Below are positions 1 to 54,931 of a DNA stretch of 54,931 bases, piece by piece. Location of the stretch: the IMG/VR virus record IMGVR_UViG_3300010218_000003, positions 66,124 through 121,054 of that record; one strand, written 5' to 3'. The position numbers were made by a program, and so were the translations under genes. The notes under the pieces were generated by a model. The model was not told the DNA's origin, ran no database searches, and was given only the letters and a program-made list of their open reading frames with translations. The DNA comes from a virus. Taxonomy: Duplodnaviria; Heunggongvirae; Uroviricota; Caudoviricetes. Position 1 is the stretch's first letter; each line of letters begins with the position of its first letter.

Positions 1-45
1 AAGAGCTGAGTAGTAATCATGAAGGTGTAGCTCAGTAATGTTCAT
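1..45 (-). CDS. dnaE: 5' fragment of DNA polymerase III alpha subunit (PHP domain start), runs off the window
   Basis: Manual translation MNITELHLHDYYSAL matches the LHLH..YS.L start of DnaE PHP domains; GAAAGG RBS and promoter upstream; replication-gene context. Only 15 codons visible. Confidence 0.7.
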   Translation of the reverse strand, partial: MNITELHLHDYYSAL

Positions 46-71
46 GGTTACCTTTCTTGTTGTGTAGGTCT

Positions 72-100
72 ACACTATCAGCCCTGATCAGAGCTGTCAA
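72..100 (-). promoter_or_regulatory. Housekeeping-sigma promoter for dnaE
   Basis: TTGACA-N17-TAGTGT on the minus strand. Confidence 0.75.
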
Positions 101-107
101 GCAAGAA

Positions 108-125
108 GGCCCCCTTTCGGGGGCC
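108..125 (-). terminator. Intrinsic terminator after ssb
   Basis: GGCCCCC-GAAA-GGGGGCC followed by TTCTT. Confidence 0.75.
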
Positions 126-138
126 ACTCGCAAATCTG

Positions 139-948
139 TTACCAACCAACCTCAATTGAAGTGGCGGCATCGTCAGCCTTCTGTGTTGCATTTGCAGCAG
201 GCTGAGCATCATCGTCGTCGTTAGCGAAGATTCGCTTCCAGTCGCCAGGACGCTGAGTGTAGAACTGCTCCTGACTGAATACTCGATTCTGGTAATCGGT
301 CTCGTAAGGAATGTTACGAAGAACCTGCGTCTCGATATCGAATAGCTCTAGCTTATCGAAGTCGATTGAATCGAAAGTTGTGTCGTTCTTTGCTTCACGA
401 ATTGAGTACGTTGAGTCAGTACCAGAACCACGACGGGTTAGCTTGTACGTCTTCTCAGTGATGGAACCCTCTTCGTCAGTCTCCTCCATCAGGTCGGCCA
501 CGAATGAAGAGTTGAGACCACGGCTCAGAACATAAACCTCTGGCTCATTGCCGTCACCACGATCAACGAGAACGTTGATGTAGTAGTTACGACGCTGACC
601 GTAACCCTTCTCCTTGCTTCCCTGCTTTGCGTTGCGAGACTTCTCACATGCCCAGCAACGATTGCCACTGTCAGTTTCAATCGTGCAGTTGGCACGGAAC
701 TTGAAATTCTCATCTAGACCCTGGTGCTCTACTGCACCAACGCCAACACCCTTGTTGGGATCGTAATTCCTAGCTTCGGTATCCATCTCCTGTAGGAAAC
801 GAATCTTTACTGACTCGTCAACTCCAAGACGGAGATACTTAGGCTTTGGGCGATCTGCATTCTTTGCTCGCTCCTCGCGCTCAGCCGCCTGTTCGGCCAT
901 CTTCTTCTTGTAAGCGCGGATTGCATCGAGACCCTTTAGTTCTGACAT
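139..948 (-). CDS. Single-stranded DNA-binding protein (gp32-like)
   Basis: 269 aa, Cys-containing core (C..CEK), acidic C-terminal tail, located between primase and polymerase. Confidence 0.6.
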   Translation of the reverse strand: MSELKGLDAIRAYKKKMAEQAAEREERAKNADRPKPKYLRLGVDESVKIRFLQEMDTEARNYDPNKGVGVGAVEHQGLDENFKFRANCTIETDSGNRCWACEKSRNAKQGSKEKGYGQRRNYYINVLVDRGDGNEPEVYVLSRGLNSSFVADLMEETDEEGSITEKTYKLTRRGSGTDSTYSIREAKNDTTFDSIDFDKLELFDIETQVLRNIPYETDYQNRVFSQEQFYTQRPGDWKRIFANDDDDAQPAANATQKADDAATSIEVGW

Positions 949-1006
949 TATCTTTTTTTAGCTCCTAGTTTAGTTTATTGAGGCTTCTAACGAACCTACT
1001 ATAAAG

Positions 1007-1035
1007 AGTATAGCAGAGGCTGCTGATCAGGTCAA
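1007..1035 (-). promoter_or_regulatory. Promoter for ssb
   Basis: TTGACC-N17-TATACT. Confidence 0.7.
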
Positions 1036-2085
1036 TCTCCACTGCTGATACTCAAAATTGGATACGCTATTCTTGATGCAATGAACAATCTCATCGTCCG
1101 TCATATCGCCCGCGTCCTTAGCTCCATGAGGATACACAAGCTTGTAGTCTGTTGCAGCCCACCGAATTCGCTTTCCACGAACACGACTGGCAATTAGATT
1201 TCCAAGCTCACGACCAGGATTATGACCCTGGCAGTCATTAGGGTCTTCGCACTTTCGGCAATTCTTCTGAATGTACTTTGACTTATCATCAAAGTCAGTC
1301 ATGATTACGATACCTGAGAAGTACCGCTCAAGCAAGTCGATGTGTAGATTACTGAGGTTTCCACCTAGCAATGCTACTACATTTGGATAACCAGCTTGAT
1401 GAATCTTCATGGCATCAAAGCTAGCTTCACAGATGATCACTGTGTCACCGGCCTTTTTTGCTCTGTGCAAATTCCACATTGTCCTGCTAACAGGAAGGGC
1501 CGTGGAATTCTTAAAACGCTTAGACTCAAGTGCACGACCGATTAGACCGATGTAATTGCCCTCGGGGTCATGCATCGGAACTGTGATCATGTCGTTTCGT
1601 GCAGAGTATCCAATGTAGAATTCACGAAGAACATCTTCATCGAATCCTCGCTCCTCGACCATATATCGAACTGCATCTGGATAATCCCAGAATGATTCGT
1701 ACATTCGGTCGAAGGGCGCAGCGGGCATGATATCGAAATCAACACGCTGCTTCTTGATCTTCTCAATCTTCTGCTGAGCTGTCAACTTAGCCCCAGTCTT
1801 CCTCTTGAGAATGAAGCGCATGGCTTCGAACTCCTTGAGAGGAAAAGCTGACTTTCTTTTGACTAGCTCGACTAGATTACCACGCTCAGAACACATGGCA
1901 TTGAAGCACAGGAAGACTCCTGTAGCCTTTGAAACTGAAAAGCTTGGAGTCTCTGTGTTGTTGTGAAAAGGACAAAAGCAAATGAAGTCTCTACTCGTCT
2001 CGGAGTCGATCTCAAGACCAAGGTCATTCAAGACCGCTTCGATTTGTTCTTCTGAGTAGACATTGGTATTGCCTGTCCATTGCAT
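1027..2085 (-). CDS. dnaG: DNA primase (CHC2 zinc finger + TOPRIM)
   Basis: CPFH...C..C zinc finger; ICEASFD and DFDD TOPRIM motifs; start ATG 2085 preferred to TTG 2103. Confidence 0.9.
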   Translation of the reverse strand: MQWTGNTNVYSEEQIEAVLNDLGLEIDSETSRDFICFCPFHNNTETPSFSVSKATGVFLCFNAMCSERGNLVELVKRKSAFPLKEFEAMRFILKRKTGAKLTAQQKIEKIKKQRVDFDIMPAAPFDRMYESFWDYPDAVRYMVEERGFDEDVLREFYIGYSARNDMITVPMHDPEGNYIGLIGRALESKRFKNSTALPVSRTMWNLHRAKKAGDTVIICEASFDAMKIHQAGYPNVVALLGGNLSNLHIDLLERYFSGIVIMTDFDDKSKYIQKNCRKCEDPNDCQGHNPGRELGNLIASRVRGKRIRWAATDYKLVYPHGAKDAGDMTDDEIVHCIKNSVSNFEYQQWRLT

Positions 2086-2333
2086 ATCCCTGAGATCTCC
2101 CAAGCCTTTCGCCTCCCTAGAAATATCCCGTATGCTGTGATCAGAAAGTTATATGATCCGTCTTCTCTATATTCAGTTGAAAAGTAAGGCCCCAAATCAA
2201 GCAATGGAGCCCATCCACGATCGCGCATTTCAGTCAGCAGCATGTCTTCAAATTGTGCTCTCAGCCGTGGAAAATCGGAATCATCTCTGATGATCCCCTC
2301 CACCTGAAACCTTTTGACATGACTATGCATCAT
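2028..2333 (-). CDS. Hypothetical protein
   Basis: 101-aa ORF packed between helicase and primase. Confidence 0.7.
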   Translation of the reverse strand: MMHSHVKRFQVEGIIRDDSDFPRLRAQFEDMLLTEMRDRGWAPLLDLGPYFSTEYREDGSYNFLITAYGIFLGRRKAWEISGICNGQAIPMSTQKNKSKRS

Positions 2334-3554
2334 TTACACGCCGTAACTTTCCTTCCAGATACCCCTGTCAAGATCAGCCTCAAGGTAGAACCCGAAGTCT
2401 GAACCATGACGGTTCTTTCTGGAAACAACTTCAATCAGGCCGCTGTCGTTATCACGGTGAACCGCGAAGGCCATGTCAGCATCATACTCGATCTGCTTGG
2501 ACCATGCAACCTGGCTCAACATAGGCGGATTGTCCTGCCCAGAGATGCCATCGTTGTTAGTAGCAGCAGTGATGTCAATCACAGGAATGTTGTTCGTCAT
2601 GGCTAGACGCTTCATTTCCTTGGAAAGCATCATGTTTCGCTGAGTAGGATTAGCTGACTTTGCATTGTCGGTAAAGAGCTGGTGATAGTCACAGATCACA
2701 ATGTCTGGCCTGTGCTGCTCAATCTTGCCCTGTACGACGTTAGGAGTTACATCACCAATTCCCTCGTTAGAGACAATGGTGAATGCTGGGGTGTCGGTTA
2801 GCTTCTTCTTTCCCCACTCGCGGAAGTTATCAATGTTGATCTGACCACGAGCGAAGTCAGTAGCTGAGAATAGACCAGACGCCATCATTGTGTAGAGTCG
2901 GTCACGCATATTCTCAGGACTCATCTCAAGAGAGACGATCATAGGCTTATAGCCCTGGAGCCATGCCTGAATAGCAAGATATGATGTAAACCACGTCTTA
3001 CCACGTCCTGGCCAACCGATAGCCACGATAAAGTGACCACCAGCCATACCCGTAGGATAGGCTGCATCGATTGCTTTAATGTTCGTCTTGATACCGACTG
3101 CACCCGTTACCGCCGCCTTTTCCTTGACGGTTAGAAGGTGCCTCTCGGCCTGCTCATAGTCAGTGATATCAAGGTCACGAACGTTGTTGGTGAATCGACC
3201 CAGATTGCCTAGCTCTTGCATTAGCTTGTCAAGAACCTGAGCAGGCGCGTACTTGTCGAGCGCTCCCATACCCTTCTGCATGATCTCGTCCATGCGAGAG
3301 TACAGGAATTCTGACTTTAGTTCTTCCAGATAGAAGGCAGGTTCGGCGTCAGCCTGCACTGCCTCTAGCTGCTTGAACTTATCAGTCAGAACTGTGATGT
3401 CCGGGATGGACTTGTACTGCATGTAATACTGACGCATTGAGATCCACACGTCCCGGAAAGGACCGAATAGATCATCAACGTTGTCCGCCATTAGTGGAGC
3501 AATCTGCTTTGTAGTGCAGACTGAATTAATTAGCTTCTCCGCTGTTGTTGGCAC
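2334..3554 (-). CDS. dnaB: DnaB-like replicative helicase
   Basis: Walker A GWPGRGKT, SLEM, ICDY, EYDAD and KNRHG motifs of SF4 helicases. Confidence 0.92.
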   Translation of the reverse strand: MPTTAEKLINSVCTTKQIAPLMADNVDDLFGPFRDVWISMRQYYMQYKSIPDITVLTDKFKQLEAVQADAEPAFYLEELKSEFLYSRMDEIMQKGMGALDKYAPAQVLDKLMQELGNLGRFTNNVRDLDITDYEQAERHLLTVKEKAAVTGAVGIKTNIKAIDAAYPTGMAGGHFIVAIGWPGRGKTWFTSYLAIQAWLQGYKPMIVSLEMSPENMRDRLYTMMASGLFSATDFARGQINIDNFREWGKKKLTDTPAFTIVSNEGIGDVTPNVVQGKIEQHRPDIVICDYHQLFTDNAKSANPTQRNMMLSKEMKRLAMTNNIPVIDITAATNNDGISGQDNPPMLSQVAWSKQIEYDADMAFAVHRDNDSGLIEVVSRKNRHGSDFGFYLEADLDRGIWKESYGV

Positions 3555-3873
3555 GTTCCTCCATCCTTCGAACTCGCTCGGCTGTCTCAGCCATGATCTG
3601 CTTGCGCTTCTCTACGTCCTTAATCAAATCCAGACGCATCTTGTTAAGTTCCATATACCTGTTGAAGAAGGTGTCTACACTATGTCCATTTGCATCGCAA
3701 GTGAAGTAGTATTCAAGGACTTCCCTCAGCACCGGGTATTTTAGGTCGTTCATCGCTGTCATAAAACCCCACTGAGCTGAATAGGAGTTTACGGATGATT
3801 CAATCCCGTAGCGCTCCTTATACAGCTTCTTGTAAAGTGAAATGAGAGCGTGTGCTTGCTGTCTCTGATTCAC
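3526..3873 (-). CDS. Hypothetical protein (possible helicase loader)
   Basis: 115-aa ORF overlapping dnaB start; function inferred from position only. Confidence 0.6.
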   Translation of the reverse strand: MNQRQQAHALISLYKKLYKERYGIESSVNSYSAQWGFMTAMNDLKYPVLREVLEYYFTCDANGHSVDTFFNRYMELNKMRLDLIKDVEKRKQIMAETAERVRRMEERANNSGEAN

Positions 3874-4070
3874 CTGTCCTCCAGAGCATCAACAATCTTC
3901 GTCAGTCTTTCGAAGAAGCTTCCTAGAACATCGTCTGAAACTCGCTTAAGACCTTCTTCCACCGTTTCGCCTGGTAGAAGCTCAGTCTCAGCTCCAGCAG
4001 TGATGTCTACGTTCTGGAAGTTTCCGAGATTGTGCTTATACGTGATACCCCAGTTTACCTTTTCACTCAT
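3870..4070 (-). CDS. Hypothetical protein
   Basis: Start MSEKV at ATG 4070 with upstream GAGGA; overlaps both neighbours. Confidence 0.65.
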   Translation of the reverse strand: MSEKVNWGITYKHNLGNFQNVDITAGAETELLPGETVEEGLKRVSDDVLGSFFERLTKIVDALEDR

Positions 4071-4347
4071 TGTATTCTTCGTCCTCCTCCCCGATCTCGC
4101 TCGTTGTTGAGAAACCAAATGGACGGCGTTCGCCTTCTAGCACGTCATCGCCGTCCTCGTCATCATCGTACACTAGTCGCCCGCTGATATCAACCCACAT
4201 GGCAGCGACCTTGAGCAGTGCATCTGAGTCTCTAGACTCTACCGCAAACGCAGCCGCTACGTCAAGAGCGTTAGCAGCTTGGATGATCGCTACACCGGGA
4301 TTTACTCGGTCACCAAAAGGTGTGTACTTGGCCTTAGTAGTTGCCAT
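4063..4347 (-). CDS. Hypothetical protein, acidic C-terminus
   Basis: 94-aa ORF in operon. Confidence 0.7.
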   Translation of the reverse strand: MATTKAKYTPFGDRVNPGVAIIQAANALDVAAAFAVESRDSDALLKVAAMWVDISGRLVYDDDEDGDDVLEGERRPFGFSTTSEIGEEDEEYNE

Positions 4348-4350
4348 TGC

Positions 4351-4872
4351 TTACCAATCTTTTGCCTGCCACACTGGTGTAAATCCACCATCACGGGTCT
4401 TTGTGTATAGAACCACCTCATTGCGCATCATTGCTATCAATTCTGCCTTTGACGGTAGGTTCGTTCTCACTGGCTGACCATCATTTCTTGGCCTGCCGGG
4501 TCCATGATTCAACATCATATCATGAAGATCAAGGATGTCCTGCTCAGTCCACAAGTATAGACCAGCCTTGCCCTGTCCGTCAAGAGAGTAGGTTAGGTAT
4601 GGTCGCTTGATCAATCCATTTCTAATGTAACTGATCATAGACTCTCTTGTCCTGCCGACCATTTCTTCCACCTGCTTAGTGAAGAATGCCTTTTCCATAT
4701 TCTTTCTTGCGACGGATAGCACATAGGCTACTCGCTTCTTCTCTGGATAATTCCATGCAATGAGAATGTCAGCCGCATGATTGACTTGGAGTTTCTTATG
4801 AGCTTGACCATCGAGAAAGAAATACAGGCTAGGGTTCTTTTGTCCCCTTCTGCTGCCTGGCTTATCTCCCAA
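4351..4872 (-). CDS. MerR-like helix-turn-helix DNA-binding protein
   Basis: FFTKQVEEMVGRTRESMISYIRNGLI resembles a MerR wHTH; TTG start at 4872 follows GGAGG. Confidence 0.6.
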   Translation of the reverse strand: MGDKPGSRRGQKNPSLYFFLDGQAHKKLQVNHAADILIAWNYPEKKRVAYVLSVARKNMEKAFFTKQVEEMVGRTRESMISYIRNGLIKRPYLTYSLDGQGKAGLYLWTEQDILDLHDMMLNHGPGRPRNDGQPVRTNLPSKAELIAMMRNEVVLYTKTRDGGFTPVWQAKDW

Positions 4873-4887
4873 TGTTTCCTCCAAAGT

Positions 4888-4916
4888 AAAATCCCCTGCG
4901 CATTCCACGCAGGGGA
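4888..4916 (-). terminator. Terminator-like hairpin in the leader of the HTH/replication operon
   Basis: TCCCCTGCG-7nt-CGCAGGGGA followed by TTTT. Confidence 0.6.
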
Positions 4917-4928
4917 AGTGCTATGTAG

Positions 4929-4958
4929 AGTATAGCATCCTTCGCTGTCACCGGGCAA
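4929..4958 (-). promoter_or_regulatory. Promoter upstream of the HTH gene
   Basis: TTGCCC-N18-TATACT with extended -10 TG. Confidence 0.6.
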
Positions 4959-5127
4959 ACTGAGTAGAGTAGTTCTTCTCTCTACTGATCAGCCATGCCG
5001 CAAGCTTATTCTTGGTCTTATCAAGCATCCATCGAGCACCGCATTCAATACATGCTAGCTCTAGGTGATTCTTTTCAGAATACACTCTGTCGATGAATAC
5101 CCTACCACCACACTTAGTATGATTCAA
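4948..5127 (-). CDS. Small zinc-ribbon protein
   Basis: H/C..CGGRV...CIECG; TTG start 5127 overlaps holin end. Confidence 0.65.
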   Translation of the reverse strand: MNHTKCGGRVFIDRVYSEKNHLELACIECGARWMLDKTKNKLAAWLISREKNYSTQFAR

Positions 5128-5365
5128 CGCCTGGTACCTTTTCCTTTGTGTCAACCACAAGGGACGCGCTCTCAGAGCTACCGACACCAGCAGAACCAAC
5201 GGAAGTTAGCAGTGATACGAGGGCAGCTAGACCAGCGGTACCGGCAGCCTGTACCCAGCTTACATCAAACAGAGATGTGCTGACTGCCATAATGGCAACT
5301 GCGGACTGAGCAAAAGTCTTCACCGCACGCTCAAAAGCGTCCTTCCAGAACTTACTTGTCTTCAA
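5114..5365 (-). CDS. Holin (r1t-like family)
   Basis: FWKDAFERAVKTFAQ signature and two hydrophobic helices; GGAGG RBS. Confidence 0.8.
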   Translation of the reverse strand: MKTSKFWKDAFERAVKTFAQSAVAIMAVSTSLFDVSWVQAAGTAGLAALVSLLTSVGSAGVGSSESASLVVDTKEKVPGVESY

Positions 5366-5415
5366 GATTTAACCTCCCTTGCTTTTTCTTTCATTATAGC
5401 ATGGGAGATTTTATG

Positions 5416-6177
5416 TCAACCCCGGAAAATCTTAGTTCCGATCTTACAAGTGTAGTTGATGATGGGAACGAGGTCAATGAAGACTTCGCCTGTTGAGGCT
5501 ACTACTCCATATGCGAATCCTGGCTGCCAGTTCCTTGTACGATCATAGTCCATTTGGGCAACGTCGCACATGTGACCGATCTCAAATCCACGCCGGGTTT
5601 CTCCAGTGAGATCAAAAGTTCTATTGTACACACCCATTCGATGGGAGTGACCACGAACTAGAGAAACACCCCATGCTTCTACGTCATTTCTGACGGATTC
5701 ACCAGCATGCTTTGAAATGCTTTCGCCGTGGTGGACATAAATGTCGCCATAGCGCTTTACAGCCTGATCACCGTAATTGTGCCACGTGAATCCAGACTTG
5801 CTGTATTCGTAAAGAACCTCTGGACTGTACACTCCATCAGTAACAGTATATGGAGCATTCTTGTCCAGCCACTTCACGTGACGATACCAACCATGATTTC
5901 CATCATGGAAATGCTTGTCGGCATTTGGGGCTAGTTCATGAATGTCCGCAAGGAATGAGCGAGTGAGCTGAATACCAGGGTAGTTTAGACTAAAGCCCTC
6001 CTTGGAAGTGCCTTCTACCCACCGGCTGGTTTCCTCAGCATCATCGATGTCACCAGGAAGATCGACCGCTCCAGGCTTGAGGTACTTTAGCACGTCAAAC
6101 CACAGAGACACCATTCGCTGATCATGGTGAGGGAAGTGAATGTCTGATGCGAACAGCCATGTCATATCTTTGGACAT
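5416..6177 (-). CDS. Calcineurin-like metallophosphoesterase
   Basis: SDIH, GDIDD, GNH, HG and GHSH motifs; ATG 6177 with AAGGA RBS. Confidence 0.88.
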   Translation of the reverse strand: MSKDMTWLFASDIHFPHHDQRMVSLWFDVLKYLKPGAVDLPGDIDDAEETSRWVEGTSKEGFSLNYPGIQLTRSFLADIHELAPNADKHFHDGNHGWYRHVKWLDKNAPYTVTDGVYSPEVLYEYSKSGFTWHNYGDQAVKRYGDIYVHHGESISKHAGESVRNDVEAWGVSLVRGHSHRMGVYNRTFDLTGETRRGFEIGHMCDVAQMDYDRTRNWQPGFAYGVVASTGEVFIDLVPIINYTCKIGTKIFRG

Positions 6178-6217
6178 ACTTGTTCCTTTCGTTGTTTTGA
6201 TCAACACTAACAGTTCG

Positions 6218-6502
6218 TCAGCGTCTTGTCAAGGCAAGGTGTTCTGCACGGTTGAGACGGTTGTGCTCCTCCCATGTGCATAGGAACAAGTTCCTCCATG
6301 TGTTATCTGTCTTACAGCCTATGTGATGTACTGTTTCATCAGACTTTAACATCCTCCTGAGCCGGGCCTCAAACACCATTCGATGTTCATAGTACCATCC
6401 TCCATTGAAACTCTTTGGATGCTCTGGTGTCCAAATGAGTACGTACCCATCTTCGGATAGCAATCTCTTTCGATTATGCCAATTTCTGATAGGTACGTAC
6501 AT
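6218..6502 (-). CDS. HNH endonuclease (HNH_3-like)
   Basis: YEHR.V......VHH...K.DN...NL....EH motif. Confidence 0.8.
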   Translation of the reverse strand: MYVPIRNWHNRKRLLSEDGYVLIWTPEHPKSFNGGWYYEHRMVFEARLRRMLKSDETVHHIGCKTDNTWRNLFLCTWEEHNRLNRAEHLALTRR

Positions 6503-6942
6503 CAGTATCCAAGAGCAAGGAAGTGAACGTTGACACCGTAATGGAAATAGTTGCTCTTTGAGCTAAGTTCATCAGAGTCTACCACCGCTGTGAATCCTCG
6601 GTGGTCCGGCCAGTATTCTCCTCGAACACCACGAATGATGCAATGGATTCTGGACTGCTTCTGAATTACCTGACTCGTTACAACAATAGGCTTGCATCCT
6701 ACTGAGAAGAAGTTACCAAAATAGACTTCCTTCTCGTAGTGACGACCCTTTCCACCCTTGATGTATACGTAGCCTCCCATGATCTTCAAACCAGAAGTCT
6801 TCTTGATTCCGTGAGCATTGTAGAATGCGACAGGCTGATTCTCAAAAATGTACTGATCGTTGCTGCACATCTGATTAAGCTTCTCACGGGTAATCTGTTC
6901 GCCTAGACTCCAGCTTGTAGGCTTGTAGGGGGTAGTTGCCAA
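6502..6942 (-). CDS. Hypothetical, possibly virion/tail-associated protein
   Basis: 146 aa; N-terminal W..GE.IT..KLN motif typical of fibre-associated proteins. Confidence 0.55.
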   Translation of the reverse strand: MATTPYKPTSWSLGEQITREKLNQMCSNDQYIFENQPVAFYNAHGIKKTSGLKIMGGYVYIKGGKGRHYEKEVYFGNFFSVGCKPIVVTSQVIQKQSRIHCIIRGVRGEYWPDHRGFTAVVDSDELSSKSNYFHYGVNVHFLALGY

Positions 6943-7349
6943 GTTATCTTCTCTCCTTCCTTATGTAGAGCTATTTCACTAGAAGGAGCTTCAATCATCT
7001 TGTCCTTCGGAAATAGCATGACATCAAAGAAGTCAGGAGAATCGATAAGTCTTCTAAGGTTCTCTGATATCAGATACATTTTACCATTGGACATATCCTT
7101 AACCAAAGTTCCCTGACGGAATCCTAGCTTACCACCGATCTTATGACGAGACAATGCAGCTTCGCTTGACTTCAAGATGTATGGAAATCCCCAGCTATCG
7201 AGAATGCGCATGCTGGTAATGCGATACCTGAACTTGCCCTTGATGTAGAATAGACCATTCTCAGTCTGAACACAAGTACCCGTAGGATAATCTACGGGTA
7301 CTTGTGGGGCAATTTGAGGCTTAGCCTTCCTTCGCCACAGTCTCATCAA
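6903..7349 (-). CDS. Hypothetical protein with two internal repeats
   Basis: GT.V...NG..Y.I....R.I.S...D unit occurs twice. Confidence 0.65.
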   Translation of the reverse strand: MMRLWRRKAKPQIAPQVPVDYPTGTCVQTENGLFYIKGKFRYRITSMRILDSWGFPYILKSSEAALSRHKIGGKLGFRQGTLVKDMSNGKMYLISENLRRLIDSPDFFDVMLFPKDKMIEAPSSEIALHKEGEKITWQLPPTSLQAGV

Positions 7350-7521
7350 GCTTGGCCTTTAGTTCTGTATTCTCCTTGCGGAGCGCTTCTTGCTGATCGT
7401 TCATCTCTTGCACGGCAATGGTGAAGTCAGCTCTAAGGTCCGCGATCTTCTCTTCATACTCAGCAGTAATTTGAGCGATACGTTCCTTAATAGCTAGAAA
7501 CTTAAGTGTTTCCTTATTCAT
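7321..7521 (-). CDS. Small coiled-coil protein
   Basis: Heptad-rich; own promoter TTGACA-N17-TACAGT at 7560-7588. Confidence 0.65.
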   Translation of the reverse strand: MNKETLKFLAIKERIAQITAEYEEKIADLRADFTIAVQEMNDQQEALRKENTELKAKLDETVAKEG

Positions 7522-7595
7522 CAATTTATTATTTTCCTCTTTCTTCTCCAAGTATAATCACTGTAACTCAAGTCAGCCGAGCTGTCAAGTCGAGA

Positions 7596-10500
7596 TCATC
7601 CCTTGTGGTAGAGAGTGATCTTTCCGTATGAAGATCCAGATCCTACACCGTACATTACTGCGTAGTCACCGGTTCCACTTCCATAAACACCGAATCCTTC
7701 AATTCTATTTGCAGCAGTTGCGTCAACAATATTGTTGTACCAGCTTGATGGAATCGTTACTGTTGCTGCCTCTCCTCTTGATAGAAATACAATGTCATCT
7801 CCGTCTGAACCTTCATTGGTCATACCTCCAACAGGGTCACCAGATGGCTTAGTCTGATAGATATGACCTCTAAGGTTAATTCCTACTCCAGTGTTGTTAC
7901 CATGTGCGGTAGACATTCTCTTGAGGTAGATGGTAGCCTTTGTAGGAGTTCTTACTACACCACCAGCATTTAGAGCATCGTAGATCTTTGTTCCGTAGAA
8001 GTAAAGACCTCTGTGATTGTCATTTCCTGTCCAGTCACCCTGGTAAACATCGTCACCGTCGTTTCTCCACATACCACCATATCCAAGACGGTAGGAGTCT
8101 GAGGAGTTAGCAGTAACAGTTACTGGTGAAGCAAGTAGGTATCGTGAAGCAGATACGTACGTAGAGTGGTTTCCGCTTGAGTCATAAGAAACAACTCGGT
8201 AGTAGATCGTCTTATTCACTGGTAGACCTGAGTGGTCGTACTGCTTTGCAGCGCTTGCACCGCCCGTTACGGTAATAATCTTTCCATCTGTGGTCAGAGT
8301 CTTAGTACCGCTTCCTGCAATTGTTACAGTAGGATATCTGTCGCTTCTCCAGATAACCTTGACACCGGCCGTGTCTGATGCTGATGGATTGGTCCAGTTC
8401 AAACGATATGTACCAGTTGTTGTGCTAGAAGTCAAGGCAGTGATCTTGAATCCGGTTGGCGCGCTAGGAGCCGTCGTGTCTCCAGTTGGAGTTGTAGTTG
8501 TTGCATCTGGAGCCGTGCTGAATGAAAGGCCGTCTAGAAGCAAGAATGTTCTTGTCGTGGCAGTACCATCAGTTGCATACCAGAAACAACCACCTGATGT
8601 GTTAATAACAACAACACAAGAAAGGGCTGATGACACATCATTATAACCCACTGTTGGAAGATAAACAGTCTTTGCTGGTCTGAATCCGGAGGGCAAAGTT
8701 GCAAAATACTGGGATGATGTTGCTCCCTTGATAGCAGTTCCCAGCAATCCTCTTAGATATACATTTCCATTGCTAGTCCAGTATGACGGTGTGTAGGCAC
8801 CAGAAACTACTGTGTAACCATTTGTCAAAGTCATGTTCGCCCATGGAGGAGTTCCGTCAACATCGAGGTGTCCGTAAACACGAACATTTCGACTAGTCAT
8901 CATATCTGCGTCATCATCGGCGTAGCTAGACATAACAAATTGTCCATTGGCATTTGTAAGAACCCAACGACCTGGATATACAGCGTCATTCATTCCATAG
9001 AATCTGATTCCATGTTCTTCCGCACCGGCTGGAGAGAAGTTGGTTAGCTGTGTGCTGGCTCGGTTACCATTTGAATCAGTGTAGTTAACCATTCTGACTG
9101 CACCGGTTCCACCTTCGGACTGTAGAATAATTCCTGGGTAGAATGGCGTATCAGGACGACCACCGACTGTTGCTCCCCATACATTATCTGGAAGATCAAG
9201 CTCAGACTTTGAAACGATGATTCCACCATTAGACTTTACGTAGTCAGACTGGAGCATGATTCTGCTTCCTGATGCTGTACGGAAGTCTGTCCTTGTTCCC
9301 ATTTCAAGCTGCACGTCATCGACATATACAATGTCACCAGTTGCACCATTGAACCATGAGAATGAGAATTCAACAGAGTAGCAGGTATCAGGGATAACAA
9401 TTGGTGAGATGAATGAGAAGTTTACCCATGCTGTATTGGTTACTGCCTTTTCAATGAAATATCCTTGAATCATTGCACCGGCCTCGTCCATGAACTTAAC
9501 AACAAGTCGGACGTTTCTGCCCGTGGCAGTACCCATCATTGCATAACCAGTAACTGTTACCTTCTGTCCGATGAGTTCCTGATTAGTAAGAGTTGATACT
9601 GAATACTTACCAAGAAGCTCAGTTGTTGCCGGGCTGGAAATAGTTCCAGTTGCAGTGATCTTTAGTGAATTGGTGTCCTCTCTACCAACAGTTGTCTCTT
9701 GTGTCAGAGCTGTATTTGCCATTCCAGACCATCCAGTGATGCCGTCTTCGAATGTTGCATCGTAGATGTAGTTTGGATTTCTGTCATAAAGACCTACAAA
9801 TACGCTTCCGTAATTTGCATTCTTGTTGATCAGAGGAGGAGCAATTCTCAAATGTGAAGCGTCGTTCCAGTCACCATCCATTACGTGACCGATCATTCCT
9901 GGAAGCTGCTCATCGACCTCTCCAGTGTAGAATCTGATTGCGTGGTCAAAGATTGATCCCTGAATGTTTTCAACAGAGACAGCCTTTTCACCATTTACAT
10001 CGGTGGTTGCAACCTTTGCTGGAGCACCATTTTCATATGCCTCAATTGAGAACTGGTCAAGCTGAGCAATAGATCCAGCAGCAACATCCCATTCCACATA
10101 AGGAACAAGATAACGAACTGCCTGATTAAGTGACGCTGGATCGTATGGGTCATTGTGCTGGCCTTGAGTTCCCAATACGCCAGTCGTTCCAGCTCCACCA
10201 CGACCACGGACATATCCAGTTACAGTAATCCAGTCAGAAGTTGTAGCTGAGCTACCAGTAGCGACCTGCACCTCAGTATTGTTTTGAACAAGCATATACT
10301 GATTCGCAGCATATCCAGAAAGAAGGCTGTAATCAGTAGGCATTGTGTGCTTCTTTGTAGGAGTAGTCGCATCGTCTACATAATCCCAGTCGATGATGTT
10401 GCTGTTGTTGTCGAATCCGAATAGACCCACCTTGATGCGTGGTGGAGTGGTTACAGTTACATCATCAAACCAACCCTGAATTCCTGCCACCGGGCTTCCT

Positions 10501-13500
10501 GAAATACCGGCCTGAATTTCAAAGCTAGCGGTTACAGCTCCAACAGGAGCCACACCGACAGATGAGAACTGAGACCAAGTTACTCCATCAATTGGAATTA
10601 CCACACCGTTTGTGTCAACTGGAGCAGGCATGTCATTGAAGGTTGTACTAATGGTTGCATTTGCAGCGTCCTTCCACACAATGTTCATCTTTAGATTGTC
10701 TCTGATGATTGTGTTGTTTGGGAGCATTCGAGCTGAGAATGTGTAGCTATATCCTGGCTTTACATTGACAACTGTTCCCATTCCGTATACACCATTTGAG
10801 GAACCAACCTGATCCCATCGGACAGATGCCGTTCCTGTGAACTTCTTGGTGGTGTCTCGCGTAATGCTGTTTGTACCGTAGGCGAACCATCCAGTCGTGT
10901 TTGTTTCAAATCCTGAGTTGCTGTTCAGGGTCGCTACGGAGTACGCACGGATACGCGCGGAGATACGGTAGAGAATGGTTGGGTCGTAAGCAACCTTGGT
11001 AACACCAGTTGCATTTCTCAGAACTAGGCCAGGACCACTGAATTCAAATAGTGATTCAGCAGAGTACGCACCAGGGTCAGTCTTCTGAGTTACAGAACCA
11101 TACGTGAGCCAAAGAGTTCCGTCCTGCATGTAGTCGAACAACTTGGCATAAGTGTTGTTCTGCATTGGTGAGTCAAGCGCAGTTACCTTGATTGAGTTGA
11201 CAGCAAGGTTACGGAATTCAGCATATCCGTCATTACGAATGATCCATCCAGATGTACCAGCAGAATAGTTGGCTGAGTGGATTCGGCTATTTACACCATC
11301 ACCAGTTGGATTAGTTGGGTCACCGACGACAATACGTCCTCGAACTGTGGCATCACCAAATTGGGCACCACCAGTCATGTTAATTGACCATGCTGGCTGC
11401 CCTGAAAGACCATTTGCCAAAGCGGTTGAACGAATTTCACCAGTACGGATGATTCCACCATCAATGGTTGTGTAGCTTGGTGCTCTCCATGGAGATGGAG
11501 TTGTCAAGCTGGTGAGCTTTCGCTCAATCTGCAAACCATCGAAGTACACGGTTCCAGTTGTGTAAAGGCTCAAGTAGGTAAGGAAGCTAGTGTTATTTCC
11601 TGTGTTAAATGTACCTGAGATTCTGGTCCATGTGCTATTTGCCGTAATTGTAGGAGTGGCACCAGGCTGTACGAATGTACCGTCTGCTAGCTTGACTGCA
11701 AGACCGACCACCTTGTTTCCAGAACCAGTAAGATTCAAGACATAGGCAGAGAAGATGTAGTCAGTATTTGGCTCACATAGAGTGTTGTAATCAGTTGATG
11801 TAGCTGCCTGATAAACTCTGGAGAACGTTCCTCCACCGGTCCATGTGTGCTTGAGAGCCTGAGTTCCGAACTTAGAAGCAGGAATTTCAGGAGCAGTTGC
11901 AATTGCCCATGAAGTCGTTCCGCCGTCGTTGAAGGTGAAATGCTTTCCAGTATAGAAAGTTGTCTGGAATTCGTAATCAGCAAACTGAGGAAGAACGATG
12001 TTTGGAGCATCCTGTAGCTGCAATGCGGCAGCCTTGATTGTTCCACCATTGATTTCAAGAGCGGTATTGGATAGCTGGTATCCGCTCGTTCCTGCTACGT
12101 AGTTGGTTGACTTGATTACACCACCAGTATCTACTGTCAGAGCTGACTTGATAAGAAGATCATTGATGATACCAGTACCGGCTGTGATCTTGTTTGCATC
12201 AAGGTTATTGATCTTGGCAGACGTGATCGTAGCATCGGCAATGTTTGTATTGACAATCAGACCGATGGTTACGGCAGCTACCGCAGAAGCAGAAGACTTT
12301 AGTCCTCCACGGTCAACGGCAATGACTCGTACCCACTTACCGGTTGTGGAGTCTGTAACGGCCACAGGGAAAACTTCGGAAACGAATGTGCTACCTGGCT
12401 CGACCTGCAATTGTCCAATTAGTGTGGAGTCGCTTGCGGTGAAGGTAGAAGTCGTTCCTAGGTGTACCTCAAGATAGGCAACGTCAGCTTCAAGACGACC
12501 AGTCGTAGACTTCTGCAATGCGTGATTAACCTGTAGCTGCAAGGAACCTGTTGAAGCAGTAGGAGCCGCAGGAGTAGATGGTGCAGTATTCGCCGCCGTC
12601 GCATTTACAGCAGTTGAGAATGCTGATCTATTTGTGCTTCGGTCAAATGACTGGACTGAGAAATTGTACTGAACACCTACAACTAGACCACCAATTGTGA
12701 TTGAAGTTGTTCCCACTGGAACGTTTACATAGTCGTAAGTCGTTGAAGCGTTCTGCTTGTATCGTACAACATATCCTGCTAGGTCAGTATCAGATGGAGC
12801 AGTCCATGAAACGGCAGCAGTAGCAAATGCAGAATCATTGGTATCAGTTGCCATTGTTGCAGCAAGACCGGTTGGGACACCTGGAGCAGTCGTATCGACA
12901 TCAGTTGGTGAAATTGGGGTCGCTGAAACAGTGACGTAGTTTGAAATGCTATCGAATACGTCACGTGATCTAATCTTGAAGTAGTGGATAACTCCCAGAG
13001 AGCTTGAATCATATACGACGGTGTTTCCGGTTCCGCTGTAGATTCTGTTGCTGGTTGTTGGCGTAAATCCAGATCCAGAAGTGCTCATGTATACGTCATA
13101 GGCAGCAAGGTCATCGATTGACTGAACATCCCAGCGCATACTTACACCGCCCACAATTCCAGCAGCAACTACACCTGTTGGATCAGGTGGTGGTGGATTA
13201 GTGGCGGATACAGTTGAAGATGCGTCTGAGAAGTTTCCTGTGGTGTCCACAGCAAATACGGTAATTGATAGGGTGGCCTGTGGAGTACCGAAGAATGCCT
13301 TATTCGTTTCGAACGGAAGATCGTAGAAGTTGTTAGTTGTCCTAACATCCTTGTAGGTCACACCGCTCTGAATTCTGACAATGTAATGAGAGAAGTCTAG
13401 GAGAGGTGATGCATCTTCGTTCTGAGTTACTGCATCCCACTTACCAGAGAATGCACTTCTATTGACAACCCATGTGACATTCTGCACCGGGGCTGGCGCT

Positions 13501-13625
13501 AGAGTATCAGTTACGGTTGTCATAGGGAATACTCGACTCCATTCAGAAACATTCGTTCCATCGTTGGAACGAAGCTGAATGTTGTAGTCAGTACCTGGGG
13601 TAAGATCTCTTAGAAGAATTCTCAT
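7596..13625 (-). CDS. Large tail fibre / receptor-binding protein (FN3 repeats, carbohydrate-binding modules)
   Basis: 2009 aa; several P..P..L..W..P....Y.V FN3-like units, I.A.KI.A triple-helix repeats, three N..FE..W..SA.V CBM-like blocks. Confidence 0.8.
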   Translation of the reverse strand: MRILLRDLTPGTDYNIQLRSNDGTNVSEWSRVFPMTTVTDTLAPAPVQNVTWVVNRSAFSGKWDAVTQNEDASPLLDFSHYIVRIQSGVTYKDVRTTNNFYDLPFETNKAFFGTPQATLSITVFAVDTTGNFSDASSTVSATNPPPPDPTGVVAAGIVGGVSMRWDVQSIDDLAAYDVYMSTSGSGFTPTTSNRIYSGTGNTVVYDSSSLGVIHYFKIRSRDVFDSISNYVTVSATPISPTDVDTTAPGVPTGLAATMATDTNDSAFATAAVSWTAPSDTDLAGYVVRYKQNASTTYDYVNVPVGTTSITIGGLVVGVQYNFSVQSFDRSTNRSAFSTAVNATAANTAPSTPAAPTASTGSLQLQVNHALQKSTTGRLEADVAYLEVHLGTTSTFTASDSTLIGQLQVEPGSTFVSEVFPVAVTDSTTGKWVRVIAVDRGGLKSSASAVAAVTIGLIVNTNIADATITSAKINNLDANKITAGTGIINDLLIKSALTVDTGGVIKSTNYVAGTSGYQLSNTALEINGGTIKAAALQLQDAPNIVLPQFADYEFQTTFYTGKHFTFNDGGTTSWAIATAPEIPASKFGTQALKHTWTGGGTFSRVYQAATSTDYNTLCEPNTDYIFSAYVLNLTGSGNKVVGLAVKLADGTFVQPGATPTITANSTWTRISGTFNTGNNTSFLTYLSLYTTGTVYFDGLQIERKLTSLTTPSPWRAPSYTTIDGGIIRTGEIRSTALANGLSGQPAWSINMTGGAQFGDATVRGRIVVGDPTNPTGDGVNSRIHSANYSAGTSGWIIRNDGYAEFRNLAVNSIKVTALDSPMQNNTYAKLFDYMQDGTLWLTYGSVTQKTDPGAYSAESLFEFSGPGLVLRNATGVTKVAYDPTILYRISARIRAYSVATLNSNSGFETNTTGWFAYGTNSITRDTTKKFTGTASVRWDQVGSSNGVYGMGTVVNVKPGYSYTFSARMLPNNTIIRDNLKMNIVWKDAANATISTTFNDMPAPVDTNGVVIPIDGVTWSQFSSVGVAPVGAVTASFEIQAGISGSPVAGIQGWFDDVTVTTPPRIKVGLFGFDNNSNIIDWDYVDDATTPTKKHTMPTDYSLLSGYAANQYMLVQNNTEVQVATGSSATTSDWITVTGYVRGRGGAGTTGVLGTQGQHNDPYDPASLNQAVRYLVPYVEWDVAAGSIAQLDQFSIEAYENGAPAKVATTDVNGEKAVSVENIQGSIFDHAIRFYTGEVDEQLPGMIGHVMDGDWNDASHLRIAPPLINKNANYGSVFVGLYDRNPNYIYDATFEDGITGWSGMANTALTQETTVGREDTNSLKITATGTISSPATTELLGKYSVSTLTNQELIGQKVTVTGYAMMGTATGRNVRLVVKFMDEAGAMIQGYFIEKAVTNTAWVNFSFISPIVIPDTCYSVEFSFSWFNGATGDIVYVDDVQLEMGTRTDFRTASGSRIMLQSDYVKSNGGIIVSKSELDLPDNVWGATVGGRPDTPFYPGIILQSEGGTGAVRMVNYTDSNGNRASTQLTNFSPAGAEEHGIRFYGMNDAVYPGRWVLTNANGQFVMSSYADDDADMMTSRNVRVYGHLDVDGTPPWANMTLTNGYTVVSGAYTPSYWTSNGNVYLRGLLGTAIKGATSSQYFATLPSGFRPAKTVYLPTVGYNDVSSALSCVVVINTSGGCFWYATDGTATTRTFLLLDGLSFSTAPDATTTTPTGDTTAPSAPTGFKITALTSSTTTGTYRLNWTNPSASDTAGVKVIWRSDRYPTVTIAGSGTKTLTTDGKIITVTGGASAAKQYDHSGLPVNKTIYYRVVSYDSSGNHSTYVSASRYLLASPVTVTANSSDSYRLGYGGMWRNDGDDVYQGDWTGNDNHRGLYFYGTKIYDALNAGGVVRTPTKATIYLKRMSTAHGNNTGVGINLRGHIYQTKPSGDPVGGMTNEGSDGDDIVFLSRGEAATVTIPSSWYNNIVDATAANRIEGFGVYGSGTGDYAVMYGVGSGSSYGKITLYHKG

Positions 13626-14419
13626 ATGTTGATTTCCAATGCGTACTCAATGTCCATTTCGCTGTCGTTGGTCTTTGTCTTTGGAGTAGAAAGGACTGTT
13701 CTGGCTACCAAAGCATAATCGTTGCTGATTGTATCGCTGTCTTCTGCTCGGATTCCATCGAATACGATATTACCAGTTCCAGTTGCTGACACAGTGATCT
13801 TGGTGATGTTTTCCCAATCAGGAGTTCCTGTTGCTGTCATTGCTGTCTTTCCGAATGACTTTACTTCGTATCCTGTAGCCGCAGCAAATGTGTATGAGTA
13901 GTAATTTGTATCGTCAGTCTTAAACTGAACTGTTATGTTGTTAATAGCTGCGTCTGCTGAATAGGCAAGGGAAAGGAAGTCGGCATCTGAATAGCCTGAT
14001 AGATCAATGGCGATGTCTGCCAATGTGCTACTCTGACCACCGGCAATTTGCAGTGCATCAGTTCCAATTCTGGCAATAGTGGTATCCCATGTTCCTGTAT
14101 CCCAGGCTTCTCCTGTTGAGTCAAAGTCTACAATGATTGAGCTAGCTCCAGCATTCTGCGCCGGGCTTCCAAACCACAATCCTACCTCGTAGATCTTTCC
14201 AACGAATTCCTGTGGGATGACACCCTTGAATACGATCTTGTCGTTCACAATGTCCGCTGCCGTGATGGTTACCAGAACTCTGTTCGTTTCGAAATCCAGA
14301 ACTGTGTCATTTATGGAGGCAGCACTATTACCCACGCCAATTGCAATTGATTCTGCAATGCGTGGGACGTACCCGGCCAGGTAACGGAAAATGATTGACT
14401 TGCCTTGAGTAGTGATCAT
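13622..14419 (-). CDS. Minor tail / baseplate protein
   Basis: MITTQGK..I..YLAG......IAIG motif; position in tail cluster. Confidence 0.65.
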   Translation of the reverse strand: MITTQGKSIIFRYLAGYVPRIAESIAIGVGNSAASINDTVLDFETNRVLVTITAADIVNDKIVFKGVIPQEFVGKIYEVGLWFGSPAQNAGASSIIVDFDSTGEAWDTGTWDTTIARIGTDALQIAGGQSSTLADIAIDLSGYSDADFLSLAYSADAAINNITVQFKTDDTNYYSYTFAAATGYEVKSFGKTAMTATGTPDWENITKITVSATGTGNIVFDGIRAEDSDTISNDYALVARTVLSTPKTKTNDSEMDIEYALEINI

Positions 14420-14784
14420 ACCTTTGTCATCCTAACGTCGATCTGAATTGATTCGTCAACATCTGGAACTTCCAGAATAACATCAACAACCTGCTGGCCA
14501 TTTTCACCGGCTCTAATTGTCTGACTAACAACGATCACTGTATCCGGAGGAAGAAGAACTGAGGTTTCATTGTCTTCACCAGTTTCTTCTGGTTCATCAA
14601 CTTCGGATAGAGTGTCGCTATCGACATCGAGAACATCGTCGGTGTCAATTACGTCAGTGGTCTCTTCTTGATCGACCTCGATTTCATCAGGATAACGTGC
14701 ATCAACGACCCCAGGTGGTAGGAAGAAATTGGGGTCGAGGATGATGTCCGGCTTCTTGATTACTTGATTGCTGTTAATGCTCAT
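14416..14784 (-). CDS. Acidic hypothetical protein (tail module)
   Basis: 122 aa; leaderless start 6 nt after TATAAT. Confidence 0.65.
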   Translation of the reverse strand: MSINSNQVIKKPDIILDPNFFLPPGVVDARYPDEIEVDQEETTDVIDTDDVLDVDSDTLSEVDEPEETGEDNETSVLLPPDTVIVVSQTIRAGENGQQVVDVILEVPDVDESIQIDVRMTKV

Positions 14785-14820
14785 GAAGCAATTATATCTG
14801 AGTGTTACCTCAAAGCAAAA

Positions 14821-17800
14821 TTAAGCCTTTACGCGACGCAAAGTGAGTTCTGTGTCATCGAATCCACCATTGAATCCACGGCGAATTCCTACAACAAAGT
14901 ATCTATGCGTTACAGGATCGAAATCCTTTTGTGGGTAGTTAATGGATACGATGTCTCCAAGCTGGATCAATGGATTACCAAAGATCGTTGCTTCCACCTC
15001 GTCACATCCATCTGCCCAGTGATAAGTAATCCAGTCTGCTAGTGCCTGAGCTGCTGCCTCAGTCTGAATCCAATCTGACTGAACTTCTGTTTCAACAATT
15101 CCACGGCGACGAATTGCATCTTCGTTCTTAGAAACAATCGTCTTCTCCTCTTCCTTGTTAACAGTTCTGCCATAGATCATCATCTGCTGAGTTACAGGAT
15201 TGTCTGCACCAAAGGTAAGTGTGTCCTCACCATTAAGCACCGCGTTTGACCTGTAAGCGTTTGAAAGAATGAACTTGGCTCCGAATGGGTCAGCAGTGTA
15301 TTCCGGATTGATTACCTGGCTCGTGTTGGAGAAGTAAAGATTTGAGTGGACAGCCGGGAACTTCTCGAACTGCACATCAAACTCTCTTACTTCGTGACCA
15401 ATTGGACCAAAGTCATCAAAGAATCTCTGAGCATATCTGGCCCATAGAAACTTCTTTCTCTTCTTTACAATGTGGCTTGTGTAGTGCCACTTATATACCC
15501 ATTCTGAGTCAGCCTGACTGCTTACAATTCCACCGCGAATTCTATCAAACATAGCAGTTGAATCGATATGCAGATCCTCAGTCGTTCCATTTCCGTAAAG
15601 GTACTCAAAGTCCGCGTGAGTGCTTCCACGGGTAAAGACCCCGAATCGTCCAGTCAAAGGCTCCTTCTTGGCAACGGGAATGGTAAACGTCATGGTTGGA
15701 ATACCATTGATGCTCACCTGAATTACGTGACCAACTAGTGCCCCTGGATCTCCATAAACACCATTCTCCATTCGGATAGCAATGTCAATGTCGTACCAGA
15801 CATTCTTGGAGATGGCCATGGCCACACCCTTACCCTTATCTGGTCCAAATCTCTCAAGCTTTCCAGTTGATCTTCTGATGTAGAAGTTACATTCGTTCTG
15901 ATACTTTCTTCCACCAGGAAGTCTGTCAGTTCGGCAAAGCTCAAGGAAGTAGCCCTTGTCCTTCGTTCCGAGGTTGAATGCAATTCCTGCCATTCCATTG
16001 TTGTATCCAGAATCTCTGAATCTCACTCTGGTGCCGACATACCAAATGCTCTTGTCTGTTTCGCTACCACGAGAGGCAACATAACAGGTATTGATATTCG
16101 TCTTTGTCGTAGCCTTCAAGCTGATCGTTGACTGATCCTTATTGTGAACGAATCCACCAGTCCATGTCTTGTAGTCTCCATTATAACTGGCAACCTTCAC
16201 TCCGTATCCAGATGCGTCATCCTTGTGGACCGCAGGATATGTATTCCATAGACCTCGCTCAACACTTCCATACCATCCAGAGAAGTAGTTCTTGTAAGCA
16301 AGTTCTGGTGAACTTAGCTCCTCATCGATCTGCTTCTTTTCGTCAGCATTCTTGAGTGCCTTGAATGTCAGAACTCCAGACTTGTTGTAGTACCAATAGC
16401 CCTTTGTTCCATAGCGCATCAGCTCACCTTCGATTTCTACAATTCCCTGATAAGGCCACACGGCTGCCTCAGAGCCTGTCATGCGAATGAAGTCCTGAGT
16501 AGAGTTCATGGTTTCACGTAGCTGACTGCTTCGAAGAACAACATCACCTTCCGGCTGCCACACGACATCCATCTTTGGAACTCTTCTAACCATATCGGAA
16601 ATGCTCGTCTTGCTGTATCGAACGGTGACATTGTTTGCTTCGTAGTCATAAGCCTGAGACATTTCAACAATGTCCGGCTGCTTTGTTCCGTCCTTTACAC
16701 CATCAAGCTGCCATGCAATTGGGTTTCCGATATTGTATGCTCGGTCTCTCGTGAGAATCTGCAATACACCAAATTCATCAAAGTAGATCGCACTCTGCGT
16801 GGTGACTGCGAGATTTGAGAAGATCTCCCAAATGCTCTTTTCGCCATCAGTCCAGAAGTATGGAACAAGAGTGGCCTTGTCATCATCAATCTTTTCGTAG
16901 CTGTAGTCAGAGAATCCGATAACGTCACAGAGCTGCCATACAATTCGACCAATGGTCATCTGCTCAAAGAACATCTTCGGAGGCTTGATTTCCTGCATGA
17001 ACTTTGATGCATCCTTTAGAGATACTGTACAGCTTTCTTCTCCTTGTCCCTGCCAGTTGTCTACATACATAGTGAATTGTCTAATGTATGAGAAACCACT
17101 TCCACCGGCCGGTGTCTGGTCAATTCCCAGGCTATAAGTCATCTTGACATTCTTGTCAATCAATCCATAGAACATTGAATCTGCATTTGTATTGTTGTAT
17201 CTTCCATCAATGTTTGAAAGCTCAACGGACGCCGTATTTGATGACGCATTTCCAAGAGGAGTCAGAAAGTTGGTGTCAGACATGGTGAAGTTGTAATCAG
17301 CAGTCATCAGAGTTGAAGTCATATCAACTTCTAGTCTGGCAGACATCTCGATGATCTCCAGATACTTCTTCAATGCAGAAACAGTGTTGACCATGAGTCG
17401 GACACCCTTAATTTGAATAGGGTTGTCACGGTAAACAGTTGTTCCCCACGTTCCATTTGCCTGGCGATAGATAGTGACCTGACCATCTGAATTGGCAATG
17501 ATGTCGCTGGCTACAGTCGTCCAAGTGGTTCCATTGGTGGTGATTTGAATATCGTAATCTACTGGCCAGCATCCTGCGGAAGTTTCAAAGAGGAAGTACA
17601 GCTTGTTGGTCCAAGATGACGTCTTGTAGATTACATATGGCTGTACTGTCTTAGTGAATCCATTGAGGCCGCCGATGAGACTACTTGCCACCGGGCTTGA
17701 CCAATACTTGTAAATGTCATCATAGTCTGCGACATAGAATCTTGTATTAGAAGGTCTGTCTGTATATTCTGTTACAGTTCCCTCTACACCTGCGCGTGCC

Positions 17801-18018
17801 TTTGCGATACCCTTCTTTGAAGGTCGCAATGGATCAACGATTGATTCAATTGGGTAGTATTCGGTGTCATTACCCTCGTCATATTCTGCGGGAGTATTGT
17901 CAATTGTCTGGATGCCAGCATATCGGTTATGATTCCATTCAGCAATAAGTAGAGGCTTGGCCGTTACGGCAAGCCCTTCCTTTAGTAGCTTGTTTACATA
18001 GAATGTCGTTGTTTGCAT
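14821..18018 (-). CDS. Minor tail protein (hub/Tal-like)
   Basis: 1065 aa, second gene after the tape measure. Confidence 0.75.
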   Translation of the reverse strand: MQTTTFYVNKLLKEGLAVTAKPLLIAEWNHNRYAGIQTIDNTPAEYDEGNDTEYYPIESIVDPLRPSKKGIAKARAGVEGTVTEYTDRPSNTRFYVADYDDIYKYWSSPVASSLIGGLNGFTKTVQPYVIYKTSSWTNKLYFLFETSAGCWPVDYDIQITTNGTTWTTVASDIIANSDGQVTIYRQANGTWGTTVYRDNPIQIKGVRLMVNTVSALKKYLEIIEMSARLEVDMTSTLMTADYNFTMSDTNFLTPLGNASSNTASVELSNIDGRYNNTNADSMFYGLIDKNVKMTYSLGIDQTPAGGSGFSYIRQFTMYVDNWQGQGEESCTVSLKDASKFMQEIKPPKMFFEQMTIGRIVWQLCDVIGFSDYSYEKIDDDKATLVPYFWTDGEKSIWEIFSNLAVTTQSAIYFDEFGVLQILTRDRAYNIGNPIAWQLDGVKDGTKQPDIVEMSQAYDYEANNVTVRYSKTSISDMVRRVPKMDVVWQPEGDVVLRSSQLRETMNSTQDFIRMTGSEAAVWPYQGIVEIEGELMRYGTKGYWYYNKSGVLTFKALKNADEKKQIDEELSSPELAYKNYFSGWYGSVERGLWNTYPAVHKDDASGYGVKVASYNGDYKTWTGGFVHNKDQSTISLKATTKTNINTCYVASRGSETDKSIWYVGTRVRFRDSGYNNGMAGIAFNLGTKDKGYFLELCRTDRLPGGRKYQNECNFYIRRSTGKLERFGPDKGKGVAMAISKNVWYDIDIAIRMENGVYGDPGALVGHVIQVSINGIPTMTFTIPVAKKEPLTGRFGVFTRGSTHADFEYLYGNGTTEDLHIDSTAMFDRIRGGIVSSQADSEWVYKWHYTSHIVKKRKKFLWARYAQRFFDDFGPIGHEVREFDVQFEKFPAVHSNLYFSNTSQVINPEYTADPFGAKFILSNAYRSNAVLNGEDTLTFGADNPVTQQMMIYGRTVNKEEEKTIVSKNEDAIRRRGIVETEVQSDWIQTEAAAQALADWITYHWADGCDEVEATIFGNPLIQLGDIVSINYPQKDFDPVTHRYFVVGIRRGFNGGFDDTELTLRRVKA

Positions 18019-18021
18019 ATT

Positions 18022-18417
18022 TTATACTTGCTCCATACTTACTGATACTTCCCACATGTCATAAGCCCCTCGCTTTACAAGGCTGCTATTGAAGTCTGAA
18101 AACATCACGGAATATGTTTCCACCGTGCCGTCTCCATAGCTCAATTCCAGATTGAATGCTCCTGGGTTGCTGTTATAGAAATTCTTGATCTCATTAGCTC
18201 CCCAGAAGCCATCAACTGTGAATGCAGCAGAGTGCGGAAGGTTCTGCCATGACACATTGAATGTGCGCTTGTCTGCGACAATGTACTTTCGCATCGTGCC
18301 GTCCACCATGCGCTGCTTCTTTTCAATTCGTTCAACGTCAACTGACAGCTCTCCACGATTGTGGTCTGTGATGGCATTGTTAGCCCATCTCATCAGTCTT
18401 GGCTTTAGTAGAATCAC
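18022..18417 (-). CDS. Minor tail protein (distal-tail-like)
   Basis: 131 aa directly after tape measure; R..DGTMR......KR.F...W motif. Confidence 0.7.
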   Translation of the reverse strand: MILLKPRLMRWANNAITDHNRGELSVDVERIEKKQRMVDGTMRKYIVADKRTFNVSWQNLPHSAAFTVDGFWGANEIKNFYNSNPGAFNLELSYGDGTVETYSVMFSDFNSSLVKRGAYDMWEVSVSMEQV

Positions 18418-21400
18418 TTGACTACTCTGCTCCTTCCTCTATTGCCCTCAATCTTGTTGAGTGCCTTTGTGATAACCTTTTCGAAATCAATCTCAGTGTT
18501 GATTGCATCAGCATTGATATTGAAATTGTAAGTGTTACCGCCTCCAGAGTCAATTCTGTCGATTCCACTTTCAAGCTTAGATGTCAGTGGAGCCGTTAGA
18601 ACTGCCTCGTTCTTGTGAAGGTTAGCAATCGTGTTGTCATACTTGATCTTTCCACCGACTGCAAGGCCAGGGATTCCGAAGGTGCCAGGTGGAACAGTGT
18701 GTCCATTACGCCATGTCTCGAAGTGAAGGTGAGGACCGGTTGAATTACCAGTGTTACCGGAGTAACCAATTAGCTGTCCAGCACGAACAGTCTGTCCAAC
18801 CTGTGCACTTCTATTGGAAAGGTGAGCATAAAGTGTTCTGTCCATTCCATTTGCAACAATAACGTATCTACCGTATGAACGGTATCCACCGTTTCCACTA
18901 CCAGGAAGGTCAGTAGAAGTCTGAACGACACCATTCATTGCTGACATAACTGGCGTTCCTACTGGAGTAGCAAAGTCAGTAGCTCTTGGCAAGTTATTGT
19001 GCTGCGCATATGGTCTAGAAACAGCCGCATTAATTGGGCGACGGAATCCACCATTACCAGTTAGAGCCTGGAATGTAGTTGCTGCAACAACCTGCTGAGC
19101 CATTGCCTGCCACTTAGCATAAGCACCAGGGTATCCAGAACGCTGAACTGCCTGAGCCTGCTGAGTTAGGCTGAGCTTTGAACGACCCTTCATTGCAAGC
19201 AAGTGCTCAAAGAACTTACGTGCTGCGTAAGAAGGATTCATGATCTGCTCTGCTGTACCCCAACCCTGGCTAGGACGCTGCTGGAATAGACCAAGAGAGT
19301 CACGGTCACCGTAGTTTAGGTTTCGTAGAGTTGACTCCTGCATAGCTGTCATGATGGAGACGATAAGGTCATTGTTGTTTGCACCCATTCCCTTACCAAC
19401 ACCAATAATGGTAGCAGCGTTCTTCATCTGTTCTGCACTTAGGCCAATACCACCGTACATTCCAGCGCCGCCCGGAATTGCCATTCCGTCGATACCCATC
19501 ATCATGGCCTGCTGAGCGCCCTGCTGAATACCTTCCTGAATGATAGCCTGCATCATACCAGCCATGCCAGCACCAAGAACACCGGCTAGACCCATGCTGT
19601 CACCATAACCACCAATTCCAGGTTCGATGTTTCCGTTATTTAGGTTTTCCATGAAGTCAGTTCCGTACTTACGTACAGCCTTATCCTTCATCATGTACTC
19701 ACCCTTCTTAGCACGGATGTCTACCTCAGAATGGGCACGGCTTCCAGAGTAACCAGTTCTACCAGATCCACCAGGCTTTCCGCCAATAAGTCCACCCTCG
19801 TGGTGAGAGTCGAGAGCCTTGTTCTTTCCAGACTTCTCATTTAGACCAGACTTTGGAAGCTTACCTGTTGAAACCCAATCGGAGAACTGTCCAATTGTAA
19901 GACCGAATGATCCCTCGGTAATCTCGTTAGCAACAGCCTTACCAATCTTGTCCCACGCAATTGTGTTCTTTAGATTTGATGCAGCAGTCTTGATGTTCTT
20001 GTTAAGGCTGTCCTTGATGTACTTGCTCCAGTCGTCACCCTTACCCTTTAGGTTGACACCGTACTTCTTGTATGCAGCTTCAACCTTGGCAATGTGCTCA
20101 TCAAGCTCCTTCTTGTTACGAGGAACGAATGCCTTTAGGGTAGCAAGCTCCTGCTCAATTCCCCACTTAGCCTTTTCGTACTTCCTCTGAACGGCCTTGA
20201 TCTTGTCCTGTGTCTCCTTCTGCAATGCCTCACGCTGAGCTTGAATCATCTTGTTGTAGGCTTCACGCTCAATCTGAATCTGCTTGTTAGCACGCTCACG
20301 AGCAATCTGCAAGGACTTATTGGCAGCTTCACGCTGAGCATTTAGAGCTTCCTGCTCACGCTCCTTACGCTTTTCAAGCTGCTTCTTTTCTGCCTCTTCC
20401 ATCTGCTGAATAACCTTGAGACGACGATCTCTCTCGGCTTCAAGGGAGGTGACCTGCTTGTTTAGACCTTCAACCTTCTTATCAGAAGCAGACTGGCTAG
20501 CGGCGGATGCGTCTTCTGTTGCCCAGGTGTCAAGATTTGCCTGCATGTTGTTACCAATCTTTGCAGCTTCATCTAGATTACCTGAGTTGATTGCAACATT
20601 GAAGTCAATGCCCATATTGGCCATTTCGGCAGCACGCTGAATACGAGTCTTTTCAGCCTCAAAGATCTTCTGGCGTGTTGCTTCGGCATCTTCCTCAGCC
20701 TTGATGGCATCCTGAATCTTCTTGATTCGAGCATCGTAATACTTGTTAGTCTGATCAGTACGCTTGTCCCACTTCTTGTCGTGGTTATCCATGATGGATT
20801 CCCACCTGTTGTCAAACGCCTTCTGCTTCTTCTCGTACTTCTTGTCGAGAGCTTCCTGCTTGGCTTCGAATCGCTTTTCAGTTCTTTCCTGACGTGCATC
20901 GAATCTGTCGTCTGCCTTCTCCTGTGCTGCGTCAAGGGCCTTACCGCGTGCCTCAGCATTGTTGTTAATGCCGTCGATCTCAGACTCCATCTGCTGATTC
21001 ATCAATTCCTCAGCACGCCCTAGCATCTCTTCCTGGGTGTTTGCGAAGGTGTCCTTGTAGGCGCTGACGAACTGATCTACGTTGTCAGTGTTGGCTTCCC
21101 ATGCATCCATGTTCTCGTCAAGAGATACGGTTGACTTGTCTAGAGCCTTCTTGAATCCGTCTTCAAGCTTTGTGGCATCTTCTAGTCCGGCCATTCTACG
21201 GTACATGTTCATGATGTTAAGCTTTTCAGCATCACTTGTTTCGACACCGGCTCGACTGCGCTCACGTAGAGATGAGTAGTATCCGTCCTCGGCCTGCTTT
21301 ACAGAAATAAGACTCTGCTTGGTCTTCTCCAATTCAGGGATGTACTTGGCAAGATCTCTAAAGTCAGATGTCGCCTTGCCCTGTGGAATACCCTGCATAT

Positions 21401-24400
21401 CTGCGAAAGTCTTTGAGAATCCCTTTACTGCGTCATTAGCACGCTGGACCTTGTGAACTTCATCAATGGACATTCCAAGCTTCTGAGTGATAGGAGTTCC
21501 GTCGTTGTTTCCATTCTCTGCGAAATACTTTGTGAAGTCAGCGAAGGTCTCAATACCCATCTTCTTGAAGTCAGATGCGTACTTCTTCTTGTAGGTTTCG
21601 AATAGCTTGACAGACTCGGAGTTGGCAGCGGTAGCGATCTTGTCGAATACCTTCTTCTTTTCCTCATCCTGAGTATTGTCAAAGATGTCCCACAGATCCT
21701 TAGCGTTCTGACGAACTGCGACTCCAGCCTTCTGCTGAATTGTTCCTGGGTTAGCGAACCATCTGGCGAAGCTCTCGGACTTGTCCTGATCAAACTTCAA
21801 GTTAGTAGCGTCAGACATGTCCTGAGTAGCTTCCTTGATTCTCTTCTTGATAACATCTGAAACGTCATCGAAGTCAACCTTTACCTTTAGCTGTGATTCG
21901 AATTCAGCGTTAGAGAACTTCTCACCCATAATGGCAAGGGCTACCTTGGTAGCTTCCTGCGCCGCGCTTACTGTACCACCGTGAAGACGAACCTTTGTTC
22001 CCTCTTCAATTGCACGAGCCCACTTTTCTGCCTTTGACGCATCGTAATACTTCTGCATGTCATTGTAGGCATCCTTGTTGTTCTTCTTGAACTCGTTCAT
22101 ACGGTCGTTCATTGACTTTAGGTTTTCCTGGTTCTTGGCAACGATCTTCTGCTGCTCAGTGTAGGTGAATCCTAGAGTCTTTGCCCATGCGTCAGCAGAC
22201 TTCTCGACGTTTTCCTGTTCCTTTCGAGAAGCTGCGATGTTCTTGTTAATGACGTACCAAGCTGCACCAATAGCAAGAGCTGCTGCTAGCATCGTTCCCA
22301 TGATTGCTGACATACCACCCATTGCCGCAATTGGACCTGCCATTGAAGCTCCGATTGAACGGAATGCTGTAACACCACGTGCTGCAATTCCACCGAACAT
22401 AGAGCTAGCTGCGGTACCTACTGCTGAGATGGCTGGAAGGACGGCTGTCTTAATAGCTCCACCGACCTTCATGATAGGACCGATTAGCATTGGACCAATG
22501 AGCGCCGCGCCGATTGCAATCTGAGAAATGGTGTACATCATGCTGTCAGCATCGGATGCCATAACTCCCATGAATCCTGCTGCAACAGCTACATTCTGGA
22601 AACTGCTTCCCATCTGCTGCCAGCTTCTACGGGTTCCGGCTGCATTCTGATTAATGCTTGCAGAGGATGCCTGAGCTGCCTGCCAATTTCTAACCTCAGC
22701 GGCAGTAAGAGTTCTACCAGTGGCGTCACGATATCCTGCACCGGTCGTAACAATTGGACCCTGAACAGGAGTAGTTGGAACTGGCTGATTAACTGGGATA
22801 GGCGCTCCGGAAACAGTTCCAGGACGTACACCTAGTCCACCTCTAGCCTGAGCATTATTCAATCCAACCTGAGCACCAGTTGCTCGTCCAAGAGCAATTG
22901 TGAGTTCATTGATGACTGCGGTTAGTGCTGCAATTTGTCCAGTCTGAGTTTGTGCTGCTACACCAGCCTGCATAGAGGCCAGTCTTGCTGCTACTTGTTC
23001 TGGTAGAAGTGCTCTGAATCTGAATACAAGTCCGAGCATTCCGGCACCGAGCTTTAGAGCCTGACCAAGAAGGTTACCAAATAGACCAGCAAGCATGATG
23101 ATAGGACCGGCGATAGCACCAGTGATTACCGCAATTGATGCGAATGTCTTTACAGGGCCAGGAAGCTCATTGAATGCCTTTACGATCTTAGTAACAGCAC
23201 CGACAATGTAACCAGCAACCTCAAGGAACGGCTTACCAGCTTCGGCTAGCTGAACCTTTAGAGATTCAATAGCGATCTTTAGTCGTCCAGATGCTGAATT
23301 CTGTAGGGCTTCCATCTCTCGGCTGGCACTGTCTGCCCATGCTGACTGCTCTTGTCCAGCAATCTTGTAAGCCTTACCAACCTGAGTCGTTTCGTCATTA
23401 AGGTTACCCATTTCTTCAACGATGGCCTGTAGACGTGTGGTCTGCTGAGTTCCGAATAGGGCTGCGAATAGAGCCTGACGATTCTTTCCTCTTAGATTTT
23501 CAGTTGCCTTGTTCAGAGCGACGAAGGTTGGGATAACTTCACCATTAGTCTTGTCAGTTAGCTCTGTTAGGGACTGCTTGGTAAGAATTTCAAACATGTC
23601 CTTAGCCTGCTTTGTTGGCTTAAGGACTCGGGTGAATGACGCCTTAATTGCGTTAGCACCTTCGACAGCATTGATTCCACGGGCACGCATTGCAACAAGC
23701 AATGTACCTACGTCCTGTAGGCTACCACCAAGAGTCTTCATTGGTGCAGCTACCTTTGGAATAGCCTTAGAGAAGTCTTCGATAGATAGAGAGGTTGCAT
23801 TCTCCACCGCGTTCATGTAGTTGAAGTCTTCTGCTAGCTTAGAAGTATTGTCACCATAAACGGACTGCAAGGTGATGGTGGTATCTAGAGCCTTCTGGTA
23901 ATCCATTTCACCAAGGGTTGCAAGACGCATAACCTCAGTTGTCTTACCAATAAGCTCATTACCCTTTTCACCGGTCGCGGCTAGATTAGCCTCTACGCTT
24001 AGGGTGTCCTTCATTGAGGCACCGAATTGTTCTGCTGCCGTCTTTGCAGCTCGCATGGAGTTCGCTCTTAGGGTGGCTGTCTCCTGCATGTTCTTTGCAG
24101 CATTCTGATCCTTCGTAGCAGAGAAGTCGTATACCTTATTGATACGAGTCATCTGTGATTCTACGTCATAAGCAAGCTTACCCATTGCAGCACCGGCCGC
24201 GAGGACAGGCACGGTCAAACCAACCATTAGCTGACGACCGGCCCACTGAGTGTTCTTACCCCACTTGATCATATTCGCAGCAGCGGAATTTGCCACTTGG
24301 CTAACGAGACCCATCTTAATGGCCATCTCGCCCAGAGCGACATTCATAGAAACGGTTCCGGCTCGTACTGCGTTAAGTGTTTGTCTGAAATTTCCTAGGC

Positions 24401-24791
24401 GTGCTGGAGCGTCCCTAGGAACGATAAGATCGAGAGTGCTGCCGCCGCGTGAATTAGTTGTCCACTGTACAGCGGCAGCTCTGCTCAATGCATACTGCTC
24501 ACGGAGAACCTGATTGAAAGTCTGACGATTCTTTAGTGACTGACGAAGAGTAACATCCTGCTTCTGCAATGCCTTAGTGTACATTTCAGATGCGGAGGTA
24601 ACGCGCATTGTCTCGACAGACATATTGCCAAGACCACGAACGTTGTTTCTAAATCCTGCCGCAACTGTCGGTAGAGCAGACCTAGATAGCTGAGCCTGCA
24701 TCGCAGCAAGCTGAGCATTAAGTGCCTCGACCTGAGCCGTGGCCTGTCTAAAGTCCGCAGTACCAGTAAAGCGGATATTAATGTTCTCTAT
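18414..24791 (-). CDS. Tape measure protein with C-terminal lytic transglycosylase and M23 peptidase domains
   Basis: TMP core, long coiled coil; AMQESTL.NL.YGDRDS.GLFQQRPSQGWG (SLT); H.G.D-like and HLS...GNTGNSTGPHLHFE (M23). First ATG is 24701; 24791 is a proposed ATA start. Confidence 0.9.
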   Translation of the reverse strand: MENINIRFTGTADFRQATAQVEALNAQLAAMQAQLSRSALPTVAAGFRNNVRGLGNMSVETMRVTSASEMYTKALQKQDVTLRQSLKNRQTFNQVLREQYALSRAAAVQWTTNSRGGSTLDLIVPRDAPARLGNFRQTLNAVRAGTVSMNVALGEMAIKMGLVSQVANSAAANMIKWGKNTQWAGRQLMVGLTVPVLAAGAAMGKLAYDVESQMTRINKVYDFSATKDQNAAKNMQETATLRANSMRAAKTAAEQFGASMKDTLSVEANLAATGEKGNELIGKTTEVMRLATLGEMDYQKALDTTITLQSVYGDNTSKLAEDFNYMNAVENATSLSIEDFSKAIPKVAAPMKTLGGSLQDVGTLLVAMRARGINAVEGANAIKASFTRVLKPTKQAKDMFEILTKQSLTELTDKTNGEVIPTFVALNKATENLRGKNRQALFAALFGTQQTTRLQAIVEEMGNLNDETTQVGKAYKIAGQEQSAWADSASREMEALQNSASGRLKIAIESLKVQLAEAGKPFLEVAGYIVGAVTKIVKAFNELPGPVKTFASIAVITGAIAGPIIMLAGLFGNLLGQALKLGAGMLGLVFRFRALLPEQVAARLASMQAGVAAQTQTGQIAALTAVINELTIALGRATGAQVGLNNAQARGGLGVRPGTVSGAPIPVNQPVPTTPVQGPIVTTGAGYRDATGRTLTAAEVRNWQAAQASSASINQNAAGTRRSWQQMGSSFQNVAVAAGFMGVMASDADSMMYTISQIAIGAALIGPMLIGPIMKVGGAIKTAVLPAISAVGTAASSMFGGIAARGVTAFRSIGASMAGPIAAMGGMSAIMGTMLAAALAIGAAWYVINKNIAASRKEQENVEKSADAWAKTLGFTYTEQQKIVAKNQENLKSMNDRMNEFKKNNKDAYNDMQKYYDASKAEKWARAIEEGTKVRLHGGTVSAAQEATKVALAIMGEKFSNAEFESQLKVKVDFDDVSDVIKKRIKEATQDMSDATNLKFDQDKSESFARWFANPGTIQQKAGVAVRQNAKDLWDIFDNTQDEEKKKVFDKIATAANSESVKLFETYKKKYASDFKKMGIETFADFTKYFAENGNNDGTPITQKLGMSIDEVHKVQRANDAVKGFSKTFADMQGIPQGKATSDFRDLAKYIPELEKTKQSLISVKQAEDGYYSSLRERSRAGVETSDAEKLNIMNMYRRMAGLEDATKLEDGFKKALDKSTVSLDENMDAWEANTDNVDQFVSAYKDTFANTQEEMLGRAEELMNQQMESEIDGINNNAEARGKALDAAQEKADDRFDARQERTEKRFEAKQEALDKKYEKKQKAFDNRWESIMDNHDKKWDKRTDQTNKYYDARIKKIQDAIKAEEDAEATRQKIFEAEKTRIQRAAEMANMGIDFNVAINSGNLDEAAKIGNNMQANLDTWATEDASAASQSASDKKVEGLNKQVTSLEAERDRRLKVIQQMEEAEKKQLEKRKEREQEALNAQREAANKSLQIARERANKQIQIEREAYNKMIQAQREALQKETQDKIKAVQRKYEKAKWGIEQELATLKAFVPRNKKELDEHIAKVEAAYKKYGVNLKGKGDDWSKYIKDSLNKNIKTAASNLKNTIAWDKIGKAVANEITEGSFGLTIGQFSDWVSTGKLPKSGLNEKSGKNKALDSHHEGGLIGGKPGGSGRTGYSGSRAHSEVDIRAKKGEYMMKDKAVRKYGTDFMENLNNGNIEPGIGGYGDSMGLAGVLGAGMAGMMQAIIQEGIQQGAQQAMMMGIDGMAIPGGAGMYGGIGLSAEQMKNAATIIGVGKGMGANNNDLIVSIMTAMQESTLRNLNYGDRDSLGLFQQRPSQGWGTAEQIMNPSYAARKFFEHLLAMKGRSKLSLTQQAQAVQRSGYPGAYAKWQAMAQQVVAATTFQALTGNGGFRRPINAAVSRPYAQHNNLPRATDFATPVGTPVMSAMNGVVQTSTDLPGSGNGGYRSYGRYVIVANGMDRTLYAHLSNRSAQVGQTVRAGQLIGYSGNTGNSTGPHLHFETWRNGHTVPPGTFGIPGLAVGGKIKYDNTIANLHKNEAVLTAPLTSKLESGIDRIDSGGGNTYNFNINADAINTEIDFEKVITKALNKIEGNRGRSRVVK

Positions 24792-24793
24792 TG

Positions 24794-25159
24794 TCAGTCA
24801 CCTTCTCCCAGAATTCCAATGCCGATTTCGGCAAATTCAAGGGTCTCTGGAGAGACCCCCTGATTCTTGGCTTCTGCACGACGCTTGATATCTTCAAACG
24901 TTGTCGCCGTACTATCAGTAGGGTCTTCGAGATCGATTCCCTTTAGGGCCGCTGCGAACTTGTTCTTCTGGAAATCCTGATCTCTTTTAGATTCCAGAAG
25001 TGATTGAAGTTCGGCCAGTGTTAGATTCTCTTCCATTTCTTCGAAGTTCTTCCAAATACCGAGCAAAAATAGCTCGGCTTCAAGCTTTGCTAGGTCTAGC
25101 TTGTCCCATCCGCCGTCGCCGTCATCATCGCCGCCCTCGCTGCGGCTTCCAGTTCCGGG
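24794..25159 (-). CDS. Tail assembly chaperone, -1 frame C-terminal extension (gpGT-like)
   Basis: Frame open from 25159 (PGTGSRSEGGDDDGDGGWDKLDLAKLEAELFLLGIWKNF...) and overlaps the end of 25096..25446. Confidence 0.75.
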   Translation of the reverse strand, partial: PGTGSRSEGGDDDGDGGWDKLDLAKLEAELFLLGIWKNFEEMEENLTLAELQSLLESKRDQDFQKNKFAAALKGIDLEDPTDSTATTFEDIKRRAEAKNQGVSPETLEFAEIGIGILGEGD

Positions 25160-25446
25160 TCATTCAGCTTGATTCCTGCGCAGATTTCGATGATCTTGTG
25201 AACGGTCGGAATGTCCACAGCTTCTTCATACTTTTCATCATCCTCGTATGCTGGGTAAAGACTTGCCAGGCAAATCTTTGCAGCATCGATAATGAAATCT
25301 ACTACGTCGTCCTCTTCCTTAACCTCTCCAAGTTCCTTCCACTTCTTCATGAACTTGCGAAGGTTCTTAATGTTCAGAGGCTTAAGTGTTACTTCTTCAC
25401 CATCCTGGAGAAGGATCTCCTCTGTGGTGTAAACGCTTGTTGCCAA
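25096..25446 (-). CDS. Tail assembly chaperone (gpG-like)
   Basis: Between major tail and TMP; TTG start with GGAGG. Confidence 0.85.
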   Translation of the reverse strand: MATSVYTTEEILLQDGEEVTLKPLNIKNLRKFMKKWKELGEVKEEDDVVDFIIDAAKICLASLYPAYEDDEKYEEAVDIPTVHKIIEICAGIKLNDPELEAAARAAMMTATADGTS

Positions 25447-25505
25447 TTTTCCTCCTAGTGTTTGTCATCATTATATCAACGGATTGTCACAATCCAAAAT
25501 GCGAA

Positions 25506-25523
25506 AGCCCCCTTTCGGGGGCT
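25506..25523 (-). terminator. Terminator after major tail gene
   Basis: AGCCCCC-GAAA-GGGGGCT followed by TTCGCATTTT. Confidence 0.7.
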
Positions 25524-25542
25524 AACGCTGAAAGTCGTGGTA

Positions 25543-26166
25543 TTAGGCGATGTTCCTGTCCTTAATCACACCGTATTCCTGTCCTGAGAAGCTTGGATCT
25601 GGAAGTAGACGGAATGAGACTGGGAATACCGTAGCCTCATTTCTCCTCAGTGAATGAGAAGAAGACTCGATTGATAGAGCACGTCTTACGTGGTAAATAC
25701 GCTCTCTCTTCGTACCTGCGTCAGCTCGTGGCGCAGGACCAACGAATGCGACGGAACGCTCAGTTGGCTCGTCTCCTAGAGAACCTGCTGCAATAGCTAG
25801 AGTTTCCTCAGTTGCAGTGGTGTCATAGGTATCATTCTGCTGTCCCCAAACGACTAGAAGATTCTCAAGAGTTGCCTCGGAGAAGGTGGTGTTAACCATT
25901 ACTCGCATGGACTGCTTGAATAGCTTCGCGGAGTCAAGGAGCTGGTCAACCTCTACTTCACCGTAGTCTGGCTCGTAAGAGACCTCAACACCTTCACTGG
26001 TAAATCCTGTGTGTCGCCAATTCGCTGATGCGTCTAGCGCAGGAACATAACTACCAGTTCCGGATACGGTTGGAAGGGCTGGCGCGCTGGTCCATTCAGT
26101 AGAGTCTTCTGCTGAAAGGTAAACGGCAGCGGCACCGATGATAATGTTCTTAACCTTGTACGTCAT
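25543..26166 (-). CDS. Major tail protein
   Basis: 207 aa; G.TSEGV.......EVEVDQ motif of siphovirus tail tubes; GAGGTGA RBS. Confidence 0.88.
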   Translation of the reverse strand: MTYKVKNIIIGAAAVYLSAEDSTEWTSAPALPTVSGTGSYVPALDASANWRHTGFTSEGVEVSYEPDYGEVEVDQLLDSAKLFKQSMRVMVNTTFSEATLENLLVVWGQQNDTYDTTATEETLAIAAGSLGDEPTERSVAFVGPAPRADAGTKRERIYHVRRALSIESSSHSLRRNEATVFPVSFRLLPDPSFSGQEYGVIKDRNIA

Positions 26167-26272
26167 ATTTGCTTGTCACCTCTTTTCTGAAAAAGTATAT
26201 CGTTTGTGTTGGCTAGACACACTTCCTCAATTGCCTTCATAGTATATGAAGATTGATTATCATGCGAATTTG

Positions 26273-26776
26273 TTAGACTCGCATGCCATCTTGGTCAAGC
26301 TGAGAGGTGAAACAGATATTAACGATTACTGAACCTGAGTATCTACCACCGGCCTGAACTTCTGGTTCAATTGATGCCATGCTGATGATTCTTGTGTACT
26401 TGAAGTCAAACTTCTTCTGCTCTGCTGTGCCGAATTCTCTCAAGTAATCATTGATGTCATCTGCTGCCCAGTCGTATCTCTTGAGTAGCTGATTAAGATA
26501 GTTAGAGATCTGTCTGATCTGCTTTTCATTGTCAGAGTAGATGATGTATGCAGCCTGTTCATGCTCAAGCCACCAGTCTTCGTACTCGCCATTAGATGCG
26601 TAATTGTAAACAAAGAACGGAACACCAGAGGGCAGGTTAGTTAGTTCCGGCTGCTGCTGTGCCGGAATGAATGGTGACAGCCCATTGTACTTGGACAGAT
26701 CAATTAGGTTTTCTCCGCTGAGCTGATCAATGAGAAACTTGTTTAGTGCATGTGTTGCTGTAATGTCATATGTCAT
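26273..26776 (-). CDS. Tail terminator
   Basis: Size and position upstream of major tail. Confidence 0.65.
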   Translation of the reverse strand: MTYDITATHALNKFLIDQLSGENLIDLSKYNGLSPFIPAQQQPELTNLPSGVPFFVYNYASNGEYEDWWLEHEQAAYIIYSDNEKQIRQISNYLNQLLKRYDWAADDINDYLREFGTAEQKKFDFKYTRIISMASIEPEVQAGGRYSGSVIVNICFTSQLDQDGMRV

Positions 26777-27561
26777 TGTGCCTTCCTCCTTGCCTCGTTC
26801 TTTCTGTTTCTTTCCTGTAGGAATTCAAGGGCTAGTCGTGAGCCGTCTGCCATAGCTGATCTTGAGTCTGCCACTGCAATGCTTCCTGTTCTGAACTTAG
26901 CCTTCTTAAATCTTCTCATGAATCTTGATAGGGCGCTACTGTTAAGATCTCTCTCAAGCACTCTCTTGATTTCACTATTGAATACTTGATCTGCTCCTGC
27001 TCCACCCCACCAATTGGACCAAGCTGCTGTGAATGCTCCAGTGGTTCCCATTCCACCGGGATTTTGTACGAAGATCGGACCCTTTGTGAAAACAATGTCT
27101 CCGCGCTCGTTAGGGAATGCAAGCATCTTAGCTCTCTTAGGCTTGATCGTTACTCCGATGTTATACTCCATGACCATTGCCTTATAGATGAATCTATGCT
27201 TTCTCATGAATGGCTTCTTGTTTCCCTCTGGAAGAGGCACTGGCAACACAGATGCCCTGAATTCAAATGAAGCATACTTGTTGGCTCCACGTCCTCGGAG
27301 AACATTCTTCCAAAGCTGATTCTGAGGAACACCAATCCTTCCCCAGTCATATACGTGGTGGAATTGATTTGGAGCTGTTGGTGCGATGACTGACATGTAT
27401 GCATCGAACTTGGAAGACATTGCTGAGTGAGCATAGTCTAGCACCGGAGCCATATTGACATCAGCCTTAATTTGTGTAGACAAAGTAGACAAGAAGCCAG
27501 TAAGTGCACTGACTTCTGTCGTGTCCGCTGTCACACCCACGAAAGCCTTACCCTTAGCCAC
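26773..27561 (-). CDS. Neck / tail-completion protein
   Basis: GTG start 27561 overlaps upstream stop; position in head-tail block. Confidence 0.6.
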   Translation of the reverse strand: MAKGKAFVGVTADTTEVSALTGFLSTLSTQIKADVNMAPVLDYAHSAMSSKFDAYMSVIAPTAPNQFHHVYDWGRIGVPQNQLWKNVLRGRGANKYASFEFRASVLPVPLPEGNKKPFMRKHRFIYKAMVMEYNIGVTIKPKRAKMLAFPNERGDIVFTKGPIFVQNPGGMGTTGAFTAAWSNWWGGAGADQVFNSEIKRVLERDLNSSALSRFMRRFKKAKFRTGSIAVADSRSAMADGSRLALEFLQERNRKNEARRKAQ

Positions 27562-28048
27562 TCTGGACCTCTGCTCTCTGCAATAGGGCAGTATTTTCGA
27601 TGTGATTTCCAAATGGATCAACTACGGGAGTAGATCCCATAACTTGGAATACCGTAGCTGGCGCTTGATTGATTTCTTCCTCTCGCCAGATAAGATCTCC
27701 TCGGGAGTTCGTGATGTTCGTAACCCTGTCGTACTTGCTAAGAACAACTGACGCAGGGAATTGAATGATCGCCCAGTCAACGTTCTCATAGATATCAGAA
27801 AACCTCTGAGTCGTTCCTGCTGCACGAATACCTCCATTGGTTACACCTCTTACCATGCAATTGATAACAAGGGTCTGATTTCCAGGTGTGTCACTGTCTT
27901 CGTCTGCTACCCATACTCTTTCAATTGCACCAGAGTCTGGATCTTGTACTGTTTCCCAATGTCCACCGGGATTTTCCTGTGGATTGGTTCCAGCCTGACG
28001 AAGTACAGTTGCCCGCATATTGAAGCGAGATCCAATAAGACAACTCAT
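27554..28048 (-). CDS. Head-to-tail stopper
   Basis: 164 aa after adaptor; beta-rich. Confidence 0.65.
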   Translation of the reverse strand: MSCLIGSRFNMRATVLRQAGTNPQENPGGHWETVQDPDSGAIERVWVADEDSDTPGNQTLVINCMVRGVTNGGIRAAGTTQRFSDIYENVDWAIIQFPASVVLSKYDRVTNITNSRGDLIWREEEINQAPATVFQVMGSTPVVDPFGNHIENTALLQRAEVQSG

Positions 28049-28917
28049 ATTACCACCAAGTTACTTAGCTTGTATGGGTTGAGAAGCTGGTCTGCCTTTA
28101 GGTTTCCAGTTCCGTCATATGCAGCCTGAGTATATTCAATTCTCCAGTCTGCCGCCTTCATTGAATTGAGGTACTTGTCTCTGTAAGAGCTGTCCTGGCA
28201 GGCGTAATCTGAAATCAATAGCTTAGCTGCTTCCACAACAGGAGTAGGAATTGATTCGTATCCCCAATCCCCCTCAATGGTGTAGTAAGATGTGTACTTG
28301 AAATCCTTCTTCTTGACAACGCCCGGAGCGTAAATGACTCCAGAGCTGAATTCGTCTAGGACACTCTCTGGTGGAGCGTCCTTGATTGTCCAATATGCAC
28401 CAGGAGTCTGGCCAAGGAACCATCCTTCGCCTCTGATGGTAAATGAACTAATGGCGTAGTCAAACAGGTCGTCTGACATTTCTCGCAATGTCAGAAGGGG
28501 CATTGGAAGGGCTAGCTGAGTGCTGTCGTTACCTACGACATCGATAGTTCCTCGGAACTTCCCGAAAGTCTGCCCAGTGTAAGCCTCAATGATCCTTCGT
28601 ACGATCCTTTCTGCGTCGTACTGATCTTCTGTGGATACGCCATCTAGAAGTGCATCAAGAGTAGACAAAGGAATGATCGGAGTGACAATGTCAACCCAAG
28701 TAGCTCTTTCAAATCCTGTCTGCTTCCAAACAATCTTCAACGTTCCATTGTATTCAGTGAGGTGCCAATCGATTGCAACTGTGTGAATACCGTTAGATGA
28801 CGTGACTGGTAGGTTTGTAGAAAGCACTTCATCACCGCGATAAATATCAGCGGTTAGCGTTCCTGTAACTGGATGTTCCAGCGTTGCTACGCTAGAAGTG
28901 TCTCTGTAAATTTCCAT
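28045..28917 (-). CDS. Head-to-tail adaptor
   Basis: A..I...YTGQ.F and Y...G.WGY..IP..V..AA motifs. Confidence 0.75.
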   Translation of the reverse strand: MEIYRDTSSVATLEHPVTGTLTADIYRGDEVLSTNLPVTSSNGIHTVAIDWHLTEYNGTLKIVWKQTGFERATWVDIVTPIIPLSTLDALLDGVSTEDQYDAERIVRRIIEAYTGQTFGKFRGTIDVVGNDSTQLALPMPLLTLREMSDDLFDYAISSFTIRGEGWFLGQTPGAYWTIKDAPPESVLDEFSSGVIYAPGVVKKKDFKYTSYYTIEGDWGYESIPTPVVEAAKLLISDYACQDSSYRDKYLNSMKAADWRIEYTQAAYDGTGNLKADQLLNPYKLSNLVVI

Positions 28918-28952
28918 GAATGAATTATAGATCCTCGAAGGTTAAATAGCAA

Positions 28953-28972
28953 AGAGGCCCCGAAGGGCCTCT
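28953..28972 (-). terminator. Intrinsic terminator
   Basis: AGAGGCCC-TTCG-GGGCCTCT followed by TTGCTATTT. Confidence 0.75.
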
Positions 28973-28973
28973 A

Positions 28974-29369
28974 TCAGCTATAAAATTCCTTTACTTCTCT
29001 CGGTGAAGCGATGCGGAATCCCTCATAGGATTCGATAATGTAATCTGCATCTCTTTCAGCTACAAGAGCATAAGGATTGGTCTGGGTGAATCGCGCACCG
29101 CGCACTTCGAATGTACCGTTGGCTCTAGTCATCCTTAGTAGAATCTTACTAGATCCGTCGTCTTCCGCTGGCTCATCAAACACCGGGGCTGGCTGAACCT
29201 TTTCGGAATTCTCAGCAGCCTGTACCTGACGCTGGTGATAATCAAATGTAACTCCGCTGTCGATCAGCTTGTTGATAATCACTGTCTTATTGTCGGAAGG
29301 ATCAACGTCAACTGCGTATGCATCCGCTAGCTCACGAAGCTCGTCCACCTTCATCTTGTTGTAACTCAT
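28974..29369 (-). CDS. Hypothetical protein with N-terminal Rho-N/HEH-like motif
   Basis: YNKMKVDELRELADAYAV; follows capsid gene. Confidence 0.65.
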   Translation of the reverse strand: MSYNKMKVDELRELADAYAVDVDPSDNKTVIINKLIDSGVTFDYHQRQVQAAENSEKVQPAPVFDEPAEDDGSSKILLRMTRANGTFEVRGARFTQTNPYALVAERDADYIIESYEGFRIASPREVKEFYS

Positions 29370-29401
29370 ATTTCCTCCATAGGACGATTATAACACAGAA
29401 A

Positions 29402-29419
29402 GGAGGGCCGAAGCCCTCC
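29402..29419 (-). terminator. Terminator after major capsid gene
   Basis: GGAGGGC-TTCG-GCCCTCC followed by TTTCTG. Confidence 0.7.
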
Positions 29420-29442
29420 CTTCTATTTTGCCACATAACTAA

Positions 29443-30438
29443 TTAGGCTGCAATCTTGACGTTCTTTACGACAACGAATGCGTCGGCGTTCTCAATCTGA
29501 GTACCTACACGGCAGTACATTGTGTACTCCGTGGTGTCCTTCTTAGGCTTGAACTCAGTGAAGATCTGGACCTCACGCTTTACACCCCATAGCATATTCT
29601 GCGGGAATGTTAGCCATACATCTGCGTGGTCACCAGAAGCTCCTGAGTAGTCACCATCAAGGGTTTCCTCGAATAGAGGAACCTCCTGCACTGGAATACC
29701 GAATGCATTTCCGGTTGTGAAACCGGCAGGACCATCAGTACGTACACTGCTGTTGATACCCGCAGCCGCTAGGGCTTCTGGAGTAACGTAGTCAGCAGAA
29801 GTGTTCTGTAGACTGAATAGGTAGTCCTGGATTACATTGGAACCAGTGAAGAACTTAAGACCGTTACGACGCTGCATGTACTTACGTGGCATAGCCTTAA
29901 GAGCCTTGTTGAAGACTGAACGGTCAACGCCGTTTCCGCCGTGGTCAATTACATGACCTCCAGCAAGAGCACGCTTGCGCCATCCATCAAAAGCCTTTAG
30001 TAGTGGATTACCGGTTAGGGCAGTGTCACCATTAATTGCTAGATCCTCAAGGTCGTTACCGGCCTGAGTAGCCATTAGACGTGCAATGTGGTCTTCAAGG
30101 GCTTCACCCTCAATGTTGTCCTCAAGGGACTCCGTGGAGATTTCCCAGTCTAGACGAAGCTTCTTGGTGGTAAGAGAAATCTTAGAGAAGGTCGCTCCAG
30201 CGTTTACACCGTCGTCAACGGCCTCTGTAGCTACTCTCATTAGACGCTCACCAATTCCGAGCTTGTCAATGTCAACTGTATCGGCTCTCATACGGATGGT
30301 ACGAACCTGGGTACCGAGAACAGTGGCTTCCCACATGTAATCGATGAATCGGTTAGACTGCTCTGCGTTTAGCAGACCACCTCCACCAGATGCTACCTCA
30401 GTGGTACGAATGACCTTTTCAATTAGCTCATCGCTCAT
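29443..30438 (-). CDS. Major capsid protein (HK97 fold)
   Basis: 331 aa; GG.L..EQ...FI start, EDNIE and LAINGD motifs; follows protease. Confidence 0.92.
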   Translation of the reverse strand: MSDELIEKVIRTTEVASGGGGLLNAEQSNRFIDYMWEATVLGTQVRTIRMRADTVDIDKLGIGERLMRVATEAVDDGVNAGATFSKISLTTKKLRLDWEISTESLEDNIEGEALEDHIARLMATQAGNDLEDLAINGDTALTGNPLLKAFDGWRKRALAGGHVIDHGGNGVDRSVFNKALKAMPRKYMQRRNGLKFFTGSNVIQDYLFSLQNTSADYVTPEALAAAGINSSVRTDGPAGFTTGNAFGIPVQEVPLFEETLDGDYSGASGDHADVWLTFPQNMLWGVKREVQIFTEFKPKKDTTEYTMYCRVGTQIENADAFVVVKNVKIAA

Positions 30439-30470
30439 AGTTGTTGTTCACCTCTTTTCCTTTCAAAGAT

Positions 30471-31757
30471 TTACTTAATGTCGGATACACTGAGGAAGTG
30501 TCCGCCCCACTTTGAGCCGTTACCCTTGGTAATGGTCTCTTCCTTTGACGCGCCAACGTCGCCGGACTTCTTAATAGCCGTTTCCTTTTCCACGCTGTCT
30601 AGACGCTTTGTAACGTCATCAGCCTGCTTGGAAAGGCTGTCAAACTTTTCGCTGAGTTCGCCGTGCTTTTCGACTAGCTCAGTAAACTTAGAGTCGAAAG
30701 CCTTGTTGATTTCCTCAACCTTGCCCTCGATAGCCTTAATTTCCTCAGCAGTGGCCTCACGAGTCTGCTCTAGGCCCTTCTTAATTGTTTCCTGGACCTG
30801 CTCTAGCATCTTCTCGAAGTTTGGCTCATCTGCGCCACCTTCGTCTACCTCTGCTGCTGTTTCCTCACCAGACTCTACAGTTCCATCGGCCTCAACCTCT
30901 GGAGCATTCTCAGTAGTTGATTCCTCAACTGGAGTCTCTGATTCGGCGCGACCCTGTTCTGCAACAGCATCGCCTTCATTTCCCTTAGTCACTTGTTCTG
31001 CACCTCCTTCGTGAGTGTCCTCTGTGTCAGAAGAATTTCTAAATTCGTTGATCACCTTGGCCATCTTCTCAGAACGAGAAGTGGAGTCGGTTTCAAACCA
31101 GCCGACGTTCTGCATTGACTTATTACATACTGGACATGCGTATGAATCGTCAGCGGTTGTCTTTGCAATTTCATCCTTTGGACACCAAAAGACATTCTCT
31201 ACGGAAGTTTCTGCGACCATTCCCTTCATCACCTGACCATCAGCAGTTTTCTGAATACTGAATACATTGGCTAGCTGATTGGCAGGACTGTCTACAAGAG
31301 AAAGCTCGATAAGCTCATAATCCTTGATGAATCTTACGTTAGTCTCGGCATCCTTATTCCACTGGGTTTCCGCATCCACGATGTTACCACCAATGCTGAA
31401 TCCCGTAAGAGTACCGTCAAGTACCTTTTCCCATGTGTCCTGAGCACCCTTTGAAACATAGACAGTTGCGAAAATACCACGGTAGAACTTCTCGGTCGTT
31501 GGGTCGTAGAATTCTTCTTCCCTGAAATCGATCATCTTTCCCACCGCGATTGGCTGATGCATCTCACGAATGTTTCCACGGAATCGTGAAAACGCCTTTT
31601 GACTAGCCTCAGCTAGCACAATGTCGCCATGAGAGTCGAAGTTGTCAAGAGTGGCAAATCCACTTACTTGACGCTTCTCCACATCATACTTCGCAATTGG
31701 CATAGTCAGACGGAGATTATCTCCATCAGAATGCCAGGATGCCTTTTCAATCTTCAT
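30471..31757 (-). CDS. Capsid maturation protease fused to acidic scaffold
   Basis: VSGFAT.D..D..GD, REMH, GFSIGG, ELSLVDSPAN motifs; acidic coiled C-terminus; start likely ATG 31757. Confidence 0.88.
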   Translation of the reverse strand: MKIEKASWHSDGDNLRLTMPIAKYDVEKRQVSGFATLDNFDSHGDIVLAEASQKAFSRFRGNIREMHQPIAVGKMIDFREEEFYDPTTEKFYRGIFATVYVSKGAQDTWEKVLDGTLTGFSIGGNIVDAETQWNKDAETNVRFIKDYELIELSLVDSPANQLANVFSIQKTADGQVMKGMVAETSVENVFWCPKDEIAKTTADDSYACPVCNKSMQNVGWFETDSTSRSEKMAKVINEFRNSSDTEDTHEGGAEQVTKGNEGDAVAEQGRAESETPVEESTTENAPEVEADGTVESGEETAAEVDEGGADEPNFEKMLEQVQETIKKGLEQTREATAEEIKAIEGKVEEINKAFDSKFTELVEKHGELSEKFDSLSKQADDVTKRLDSVEKETAIKKSGDVGASKEETITKGNGSKWGGHFLSVSDIK

Positions 31758-31759
31758 GT

Positions 31760-32218
31760 TCATATAGTATTGACTTTGTTATTATCATGCAACTCAGGAT
31801 CAATAAACTTCTTGTTTACCCTCAAGTTAATGGCCACAAAGGCGCAGTAGAGGCTTACCATGAATGAATTGATCCATCCTACTGACTGCCAAGAGCCAAG
31901 GATGTAGAATACGGCGATGACAAGCCAGTAGTAGAATCCTGCCGCAGCGCCTGTGTGCAATGCTCGGTAACTCTGCTTCCATACTCCTCGAAGCATGAAC
32001 AATCCAATGAGCATCGCAACAATTCCCCAGACGATCTCTGGGGCCAGTCTTTCCATGTATTCGTAGATTACACTTCTATCAAATGTTGACCAAGGAAGGG
32101 TCAGCCACAATCCCCACACGAAAGTATATGCTCCCATGATAGAGATTGCGGCTGTATTGATTGGCTTCCTTAGTCCACGAGCAATTTCATCTGTCTTGTG
32201 CCAGATCTTACTTGTCAC
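31760..32218 (-). CDS. Membrane protein (about 4 TM helices)
   Basis: Four hydrophobic stretches; between portal and protease. Confidence 0.7.
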   Translation of the reverse strand: MTSKIWHKTDEIARGLRKPINTAAISIMGAYTFVWGLWLTLPWSTFDRSVIYEYMERLAPEIVWGIVAMLIGLFMLRGVWKQSYRALHTGAAAGFYYWLVIAVFYILGSWQSVGWINSFMVSLYCAFVAINLRVNKKFIDPELHDNNKVNTI

Positions 32219-33786
32219 TGAACTTGCCTTCCGTCACCCTTAGCGTTTCTTCCCTCTCCTGAATTATCTGGAGAATTGGCTGAGCGTTGTGCGTCACGCT
32301 GCCTTGTTTGATTTGTCTGAGCCCTTGCCTCGGCCTGCTGCTGTGGCTTCTGCTCGACCACCTTGTCACCACCATCGAGACCAGGCATGCCCTTACGAGC
32401 ACGAATCTCGTTAGGTACCATCCACTGGTTTCTGATAGCTCTCTCATCAATCTTGCTCTGAGTATCTTCGTCTGTAAGAGATAGCTCGTTGAGATGAATG
32501 AGGAATACGTCAGTGACTTCTCTCATAACCTTGTTTAGCTTGTTTTCGAAGATAGTCTGTTCTGGACGACAGACCTGCTCCTTAAATGTCTTGTCAGCAT
32601 CTCGGGCAACTGCAAGGCTTACTCCCTCTGCAAGACCTACCTTTGAAATAGGAACTCGGTGAGCCATGAGGATATCATTCAGGTTTCCCTTACGGTAATT
32701 GTTGAATGATGAATCCTGGGTTCCAGCTTCCACCGGCTTCATTTCAAATGATGTCTTTCTGTCCTGCTCATCGGCTGGCAGAGGAACATACAGAGTTCTG
32801 TGATTCTTTCCCTTTAGGGAAGTCTGGAAGAACTCAGTAATTCTGCGCTCTGCTGCTGGAGAAAGCTTTCCACCCTTAATGATGATGACGTAACGTGGAA
32901 CAGCCTTGTTCTCGAAGTAGTCAAGGTTGAAGCGTGTGGCAAATTCATTACCAGCTACCGCAGCCTTGGCAGCAACGATGTCAGGAATTCCGTAGAATCC
33001 ATTGCTTGGTGCGTACTTCTTGATGTGGATTACTTCATTAGGTCTGCTGTCTCCACCCACCGGGTCAGTTGTCTTACTGTCTCCGAAGTTTCGGAAGAAT
33101 ACAGCCTTATTTGAAATGATCTGAACAAAGCCATCTCTGGCCTGTCGAATTCTCATGCTAGTGCTTGGAACGTGACCGATGTAACCGATCTCTCCTGTGT
33201 TCTTTCGACCAATCTCAAGGTAGCCGTTTCCGGTAACCTCGTAGTCTGTCCACACCTTAATGAGAGTTTCGATAAAGTCGTCTTCTTCATTACAGCTAGC
33301 AATCCATTCCATAAGGCGCTGCTTTTCTCTTTCGAGCTTAGCTCGTGCCTTCTTGGTCTTGTCTTCTCCATCAATCTTATCTAGGGCCTGCTTTGTCGCC
33401 GGGCTTTCTACGAGATCGTAGCCAAGTCCAACAATGTTGGCCACCTTAGCCTTTACGGCTGAGTAATGTGGAGGAGATACTTCATATAGCTTTGCAAGAT
33501 AATCGAGGTTGTATGGCGGAAGGATTACCTTGAATGCGTTGTATCCAGTGATGTCCTCCGTCTCAATCTTCTTTGAGGCAGCACCATCTGTACCACGATA
33601 GAACTTATTGATCTGCTTCGTGGTACTGATCTTGAAGGAACGTGATAGTCCGTCCATCTCCCTGATCTCGGAAGCCTTTCTCAGAAATGGATCAGGATCG
33701 TGATCAATTGTTCTGGAGACTTCATTGCCTAGGGAGACTTCAATGAACTGTTCCTCTTCTGCCTCTACGACTCGATTATCTGTCAT
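32215..33786 (-). CDS. Portal protein
   Basis: 523 aa; GNGYLEI, EVIHIK..P...YG.P and I..A..VP motifs. Confidence 0.92.
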   Translation of the reverse strand: MTDNRVVEAEEEQFIEVSLGNEVSRTIDHDPDPFLRKASEIREMDGLSRSFKISTTKQINKFYRGTDGAASKKIETEDITGYNAFKVILPPYNLDYLAKLYEVSPPHYSAVKAKVANIVGLGYDLVESPATKQALDKIDGEDKTKKARAKLEREKQRLMEWIASCNEEDDFIETLIKVWTDYEVTGNGYLEIGRKNTGEIGYIGHVPSTSMRIRQARDGFVQIISNKAVFFRNFGDSKTTDPVGGDSRPNEVIHIKKYAPSNGFYGIPDIVAAKAAVAGNEFATRFNLDYFENKAVPRYVIIIKGGKLSPAAERRITEFFQTSLKGKNHRTLYVPLPADEQDRKTSFEMKPVEAGTQDSSFNNYRKGNLNDILMAHRVPISKVGLAEGVSLAVARDADKTFKEQVCRPEQTIFENKLNKVMREVTDVFLIHLNELSLTDEDTQSKIDERAIRNQWMVPNEIRARKGMPGLDGGDKVVEQKPQQQAEARAQTNQTRQRDAQRSANSPDNSGEGRNAKGDGRQVQ

Positions 33787-34111
33787 TGTGCTCCTTGTAA
33801 ATCTGCTCGCTTACTAGAGCAGGGATATCATTCTCGTCTGGAATAAGTCCGAATGCCTGACGCTGCTTCTGATATTCAAATTCCTCGTCATCAATCTTTC
33901 GATGACCAGAAAGAAACACAGGCTTTCCAACCATAACTCCGTAGTGACGCACGGCCTCAGTAAGCTCGTTGATACGCTTTGGGTCGTCCTTCATGGCTGC
34001 AATGGAAAGGAAGTTTCCTTCGTCGTCTCCGACCCATGCACCATTAGGCATTTCCCATACGTATACACCGTAAGCGGCCTCGTCTACTATCTGCATTCTT
34101 TGCTTCTTCAT
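33776..34111 (-). CDS. Conserved hypothetical protein upstream of portal
   Basis: Start ATG 34111 (leaderless spacing) or 34117. Confidence 0.7.
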   Translation of the reverse strand: MKKQRMQIVDEAAYGVYVWEMPNGAWVGDDEGNFLSIAAMKDDPKRINELTEAVRHYGVMVGKPVFLSGHRKIDDEEFEYQKQRQAFGLIPDENDIPALVSEQIYKEHNDR

Positions 34112-34148
34112 GGACATATCATAAGGACATTAGCATTAAAAAGCAAAA

Positions 34149-34170
34149 GTGGCCCCGACATTGGGGCCAC
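34149..34170 (-). terminator. Intrinsic terminator
   Basis: GTGGCCCC-6nt-GGGGCCAC followed by TTTTGCTTTTT. Confidence 0.75.
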
Positions 34171-34174
34171 ATGC

Positions 34175-35911
34175 TTATCCAGCAGGGGAAATGGACCAAA
34201 CATGCGCATACAATAGCGCTTCTGGGTCCGGAGTCGTCACTCCTAAGATTGTGTCGTCAGTAATTGACAGTCCTGGTAGACCAAGATATGCGGAATACAT
34301 CTGCTGTAGACCTGCAAGGGAGATGTCTCCATAGATTGCTGACGCCTGCGCAATCTGTGCATTTGCCACACCGATAGTCAATGCGTAATTGCCCGGCGTT
34401 GTGAGAACCCCTCCAATGTGATACCAGCTACTAGAAGCGAATACAGTAGAGCCACTTGTTACGGATACTCCATTAACAGTTACTGCGGAGAACCCAGAGA
34501 AGGTAATTGTGTTGCCTGATCTGGAGATTGTTGCAGATCCAACAGTAATGATGTTTCCTGCCACCGGCTTGATCCACATATCAATACCATTGATATTGAG
34601 ATCTCCTGGTTCCTCTTCTCCGCTGTAAGATGCGTCAATGGCGACTGCGATATTTCCAGTAAGAATCTTGATTCCATTGTCATCAGCATATTCAATTGGC
34701 TCGTAGAACTCTCTAGCCATTACCGCTGTTCCGCTAAGTGTTGCAGCTCTGTCACTTCTTGTTCCAAGGAATGCCTTGTCTGCATAACCGACAACTTGAA
34801 TCCAGTCTACGTAGCTTTGGTCATCTACAATTCCACCGGCAAAAGTCACTCGAACAGCAATTGAATCTGTTTCTGTCAAGGTGAATGAGGCTGCATTTGT
34901 TACTGATTGCCAGCTTGTTCCGCCGTTGGTTGAACAATCGATTGTGAATGATCCTTCGCCCTTATATCTGATTACCGCGTCAGTAATTCCATCTGGTGTC
35001 ATTCCTAGCTCTACTGAGCCAATCCATACACCAGGCAAAGATGTATTCTCATAAACAGGAACAATGATTCCATCAACCACTTCTTCCGTCTCAGTCTGAG
35101 TGTAAGAAGGAACAATGATGTCATTGGCAATAACGATATCCGTCATTGATCCATCTGACCATTCATCGTCATCCCAAAGCTTTGATACAGCAACGTTCCT
35201 CGCTGAGTCTGCGAAGTTCCAGTGACTCGCGTCATTGAATCCGGCAATAGCCTCGCTTGTGTCAACTGCAACACCGTTTGAGTAATGCCTTGCGATTGTT
35301 TCGCCACTCAAAGCAAATGCATAAATGGCTGGAGCATCAAGGGCGACGGTTGAAGATGTGGATGATTGCCCTGCAATCAAATCAGAGCTGACGAAGTTGT
35401 ATGCGTCGGTATTCTGTTCATCGGTCATATCGATTTCAGCAACTAGCTGACCATCAATGTATAGGGAGTTCTTTCCATCTGTGTGAACTCCTACAACATG
35501 GAATGACTTAGCAGTGTCATACTTATAACTGATTTCTGACACCGGGGCCGTTAGATACTTTGTTCTGAAATAGATTCTGCTAGCAGTGATCGTCAGGCCA
35601 TCATAATTTGAGTTGTGACTCATGATGCTGACTTCACCAGTGATGGCGAGTGGCTTCACCCATGCCTCTAGAGAGAACTGACGGGACTCGTAACCTTTGT
35701 TAAAAACAGGGTCGTCCATCTGGAGCTGGTTAGTATTCTGCAATACGAGAGCGTTGCCTGAGCCGCATACGAGGGCAGGGTGCAGGACCGCAGTAGAAGT
35801 CAGATCAGCTTGTCTGAAACTTCCTGCGGAATCATCGTACACCGGGCCTGTGCCGTCTAGCTTCCAATATGAGAATGGGGAATCTGCTAGAACTTGTAGT
35901 TGATAGGACAT
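34175..35911 (-). CDS. LamG/concanavalin-A-like domain virion protein
   Basis: VLAD.P.SYWKLD start, FSLEAWVKP, FHVVGV...LYIDG; ATG 35911 preferred. Confidence 0.75.
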   Translation of the reverse strand: MSYQLQVLADSPFSYWKLDGTGPVYDDSAGSFRQADLTSTAVLHPALVCGSGNALVLQNTNQLQMDDPVFNKGYESRQFSLEAWVKPLAITGEVSIMSHNSNYDGLTITASRIYFRTKYLTAPVSEISYKYDTAKSFHVVGVHTDGKNSLYIDGQLVAEIDMTDEQNTDAYNFVSSDLIAGQSSTSSTVALDAPAIYAFALSGETIARHYSNGVAVDTSEAIAGFNDASHWNFADSARNVAVSKLWDDDEWSDGSMTDIVIANDIIVPSYTQTETEEVVDGIIVPVYENTSLPGVWIGSVELGMTPDGITDAVIRYKGEGSFTIDCSTNGGTSWQSVTNAASFTLTETDSIAVRVTFAGGIVDDQSYVDWIQVVGYADKAFLGTRSDRAATLSGTAVMAREFYEPIEYADDNGIKILTGNIAVAIDASYSGEEEPGDLNINGIDMWIKPVAGNIITVGSATISRSGNTITFSGFSAVTVNGVSVTSGSTVFASSSWYHIGGVLTTPGNYALTIGVANAQIAQASAIYGDISLAGLQQMYSAYLGLPGLSITDDTILGVTTPDPEALLYAHVWSISPAG

Positions 35912-35945
35912 GTAATCATTATAAAGCCAAGTCCATAAAACGCCA

Positions 35946-35969
35946 AAAGCCACTCCGAAGAGTGGCTTT
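35946..35969. terminator. Bidirectional terminator
   Basis: AAAGCCACTC-CGAA-GAGTGGCTTT perfect 10-bp stem with A/T tracts on both sides. Confidence 0.75.
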
Positions 35970-36065
35970 GACGGTAATATAACTCATCCTAAGTAGCGCT
36001 GCACTCAGCGCCCTAGACAACCCGGACTCATTTCCATAGGCTGTACTCAAAGGATAACATATTAC

Positions 36066-37487
36066 TTACTTCTTTTCAAGCTCAGCGACCTTGCTTTCAA
36101 GTGTTGCTACACGCTGCTCAAGCGTTGGGGCTGGAGGAGTAGCAGGAACAACATCCTTAGTAAATGCTAGTCTACCAAGAACGTCTGCTGCATAATCTCC
36201 ACCGGTCGTAGCTGCATCAGCAGACTTTAGAGCGGCTAGAGCCTTCTGAACTCCATCCACGCCTGCATTATATGCTGCTACGGCATAATCCCAACTCTTT
36301 AGAACCTTGTAGTTTGCAACAAGAAGTGCTGCTGCATCTTCGGCCTGCTTCTTAACGTCTAGAAGATACGTTTCGTCAACTGGCCAATATCTGTTATCAC
36401 GCTGCCAAACTCCGAAGCCATGACCACCGTCGCCAATTACATTGGTTAGGTTTGTCTCACGAGATCCGACTGCAAGTAGCATTCCGGTTGGAAGACCGGT
36501 CTTCTTCTCAATCTCGCTGATGAAAGGCCATGCCTTTAGTGCAATGGATGCCTGAGCAACAATAATGTCCTTTGGCTCACGAGACTTAGGGACAATTACT
36601 GGCACAGGAACTGGCACTGTAGGAACGGTTGGCGGTACAGGTGGCTTAGGAGTAGAAGTTGTTGGCTTCTTTGTCTTAAGTACCTGACCAATTGAAAGAT
36701 CATCTGACTTTAGTCCATTCCAAGACTTTAGGTCATCTACAGTCAGCTTGAGTGCCTGTGAAATACTCCACAGAGTGTCACCCTTCTTTACTGTGTATGT
36801 ACCAGTCGTTGGTGTAGGAGCTGGCTTTGATGGAGCTGGAGCCGTTCCCTTTGGACCAGCCTTTACGGTTGCTGCAACATCCTTTCGGATCTTTGCCATG
36901 TCCATAATCTTTCCAGATGCATAACCAGGGTCCCACTTGTCGTTTGACCATTCTCCGTGTCCAATTACAGACTTTTCAGTCCAGTTGTGGAAATCGAGAA
37001 TAGCTGCTGAAAGCTTTAGGCCCGTCTGGTACTGTGCATCAGTCATCTTGCGACTACCAGAGTACATAATCTCTACTCCATAGAAGTGAGCGTTACCGTC
37101 CACTCCATTTGAGTTACCCTTAGTAGGCTTTAGCTGACCGGTGTAATCCTCATTGATTACGTGGTTAAGAACTGCTGGATCACCACCACCAGCGTGATTT
37201 GCACGTCCCCATCCAACTAGATATACTGTGCCATCTGGTGCTAGACCAAAGTGGCAAAGAGGACCAGGGAGAGTGCTAAGTCCATTGTAAAGGGTTGAGC
37301 CCGCGTATGACGCTGCATCTGCCGCCTTTACATCTGCTCCAGTGTGATGCCAAATGAAACCGTTCATTCCACCCCAGGCACCCTTGGAATTTCTATTGTG
37401 GGACTCCCAAGACTTTACTTCCTTGTACTTGATTCCCCACTTCTTTAGCTGAGCAACAATCTGTGTTGCTGTCATTGGTGTTGCCAT
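36066..37487 (-). CDS. Endolysin: Amidase_2 + LysM + lytic transglycosylase
   Basis: WHHT...GRANHAG..GVE..GHGEW..KWDP amidase; YTVKKGDTLWSIS LysM; SRET...GHGFG..Q...AYNAG SLT. Confidence 0.9.
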   Translation of the reverse strand: MATPMTATQIVAQLKKWGIKYKEVKSWESHNRNSKGAWGGMNGFIWHHTGADVKAADAASYAGSTLYNGLSTLPGPLCHFGLAPDGTVYLVGWGRANHAGGGDPAVLNHVINEDYTGQLKPTKGNSNGVDGNAHFYGVEIMYSGSRKMTDAQYQTGLKLSAAILDFHNWTEKSVIGHGEWSNDKWDPGYASGKIMDMAKIRKDVAATVKAGPKGTAPAPSKPAPTPTTGTYTVKKGDTLWSISQALKLTVDDLKSWNGLKSDDLSIGQVLKTKKPTTSTPKPPVPPTVPTVPVPVPVIVPKSREPKDIIVAQASIALKAWPFISEIEKKTGLPTGMLLAVGSRETNLTNVIGDGGHGFGVWQRDNRYWPVDETYLLDVKKQAEDAAALLVANYKVLKSWDYAVAAYNAGVDGVQKALAALKSADAATTGGDYAADVLGRLAFTKDVVPATPPAPTLEQRVATLESKVAELEKK

Positions 37488-37543
37488 ATGTTAATTCACC
37501 TCCTCAGCCTATAGTCTATTCCTGCTGGTATTAAAAAGCAAAA

Positions 37544-37567
37544 GGCCGGTGCCCATAGACACCGGCC
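37544..37567 (-). terminator. Terminator after RNR
   Basis: GGCCGGTG-8nt-CACCGGCC followed by TTTTGCTTTTT. Confidence 0.75.
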
Positions 37568-37574
37568 AATTACA

Positions 37575-39515
37575 TCAGCTAATATCGACTACTTCACATC
37601 CACCAGCGGCGGAGCAAGCAAGCTCCTGAGAGCCAGTCGTATTGTCCTCAAACTCATATGTGGGGAGTAGATCCCATTCAATCTTTTCTGGCATGCGCTC
37701 AAGCCATTCCTTGTATTCAGCCTCAGAAATAGACTGATAAGGTGCCTGCTTGTACGTGTGCTCAGAGAATGGCAGGAATGAGATTCCAGAAACTTCATCG
37801 AAGTTCTTGTAAACCCATGCTCCTACTTCCATCCATTCGTGTTCCTTAACAGAAACTGTAATGCTTGGCTTATGCTCACACCATGATCGCTGATAGGCGA
37901 GCCAAATTTCAAGGTGTTCAATCGCTGTGAGGTCATTTCTGGTAAGTGCTCCTGGCGCAGCCTTCTTTGGGAAGCTAAAGACTGTTGTGTCATTAGGCTT
38001 CATCACGTCAGGCTCGTTTGGAATCCCTGAGTCCTTGAGGAACTGAGTAAGAGCGTCCTTGTTGTCGCCTCGCACAGTTCTGATGTAAAACTCATCGTGC
38101 TCTGTATGCATTCCACTTGGAACACCGGCCCTTTGAGAAACCGTTCCAGAAGGCTTGACACAGGTAATTGCAGCAGACTGAGGAATTCCAATTGCCTCGG
38201 CAAGCTCAGCATTTGTTGCAATAGCCTTGTATCTCAGAGCCTCAAGAGTATCCTTTAGCTCCTTGATTCCTTCCTGGCCACTCATCAGCCTGTTTCCAAA
38301 CTGACCAGTCAAAGAAACGCCAAGTAGTCTTTCTTCTTCGGTGTTCTTCTTCCAGATCTTGCGGAGATACTTGAAGTTCGTTAGAGTTGACTGCCATGTT
38401 CCGATGATCGTTGCGGCCTTGACCTTGAGCATCAGAGATTCAACAGTGTCATCTGGACGAATGATCACTTCTGTAAGGTTGCAGAACTGGTTAGGTCGAA
38501 GGATAATCTCGCTGCACGGATTAGTTCCGAAGTCGAAATTGCCTTCTCGCCTTCCATTCTTACGCACCTGATTGATTGCAGCCTGCCTATTGAAGATTCC
38601 ACGCTCTCCAGACTTGGAGTCGTAGAGGTTCTTCCATTCGGCCATGAATGCAGTCATGTCAGGCTTGCTTGTGTAGGCTACTGAGTTATTGGCCAAAGCA
38701 CGCTGAGGGTTGTTCTCCCACCAGTTTCCTGCTTTTGCTGTAGCCATTCTCAGGTCGCTTAGATCGCTAAGTGAGATCAGAGCACTTCTTCGAACGCCAC
38801 CAACAACAACTACTTCTGCAATCTTACAAACAAGGTCATGAGCCTCAAGGGAAGTGAGCTGACGACCAGCAGCCTTTGTGAACACGTCAATAGTGAACTG
38901 GAATAGCTGCTCTAGTGGACCAGGACCACTTGCACGTCCACCAAAAGTCTTTAGCCTTGCCCCTGCCGGGCGAACCTTTGAGGTATCCCAACGAGGAACA
39001 CGTCCTCCCCATAGAAGGCTTAGAAGCTCACGATATGCACGAGCCCAGCCCTCCTTTGAGTCAGCGACCTTGATCACTGATTCAGTTGCTTCGAATTCTT
39101 CTGCAATGACAGGAAGCTTACGTACATACTTCTCTTCAACGGAGAATCCTACACCGGTTCCATTCATCAGAATGTACAGAGTCTCGTCAAAGGCTCGAAC
39201 ATCATCAATTGGAACATATGAGCAGTTGTATGCAGCAACATTGTCTCGATCAAGAGCTGCACCCGCAGTCATGAGGGCACGCATAGATGAAACAACTCCC
39301 TGATTAAGCATTTGTGCACGTACTAGATCAAGATCTTCCTGTGGAACATCGTAATCGTGATTCTTCTTGAGGCTGTCAACCATGTAGGCTAGATAGCGCT
39401 CAGTTGTTTCTACAAAAGTTTCGCGGCGGCCCTTTTCCTCTAGCCACCGCGCATACCTGCTGGTATGAATAAAGTTCTGATATGGGTCTTCAAGAAAACC
39501 CTTGTCGTCATACAA
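37575..39515 (-). CDS. nrdJ: Class II (adenosylcobalamin-dependent) ribonucleotide reductase, monomeric RTPR-like
   Basis: YNCS, GTGVGF, GGVRRSA, TNPCSEI, CNLTE, TCVKPSGT, EHKPSIT and C-terminal CSAAGGC cysteine pair. Confidence 0.9.
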   Translation of the reverse strand: MYDDKGFLEDPYQNFIHTSRYARWLEEKGRRETFVETTERYLAYMVDSLKKNHDYDVPQEDLDLVRAQMLNQGVVSSMRALMTAGAALDRDNVAAYNCSYVPIDDVRAFDETLYILMNGTGVGFSVEEKYVRKLPVIAEEFEATESVIKVADSKEGWARAYRELLSLLWGGRVPRWDTSKVRPAGARLKTFGGRASGPGPLEQLFQFTIDVFTKAAGRQLTSLEAHDLVCKIAEVVVVGGVRRSALISLSDLSDLRMATAKAGNWWENNPQRALANNSVAYTSKPDMTAFMAEWKNLYDSKSGERGIFNRQAAINQVRKNGRREGNFDFGTNPCSEIILRPNQFCNLTEVIIRPDDTVESLMLKVKAATIIGTWQSTLTNFKYLRKIWKKNTEEERLLGVSLTGQFGNRLMSGQEGIKELKDTLEALRYKAIATNAELAEAIGIPQSAAITCVKPSGTVSQRAGVPSGMHTEHDEFYIRTVRGDNKDALTQFLKDSGIPNEPDVMKPNDTTVFSFPKKAAPGALTRNDLTAIEHLEIWLAYQRSWCEHKPSITVSVKEHEWMEVGAWVYKNFDEVSGISFLPFSEHTYKQAPYQSISEAEYKEWLERMPEKIEWDLLPTYEFEDNTTGSQELACSAAGGCEVVDIS

Positions 39516-39592
39516 AGAAAATACCTTTCCAGCCGTAGTCGTCGTACGGCTAATCCATCGCGTAGTTATACTATACTACCTGATTCGGCTGC

Positions 39593-40561
39593 TTAAATCA
39601 AGTGACTAAACGCTTGCTTAGTGAGCTTTTCCCAGTTGTACTCTTCGTGCAACATTGGTGCCTGAGCGTAAAATCGGTCACTCAATGCATTGAAGTTGTT
39701 GTAGGCATATCTGTATAGTTCTACAAGTTCATCAAAGTTTGGCTCCAGCATCTTTCCTGGGTGAACACCGGGCCATGGTGATTCAGCAAGCTTGGATGAC
39801 AGACCTAGCGGACCAAGATAATCCTTGTACTGGGCCCACTTGGCGGTGCAGATGGTAGGCATTCCTGTGGCGATAGCCTGAAATGGAATAAGACCGAAGC
39901 CTTCTCCCCAACTTGGATAAACCATTACGTGGTGCTGCTGTACAAAGCCTACAAGGAGGTCTTCTGGGAGTTCCTTGGTGATGAGCTTGACGTTGCTGTA
40001 CTCGTCTGGAGATCCAACAATTCGTCCGTTGACCATTCGTCGTACACTGTTGATTCTATGAGCCTTGATGGTTAGTTCTACATCATCTTGATCTCCGAAC
40101 GCCGCGCGAAATGCATCTAGTGCCATCTGTCCACCCTTACGAGGTGCTGGCTCTCCCATGTGAAGGAACTTCATCTTTGTATAGACATTGCGCTTCTTTG
40201 GCTGCCATTGTGGATCAATACCGTGTGGATAAACCTTTACATTCTTCACACCGGCCTTTGTGTACCAGCGCTGAATAAGATCACTAGTTGTCCAGACTTC
40301 ATCGGCTAGATTCATCTGCTCAAGCCAGCACGGTGGAAGATGGGTTGACTCCCATGGAGTATATCCGATATGATAGCCAAGTTGGTTAGACCACTCCCAG
40401 TAATCTGGCTGTGAGAAGAAGATCTCGATCTTGCAATTCTTGTCTGCGAAGGGAACTCTATGTCCTAGCTTTTGCAGACTTCTGACCATGTTGAATCCGG
40501 CAACTCCATAACCAATCGTTGTGTTAAGATTGCCAGCAATAGTGGAAAAACTGATGTCCAC
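39593..40561 (-). CDS. Glycosyltransferase family 4 (GT-B)
   Basis: PHGID, RKG, YPSWGEGFGLIPFQAIATGMP donor-binding motif. Confidence 0.88.
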   Translation of the reverse strand: MDISFSTIAGNLNTTIGYGVAGFNMVRSLQKLGHRVPFADKNCKIEIFFSQPDYWEWSNQLGYHIGYTPWESTHLPPCWLEQMNLADEVWTTSDLIQRWYTKAGVKNVKVYPHGIDPQWQPKKRNVYTKMKFLHMGEPAPRKGGQMALDAFRAAFGDQDDVELTIKAHRINSVRRMVNGRIVGSPDEYSNVKLITKELPEDLLVGFVQQHHVMVYPSWGEGFGLIPFQAIATGMPTICTAKWAQYKDYLGPLGLSSKLAESPWPGVHPGKMLEPNFDELVELYRYAYNNFNALSDRFYAQAPMLHEEYNWEKLTKQAFSHLI

Positions 40562-40577
40562 TGTCGTCCTTTCGTCG

Positions 40578-40634
40578 TTGACATGCTCTTTGAGCTGTGT
40601 TACGATTATATCAGTTGGTTGAGCTATGACTCAA
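40578..40634. promoter_or_regulatory. Overlapping divergent promoters
   Basis: Plus: TTGACA(40578)-N17-TACGAT; minus: TTGAGT-N18-TATAAT(40605-40610) driving the glycosyltransferase. Confidence 0.7.
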
Positions 40635-40647
40635 CATCAATGCAAGC

Positions 40648-40676
40648 TTGACACGTGCTGGGAACCGTGATAGCCT
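40648..40676 (+). promoter_or_regulatory. Promoter for candidate small RNA
   Basis: TTGACA-N17-TAGCCT. Confidence 0.7.
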
Positions 40677-40682
40677 GAAGTT

Positions 40683-40765
40683 ATTCAGGATGTTGCTGCG
40701 ACCAACATCGTGGTCATTTGTTTAAATGCCCTAGGAGAGGTCGCAGCCTCCTAGGGCATTTTTAT
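40683..40765 (+). ncRNA. Candidate ~80-nt small RNA with complementary hairpin loops
   Basis: Promoter upstream; 7-bp hairpin (loop CTGCGAC); 14-bp terminator hairpin (loop AGGTCGCAGC) plus T tract; no ORF. Confidence 0.55.
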
Positions 40766-40929
40766 TGCTCTGAGGGTTTAGGAAGCTCTCTCATCTGCGG
40801 CTGCGACAACGCCGAAACTAGCCCCAAGGGACAAGGTGGGAAGATGGAGGCACGGCTGAGGCTAATGCAGGAGGCTGGGGTATAGGCGAATTCTACGAAT
40901 GTCACTGTTTTCGTAGTCTAATGGACTTC

Positions 40930-40958
40930 TTGACCCGTTCTTCCTCCATGCCTATACT
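40930..40958 (+). promoter_or_regulatory. Promoter for the rightward accessory operon
   Basis: TTGACC-N17-TATACT. Confidence 0.7.
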
Positions 40959-41127
40959 ATGCCTGGAAATTCAAAGTGAAGAAGTCAACAAAAGGTTGAC
41001 ACCCAGAGTTCAAGGTGCGTGTGACTGCGAGGCCCTTGAAGTAACAGTGAGATGACTCAGCAGCAAGTGATTATCACTTAGGGCACGCTGGGGGGGGATA
41101 TAGATTTGTCTATTGATAAGGAAGTCG

Positions 41128-41286
41128 ATGGGTAAAGAAAAAGGCTACTGGATAGTTACTTACACCGACAACAAGGGGAAGAAGCAGCTAAAGACTGTAA
41201 ATTCTCTGAAAGAGCTAGATGAACTGTCAGTTAAGGTGAAGAAGGTCGGAATAACCGACTTCAACGTCAAATTTGTTAAGGAGTAA
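41128..41286 (+). CDS. Small hypothetical protein (52 aa)
   Basis: Manual ORF MGKEKGYWIVTY...VKE; AAGGA RBS. Confidence 0.7.
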   Translation: MGKEKGYWIVTYTDNKGKKQLKTVNSLKELDELSVKVKKVGITDFNVKFVKE

Positions 41287-41287
41287 A

Positions 41288-41452
41288 ATGATCAACGTAG
41301 ATCGCTACTACCTCAAGTACGAACTAGATGGCCAGTCTTACGAGACTTCTGAGCTGTACACAAAGCGTCAGGCCAATGTCGAAAAGTCCATTCTTGAGGA
41401 AGACGGAGCAAAGAACGTCCGTATCGTTAAGTACGTCTCTGTGCTTGACTGA
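41288..41452 (+). CDS. Small hypothetical protein (54 aa)
   Basis: Manual ORF MINVDRYYLK...VLD; AAGGAG RBS. Confidence 0.7.
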   Translation: MINVDRYYLKYELDGQSYETSELYTKRQANVEKSILEEDGAKNVRIVKYVSVLD

Positions 41453-41471
41453 TTACGCATCAGTTACAAGC

Positions 41472-41500
41472 TTGACACCAAACTGTAACTCTAGTAGAGT
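41472..41500 (+). promoter_or_regulatory. Promoter for transglycosylase gene
   Basis: TTGACA-N17-TAGAGT. Confidence 0.75.
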
Positions 41501-41548
41501 CATACGACATGACCGGGCGGCGTGAGTCGCCCACTACTTGGAGGACCA

Positions 41549-42094
41549 ATGAGTCAAGATATGAGGGGTAACATAGCAGCTATGGCCCTTTGCCTAGGTG
41601 TTGTTGTGGCAGTTACTGCACAGGCAGCATCAGACATGGGTGTCAGTCCGCTTGAGGCTAATAAGCCAAAGGTTACCCAGTCAGTCTCACCAGAGGCGAC
41701 ACCAAGCACGGTTGTCAATACAGTTTCACCGTCACCGTCCTTGTCTACGATTAAGATTGAGCCGGTGGCTTATTCTAAGTCCGTTAGCAGTACCAAAGCT
41801 TATGCAAAGTCTAAGCTAAAGAAGAAGTATCCAAGATCATACAAGAAGCAGTATTCATGCCTTGTCAATCTTTGGAAGAAGGAGTCTAACTGGAATTACA
41901 AGGCCAAGAATCGTCATTCTGGAGCCTATGGAATTCCTCAGTCACTGCCTGGCTCAAAAATGAAGGCGGCGGGCAAGGACTGGAAGACTAATCCTCGTAC
42001 TCAGGTACGCTGGGGACTAGACCACTACATTTACAAGCGTTACGGTACGCCTTGTACAGCTTGGAGTCACTTCAAGAATAAGGGCTGGTACTGA
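41549..42094 (+). CDS. Secreted lytic transglycosylase (SLT family)
   Basis: Signal peptide, S/P/T linker, KESNW...SGAYGIPQ.LP...NP.TQ..WG..YI..RYG; GGAGG RBS. Confidence 0.85.
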   Translation: MSQDMRGNIAAMALCLGVVVAVTAQAASDMGVSPLEANKPKVTQSVSPEATPSTVVNTVSPSPSLSTIKIEPVAYSKSVSSTKAYAKSKLKKKYPRSYKKQYSCLVNLWKKESNWNYKAKNRHSGAYGIPQSLPGSKMKAAGKDWKTNPRTQVRWGLDHYIYKRYGTPCTAWSHFKNKGWY

Positions 42095-42134
42095 CAGTCT
42101 TGTAAAAAACTTCTAACAATGATATCATCCGAGT

Positions 42135-42611
42135 ATGAAAACAGATGAGGATCGTTGTAGGGAGTACGGCGTTCCATATGATCCAAGCATTACGCGCCCG
42201 GCCGTTTATCAGCAATCAGGCTGGAAGTGTCATCTTTGTGGCAAGCGAGTTCGCAAGTCATTAAAGTATCCACATCCTAAGTCTGCATCTCTTGATCACA
42301 TCGTTCCTCTTAGCTGGAGGAAGGATTCACCGGGGCATGTTTGGGGAAATGTGGCTCTTGCTCACCTTCGCTGCAACCAAAGTAAAGGTGCAAGATTTGC
42401 GGGAAGTTCAAAGCCAGCCCCACGAAGGCCAGGTTTTGTCACTGTAACGCCGCTATGGAAGCTTAGACTGACTCTCTTTGCCATTACGGCAGCGCTATTC
42501 TATTTTAGTGCGTCACCGACAGTGTTGACGATATCAGCAGTGCTGTGTATACTGTCAGTAGTACCGCAAAGAAAAGTCCGTCGTCGTAGACGAGCCTGGT
42601 GGAAGCTCTGA
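42135..42611 (+). CDS. HNH endonuclease with C-terminal hydrophobic helices
   Basis: C..C...SLDHIVPLS...GH...NV.LAH..CN..KG; promoter TTGTAA-N17-TATCAT 6 nt upstream. Confidence 0.8.
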   Translation: MKTDEDRCREYGVPYDPSITRPAVYQQSGWKCHLCGKRVRKSLKYPHPKSASLDHIVPLSWRKDSPGHVWGNVALAHLRCNQSKGARFAGSSKPAPRRPGFVTVTPLWKLRLTLFAITAALFYFSASPTVLTISAVLCILSVVPQRKVRRRRRAWWKL

Positions 42612-42622
42612 TTTCACCGCCC

Positions 42623-42695
42623 TCCCCGTTAGTGGCAATGGCAAACACACTTCTCTCGTAAAGAAGAAATGCCGGTTCGATTCCGGCACGGGGAT
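42623..42695 (+). tRNA. tRNA-Thr (anticodon CGT)
   Basis: Acceptor TCCCCGT/ACGGGGA; D-arm with GG; anticodon stem CTTCT/AGAAG, loop CTCGTAA; T-arm GCCGG-TTCGATT-CCGGC; CCA not encoded. Confidence 0.85.
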
Positions 42696-42715
42696 CTTTT
42701 CTATTTGGAGGATCT

Positions 42716-42871
42716 ATGCCTGTTACTGGTAAATCCGGAAATGAACGAAACAAGCAAGGACTCTGTTACACCAAATACTGCACCGGCAAGAACCTTAGCA
42801 AAGCCATGTTCTATGGCAAGCAAGTTCTGTTTTGTCCGACGTGCAAAGACAAGAATAAGTATCTGAAATGA
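42716..42871 (+). CDS. Small Cys-containing protein (51 aa)
   Basis: Manual ORF MPVTGKSG...CPTC; GGAGG RBS. Confidence 0.7.
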   Translation: MPVTGKSGNERNKQGLCYTKYCTGKNLSKAMFYGKQVLFCPTCKDKNKYLK

Positions 42872-43029
42872 CACTCAAAGAACGAATATTCACAATAACG
42901 CTATTCATTGCGACTATTCTTGATCTTGTAAGCTTCATCCTATGGCCATCTGTTCTTGGCGGCGTCTCTTGCCTTGCTCTCAGTATGGTCTGTCTTATTG
43001 TCCTCCTAGAATACGGAAAGATACAATGA
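42868..43029 (+). CDS. Small membrane protein (53 aa, 2 TM)
   Basis: Manual ORF MTLKERIFTITL...; ATGA overlaps at both ends. Confidence 0.7.
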   Translation: MTLKERIFTITLFIATILDLVSFILWPSVLGGVSCLALSMVCLIVLLEYGKIQ

Positions 43030-43232
43030 CACGATGCGAACAGATTATCCGCGAATGCATGATTTCTTGCGGATGGCAAGCACATGAAGCTGACAGCGCT
43101 ATCGAAGATCTAAAGCGCGAGGCTATTGAATCAGATCAGGCATGGCAGCAAGAAACCCAGAATCTACACAGCGCGATAGATGATGCAGTAGAAGCCCTTC
43201 ACACGACTCTCTACAATTTGAGAAATGCGTGA
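43026..43232 (+). CDS. Hypothetical protein
   Basis: MTRCEQII... via ATGA overlap. Confidence 0.65.
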   Translation: MTRCEQIIRECMISCGWQAHEADSAIEDLKREAIESDQAWQQETQNLHSAIDDAVEALHTTLYNLRNA

Positions 43233-43244
43233 TAGACTAGATTC

Positions 43245-43544
43245 ATGTGGTCAGATTTTCATAAATACAATCAGCTCGTCAGGGATGGAAAAGTCCCGGC
43301 GCTAGTATGCCCAGATTGTCATAACAACTTAATATTGCGCGCAAAGCTTGATGCATCTTCCGACCCATATCTCTGGTGTCCGATCGATGATAAATATATC
43401 AAACCAGGATTAGGGATGCATCATCAAATCAAATCTGCAATCAAGGAGGTGGAGCGTGCTAGAACAGAAGCTAGAAGAGATTCTGGAATGGTTGCTAACT
43501 CTCTCCTTGGCAGTCAAGGAGAACCATTGGAATCTCCGAGGTAA
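43245..43544 (+). CDS. Hypothetical zinc-finger-like protein
   Basis: CPDC...LWCP; TAGACT 6 nt upstream. Confidence 0.6.
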   Translation: MWSDFHKYNQLVRDGKVPALVCPDCHNNLILRAKLDASSDPYLWCPIDDKYIKPGLGMHHQIKSAIKEVERARTEARRDSGMVANSLLGSQGEPLESPR

Positions 43545-43857
43545 GGAATTCTTCTATCTTCACGAGAAGCTAGATGAACTTCATGAAGATATCACCGAAT
43601 ACGCCGATACTGTTGCAGAGCGAGCACGAGCAAGAGAGATGTATCTTGCTCCAAAGGTCGCCTATGAATTCTCTGGTGAATCAGTCTCATATCTGCAAGT
43701 CGTAAACGGAGTGAAGTCTTCTCTTGAGAACTTGACAATGGTTCTGTCAGGTGCTATCTTTAATATTACCGACGACCTCGCTACGCAAGATGTACTCATC
43801 GAAATTAAGCGCGGCGTCGATAAGTGGCTCTGGATGTTTACAGAGTCAGCAAGATAA
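43456..43857 (+). CDS. dps: Dps/ferritin-like protein
   Basis: HWNLRG.EF..LHE.LDE......D.VAER ferroxidase signature; C-terminal K..W. Confidence 0.85.
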   Translation: MLEQKLEEILEWLLTLSLAVKENHWNLRGKEFFYLHEKLDELHEDITEYADTVAERARAREMYLAPKVAYEFSGESVSYLQVVNGVKSSLENLTMVLSGAIFNITDDLATQDVLIEIKRGVDKWLWMFTESAR

Positions 43858-43868
43858 ACAACTTAATA

Positions 43869-43899
43869 GCAGGGCACCCAATCGGGTGCCCTGCCTTTT
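43869..43899 (+). terminator. Terminator after dps
   Basis: GCAGGGCACCC-AATC-GGGTGCCCTGC followed by CTTTT. Confidence 0.8.
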
Positions 43900-43915
43900 G
43901 TCTATAAGGAGACCA

Positions 43916-44800
43916 ATGAAAAAGCCCGACATCCAGCGTCTTATGGATTGGCGGGGCGCAGTTTCATTCGGATCAGTGCTGATCGTTGCTCTCGCTTTGA
44001 GTTGGTGGAGCCTATATTCAATGGCTGTGGAATTCTACGGAGTTCCCAAGCAACTAGCTTTCGGAGTGAGTATTGCGTTCGACGGCGCTGCTTTGTTTGT
44101 TGCTGACCTTGCATCCAAGTACGCTCGAACAGAAGATAGTGGTCTAGCTCCAAAGCTGGCCACTTACGCATTTGTAGGAACATCTGTATACCTGAACGTA
44201 GAGCACGCAGCGCTGCTTAACTACGGGACTCCTGGAAAAGTTCTTTTCGGTGCCCCTCCAGTTATCGCAGGTGTATTGTTTGAATTGTACCTGCGCTTCG
44301 TACACCGTTCTGAGATGCGTTCCAACGGACTGGTTCCCAAGCGTATGCCAGTCTTCGGCAAGGTAAGCTGGATGATCTTCCCAGGGAAGACATTCAAGGG
44401 ATTCAAAAATGTTGTGTTCTTCCGACTCAATGAAGTCGTGACAAACGTGACAGGTGAAAGTTTGTCACGCAAGCGTGACAAGCCAGTGACACCGAAGAAA
44501 ATGTCACGTGACAATCGTGACAAAACAGGTGACAAAAGTGTCACAAAGCCTGTCATGACAAAGAGTGACACGGCTGTCAAGGAAGAAGTGGCTGTCACGC
44601 CTATCGTGACAAAGATGACAGAAATTCCTCGTCGTGACGTGACAGATGACAAGCAAAAGAGCGTGTCACGCCTGGTCAAGGAGCTATGGGATGACGGGAC
44701 CCGTGACAAAGCTGAGCTGCGAAAGCTGATTAGTGACATCAAGGGTCGTGACATTCCTGCCAATACGATCACGGTTGCTCTGTCACGTATGTCACCTTGA
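43916..44800 (+). CDS. DUF2637-like membrane protein with basic C-terminal helical (HTH-like) domain
   Basis: Four N-terminal TM helices with ALSW..L...A and ..FDG motifs; AAGGAG RBS; C-terminal VSRLVKELWDDG.RDKAELRKLI. Confidence 0.7.
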   Translation: MKKPDIQRLMDWRGAVSFGSVLIVALALSWWSLYSMAVEFYGVPKQLAFGVSIAFDGAALFVADLASKYARTEDSGLAPKLATYAFVGTSVYLNVEHAALLNYGTPGKVLFGAPPVIAGVLFELYLRFVHRSEMRSNGLVPKRMPVFGKVSWMIFPGKTFKGFKNVVFFRLNEVVTNVTGESLSRKRDKPVTPKKMSRDNRDKTGDKSVTKPVMTKSDTAVKEEVAVTPIVTKMTEIPRRDVTDDKQKSVSRLVKELWDDGTRDKAELRKLISDIKGRDIPANTITVALSRMSP

Positions 44801-44832
44801 CACGTGACAAAAAAGGTGACACTCTAGTGACA
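44438..44832. repeat. Dense array of GTGACA/TGTCAC hexamers
   Basis: 23 exact copies counted by hand in 395 bp, both orientations, different reading frames, continuing past the stop codon. Confidence 0.9.
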
Positions 44833-44978
44833 TGAACATAGATGACCTCATTGAGGAGTGGCATGACGGTGACAGTCCTCTGCCACTCCATGAGTTCTTG
44901 GGAATGACACTTGAAGAGTACGACCTGTTTGTTAGGTTTGGGACTCTTCCAGAAGGGATAACTGATGGCCGTTCCTAG
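44832..44978 (+). CDS. Small hypothetical protein (48 aa), leaderless
   Basis: MNIDDLIEEWHDGDSPLPLHEFLGMTLEEY...; TTGACA(44797)-N17-CACTCT ends 6 nt upstream. Confidence 0.7.
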   Translation: MNIDDLIEEWHDGDSPLPLHEFLGMTLEEYDLFVRFGTLPEGITDGRS

Positions 44979-45126
44979 ACCTAGGAATGTGAACGAAGCT
45001 AATCGAATACTTGAGGCTGCTCAGAAGTCTTACGTCCGCGCCCGGCGCGAGAAGAATATGGGTGAGGCTACTAAGCAGTCAACAATAATCAAGGCAATGC
45101 ATGATTGGTTGGCAGAACATGGGTGA
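44965..45126 (+). CDS. Small hypothetical protein (53 aa)
   Basis: Manual ORF MAVPRPRN...; AAGGGA RBS. Confidence 0.65.
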   Translation: MAVPRPRNVNEANRILEAAQKSYVRARREKNMGEATKQSTIIKAMHDWLAEHG

Positions 45127-45286
45127 TCTGAATGTGCGCAGAGCGCTGAATAGCTTGAGAGAGCAAAGGCGAGATGCTTCAAGGGCATATGAAAAGGCCC
45201 GGCGCATAAATGACCAAGTAGGAATGCAACGAGCGAAGAAAGAAATAAAGCGTCTAGACGGAGAGATTGAGAATCTAGGTGGATAG
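45119..45286 (+). CDS. Small basic helical protein (55 aa)
   Basis: MGDLNVRRAL...; overlaps neighbours. Confidence 0.65.
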   Translation: MGDLNVRRALNSLREQRRDASRAYEKARRINDQVGMQRAKKEIKRLDGEIENLGG

Positions 45287-45542
45287 ACAAGAAGCTTTGG
45301 AAATACTCGACTGCTTCCTCTTTGAGGACATAATAAACAACCGAAACCCGTATGAAGAACGATGCAAGATCACATATGTTGGTGATCATTTCGCAGTTCT
45401 CGACACTGAAACGGGCGAGGTTCATAAATTCAAGATGCAATTTGTAGAGTCCGACCTGGCGGAAGACGAGTGGAATCAAGTCTTCGAGAATCAGGAATGG
45501 GACTGGTATATCAACAGAGAATGGGAAAATGACGAAGATTGA
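45279..45542 (+). CDS. Hypothetical acidic protein
   Basis: 87-aa ORF in operon. Confidence 0.7.
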   Translation: MDRQEALEILDCFLFEDIINNRNPYEERCKITYVGDHFAVLDTETGEVHKFKMQFVESDLAEDEWNQVFENQEWDWYINREWENDED

Positions 45543-46266
45543 CGGTGTAGATTCAATTATCACTTGCCTTGACAAGGGCTATGTACGCCTTGTAGACTCT
45601 ATGGGCAGTGATCTTTCTATCGTCAATGCAGCTCGTGTATCCTATGCAAAGGAGTCAGATGACTTTTCCGACAAGGACGATAGACTACTAAAGTTCCTTG
45701 TCAGGGAAGGTCATCTTTCCCCGTTTAGGCATGCTGCATTGACATTTGAGGTATACGCTCCACTATTCGTGGCGCGTCAGTGGTGGAAGTATGCTGTGGC
45801 ATCTAGCCACCTGGAAGATCAAACTGGATGGAATGAGTCTTCTCGAAGATACATTACCGAGGAGCCGGAATTCCATGTTCCAGATATGACACAGTGGCGT
45901 ACAAAGCCTGCGAATAGCAAGCAAGGAAGCGGCCCGGCGCTAAAGGCTTATTCAGATACATGGCCTTATCATGACGCAGGAGACTTCTGGACAATGACAC
46001 TACAAACCTTCATTAATGAATCTGAGAAGCTTTATAATCAGGCTCTAGAAGCAGGTATTGCACCAGAACAGGCAAGGCTATTCCTTCCTGCATATGGAAT
46101 GTTCGTCCGGTGGCGTTGGACAACCTCTCTGGCTGCCGTAGCTCATTTCCTTGCAGAAAGACTAGAGCATGATGCGCAGTACGAGATTCAGCAGTATGCT
46201 AAGGCTGTCAATGATCTGACAAGCAATATCTTCCCAAAGACATTGGAGGCACTAAATGCAAAATGA
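45529..46266 (+). CDS. thyX: FAD-dependent thymidylate synthase
   Basis: NAARVSY, GHLSPFRH, FVARQWWKY, NESSRRY, EQAR..LP, AQYEI motifs. Confidence 0.92.
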   Translation: MTKIDGVDSIITCLDKGYVRLVDSMGSDLSIVNAARVSYAKESDDFSDKDDRLLKFLVREGHLSPFRHAALTFEVYAPLFVARQWWKYAVASSHLEDQTGWNESSRRYITEEPEFHVPDMTQWRTKPANSKQGSGPALKAYSDTWPYHDAGDFWTMTLQTFINESEKLYNQALEAGIAPEQARLFLPAYGMFVRWRWTTSLAAVAHFLAERLEHDAQYEIQQYAKAVNDLTSNIFPKTLEALNAK

Positions 46267-46474
46267 GCCCGGCGCAGAAGAAACAGATGTATTCGATAGA
46301 GATAGCTATGAAGTAGTAAATACCATTATGCTTCTAAGACTATATGATGTCATGATGTGTGTAGCAAGAGGGGTAAATCCAGAAGAAGCAGTAAAGCTGC
46401 TCGCACTGCATAAGCAAGGCAAAATTGCTGGGCCTCCGCCAAGCTGGGATATGAGCGATGACTCACAAGACTGA
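46256..46474 (+). CDS. Hypothetical protein
   Basis: 72-aa ORF overlapping thyX stop. Confidence 0.65.
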   Translation: MQNEPGAEETDVFDRDSYEVVNTIMLLRLYDVMMCVARGVNPEEAVKLLALHKQGKIAGPPPSWDMSDDSQD

Positions 46475-46685
46475 TAGTGTTGTAGGTTATCAAATGTACC
46501 GAGCCTTCTGCATTAGCTATGAGGCTCTAGACCTAGTAGAACTCGGTCTGCCAGGCTGTCTGCATTGCGGAAAAGAACCAACGACTATTATGGTCACCCC
46601 GGATTGTTTTAATTGTGAATGCGACGCACACGCCCGTTTCGAGCCATGCATGCATCTAGTCGGATTTGAATTGTGGCGAGACTAG
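46458..46685 (+). CDS. Cys-rich hypothetical protein
   Basis: C..C and C..CEC..H motifs. Confidence 0.6.
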   Translation: MTHKTDSVVGYQMYRAFCISYEALDLVELGLPGCLHCGKEPTTIMVTPDCFNCECDAHARFEPCMHLVGFELWRD

Positions 46686-46936
46686 CCGTCCCGGCAGCAA
46701 GATCATCTATTTTCAAATTCGAAATGTCAGTAATTTTTAGTCATGTATGATACATGCTTCGCATACCTTTGTAACAATCCGATTAGTGCGCCCATATCCC
46801 TTGACATTCTCTCCGGGGAAGGTTCCACAAGGCAGGGCAGGCCATTTGAAAACAGTGTTCAAAAGCCGTGTGCGCCCGTCTGCGGGCATGAAAGTGCCCC
46901 TAGGTACTCAGACCTAGGGGCTACTCTCAAAGGCTC

Positions 46937-47398
46937 TCAGATGCTCTCAGGACGCTTCCAGTTGGCACGACCCCGGTTAGCCTGCGGGCCCTGCTTAACC
47001 TTGCCACTGTCCTTGATCAACTTACCGTCCCACATCGAACGATTGTCGTAGAGAGGCACGAGCACATCAGTAAGGGCATCCTTACCCATGTCCTCATTGC
47101 ACTGCCTGCAAAGGGGAAGCATGTTCGCTGCACAGTAGGTGCCACCCGTAGCGTCAGCCTCACAGTGACCAAGGTTCAGCGTGTCCATGTTCCGGGGCGC
47201 ACCCCCCACGTATGCGTTCTCACCGCACCCCACACACACAGCGTAGGTCTCACCGTCCGAGTGACCCGTAAGGCTTGCCAGGTACAGCACCGTAGCGAGG
47301 AGCTGCCTACGGTACGCGCTGCCCGCCGTACGGTCGTTGTCCCTGCACTGGTGGTTGTTGGCGTTGTGTGCGGTGACCGGGGCGGTGGTGGTGATCAT
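46937..47398 (-). CDS. HNH-like endonuclease
   Basis: CVGC...GH..A...GG.....N..PLCRQCN..MG; GGAG RBS. Confidence 0.7.
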   Translation of the reverse strand: MITTTAPVTAHNANNHQCRDNDRTAGSAYRRQLLATVLYLASLTGHSDGETYAVCVGCGENAYVGGAPRNMDTLNLGHCEADATGGTYCAANMLPLCRQCNEDMGKDALTDVLVPLYDNRSMWDGKLIKDSGKVKQGPQANRGRANWKRPESI

Positions 47399-47511
47399 TG
47401 TCTGTCTCCCTTGTGTTCGTCGTTGTACCTACATTCTGCCCTAGGTACCGGGCCTGAAACCACCCAATCCCACGTTTCTTAGGTAAAGACTTGGTAACGA
47501 CCGGGGCGGCC

Positions 47512-47675
47512 GGACATACCAACCAAATCGGACATTGGGTACATACCCACACATAGGTGTACATATAGGGCATATGGGTGCATACCATACCATACTGGTA
47601 CAGATGGGGCGTATAGGGCAGGGGGCACATAGGGGACATTCCTCTTTACGGGGACATTAAGTATTTCCGGGACAT
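47512..47675. repeat. Periodic GGACAT/RCAT repeats (iteron-like)
   Basis: GGACAT at 47512, 47530 and 47634, 47652, 47670 (18-bp spacing); CAT-ended units every 9-10 bp from 47535 to 47583. Confidence 0.7.
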
Positions 47676-47726
47676 ATCCCCCGCGCGTGTACGACTGGCC
47701 ACAAAATTTCCCGGAGGATCTAGGTT

Positions 47727-47927
47727 GTGCATGGTGCATGGCCTGTGTATACTGGTACTACACCAAGACGGAAGGGACTGATCAACTTGACCACTCTCGA
47801 TCTTCTGGAGCGGGCAGTATCTGAGGGGTGGGTATCCGTATCTACCCTGTCCACTACGGTACAGGATGACATGCGTACCGTGGACATGGACGAGGACGCC
47901 TACCCGCACGTATCCGAACTGGCGTAA
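47727..47927 (+). CDS. Hypothetical protein (start uncertain)
   Basis: 66-aa ORF followed by a terminator hairpin. Confidence 0.45.
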   Translation: MHGAWPVYTGTTPRRKGLINLTTLDLLERAVSEGWVSVSTLSTTVQDDMRTVDMDEDAYPHVSELA

Positions 47928-47931
47928 CTAA

Positions 47932-47961
47932 ATAGGGGGCTATCTACGGGTAGCCCCCTAT
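47932..47961 (+). terminator. Hairpin, terminator-like
   Basis: ATAGGGGGCTA-8nt-TAGCCCCCTAT perfect 11-bp stem; weak T tract. Confidence 0.55.
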
Positions 47962-47981
47962 ATGGGCAGAAAGGGAAAGCA

Positions 47982-48194
47982 ATGTTTCGGAAAAAGGCAA
48001 AAAACGTTCTGACGCATTCGCTTACCCTCAAGCTCGAAAAGAACGGCCTCTTTTCGGAAACGGGCGTAATTTCTTCGGGAAATCTCGAAATTCTTCTTCG
48101 GAAGTACAATGAAGGCGGATTTCGCCCGGTGGAAGCAAAACATTCAACTTATTGCCACTGTGGCACTGGAAAGGGCGAAACCTATGAATGCTGA
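47982..48194 (+). CDS. Hypothetical protein
   Basis: 70 aa; AAAGGGA RBS. Confidence 0.55.
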   Translation: MFRKKAKNVLTHSLTLKLEKNGLFSETGVISSGNLEILLRKYNEGGFRPVEAKHSTYCHCGTGKGETYEC

Positions 48195-48372
48195 CCGTAT
48201 GCAAACCCTTCTTGAGGGAATGCGTGATCTGGCAGCAAAGGCACAACTGATGCCCATCACAAACGAAACCATGGCCGCTGGGATGGCTCTGGCGGAGATG
48301 TTCGAGGAATTCGACCTTCTGATTCTGGAAAACCGAACGATTCCTACCGAATGGGAACGATTCCGTGGCTGA
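48184..48372 (+). CDS. Hypothetical protein
   Basis: MNADRM... overlapping neighbours. Confidence 0.6.
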   Translation: MNADRMQTLLEGMRDLAAKAQLMPITNETMAAGMALAEMFEEFDLLILENRTIPTEWERFRG

Positions 48373-48589
48373 GCTGTCCTTGAACCAATTCATTCTCGAT
48401 ACCATTGCGGAATGGATTCGAGACAACAAGGGTCAGCGTTATGGGCAATTCGTATTCAATCGAGTTGCTGAGCACCGGCCCGAAATCGGAAATGCCCTCA
48501 CGGGCACAATCCATGATCCTTTCTACGCAAACGACAACAACGATCCTCGAATTCACCGTTTTTGGGCCAAAGTGGACGAACTCTGGTGA
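48365..48589 (+). CDS. Hypothetical protein
   Basis: 74 aa; R.GQ..FN and DPFY motifs common in small phage proteins. Confidence 0.7.
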   Translation: MAELSLNQFILDTIAEWIRDNKGQRYGQFVFNRVAEHRPEIGNALTGTIHDPFYANDNNDPRIHRFWAKVDELW

Positions 48590-48788
48590 ATCTGAATAAA
48601 TTCGCTTAGATTTTCACCCCTATGTTTCTTAGGTATATGCACGAAAAACCTTCGAATCGTAGGGGTGAATTTCTGACTAAAAAGTTAGCCGCCCCGGCTA
48701 GATGACTAAAAATCTGTGTAGACATCTAGAGACTAAAAAATCGGCGTAGGTGTTGCGCTACTGGCAATCCGACTGCTAGACTTCATAC

Positions 48789-48989
48789 ATGAAGCGAGGA
48801 CAGATCTTCCAGCCGAAGAACTTCGATGACGGATGCAGGACTCAGATCGTAGACGTGATCGGTGATCACAACGTGGTGATCATCCACACCGACGAAGGCT
48901 GCACCGTGACCCTTCTGCATGACATGGCAATCGAGAAGTACATGAAGCCCGGTGACAAGATCGAGTGCGTCTGTGGGGAGATGTTCTGA
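48789..48989 (+). CDS. Hypothetical protein, leaderless
   Basis: ATG 6 nt after TAGACT. Confidence 0.7.
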   Translation: MKRGQIFQPKNFDDGCRTQIVDVIGDHNVVIIHTDEGCTVTLLHDMAIEKYMKPGDKIECVCGEMF

Positions 48990-49147
48990 TGTTCTGCATG
49001 CACCAGTGGACTAAGTGGATTCTGGTCACGGCTCACATGGACAGCCCTTTGATGGGTTGGATCAAGGGTAAGCCTGTCGAGTGGACACAGCCCATGCAGG
49101 CTCGCAAGTGCGTGAAGTGCAACAAGATCCAGACGAGGAGCGTCTAA
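48989..49147 (+). CDS. Small Cys/His protein
   Basis: MFCMHQW...RKCVKC; TGATG overlap. Confidence 0.7.
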   Translation: MFCMHQWTKWILVTAHMDSPLMGWIKGKPVEWTQPMQARKCVKCNKIQTRSV

Positions 49148-49377
49148 TGTTCATGATCTCTGAGGGTGACGTGTTCGTGGATGTCAACCCTGACATTCTT
49201 CACAAGGAAACTTTTCTGTACGTCGAGGTCGTGGACGACTGGATCAAGGCTGGGCATCACAACCCTCGTGAGTGCCTGCGTGCTGTCTACCCTCGCACTA
49301 CCCTTGAGCGTGCATTCAAGAAGGTCGAACGTGTACCTAACGAGTGTGCGTGTGGCGGTAAGCTTTTCTGGGAGTGA
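49147..49377 (+). CDS. Hypothetical protein
   Basis: MFMISEG...CACGG; TAATG overlap. Confidence 0.7.
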   Translation: MFMISEGDVFVDVNPDILHKETFLYVEVVDDWIKAGHHNPRECLRAVYPRTTLERAFKKVERVPNECACGGKLFWE

Positions 49378-49456
49378 TCTCAGGCCCTTCGGGGCCGCCC
49401 CGGCTAAATCTCAAAAGTCTTGCCACCGGCCCTAATTACGTGCTAGACTCATCCCT

Positions 49457-49753
49457 ATGAAGACGCCGAAGGTTCGTAAGCCCAAGCCGTTCTACGCCAA
49501 CATCTACCTCGAAGATCTTGCGTGTGGTGGTCCGCAGGAAGGTGGTTGGTACTACAACTACCGTGAGCCGTGTGTGTCCGTCAAGGTTCGGTCCCGTCGT
49601 GAGGCTGAGACTGTTCTCAAGCGACTGACCAAGAAGCGTTACAGCAACAACGGGCGTAAGGCCATTTGGTCCGTCAACAGCACCGGTCAGTACCTTGACC
49701 GTATCGAGCGTAAGCCTGCCGAGCGTGAGAGTGACTGGTCTCCCTGGGAGTAA
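49457..49753 (+). CDS. Hypothetical protein, leaderless
   Basis: Single-gene cassette; GGPQEGGWYY. Confidence 0.75.
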   Translation: MKTPKVRKPKPFYANIYLEDLACGGPQEGGWYYNYREPCVSVKVRSRREAETVLKRLTKKRYSNNGRKAIWSVNSTGQYLDRIERKPAERESDWSPWE

Positions 49754-49899
49754 TTGGCAGCGCCCTTCGGGGCGCTAGCCGCCCCGGCCAAAAAATCTTG
49801 AAAATCAGCCCTCGAAACAGTTGGACACGGCCCGCTAGACTCTGCTAAGCTTAGTACATCGAAGGGGGCAAGAAGTCCCCTAAGACGAAGGGAAACCTC

Positions 49900-50484
49900 A
49901 TGGAGCGCATCGAGATCGTTCAGCAGGTCGGCAACTACTTCCCCGACACCAAGATCGCTGACGCTCTCCGCTTCGCGGGTGACATCGACCGTGGCTTCCG
50001 CCGTCAGTTCGAGGACGAGCGTTACAAGCTGGAGGACGCCAAGTACACGTACGGTCAGGAGCGCTACGACGCGGGCGTGCAGGACGGAAAGAACTCCGTT
50101 CGTGCGACGTTCGACCCGAAGGTCGTAGAGGCCACTTCCTGGGCTATCGTGAACTTCACCGCGCGTGACTTCACCCGCAAGATCACCTGCATCAAGGTGC
50201 TGCGCGACAAGTTCCGTCCGCTGGGTCTGATCGAGGCGAAGGCCATCGTGGACATGATCACTCCGGTCGGCACGACCGACCAGCTCGACTGGGCCAAGAT
50301 CGAGGAGATCGAGAAGGACTCCCCGGCTGAGGCTCTGGCCACGGATGAGGCACTGGCCGCACTGCGCGAGAAGATCGCCGGTAAGGCCGTTCCCACGCCG
50401 AAGGACGTGTTCGAGCGTGAGTCCTCCGAAGAGTCCAGCTACAGCGCGGGTCCGTGCCCGTGTGGTTGTGGCATGGGCGACTGA
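49900..50484 (+). CDS. Protein with ribosomal L7/L12 C-terminal-like motif
   Basis: KITCIKVLRDKFRPLGLIEAKAIVD resembles the bL12 KI.VIK.VR...GLKEAK.LVE motif. Confidence 0.65.
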   Translation: MERIEIVQQVGNYFPDTKIADALRFAGDIDRGFRRQFEDERYKLEDAKYTYGQERYDAGVQDGKNSVRATFDPKVVEATSWAIVNFTARDFTRKITCIKVLRDKFRPLGLIEAKAIVDMITPVGTTDQLDWAKIEEIEKDSPAEALATDEALAALREKIAGKAVPTPKDVFERESSEESSYSAGPCPCGCGMGD

Positions 50485-50596
50485 TCAAAGCCTAGCGGCC
50501 CCTTCGGGGGCCGTTTTGGCCGCCCCGGCTCTTTTGAGAATGTCTTGCAATCTGGCCCGGCGTCATGTAGACTCGTCTTAACGAAGGGGAGATACC

Positions 50597-50875
50597 ATGG
50601 CAATGCCTCTCAGCTACAGGATTCGTGAGTACCTGCAAAGCAACTTCGGCAAGCTTCGTACGGGTGATCGAGTAGTAGTCGTGAACTCATGGGCTCAGCT
50701 CTACTTGAACGAGGGCCTTGAGATTGACGGCAAGATCGCGTACACTGGAACCGTGCAGAAGGTTGTGTACAACTCGGTAACGGTCCTTGTGGATCATGGG
50801 TTCTACCGCAACGCTGCATTGGTGACCAGTCCGCACACGTTCAACGAACTGCGTGACAACGTTCACCGCATCTGA
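50597..50875 (+). CDS. Hypothetical protein (SH3-like?)
   Basis: GDRVVV...GTVQKV..NSVTVLV pattern; GGGGAG RBS. Confidence 0.7.
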   Translation: MAMPLSYRIREYLQSNFGKLRTGDRVVVVNSWAQLYLNEGLEIDGKIAYTGTVQKVVYNSVTVLVDHGFYRNAALVTSPHTFNELRDNVHRI

Positions 50876-50909
50876 TAGACTCTAGTCACACCGAATGAAA
50901 GGCAACACA

Positions 50910-51176
50910 ATGGCCGTTCTCATGGGCGAGGTTTCCGTCAAGCGCGCTGGCGTCGTGATCACGATGGCTACCGTCTTCGGAGTCGAGTTCGAGTACCGTG
51001 TCAACGAGCGTGCGGGCAAGGTGTACGTCGAGGCCGCTGGCTCTCCCGAGAAGCTGTCCGCCCTCTACCGTTCCGCTCCCTTCCGCGTGACCAAGGCTCT
51101 GCCTGGCTACGAGGTCAAGTCCAAGTCCTACGACTTCGGCAAGAGCATGGGACTCGGCAAGAAGCCTGTTCTGTAA
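50910..51176 (+). CDS. Hypothetical protein
   Basis: ATG 50910 after GAAAGG. Confidence 0.75.
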   Translation: MAVLMGEVSVKRAGVVITMATVFGVEFEYRVNERAGKVYVEAAGSPEKLSALYRSAPFRVTKALPGYEVKSKSYDFGKSMGLGKKPVL

Positions 51177-51289
51177 GTCATCTGGCCCCTTCGGGGGCCA
51201 TTTGGCCGCCCCGGCTGATTTGCTAAAGGGCTTGTATTCTGCCCTATGAGTGTGTTAGACTCGTCTTACACCGAGCGAGAGGAACGCAA

Positions 51290-51628
51290 ATGTTCTCCAC
51301 GATGCACCAGATTGTCGTCGCTTCCCGTGAGTCCAACTCCACCGCGCGTCACTGGTTCGACAGTTCCTCTATGCGATTCTTCAACACGAGTGTACAGCCC
51401 AACATCTTCCCCATCGGTCAGCGCGGCGTGATCTTCATCACCTCCGACTACCGTTCGGACCCGGAAGACATCGCGTACAGCCTCCGCTACGCTTCCCGCA
51501 ACGAAGAGGGAGCGTTCACCATCTGCACCATTGACGGATTCGGTGACTATGAGTCTTTGGAGGAAGCCGAGGACGCTGCCGACTCCTACCAGCGGTTCTA
51601 CCGTGAGGTCATGAACATTCGGGACTAA
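51290..51628 (+). CDS. Conserved-type phage hypothetical protein
   Basis: HWFD...MRFFNT..; GAGGA RBS. Confidence 0.75.
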   Translation: MFSTMHQIVVASRESNSTARHWFDSSSMRFFNTSVQPNIFPIGQRGVIFITSDYRSDPEDIAYSLRYASRNEEGAFTICTIDGFGDYESLEEAEDAADSYQRFYREVMNIRD

Positions 51629-51738
51629 AGGCAAGCGCCCTCCGGGGCGCAAGCCGCCCCGGCGAAAAGATCTTGAAGATCTATGTTGCGCTGCCCTACC
51701 CCTTGTGTATATACTAGAGACACAACGAAGGGAACAAA

Positions 51739-51906
51739 GTGAGAAGCGATCTTCGTAGGCTGCGTCAAGAGCGTTACCAGAACCAGCAGCAGCGGGTGAA
51801 GGTGATCAAGAAGCTCGGAAAGATCAAGCGTGAGCGTGCGCTGGCCTTCCGTGACTTCGATGGTCCTGACTTCATGGACTACGACCCCAACGAGTGGTTT
51901 GACTAA
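51739..51906 (+). CDS. Small basic/acidic protein (55 aa)
   Basis: Manual ORF GTG RSDLRRLRQ...EWFD; AAGGGA RBS. Confidence 0.65.
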   Translation: MRSDLRRLRQERYQNQQQRVKVIKKLGKIKRERALAFRDFDGPDFMDYDPNEWFD

Positions 51907-52006
51907 GATCATAGGCTGTGTCGGCCTAATCTTCCTCGTCCCTTGTTTTATCGGCCTAGTTCTGCTAGGCTTGTGGACAGTCAAGACAGTTCTTTTCTCT
52001 CTCTAG
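51899..52006 (+). CDS. Very small membrane protein (35 aa)
   Basis: TTG TKIIGCVGLIFLVPCFIGLVLLGLW...; fills the gap exactly. Confidence 0.5.
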   Translation: MTKIIGCVGLIFLVPCFIGLVLLGLWTVKTVLFSL

Positions 52007-52014
52007 GAGTGATC

Positions 52015-52158
52015 ATGTACAACGTCAAGGGTGTCATCAACGCCGACCGTGTTTCTGGCCCCGTTGCGCTCGTCCTCACCCTTCTTAACCTGGGCCTTGG
52101 TGCCTTCGGGATCATGATCATCGGTGCTCTCCTGCACATGGGATGGAACTGGGTCTGA
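52015..52158 (+). CDS. Small membrane protein (47 aa)
   Basis: MYNVKG...; AGGAG RBS; one long hydrophobic stretch. Confidence 0.7.
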   Translation: MYNVKGVINADRVSGPVALVLTLLNLGLGAFGIMIIGALLHMGWNWV

Positions 52159-52278
52159 TCATGGCGGGCCGCCTTCGGGCGGCCTAGCCGCCCCGGTCAA
52201 AAGATCTTGATGGATTGAGTTGACTCTCCATCACCTCGTCCGCTAGAATATAACTACCAACAGGGCGCAACAATTGGA

Positions 52279-52638
52279 GTGAAGATGCCCAAGGTCAACG
52301 TGGAACAGCTCTGGCACGACGCGATCTTCGGAGACGCTTCCAACTCTCGTTCCGGTGGGGCTGGCTCCCGATGGATGGACGACAAGGAAGCGTGCATGCT
52401 TGCCAAGTTCGATGAGCTGCCGCGTGCGTTCATCGACAGCATCGAGAAGGACGGCATCAAGACGCCGATCGTCTACGACCCGCGTAACAACCGCGTGACC
52501 AACGGTCATCACCGCCTGCTCGTCGCCTACCTGCTCGGCATCACCGAGATCGAATACATCGACAGCCGCGACACCTACAACGGTTGGAGTCTCGAAAGGG
52601 CTGCAAAGGCCAAGGGTCTTCCGATGGGTCGCAGGTAG
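52279..52638 (+). CDS. ParB/Sulfiredoxin-like nuclease-domain protein
   Basis: SIEKDGIKTPIV......NGHHRL motif; no HTH. Confidence 0.8.
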   Translation: MKMPKVNVEQLWHDAIFGDASNSRSGGAGSRWMDDKEACMLAKFDELPRAFIDSIEKDGIKTPIVYDPRNNRVTNGHHRLLVAYLLGITEIEYIDSRDTYNGWSLERAAKAKGLPMGRR

Positions 52639-52744
52639 AAAGGCTGTGGGGCTTCGGCCCCACTAGCCGCCCCGGTCAGGGGTTGTAATCTCATCTCTGT
52701 TCGTGTAGACTTTAGCTATCAGCCAACGAGGCCAGGAGGCCAAA

Positions 52745-52933
52745 ATGGGTACTATCGTCACTGTCTACTACGCCGACCGTGACCAGCCCATCAAGTTCCG
52801 TGTGAACCTTCCCCTCGAAAAGGTCAAGGACAAGCTGTACTCCAAGATGGCCATTCTGGAAGAGGCGAACGGCACTCTCTTCATCATCAACTTCGAGAAG
52901 GTGGATCAGTTGGAGATCCGCAAGGCATACTGA
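52745..52933 (+). CDS. Hypothetical protein
   Basis: 62 aa; AGGAGG RBS. Confidence 0.75.
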   Translation: MGTIVTVYYADRDQPIKFRVNLPLEKVKDKLYSKMAILEEANGTLFIINFEKVDQLEIRKAY

Positions 52934-53063
52934 GCAGCGGGCCGCCTTCGGGCGGCCTAGCCGCCCCGGCGAAAAGATCTTCGTGGACTGTGTTGCATCC
53001 GGTCCCCATTCCTTGCTATAGTAGAGACATCAAAGAGGGAAACACCCTCTAAGAGAGGAAAAC

Positions 53064-53579
53064 ATGGACGCCTCCAACATCGTTCGTCTCTTCAACGACG
53101 CTGAGCTGGACATGAACCTCACCGACGCCTTCGAGCTGGCCGACCGGATCGTGAACGACTTCCAGCCCGAGATGAACCGACAGGCGAAGGTCGAATACGA
53201 CTTGGGCCGTGCCCGTGGGCGTGACGAGGGTGCGCAGGAGGTGCGTAACCAGGGTGTGACATTGGACCGTGGCGAGCTGATCAAGCTGCGCGGTATGGAG
53301 GACTTCGTCACCAACATGATCACGGAGGCCGTGCCCGAGATCATCGAGCGTGTCGGTCGCAACTTCAAGATCATGTGCATCAAGACGCTCCGCGAGAAGT
53401 TCCCGTTCCTGAGCATCAAGCAGGCGAAGGACTTCATCGACACCGGCCTCAACAAGATCATCGAGGACGAGAAGCGCATGCTCCGTGAGGCCACGCAGCG
53501 AGCCTACTCCTACAGCAGCTACGACTACGACGACAGCTACGACTACGGCTGTGGCCCCAACTGTTCCATCTGCGGCTGA
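53064..53579 (+). CDS. Second protein with L7/L12 C-terminal-like motif
   Basis: KIMCIKTLREKFPFLSIKQAKDFID; GAGGA RBS; paralogous to 49900..50484. Confidence 0.6.
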   Translation: MDASNIVRLFNDAELDMNLTDAFELADRIVNDFQPEMNRQAKVEYDLGRARGRDEGAQEVRNQGVTLDRGELIKLRGMEDFVTNMITEAVPEIIERVGRNFKIMCIKTLREKFPFLSIKQAKDFIDTGLNKIIEDEKRMLREATQRAYSYSSYDYDDSYDYGCGPNCSICG

Positions 53580-53711
53580 AAGCTGCGCCCTTCGGGGCGC
53601 TAGCCGCCCCGGTCAAAAGATCATGGACAGAAGGTGTTGTACATCGTCGCATCCATCTGTTAGACTAGAGACATCGAAAGGGAGGGAAAACCTCCCGGAG
53701 AGGTGGTTACC

Positions 53712-53810
53712 ATGGCCGTTACCCTTGCGAAGAGCACGGACGAGCAGGACGACACCTACGGTGCGGACGCTCACCTGGACGACTTCGAGATTCTGGTTGA
53801 CTGCGAGTAG
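53712..53810 (+). CDS. Very small acidic protein (32 aa)
   Basis: MAVTLAKST...DCE; GAGGT RBS. Confidence 0.55.
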   Translation: MAVTLAKSTDEQDDTYGADAHLDDFEILVDCE

Positions 53811-53865
53811 ACAAGCCAAGCTCGATACGCTAGACTAAGAACACACCACGACGAAAGGCTCAAAA

Positions 53866-54030
53866 ATGAAGGCTCTCGCCATCGCCAAGGTCATCGCCGA
53901 GACCCCCATGACCGCCACCGCGCGTGTCCGCCTCGTCCGCAACATCACTGCTGAGATGACCGACAACATGGCCAACGAGTTCGAGACCATCGCGCTCGGC
54001 CTGGATGACTTCGAGGTCGCTCCCAAGTAA
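53866..54030 (+). CDS. Small hypothetical protein (54 aa)
   Basis: MKALAIAK...APK; GAAAGG RBS. Confidence 0.7.
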   Translation: MKALAIAKVIAETPMTATARVRLVRNITAEMTDNMANEFETIALGLDDFEVAPK

Positions 54031-54133
54031 TCAACTAGCCAATGGCCCCTCCGGGGGCCATTCGGCCGGGGCGGTCAAAAGATCTTGATCCAAGTATGTT
54101 GATTCTCCCTCTTACGTCTGCTAGGATGAATCC

Positions 54134-54856
54134 ATGGGACTCAAGCGAACCAATGACCGGAAGACGACCGTCCGAGCCAACACTGCGGGTAAGCAGTCAC
54201 TGATCAAAAACGCATTCTCCCTTCCCAGCGGTAAGGCATTCTCTTGCCCTGGTGCGACCGGTGTGTGTGAGACCATCTGCTATGCGGGAAGGATCGAAAA
54301 GCAGTATCCAGCATTCCTCGCAGTGGCAATGCACAATTGGGAATTGCTCAAGGATGCTTCCCTCGCTGAAATGATCACTCTTCTGAGTGACATGATCAAT
54401 GAATTCGTGACTGAGTGCGAAAAGCACAATGTCCCTAAGCTTTTCCGCTGGCACGCCGATGGTGACATTTTCTCGGCTGCTTATGCGGAAGCAATCGAGG
54501 CTGTTTGCCTTGACTTCCCTGACGTGCAATTCTGGATCTACACTCGGTCATTCGAGTATGTAGGATTCATCACGTCAATCCCTAACCTGTCTGTCTACCT
54601 TAGTGTGGACAAGGAAAACCTTAACGCCGGGCTTCTTTGCGCGGCTGACAATCCCGGTGTCAAAATGGCATATCTGGGAGAAACCTTCAACGAAGGTAAA
54701 GAGATCTTCGAAACTCTGACTGGCGTTCCCGGTGGAAAGTGTCCCGAGAATGCTAAGCAGATTCCGCTGATTACTAAGAAGGGTGGCGCGTGCGTAACGT
54801 GTGGCCTTTGCATCTTCGGTAAGGCGGACATTCGATTCTCTCGCACTAAGAAATAG
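54134..54856 (+). CDS. GP88-like (radical-SAM-related) Fe-S protein
   Basis: CPGATGVCETICYAG triad, FRWHADGDI, WIYTRS, C-terminal C..C..C; leaderless. Confidence 0.7.
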   Translation: MGLKRTNDRKTTVRANTAGKQSLIKNAFSLPSGKAFSCPGATGVCETICYAGRIEKQYPAFLAVAMHNWELLKDASLAEMITLLSDMINEFVTECEKHNVPKLFRWHADGDIFSAAYAEAIEAVCLDFPDVQFWIYTRSFEYVGFITSIPNLSVYLSVDKENLNAGLLCAADNPGVKMAYLGETFNEGKEIFETLTGVPGGKCPENAKQIPLITKKGGACVTCGLCIFGKADIRFSRTKK

Positions 54857-54931
54857 CACGGGCCTTCGGGCCGGGGCGGCGAGACAAATCGGACATAATT
54901 TCATGTTGACCCTAGCCGCCTGCCCTGTTAG

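Follow-up and report, generated by a model that had tools for sequence, protein, structure and literature searches.

GTGACA arrays in a DUF2637 membrane protein gene of a Streptomyces phage as candidate docking sites for the gene's own product

In Bacillus phage phi29, the membrane protein p16.7 attaches phage DNA to the membrane through a cytoplasmic DNA-binding domain; it has one membrane helix, binds DNA without sequence specificity and has no cognate site array. The initiators lambda O, acting at ori, and SPP1 G38P are soluble proteins with 4–6 ordered iterons beside an AT-rich region. Among Streptomyces mobile elements, plasmid pIJ101 has a gene for SpdA2 that contains palindromes bound by SpdA2 itself (Thoma et al. 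2014, PMC4170104). SpdB2 of pSVH1, an integral membrane protein with four helices, binds double-stranded DNA and partners the FtsK-like TraB (Thoma et al. 2015, PMC4447253), and homologues have been noted on actinophages (PMC4447253).

The gene studied here lies in a window of 54,931 nucleotides, the whole stretch of DNA that was analysed. This DNA belongs to a large lytic Streptomyces phage of the BE cluster, Karimacvirus-like, with a genome of 121 kb. The gene, the parts of its product and its neighbours are as follows.

43456–43857, plus strand: upstream Dps/ferritin-like 'DNA binding protein' gene (Pfam Ferritin, 2.2e-10; phrog_3636)
43869–43894, plus strand: strong terminator-like hairpin of 11 pairs, 9 of them G-C, followed by a T run
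43916–44800, plus strand: DUF2637 membrane protein gene with a C-terminal HTH-like domain, 294 aa (ORF, Pfam, PHROG)
43931–44323, plus strand: DUF2637 core, four long membrane helices, residues 6–136 (AlphaFold2 model)
44354–44452, plus strand: membrane-proximal conserved segment, residues 147–179 (homologue alignment, model)
44453–44638, plus strand: disordered hypervariable linker, residues 180–241 (pLDDT 28–34)
44663–44791, plus strand: C-terminal three-helix HTH-like domain, residues 250–292 (AlphaFold2)
44832–44978, plus strand: downstream small ORF, 48 aa (phrog_12828, E 3e-11), unannotated in Karimac

The ATG at 43916, taken as the start in an earlier sequence-only reading of this DNA, was retained. 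That reading had called the product DUF2637-like, and the match to Pfam PF10935 (DUF2637) over residues 23–165 lies above the gathering cut-off (28.9 bits against 22.8, E 1.2e-6). The product also matches phrog_10376 (E 2e-117), the AlphaFold DB clusters best matching its model are all DUF2637, and the same gene is annotated 'DUF2637 domain-containing protein / membrane protein' in Karimac and its relatives. The hairpin ends 22 nt 5' of the start codon. The Dps/ferritin-like gene is a constant neighbour in BE phages and, according to synteny, is missing from their satellites.

AlphaFold2 models agree with the four membrane helices and the helical HTH-like tail proposed earlier. The membrane helices span residues 6–40, 45–69, 77–100, and 105–136 (pLDDT about 65–84). 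The N-terminus, loop 2, and the stretch following helix 4 carry basic residues, and by the positive-inside rule the tail is predicted to be cytoplasmic. The membrane-proximal segment (model helices 147–154 and 156–179) contains or adjoins five residues invariant in the homologue alignment, P145, F147, G148, P156, and R170, and is a candidate partner-binding surface. The linker, in which V, T, D, K, S, and R dominate, is mostly encoded by the hexamer array described below and is free to vary in length and sequence among homologues. Modelled alone as a 65-residue construct, the HTH-like domain reaches a pLDDT of about 87, with helices at 21–31, 36–47, and 53–63; in the model, the recognition helix is predicted at about residues 282–292. 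The nearest folds are DNA-binding HTH domains, all weak matches: the N-HTH of the G20c small terminase (Z 5.7), followed by ArgR, KorB, Lrp/AsnC, and PadR (Z 4–4.6). A Foldseek search with this domain returned nothing below E 1, and the fold matches are generic HTH.

The 3' part of the gene carries the following sites.

44438–44832, both orientations: array 1, 23 exact GTGACA/TGTCAC sites with the consensus cGTGACAa
44502–44513, no strand: 12-bp palindrome TGTCACGTGACA, whose inner 10 bp are those of pIJ101 sps CGTCACGTGACG
44869–44874, plus strand: outlying 24th GTGACA site, within the next small ORF

Our recount was identical to that of the sequence-only reading (23 hexamers in 44438–44832 and one at 44869–44874), and both palindromes that it had named, TGTCACGTGACA (44502) and TGTCATGACA (44551), were found. 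The densest stretch, 44438–44544, holds 10 sites, about one per 10.7 bp. The chance expectation, put earlier at about 0.2, is 0.21 per 395 bp (Poisson P about 1e-38), the background rate being that of the 64 sites in about 120 kb of the genome minus both arrays; elsewhere in the 54.9-kb window there are 28 sites. Pentamers of the type xTGACA number 30 in 44430–44880 versus 1.7 expected. The sites fall in different frames, GTGACA in frames 0 and 1 and TGTCAC in frames 1 and 2, and three (44804, 44816, and 44827) lie beyond the stop codon (44798–44800). In 2000 trials of synonymous recoding of residues 170–294 with the phage's own codon usage, 2.6±1.5 sites were obtained (maximum 8) versus 20 observed, and codon-order shuffles of the same residues gave 1.3±1.1. 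These results rule out a protein-level repeat or a codon-bias artefact, and they bear out the earlier view that selection acts on the DNA and not on the protein.

Throughout the 121-kb genome, GTGACA is clustered at two places only. The sole other array, array 2, lies outside the window, 65 kb away from array 1, and comprises about 12 sites in non-coding DNA. Elsewhere, 64 sites were observed versus 71 expected. The hexamer holds the median rank among those of the same composition, so that neither genome-wide avoidance nor enrichment is present, and its strand bias merely tracks gene direction. Only Karimac-like phages have a strong array 2; NootNoot has a weak one and Tomas none. The one-gene system imagined from the sequence is contradicted by this second array, together with the FtsK/TraB-like translocase of BE phages considered below.

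From the 3' end of the gene, array 1 continues across the 31-bp gap into the next ORF, whose start codon overlaps the last array site. This placement is what would be expected if the protein bound its own coding region mainly for regulation, by roadblock autorepression or control of downstream early genes, with no DNA-localising role; the sequence-only reading had proposed downstream repression as a side effect. We consider regulation as the main role very unlikely, as 20–30 sites, a membrane anchor, and a second array 65 kb away, behind an unrelated gene, are not needed for it. Moreover, the downstream promoter proposed earlier (TTGACA-N17-CACTCT) is unsupported by the consensus scan: CACTCT fits the −10 hexamer at 2/6 positions, and the promoter is absent from the scan list.

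Arrays of G[T/G]GACA, with 11–30 sites in the 3' half of the gene, are found in all Boydwoodruffvirinae tested and in metagenomic relatives (down to about 50% identity). Single sites shift in position, strand, and frame among these genomes, and the arrays are kept. Homologues in other elements carry different repeats of their own, a possibility raised from the phage sequence. In satellite MiniFlayer the in-gene word is TGCGAA (16 sites versus 1.0 after synonymous recoding), in satellite Mulchroom ACGACA (17 versus 4.2), in Streptomyces plasmid NZ_CP108353 TGAGCGC with 12-bp palindromes (21 versus 2.4), in Streptomyces plasmid pRL2 GCGGACA, and in integrated satellites, L049, and L050 (A/G)(A/G)GACA. 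The helper's GTGACA is not copied by the satellites, MiniFlayer having 5 scattered sites and Mulchroom 2. A GACA core is kept in the word where the third helix has a T...SR pattern, and MiniFlayer and NZ_CP108353, with different third helices, have unrelated words. Comparison of about eight lineages, made without statistics, suggests that the array word changes with the predicted recognition helix.

These words bear on a reading in which a host factor of the OmpR family (e.g., GlnR or MtrA) or a resident-plasmid SpdA binds the sites, the array being a decoy or recruitment pad. OmpR-family regulators such as these have GTnAC-type half-sites, to which the GTGAC core is similar. SpdA2 binds the same core as the half-site of sps (PMC4170104). 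However, the words at this place in the homologous gene are unrelated among elements that infect one host genus, which fits a private reader and not one host factor, and the irregular orientation and spacing are unlike those of tandem response-regulator sites. A host or plasmid factor is scarcely credible as the reader.

Considering the observed arrays, the DNA-level selection on them, their conservation, the element-specific words, the domain architecture, and the gene contexts, we propose that the GTGACA array probably represents cis-acting docking sites for the protein encoded by the surrounding gene, which would bind them and tether the DNA to the membrane. The four-helix DUF2637 domain would anchor the protein in the cytoplasmic membrane, and the disordered linker of roughly 60 residues would let the HTH-like domain reach into the cytoplasm, where each copy of it would act as a monomer reading one 6-bp site; this would explain why orientation, spacing, and frame are free and why site density alone is conserved. 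With at least 20 sites per 400 bp and about 12 more in array 2, many copies of the protein would be gathered, and their combined avidity would pin phage DNA to the membrane. The sites would be placed in the linker-coding part because the linker tolerates nearly any amino-acid sequence and, being inside the gene, they would move with it in a single compact unit, each satellite or plasmid having such a unit with a private word of its own. We did not find in the literature this arrangement of a gene encoding a protein and its own docking site, with element-specific words.

Some observations count against docking. No in-gene array was found (k = 5–8) in Loccivirinae (Wakanda and BillNye), Hiyaa, L027, L028, or pPR2; the Loccivirinae homologues still have a similar C-terminal domain, and the L027, L028, and pPR2 proteins are more distant members of DUF2637. 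By analogy with pIJ101, an unrelated SpdA2-type protein may be the reader of the GTCAC/GTGAC core. An SpdA2-like protein, with its conserved N-terminal zinc-finger-type region for DNA binding of roughly 38 aa, is absent from the phage genome and the satellites according to tblastn and a motif scan.

The main rival shares with docking the binding of the gene's own product and differs in purpose alone: the arrays would be replication origins, or an origin and an enhancer, and the DUF2637 protein an origin-binding organiser by which membrane-associated replication is initiated or anchored. Each satellite would then bring an initiator and origin of its own and use the replisome of its helper. Iterons in the initiator's own gene are classical, as with lambda ori in gene O, and the sites of SPP1 G38P are oriL, within gene 38, and oriR, a second one in non-coding DNA. 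The arrays of the phage also number exactly two, of which array 1 lies in a gene and array 2 does not, and array 2 is followed by a GC-rich block and then, about 175 bp away, by a 73% AT block, which is also promoter-like. Private specificity is usual for satellite Rep-ori pairs. Known replication genes are reported to be lacking in the satellites, which have just two non-structural genes in common, both shared with the helpers too: that of the membrane protein and that of an HNH endonuclease (PMC10690885).

We nevertheless regard an origin role as doubtful. Pfam and PHROG searches found no similarity to an initiator, helicase loader, or primase. No AT-rich unwinding element was found beside array 1, with nothing conspicuous within 1.5 kb, and the GC skew tracks transcription only and gives no origin signal. 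Array 2, for its part, is missing in Tomas. In plasmids, the DUF2637 homologue sits in a transfer/spread operon by a TraB-like ATPase gene, and replication depends on a separate DUF927 gene. In MiniFlayer, the initiator could instead be encoded by gene 13, which has a small in-gene repeat cluster of its own; this gene has no Pfam match and a sole, marginal PHROG match that assigns no function.

An FtsK/TraB-like translocase gene is present in 91/91 BE records. DUF2637 genes adjoin FtsK/TraD-class ATPase genes in pRL2, pPR2, NZ_CP108353, and the metagenomic L027. If the protein binds its sites, the purpose that we favour, though tentatively, is that DNA is presented to the phage's membrane-bound FtsK/TraB-like translocase, a role already suggested for Spd proteins of conjugative Streptomyces plasmids. 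DNA handed over in this way would move between hyphal compartments, and satellites would use the helper's pump through their own adaptor. We know of no demonstration of phage DNA movement between hyphal compartments. Plasmid-like segregation, one of the purposes suggested in the sequence-only reading, is unlikely since BE phages are reported to be virulent (PMC10690885). In a modelled complex of FtsK-like residues 1–270 and DUF2637 residues 1–182, the score was 0.00 in a run without controls, which is uninformative either way.

The phage translocase has a winged-helix-like C-terminal tail of its own, which could be an alternative reader of the arrays. The arrays would then be clt-like loading sites for this tail, and the DUF2637 gene merely their host. 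Plasmid TraB recognises short-repeat clusters (clt) near traB, and pPR2 has such a cluster, seven copies of GACCGGAC, near its ATPase gene. BE phages, pRL2, and NZ_CP108353 have arrays together with the translocase, and Wakanda and BillNye lack both in-gene arrays and translocase. The distance between array 2 and the translocase gene is 2.2 kb. Conversely, the main array is always in the DUF2637 gene, which in BE phages is 65 kb from the FtsK-like gene and thus has no spread-operon adjacency. Satellites have no translocase, yet they have arrays of different words, which vary with the tail of the satellite's own DUF2637 protein. A helper pump that read GTGACA would require this word in the satellite, where it is not clustered. 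Loading sites of this kind are thus unlikely.

Returning to docking, a broader proposal, somewhat doubtful in our view, is that BE phages possess a complete conjugation-like apparatus for DNA spreading, which would pump genomes through hyphal cross-walls with no extracellular step. Its parts would be the FtsK/TraB-like pump, the two cis arrays, and a membrane adaptor that combines the role of an SpdB2-like protein with that of an SpdA-like one, and the private adaptor-array of the satellites would plug into the pump.

If the protein reads its own gene, Streptomyces phages, satellites, and plasmids would share a compact module of a protein plus its address label, with private addresses. The DUF2637 family, widespread in actinobacteria, would thereby gain its first functional lead, and there would be a lead on a non-structural gene common to Streptomyces satellite viruses and their helpers. 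Dozens of DNA sites would have been accommodated in the coding sequence of a disordered linker, which matters for annotation and for recoding experiments. The link to the translocase would, if true, tie lytic phages to TraB/Spd, the poorly understood machinery by which double-stranded DNA moves through the mycelium, and make the old idea of phage DNA spreading inside hyphae directly testable.

Compared with the described systems, the phage protein has no homology to phi29 p16.7. Like lambda O and SPP1 G38P, it has repeated putative protein sites in the linker-coding part of its own gene and, as in SPP1, a second, non-coding copy of the sites elsewhere in the genome; unlike these initiators, it is an integral membrane protein with 20–30 randomly oriented sites and no initiator homology. 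SpdB2 of pSVH1 represents an oligomeric, pore-forming type of membrane protein with double-stranded DNA binding and TraB interaction, and the DUF2637 genes of pRL2, pPR2, and NZ_CP108353 resemble it in lying by TraB-like ATPase genes. An AlphaFold DB cluster named 'Protein spdB' matches the phage protein model (E 1.3e-4). As a separate matter, SpdB of pIJ101 was rejected as a DUF2637 member (no Pfam match; probability 0.9% by hhalign against the homologue alignment). DNA binding by SpdB2 is reported to be non-specific, with no described site array (PMC4447253), whereas the phage gene carries one. The analogy with SpdA2, drawn in the sequence-only reading, is closer than had been noticed. Both have sites in their own coding region, a low-complexity protein part (the SRDD/E motif in SpdA2), and a Streptomyces mobile element as carrier, and the site core is common to the pIJ101 sps and the phage palindrome at 44502, which share their inner 10 bp, and to the 22 phage half-sites. 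SpdA2 is a soluble protein of 135 aa with an N-terminal zinc-finger-type domain and 2–3 palindromes, whereas the phage protein has a membrane anchor, its HTH-like domain is C-terminal, and most of its 23 sites are single half-sites. Finally, the sps word is conserved across plasmids, whereas the words of the DUF2637 family differ between elements.

At the DNA level, the window region is 92% identical to BE-cluster phages of Streptomyces (Stanwilliamsviridae, Boydwoodruffvirinae), Karimac among them, and lies in the reverse complement orientation of the deposited records. It corresponds to positions 66124–121054 of an assembly of 121,054 bases. BE phages are siphoviruses of ~130 kb with terminal repeats of 11–12 kb and are regarded as virulent (PMC10690885). 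The region of the GTGACA/TGTCAC cluster, hereafter array 1, comprises the following features:

Window 43456–43857: gene for a Dps/ferritin-like "DNA binding protein", directly upstream of the DUF2637 gene
Window 43869–43894: strong terminator-like hairpin, its end 22 nt 5′ of the DUF2637 start codon
Window 43916–44800: DUF2637 gene, 294 residues, matching Pfam DUF2637 above threshold and phrog_10376
Window 44832–44978: 48-aa ORF, matching phrog_12828 (E 3e-11), unannotated in Karimac

An exact-word listing of the window gave 23 hexamers in 44438–44832 and one more at 44869, whereas 0.21 sites are expected per 395 bp (Poisson P ~1e-38), confirming the cluster recognized in the sequence-only reading. 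The remaining 54.5 kb of the window contain 28. Outside array 1 and a second cluster, the whole genome carries 64 sites against 71 by a fourth-order Markov estimate, and the word is therefore ordinary elsewhere. The array 1 consensus is cGTGACAa. Frames 0 and 1 are used by GTGACA, frames 1 and 2 by TGTCAC, and three sites lie 3′ of the stop codon. Synonymous recoding of residues 170–294 with the phage's own codon usage left 2.6 ± 1.5 sites (maximum 8 in 2000 trials) versus 20 observed, which upholds the earlier claim of selection at the DNA level. Array 1 is real, strongly selected, and conserved. It extends over exactly the linker- and HTH-coding part of the gene and reaches, like the second cluster, approximately one site per helical turn in its dense part. 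A promoter had also been proposed 3′ of the stop codon and is unsupported. The start codon of the 48-aa ORF overlaps the final array 1 site.

Karimac, Tomas, NootNoot, Mildred21, Coruscant, and EGole, together with metagenomic relatives down to 52–57% protein identity, harbor 11–30 G[T/G]GACA sites in the corresponding gene segment. According to the codon alignment of BE phages, these sites are often non-orthologous: their position, strand, and frame change while their number remains high, which indicates selection on site density. More distant homologues carry differing repeats of their own, a check that the sequence-only reading had called for. In the satellites MiniFlayer and Mulchroom, where no clustered GTGACA was found, DUF2637 homologues with 28–33% identity carry arrays in the matching position that are made up of other words: TGCGAA in MiniFlayer (16 in-gene sites) and ACGACA in Mulchroom (17 sites, in all three frames), both far above the recoding null. 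The 93-kb element NZ_CP108353 carries TGAGCGC(G) (21–34 sites in all frames, including several 12-bp palindromes) and the linear plasmid pRL2 GCGGACA (9–11 sites). Streptomyces chromosomal homologues with ~50% identity (L013, L015, and L017) belong to integrated Mulchroom-like satellites of roughly 13 kb, adjoining a glutamine synthetase gene and encoding an integrase, HTH regulators, Lsr2, the DUF2637 protein, terminase, portal, scaffold, and capsid. Their (A/G)(A/G)GACA arrays are weaker; further such elements exist. About 1 kb without called genes lies on either side of their DUF2637 gene. In-gene arrays are absent from the homologues in Wakanda, BillNye, Hiyaa, pPR2, a metagenomic contig (L027), and the more distant homologue L028. 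The distant homologue gene of Hiyaa (L011, 1890–2252) contains five CCGGATC / GACCCCGGA-like words, which resemble the plasmid TraB recognition sequence and may merely reflect a DPG peptide repeat.

The HMM match bears out the earlier assignment of the protein to DUF2637. An AlphaFold2 model resting on 33 homologues predicts four long helices (residues 6–136), two membrane-adjacent helices (147–179), a disordered stretch (180–241, pLDDT ~30), and a C-terminal domain of three helices (250–292). From the charge distribution, both termini are probably cytoplasmic. Modeled by itself, the C-terminal tail reached a pLDDT of ~87. Its closest solved folds are DNA-binding HTH domains, all weak matches (the N-terminal HTH of the G20c small terminase, Z 5.7; ArgR, KorB, Lrp/AsnC, and PadR, Z 4–4.6), and a Foldseek search with the tail gave no match below E 1. 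The modeled tail thus appears HTH-like and is not assigned to any named family. In the tail alignment, a third helix with the pattern T-x-x-x-x-x-S/N/Q-R goes with a GACA core in the word; MiniFlayer and NZ_CP108353 have differing third helices and unrelated words. This correspondence, an observation on ~8 lineages rather than a statistical test, is in line with a reading role for the tail. Upstream, a good promoter match (TTGACA-N17-TATCTT, 43732–43760) lies inside the Dps-like gene, 5′ of the hairpin, and DUF2637 expression may require read-through of the hairpin or its regulation. The Dps-like gene always stands just 5′ of DUF2637 in BE phages and is missing from the satellites.

The sequence-only reading proposed a one-gene system. 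This does not hold, as the system extends past the DUF2637 gene to a second array 65 kb from the first:

Assembly 45474–45608 (5475–5609 of the assembly piece L002): array 2, non-coding, 12 exact GTGACA sites within 135 bp, accompanied by degenerate copies
Assembly 47766–49577 (L002 7767–9578), minus strand: FtsK/TraB-like translocase gene, 603 aa, 2.2 kb from array 2

Array 2 (0.07 sites expected) is the sole other GTGACA cluster in the genome and lies 20.5 kb before the window start. A DUF3307 membrane-protein gene precedes it immediately, and a GC-rich, then AT-rich stretch follows. It is strong in Karimac-like phages (11 sites in Karimac); in NootNoot it is reduced to a weak patch mixing GTGACA with GGGACA, and Tomas lacks it. 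The translocase gene is present in all 91 of 91 BE phage records. Its product has two membrane helices and Walker motifs and matches phrog_12531 "FtsK/SpoIIIE-like"; the NCBIfam plasmid TraB match is weak (E 1.4e-7, far below the cut-off). It also has a winged-helix-like C-terminal tail, which might itself read the arrays. We consider this explanation weaker, as are those of a host factor as reader and of purely regulatory arrays.

The most economical reading, well supported by the comparisons if unproven, is that the array is a putative docking site for the product of its own gene, tying the DNA to the membrane. The free orientation and spacing of the sites would suit monomeric HTH domains that dock independently, each on a long and flexible tether. 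The disordered linker is a tolerant stretch for writing sites, which explains why its amino acids are those the word encodes in its various frames. The main rival is that the protein and arrays organize an origin, for which lambda O and SPP1 G38P are reportedly precedents. The satellites indeed have no recognized replication gene; however, we found neither initiator homology nor an unwinding element at array 1, and plasmids with a homologue have separate replication genes. Moreover, the initiator of MiniFlayer could be another protein with its own in-gene repeat cluster:

MiniFlayer (L003) 11911–13017: gene 13, 368-aa protein of no known family

Five (GTGT)CTGTCC copies and one inverted copy lie within 75 bp inside this gene (12337–12410) and may mark either the origin of this satellite or another module of protein plus sites.

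As to the purpose of docking, plasmid-like segregation is unlikely for a phage of a group regarded as virulent. The gene contexts of the family lead us to favor a hand-over of the DNA to the FtsK/TraB-like translocase. DUF2637 genes adjoin FtsK/TraD-class ATPase genes (weak assignments) in pRL2, pPR2, NZ_CP108353, and one metagenomic contig, and Wakanda and BillNye, whose homologues lack an array, also lack the translocase. Since satellites must stay with their helper, moving along with it from one hyphal compartment to the next would be of use to them. In pPR2 (L032, 9684–9858), seven copies of GACCGGAC downstream of the TraB-like ATPase gene resemble a classical clt/TRS cluster.

Our literature search found no description of these in-gene arrays, and a full-text search for DUF2637 returned only unrelated papers; the satellite paper names merely "a predicted membrane protein" (PMC10690885). 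Among Streptomyces plasmid spread proteins, SpdB2 spans the membrane with four helices, shows non-specific DNA binding, and has TraB and SpdA as interaction partners (PMC4447253). We do not file the phage protein in the SpdB2 family, as pIJ101 SpdB has no detectable DUF2637 similarity. SpdA2 of pIJ101, a soluble protein of 135 residues, affects plasmid stability and binds the 12-bp palindrome sps, repeated in its own gene (PMC4170104). Neither the phage nor the satellites encode an SpdA2-like protein. pIJ101 carries two copies of sps (CGTCACGTGACG, L026 8140 and 8173), whose inner 10 bp recur unchanged in the palindrome TGTCACGTGACA of the phage (window 44502); the half-site of sps is identical to the phage hexamer. 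This common word may reflect chance (roughly 1 in 500 for a 5-mer core), descent of the sites from a common ancestor, or a third reader acting on both.

Follow-up and report, generated by a model that had tools for sequence, protein, structure and literature searches.

At the end of the 54,931-nucleotide stretch analysed here (the window), small genes follow one another in an array whose boundaries share one short word. What is this array, and what could an invariant word be doing at its boundaries?

The terminal repeat and its boundary modules

The array belongs to the long direct terminal repeat (DTR), ~12.2 kb, of a large Streptomyces phage of cluster BE (Karimacvirus-like; family Stanwilliamsviridae), and makes up most of this repeat. 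It corresponds to positions 4-10.3 kb of the DTRs of BE phages, 89 records of which were matched in the collection; an earlier note on this DNA had already suspected an early-gene array in a terminal region, and the block indeed maps inside the DTR of relatives. The repeat differs from the remaining genome in GC content (52-58% vs 45-49% elsewhere) and in the GC3 of its genes (0.71 vs 0.48), and almost none of its products has a known function. Judging from their sequence context, the DTR genes appear to be early genes. In the relative Wipeout, each DTR carries 13 copies of the word and the 108 kb between the DTRs none; neither a repressor nor an integrase is annotated in positions 1-114 kb of this genome, a span that takes in one complete terminal repeat. 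Another relative, Coruscant, is predicted to be virulent (PMC7650747).

The word, GCCGCCCCGG, occurs in 12 exact copies in the whole window, where 0.04 are expected and none of 100 shuffles reached 12. Ten of these lie on the plus strand within 48680-54931 (starts 48688, 49394, 49778, 50519, 51205, 51653, 52187, 52666, 52960 and 53603), as had been counted in the earlier note; two exact copies are reversed, with a flipped core (54871 and 47501), and a further reversed copy at 54066 has one mismatch. The ten plus-strand copies and the reversed ones at 54066 and 54871 mark 12 boundaries within 48680-54931, which agrees with the 'about 12 units' first noticed. The array continues past 54931 with three exact copies and one variant, at contig positions 1181, 1698, 2939 and 3358 of the circularised assembly (55-b overlap). 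In the 121-kb genome all 17 copies of CCGCCCCGG lie inside the DTR, and its 15 boundaries carry the word and a promoter in every case and a GC hairpin in 14. We found no published description of the word or of the boundary module.

Each unit boundary is a composite module made up, in this order, of a GC/TTCG hairpin without a U-tract, the word in the form (G)CCG-CCC-CGG(Y) 0-5 nt past the hairpin, an A/T-rich stretch which is often AAAAGATCTT, and a TTGNNN-N17/18-TAGACT promoter. Of the 12 boundaries within 48680-54931, 11 have a GC hairpin with a 5-9 bp stem whose end lies -3 to +5 nt from the word; its loop is TTCG, or TCCG in two cases. At the remaining one (48688) there is no more than a weak inverted repeat some distance away. 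Every word is followed by a promoter of the type TTGNNN-N17/18-TA(G/T)A(C/A/G)T, with the TAGACT-type -10 element 30-49 nt past the word, and the promoters in the DTR fit the host type. Hairpin and promoter are thus as originally described; a second element, AAAAGATCTTG, exists as well, and calling it frequent was generous because it is exact at only three boundaries (51665, 52199 and 54078), with close variants at three more. Each unit holds 1-3 ORFs of 35-240 aa.

The boundary hairpins are not canonical intrinsic terminators, as the GC hairpin is present and the U-tract absent. The 9 nt after the hairpin hold 5-6 T residues in non-DTR terminators, 0-1 at most DTR hairpins and 3-4 at four of them. 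A consensus terminator scan missed all the boundary hairpins; its one plus-strand match (48074-48089) lies upstream of the array. For purified actinobacterial RNA polymerase, termination needs a U-tract (PMC3993855).

Near the inner edge of the repeat, at about 46765 as mapped from Wipeout, lies its sole minus-strand gene (46937..47398), which encodes an HNH endonuclease with a weak Pfam HNH_5 match; an HNH gene is annotated at the same place in all relatives. Upstream of it and co-oriented with it, an exact minus-strand copy of the word (47501..47510) adjoins an island of GGACAT/GTACAT repeats (47512-47700), an arrangement which recurs in CeilingFan, Yaboi, Jay2Jay and Coruscant. The first plus-strand promoter, TTGTGC-N17-TATACT (47725..47753), drives 3-4 small ORFs up to 48589 and, as read from the sequence, has neither hairpin nor word directly attached.

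The modules proper are all on the plus strand. The first word (48688..48697), which lacks the GC tetraloop hairpin, precedes a -35 element at 48753-48758, a -10 element at 48777-48782 and genes at 48789-48989, about 49000-49147 and 49147-49377. Module 2 (49383..49449: hairpin 49383-49396, word 49394-49403, -35 49420-49425, -10 49444-49449) serves a gene at 49457-49753, and module 3 (49759..49841: hairpin 49759-49776, word 49778-49787, -10 49836-49841) a gene at 49900-50484 whose 194-aa product has a weak L7/L12-CTD-like match. In module 4 (50496..50573) a TTTTG spacer separates the hairpin (50496-50513) from the word (50519-50528), followed by the -35 (50545-50550) and -10 (50568-50573) elements and by genes at 50597-50875 and 50895-51176. 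An internal promoter in this unit, GTGACA-N17-TAGACT (50853..50881), has neither hairpin nor word, so the word is not a general promoter accessory. Module 5 (51183..51261: hairpin 51183-51200, word 51205-51214, -35 51232-51237, -10 51256-51261) precedes a DUF7447 gene (51290-51628). The next two modules both contain AAAAGATCTTG: module 6 (51635..51715: hairpin 51635-51650, word 51653-51662, -35 51686-51691, -10 51710-51715) with genes at 51739-51906 and about 52016-52158, and module 7 (52167..52249: hairpin 52167-52184, word 52187-52196, -35 52220-52225, -10 52244-52249) with a gene (52279-52638) encoding a ParB/Srx-like N-terminal domain only.

Module 8 (52646..52711: hairpin 52646-52663, word 52666-52675, -35 52683-52688, -10 52706-52711) precedes a gene at 52745-52933, and module 9 (52940..53022: hairpin 52940-52957, word 52960-52969, -35 52993-52998, -10 53017-53022) a gene at 53064-53579 which is a paralogue of 49900-50484. 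Module 10 (53585..53666: hairpin 53585-53600, word 53603-53612, -10 53661-53666) is followed by small ORFs up to 54030, with an internal, word-less promoter at 53808-53836. In module 11 (54041..54127) the hairpin (54041-54062) precedes a flipped-core word, GCCG-GGG-CGGT (54066-54075), then AAAAGATCTTG and the -35 (54099-54104) and -10 (54122-54127) elements of a GP88-family gene (54134-54856); this flipped core is kept in all Karimacvirus genomes examined. In module 12 (54860..54931) the hairpin overlaps a flipped exact copy (54871-54880), after which come AAATCGGACAT (54886-54896) and a TTGACC promoter which runs beyond the window end and drives an Lsr2-like gene at contig positions 92-604.

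Variation of the word and of the cassettes among relatives

Across 107 copies in nine genomes, the word is constant and its flanks are variable. The distance from hairpin to word is -4 to +5 nt in 97 of the 107 copies, and the distance from word to -10 element falls into three classes (30, 39-41 and 47-49 nt); the word is coupled more tightly to the hairpin than to the promoter. Hairpins without a promoter have no word, and neither do promoters without a hairpin.

Each related genus has its own dyad word, at the same place in the module and in the DTR only. Tomas carries GACCGG-C-CCGGTC and Coruscant GGCGCC-C-GGCGCC, both perfect 13-bp palindromes, and five Samistivirus genomes carry TGTCCG-NNN-CGGACA, which shares with CCG-CCC-CGG the 3-bp spacer between arms and the many copies per genome. 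Between genera the outer positions change symmetrically, and the central base or triplet is strongly biased towards one strand (Karimacvirus 13:3, Tomas 13:1, Coruscant 13:2). In Samistivirus the centre is variable and left-arm variants are uncompensated, as one would expect of a protein dyad rather than an RNA stem. Genus-specific dyads at a constant place, restricted to the DTR, point to a co-evolving dimeric phage DNA-binding protein.

The cassettes vary too. Their content and order differ among relatives, with crossovers inside the word, so that the invariance which would have spoken against a recombination anchor is not seen and the word stands as a real anchor at which cassettes are gained and lost. 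In at least four independent indels of whole cassettes the crossover lies in the word (unit 18, a 900-bp deletion in Wofford, and one extra unit each in Wofford and Yaboi); the whole module 8 unit (52646 on) is missing from Enygma, Yaboi and Wofford, and different genera place units differently. The microhomology at the junctions is 11-24 nt, and some indels end elsewhere. The word is the longest sequence identical at all boundaries and hence a crossover point for short-homology recombination, which would delete, insert or exchange whole cassettes at this position. In appearance the junctions resemble products of short-homology recombination among the repeated regulatory modules, and in this they match the T4 PeSLs discussed below. 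The label 'integron-like' had to be dropped: no integrase is found in annotated relatives, and the boundaries, a simple hairpin and a 10-mer, hold no attC-like structure.

Candidate readers of the word

Three traits of the word speak for a phage-encoded protein that binds it: its dyad symmetry, its differing form in each genus and its confinement to the DTR. The word is thus probably a docking site for such a protein and plausibly an operator for co-ordinated control. We infer that a protein bound there would affect termination or initiation, insulating or shutting off early units. In our preferred reading, to which we give about an even chance, the word is the binding site of a dimeric phage protein which punctuates and co-ordinately controls at least 15 early units, and also a cassette crossover point. 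The region would be the transcribed body of the DTR, where host RNA polymerase transcribes each of the 15 or more early units independently; on the word, the dimer would block read-through at the weak hairpins, shut the adjoining early promoters, or both.

Several observations fit this reading less well. With its centre at about -48 to -66 relative to the start site, the word does not occupy a classical repressor position, and a symmetric dimer gives no account of the central strand bias. Promoters are lacking at the last copy, which stands ~750 bp short of where the repeat ends, and at the boundary copy adjoining the GGACAT island. Among the proteins examined, about 25 from the DTR together with those annotated as DNA-binding, none had a sequence-specific DNA-binding domain. 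The protein of 4351..4872, proposed earlier as an HTH binder, does not deserve that label, since it has no Pfam match and matches only a PHROG of no known function.

A narrower version, possible but unlikely in our view, is that the phage protein on its genus-specific dyad turns the U-tract-less hairpins into factor-dependent terminators or insulators. Until this protein accumulates, host RNA polymerase would traverse the whole repeat; later, each boundary would stop the polymerase and the early units would be uncoupled or silenced. The site would evolve with its reader and double as the crossover point for cassette exchange.

The word might instead act in RNA, as a second small hairpin or a single-stranded tag read by a phage factor in termination, antitermination, or mRNA processing which leaves a protective 3′ hairpin. 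The tighter bond to the hairpin than to the promoter would suit this idea, as would the place of the word, which is that of the U-tract, and the bias of the C-rich central triplet with transcription in three genera. Either base found at position 11, C or T, could pair with G1 in RNA, and stems of 4-6 bp closed by a 3-nt loop could arise from the arms, as happens when one copy is folded. However, flipped-core copies are kept at two boundaries with unchanged flanks, CCC and GGG centres are about equally frequent in Samistivirus, where left-arm changes go uncompensated, the outer pairs in Karimacvirus are often unpaired, and copies stand at probably untranscribed places (47501 and near the repeat end). 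We consider action in RNA quite improbable.

Equally doubtful is recombination as the primary role, with the word a target of a nuclease, nickase or recombinase (e.g. the HNH enzyme of the repeat) or a homology patch without a part in transcription. The independent cassette indels with crossovers in the word and the shifting places of units among genera are what it would lead one to expect; the HNH gene is conserved in every DTR, each time with a copy of the word ahead of it, and the genome encodes RecA-like, RuvC-like and Cas4-like proteins. Yet general short-homology recombination between repeats would itself yield junctions of 11-24 nt, some indels end outside the word, annotated relatives have no integrase, and selection for evolvability alone fails on the invariance within genomes and the concerted change between genera.

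Slightly harder still to credit is a DTR-specific role in DNA handling, as polar sites for an FtsK/TraB-like motor (cf. KOPS and the Streptomyces plasmid TRS), for a ParB/KorB-like system, or in repeat pairing, packaging or replication. The words are strictly in the DTR and mostly in one orientation, and the phage encodes an FtsK/SpoIIIE-like protein (PHROG match) with a conserved C-terminal tail resembling a winged helix; this tail, however, is near-identical across genera with different words, and the Pfam AAA matches are weak. Every DTR encodes at least one protein with a ParB-like domain, but these have no HTH domain. CGGACA, the half-site of Samistivirus, is found again in the AAATCGGACAT elements and in the GGACAT island at the repeat edge, and CCCGGA is common to the Samistivirus arm and the pSVH1 repeat GACCCGGA. 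TraB recognises 8-bp repeats (PMC4170104), which also speaks for such a motor. The strict placement at the hairpin/promoter junction is left unexplained, and the related BK-cluster phage Wakanda has no such word. Finally, a host Streptomyces protein, recruited or titrated by the phage, would suit a word which is GC-rich like host DNA and lies on DNA probably entering first, before any phage protein exists, but is very improbable given that the word differs between phages of different genera even where these were isolated on the same hosts (S. griseus ATCC 10137, S. lividans JI 1326).

Known systems and biological meaning

Terminal-repeat early regions are known from SPO1 (the host-takeover module) and T5 (the pre-early first-step-transfer DNA), likewise repeats of ~10-13 kb with small early genes, each with a strong host-type promoter and a terminator. 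They have no homology to the BE-phage DTR, and to our knowledge no invariant boundary word has been described in them.

By analogy, the closest known system is not the integron but the promoter-early stem-loop (PeSL) terminator/promoter cassettes of T4-like phages (Arbiol 2010, PMC2839356; Comeau 2014, PMC4122927). Both combine a repeated intergenic stem-loop with a host sigma-70-type early promoter, cluster among small genes of no known function, give each cassette its own promoter and terminator, and contain the indel junctions of close relatives in the repeated element. As phage lineage and host are unrelated and the consensus differs, the present modules are an analogue, not a homologue. 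They fill the terminal repeat only, and between hairpin and promoter stands a word, absent from PeSLs, which is invariant, has dyad symmetry and differs from genus to genus; crossovers are in this word, not in the AT-rich or -10 part. With integrons the array shares short promoter-adjacent cassettes and gain or loss at a repeated boundary element; it differs by having no integrase, no attC-type imperfect palindrome with R/L boxes, a promoter in every cassette, and junctions of plain sequence identity.

The stoperators of cluster A mycobacteriophages and Streptomyces phage R4 (PMC9283540, PMC6550527, PMC10276819) are likewise short sites in many copies, placed in short intergenic gaps mostly in the direction of transcription; their sequence co-varies with phage lineage and they are proposed to stop RNA polymerase. 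In contrast to the present dyad, confined to the DTR of a virulent phage with no repressor or integrase annotated (Wipeout 1-114 kb), they are asymmetric, 13-14 bp long, genome-wide, and bound by the monomeric immunity repressor of temperate phages. Cluster O mycobacteriophages carry 17-bp dyad repeats, TGTTCGG-NNN-CCGAACA (Cresawn 2015, PMC4351075), in more than 30 copies per genome, with no known function and predicted dimer binding. Their inverted arms are exactly 3 bp apart, the Samistivirus word is also close in sequence, and these phages too encode ParB-like domain proteins. Their sites, however, are genome-wide, mostly off promoters and reported not to be involved in indels, whereas the present word lies in the DTR only, at terminator/promoter and indel junctions; BLAST between cluster O and BE phages found no more than an endolysin domain and a single small protein (DUF7455) in common.

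The phages of cluster BE form a large and well-sampled group, and their terminal repeats are annotated almost wholly as hypothetical genes. The word offers a precise handle on the timing and insulation of the first genes in a virulent actinophage that relies on host RNA polymerase alone, on the shuffling of host-takeover gene sets as ready-made expression cassettes, and on the long-running dispute whether U-tract-less actinobacterial hairpins need a bound factor for termination. If the narrower, factor-dependent version were true, intrinsic termination in an actinobacterial system would here be assisted by a protein. For finding and dissecting the putative binding protein, the sites of the different lineages form a natural specificity series.

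Organisation of the boundaries between putative early units

Twelve boundaries between putative early units were delimited within positions 48680-54931 by reading the sequence together with hairpin and promoter scans, and the earlier note had described this array accurately: at eleven of them the elements follow the canonical order of hairpin, word and promoter. Typically, the boundary opens with a GC hairpin whose stem measures 5-9 bp and whose loop is TTCG or TCCG; the word, a short GC-rich motif, lies -3 to +5 nt after the hairpin. Next comes, often, the element (c/t)(c/g)AAAAGATCTT, then a promoter of the form TTGNNN-N17/18-TA(G/T)A(C/A/G)T and a purine-rich leader which precedes 1-3 ORFs of 35-240 amino acids.

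The word GCCGCCCCGG occurs in 12 exact copies in the window (0.04 expected). Ten lie on the plus strand, from 48688 to 53603, and two are reversed, at 54871 and 47501; a further reversed copy, at 54066, carries one mismatch. Among 107 exact copies from nine genomes, 97 are positioned -4 to +5 nt from the hairpin, and the distance between the word and the -10 element falls into discrete classes (30, 39-41 and 47-49 nt).

Location and composition of the terminal repeat

The array block matches 61-89 records of Streptomyces phages (cluster BE, family Stanwilliamsviridae), in reverse orientation and at two places per record, with matched positions at ~4.0-10.7 kb. The related phage Wipeout contains 26 copies of the word: both terminal repeats have 13, and the 108 kb that separate them have none. 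Its repeat offset of 120,731 gives a direct terminal repeat of 12,204 bp. Since the start of our contig repeats its last 55 bases (window 54877-54931 = contig 1-55), the contig is a circularised assembly with a single collapsed copy of this repeat. The end of the window is therefore an artefact of the assembly and does not mark the genome end, which is why the array goes on past it, at contig 1181, 1698 and 2939, with a variant, ACCGCCCCGG, at contig 3358. Mapped from the Wipeout ends, the repeat spans window ~46,765 to contig ~4,107, and in the window orientation its genes point inward, away from the physical end. All 17 genome copies of CCGCCCCGG, the most repeated non-tRNA word of the genome, are inside it.

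The repeat also differs in composition: its G+C content is 52-58% against 45-49% elsewhere, 5-10 points higher (window 46000-54931 compared with the rest), and the GC3 of its genes is 0.71 against 0.48, nearer to the usage of the host (72% GC). Such a high GC3 would fit translation of the repeat genes before the phage's own tRNAs appear. A search for RNA data sets of this phage listed none, and no sequencing run contained more than 0.17 of the words sampled. The encoded products comprise Lsr2-like, ParB/Srx-like N-domain, GP88-family, DUF932 and DUF7447 proteins, an HNH endonuclease and many unknowns. The GP88-family protein (PF17338; window 54134-54856) is 45-49% identical to gp88-type proteins of cluster A mycobacteriophages, for example D29, which are encoded near the right genome end; the family is also present in BK-cluster Streptomyces phages. 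Two paralogous proteins (49900-50484 and 53064-53579) have Cys-rich C-terminal tails and a sub-threshold likeness to the ribosomal L7/L12 C-terminal domain.

Hairpins inside and outside the repeat are not equivalent. Outside, tetraloop hairpins are canonical terminators, since 5-6 T follow on the coding strand within the next 9 nt. Inside, the 9-nt tails mostly hold 0-1 T and in four cases 3-4, all under the non-repeat range, and the word occupies the place of the U-tract. A consensus terminator scan recovered no boundary hairpin. Purified mycobacterial RNA polymerase does not terminate at U-tract-less hairpins, with additional factors left possible (PMC3993855). The host-type promoters outside the repeat lack the word, as do two promoters inside it which have no hairpin (50853-50881 and 53808-53836) and a conserved hairpin at contig 781 with no promoter after it. 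The word belongs only to the terminator/promoter junctions of the repeat.

Other repeated elements were noticed towards the repeat edges. A periodic GGACAT/GTACAT island lies at window 47512-47700, just inside the inner edge; AAATCGGACAT, at 47525 and 54886, is conserved across genera, and AAA(A/T)CGGACAT is also found in several copies in the BK-cluster phage Wakanda. The core of the island element, CGGACA, is the half-site of the Samistivirus word. This element could serve in packaging, as an origin or as the site of a second regulator. At window 46685-46694, outside the repeat and about 70 bp from its inferred inner edge, a variant word, GCCGTCCCGG, is followed by AAGATCAT, and Yaboi has an exact flipped word copy at the equivalent spot. 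Lastly, the final ~750 bp of the repeat are non-coding. Four copies of TATAAGACAT, an element confined to the repeat, are spaced ~50-70 bp apart there, and two short arrays are tandemly repeated with periods of 27 and 31 (features at contig 3540-3730 and 3747-3972).

Lineage-specific dyads and unit turnover

Among the relatives the word is genus-specific but stays in the same place, with ~11-15 copies per repeat: GACCGG-C-CCGGTC in Tomas, GGCCG-CCC-CGGCC in Anedea, TGTCCG-NNN-CGGACA in Samistivirus and, in Coruscant, GGCGCC-C-GGCGCC, after which a second dyad, AGATGYA-N5-TACATCT, and then the -35 come at a constant spacing. Whole-record scans confined the Tomas and Coruscant words to the two repeats. 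No equivalent 13-copy dyad was found at the GP88-bearing end of Wakanda, which is of the same virus family. Between genera, the outer positions differ symmetrically (G..C to A..T; AG..CT to GT..AC). The centre is free across five Samistivirus genomes (GCC 24, CCC 20, GGG 17, GGC 8); there the arm next to the promoter hardly varies, and the one next to the hairpin is variable and uncompensated. Furthermore, Karimacvirus keeps flipped-core copies at two boundaries with unaltered flanks. Taken together, these dyad features would fit a dimeric DNA-binding protein which co-evolves with its site.

Within Karimacvirus the order of the units is mostly syntenic and whole units are present or absent, as judged by ORF clustering over 12 repeats; in the same clustering, families 11, 14 (DUF7447) and 17 (ParB-like) occupy different places in other genera. 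Clean indels were called from chained pairwise alignments. The unit of a 62-amino-acid gene (52676-52960) is missing from Enygma, Yaboi and Wofford; Wofford has a ~900-bp deletion and an additional 242-bp unit, and Yaboi an additional 380-bp unit. Each clean indel has a single junction: the sequence follows the left neighbour as far as the word and the right one from there, with an overlap of 11-24 nt. By our own rough estimate, the chance of four crossovers on a ~13-nt target is ~1e-4 if they could fall anywhere in a ~120-nt spacer. Other indels terminate at the hairpin or within units, and in Yaboi one ~60-nt module is present at two boundaries. The genome encodes RecA-like, RuvC-like and Cas4-like functions; no integrase was found among the genome functions examined.

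Candidate readers and interpretation of the word

Among ~25 repeat-encoded and candidate proteins, Pfam and PHROGs searches detected no sequence-specific HTH or RHH domain; the only matches were Lsr2-like, ParB/Srx-like, GP88, DUF932, DUF7447, HNH, SSB and FtsK-like. The protein that the earlier note put forward as an HTH binder (4351-4872, minus strand) obtained no family assignment beyond a PHROG of unknown function, and the protein annotated ‘DNA binding protein’ is an SSB. A discordance screen of 214 shared ORFs set the identity to Anedea, whose word is the same, against that to Tomas, whose word differs; its top outliers were a vWA protein and unknowns, and it yielded no usable candidate. 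A BLAST comparison with Corndog, a mycobacteriophage of cluster O that carries a similar dyad, covered the right half of the Corndog genome and retrieved just an endolysin domain and a 63-amino-acid DUF7455 protein (contig 9565-9756, minus strand; 41% identity to the Corndog gp116 region).

A weaker explanation is that the words are polar TRS/KOPS-like sites. The phage does encode an FtsK/SpoIIIE-like protein of 603 amino acids (contig 47766-49577, minus strand) whose C-terminal tail of ~70 residues looks like a winged helix and is almost identical across four genera; its N-terminal 150 residues are highly divergent across the same genera, and a sequence search gave no match among solved structures. 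The central C(CC) is strand-biased in three genera, and word copies also occur next to the GGACAT island and close to the end of the repeat; neither is accounted for by a protein site at the early units. The dyad features agree poorly with an RNA stem or with a host factor, since different words are found in phages that were isolated on the same hosts. For the same reason, Chi-like end protection against a host nuclease was rejected. Coincidence with restriction sites (BglI-like GCCN5GGC; NarI in Coruscant) is inconsistent across genera.

In the papers searched, these words were not found described in any phage context, and the BE genome papers are silent on them. By analogy, the boundary system appears to work like the promoter-early stem-loop cassettes (PeSLs) of T4-like phages, for which indels at the repeated boundary element are likewise described (PMC2839356, PMC4122927), with the addition of a putative reader site. 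This added site is reminiscent of the stoperators, repressor sites of cluster A mycobacteriophages and R4 (PMC9283540, PMC6550527), and of the 17-bp dyads of cluster O (PMC4351075). The system belongs to none of these families. We favour the word as a putative protein site which would punctuate the early units. Its predicted protein would most likely act either at the weak hairpins, by preventing read-through, or on the adjoining promoters, by switching them off; recombination at the word would be a consequence of the word being repeated.
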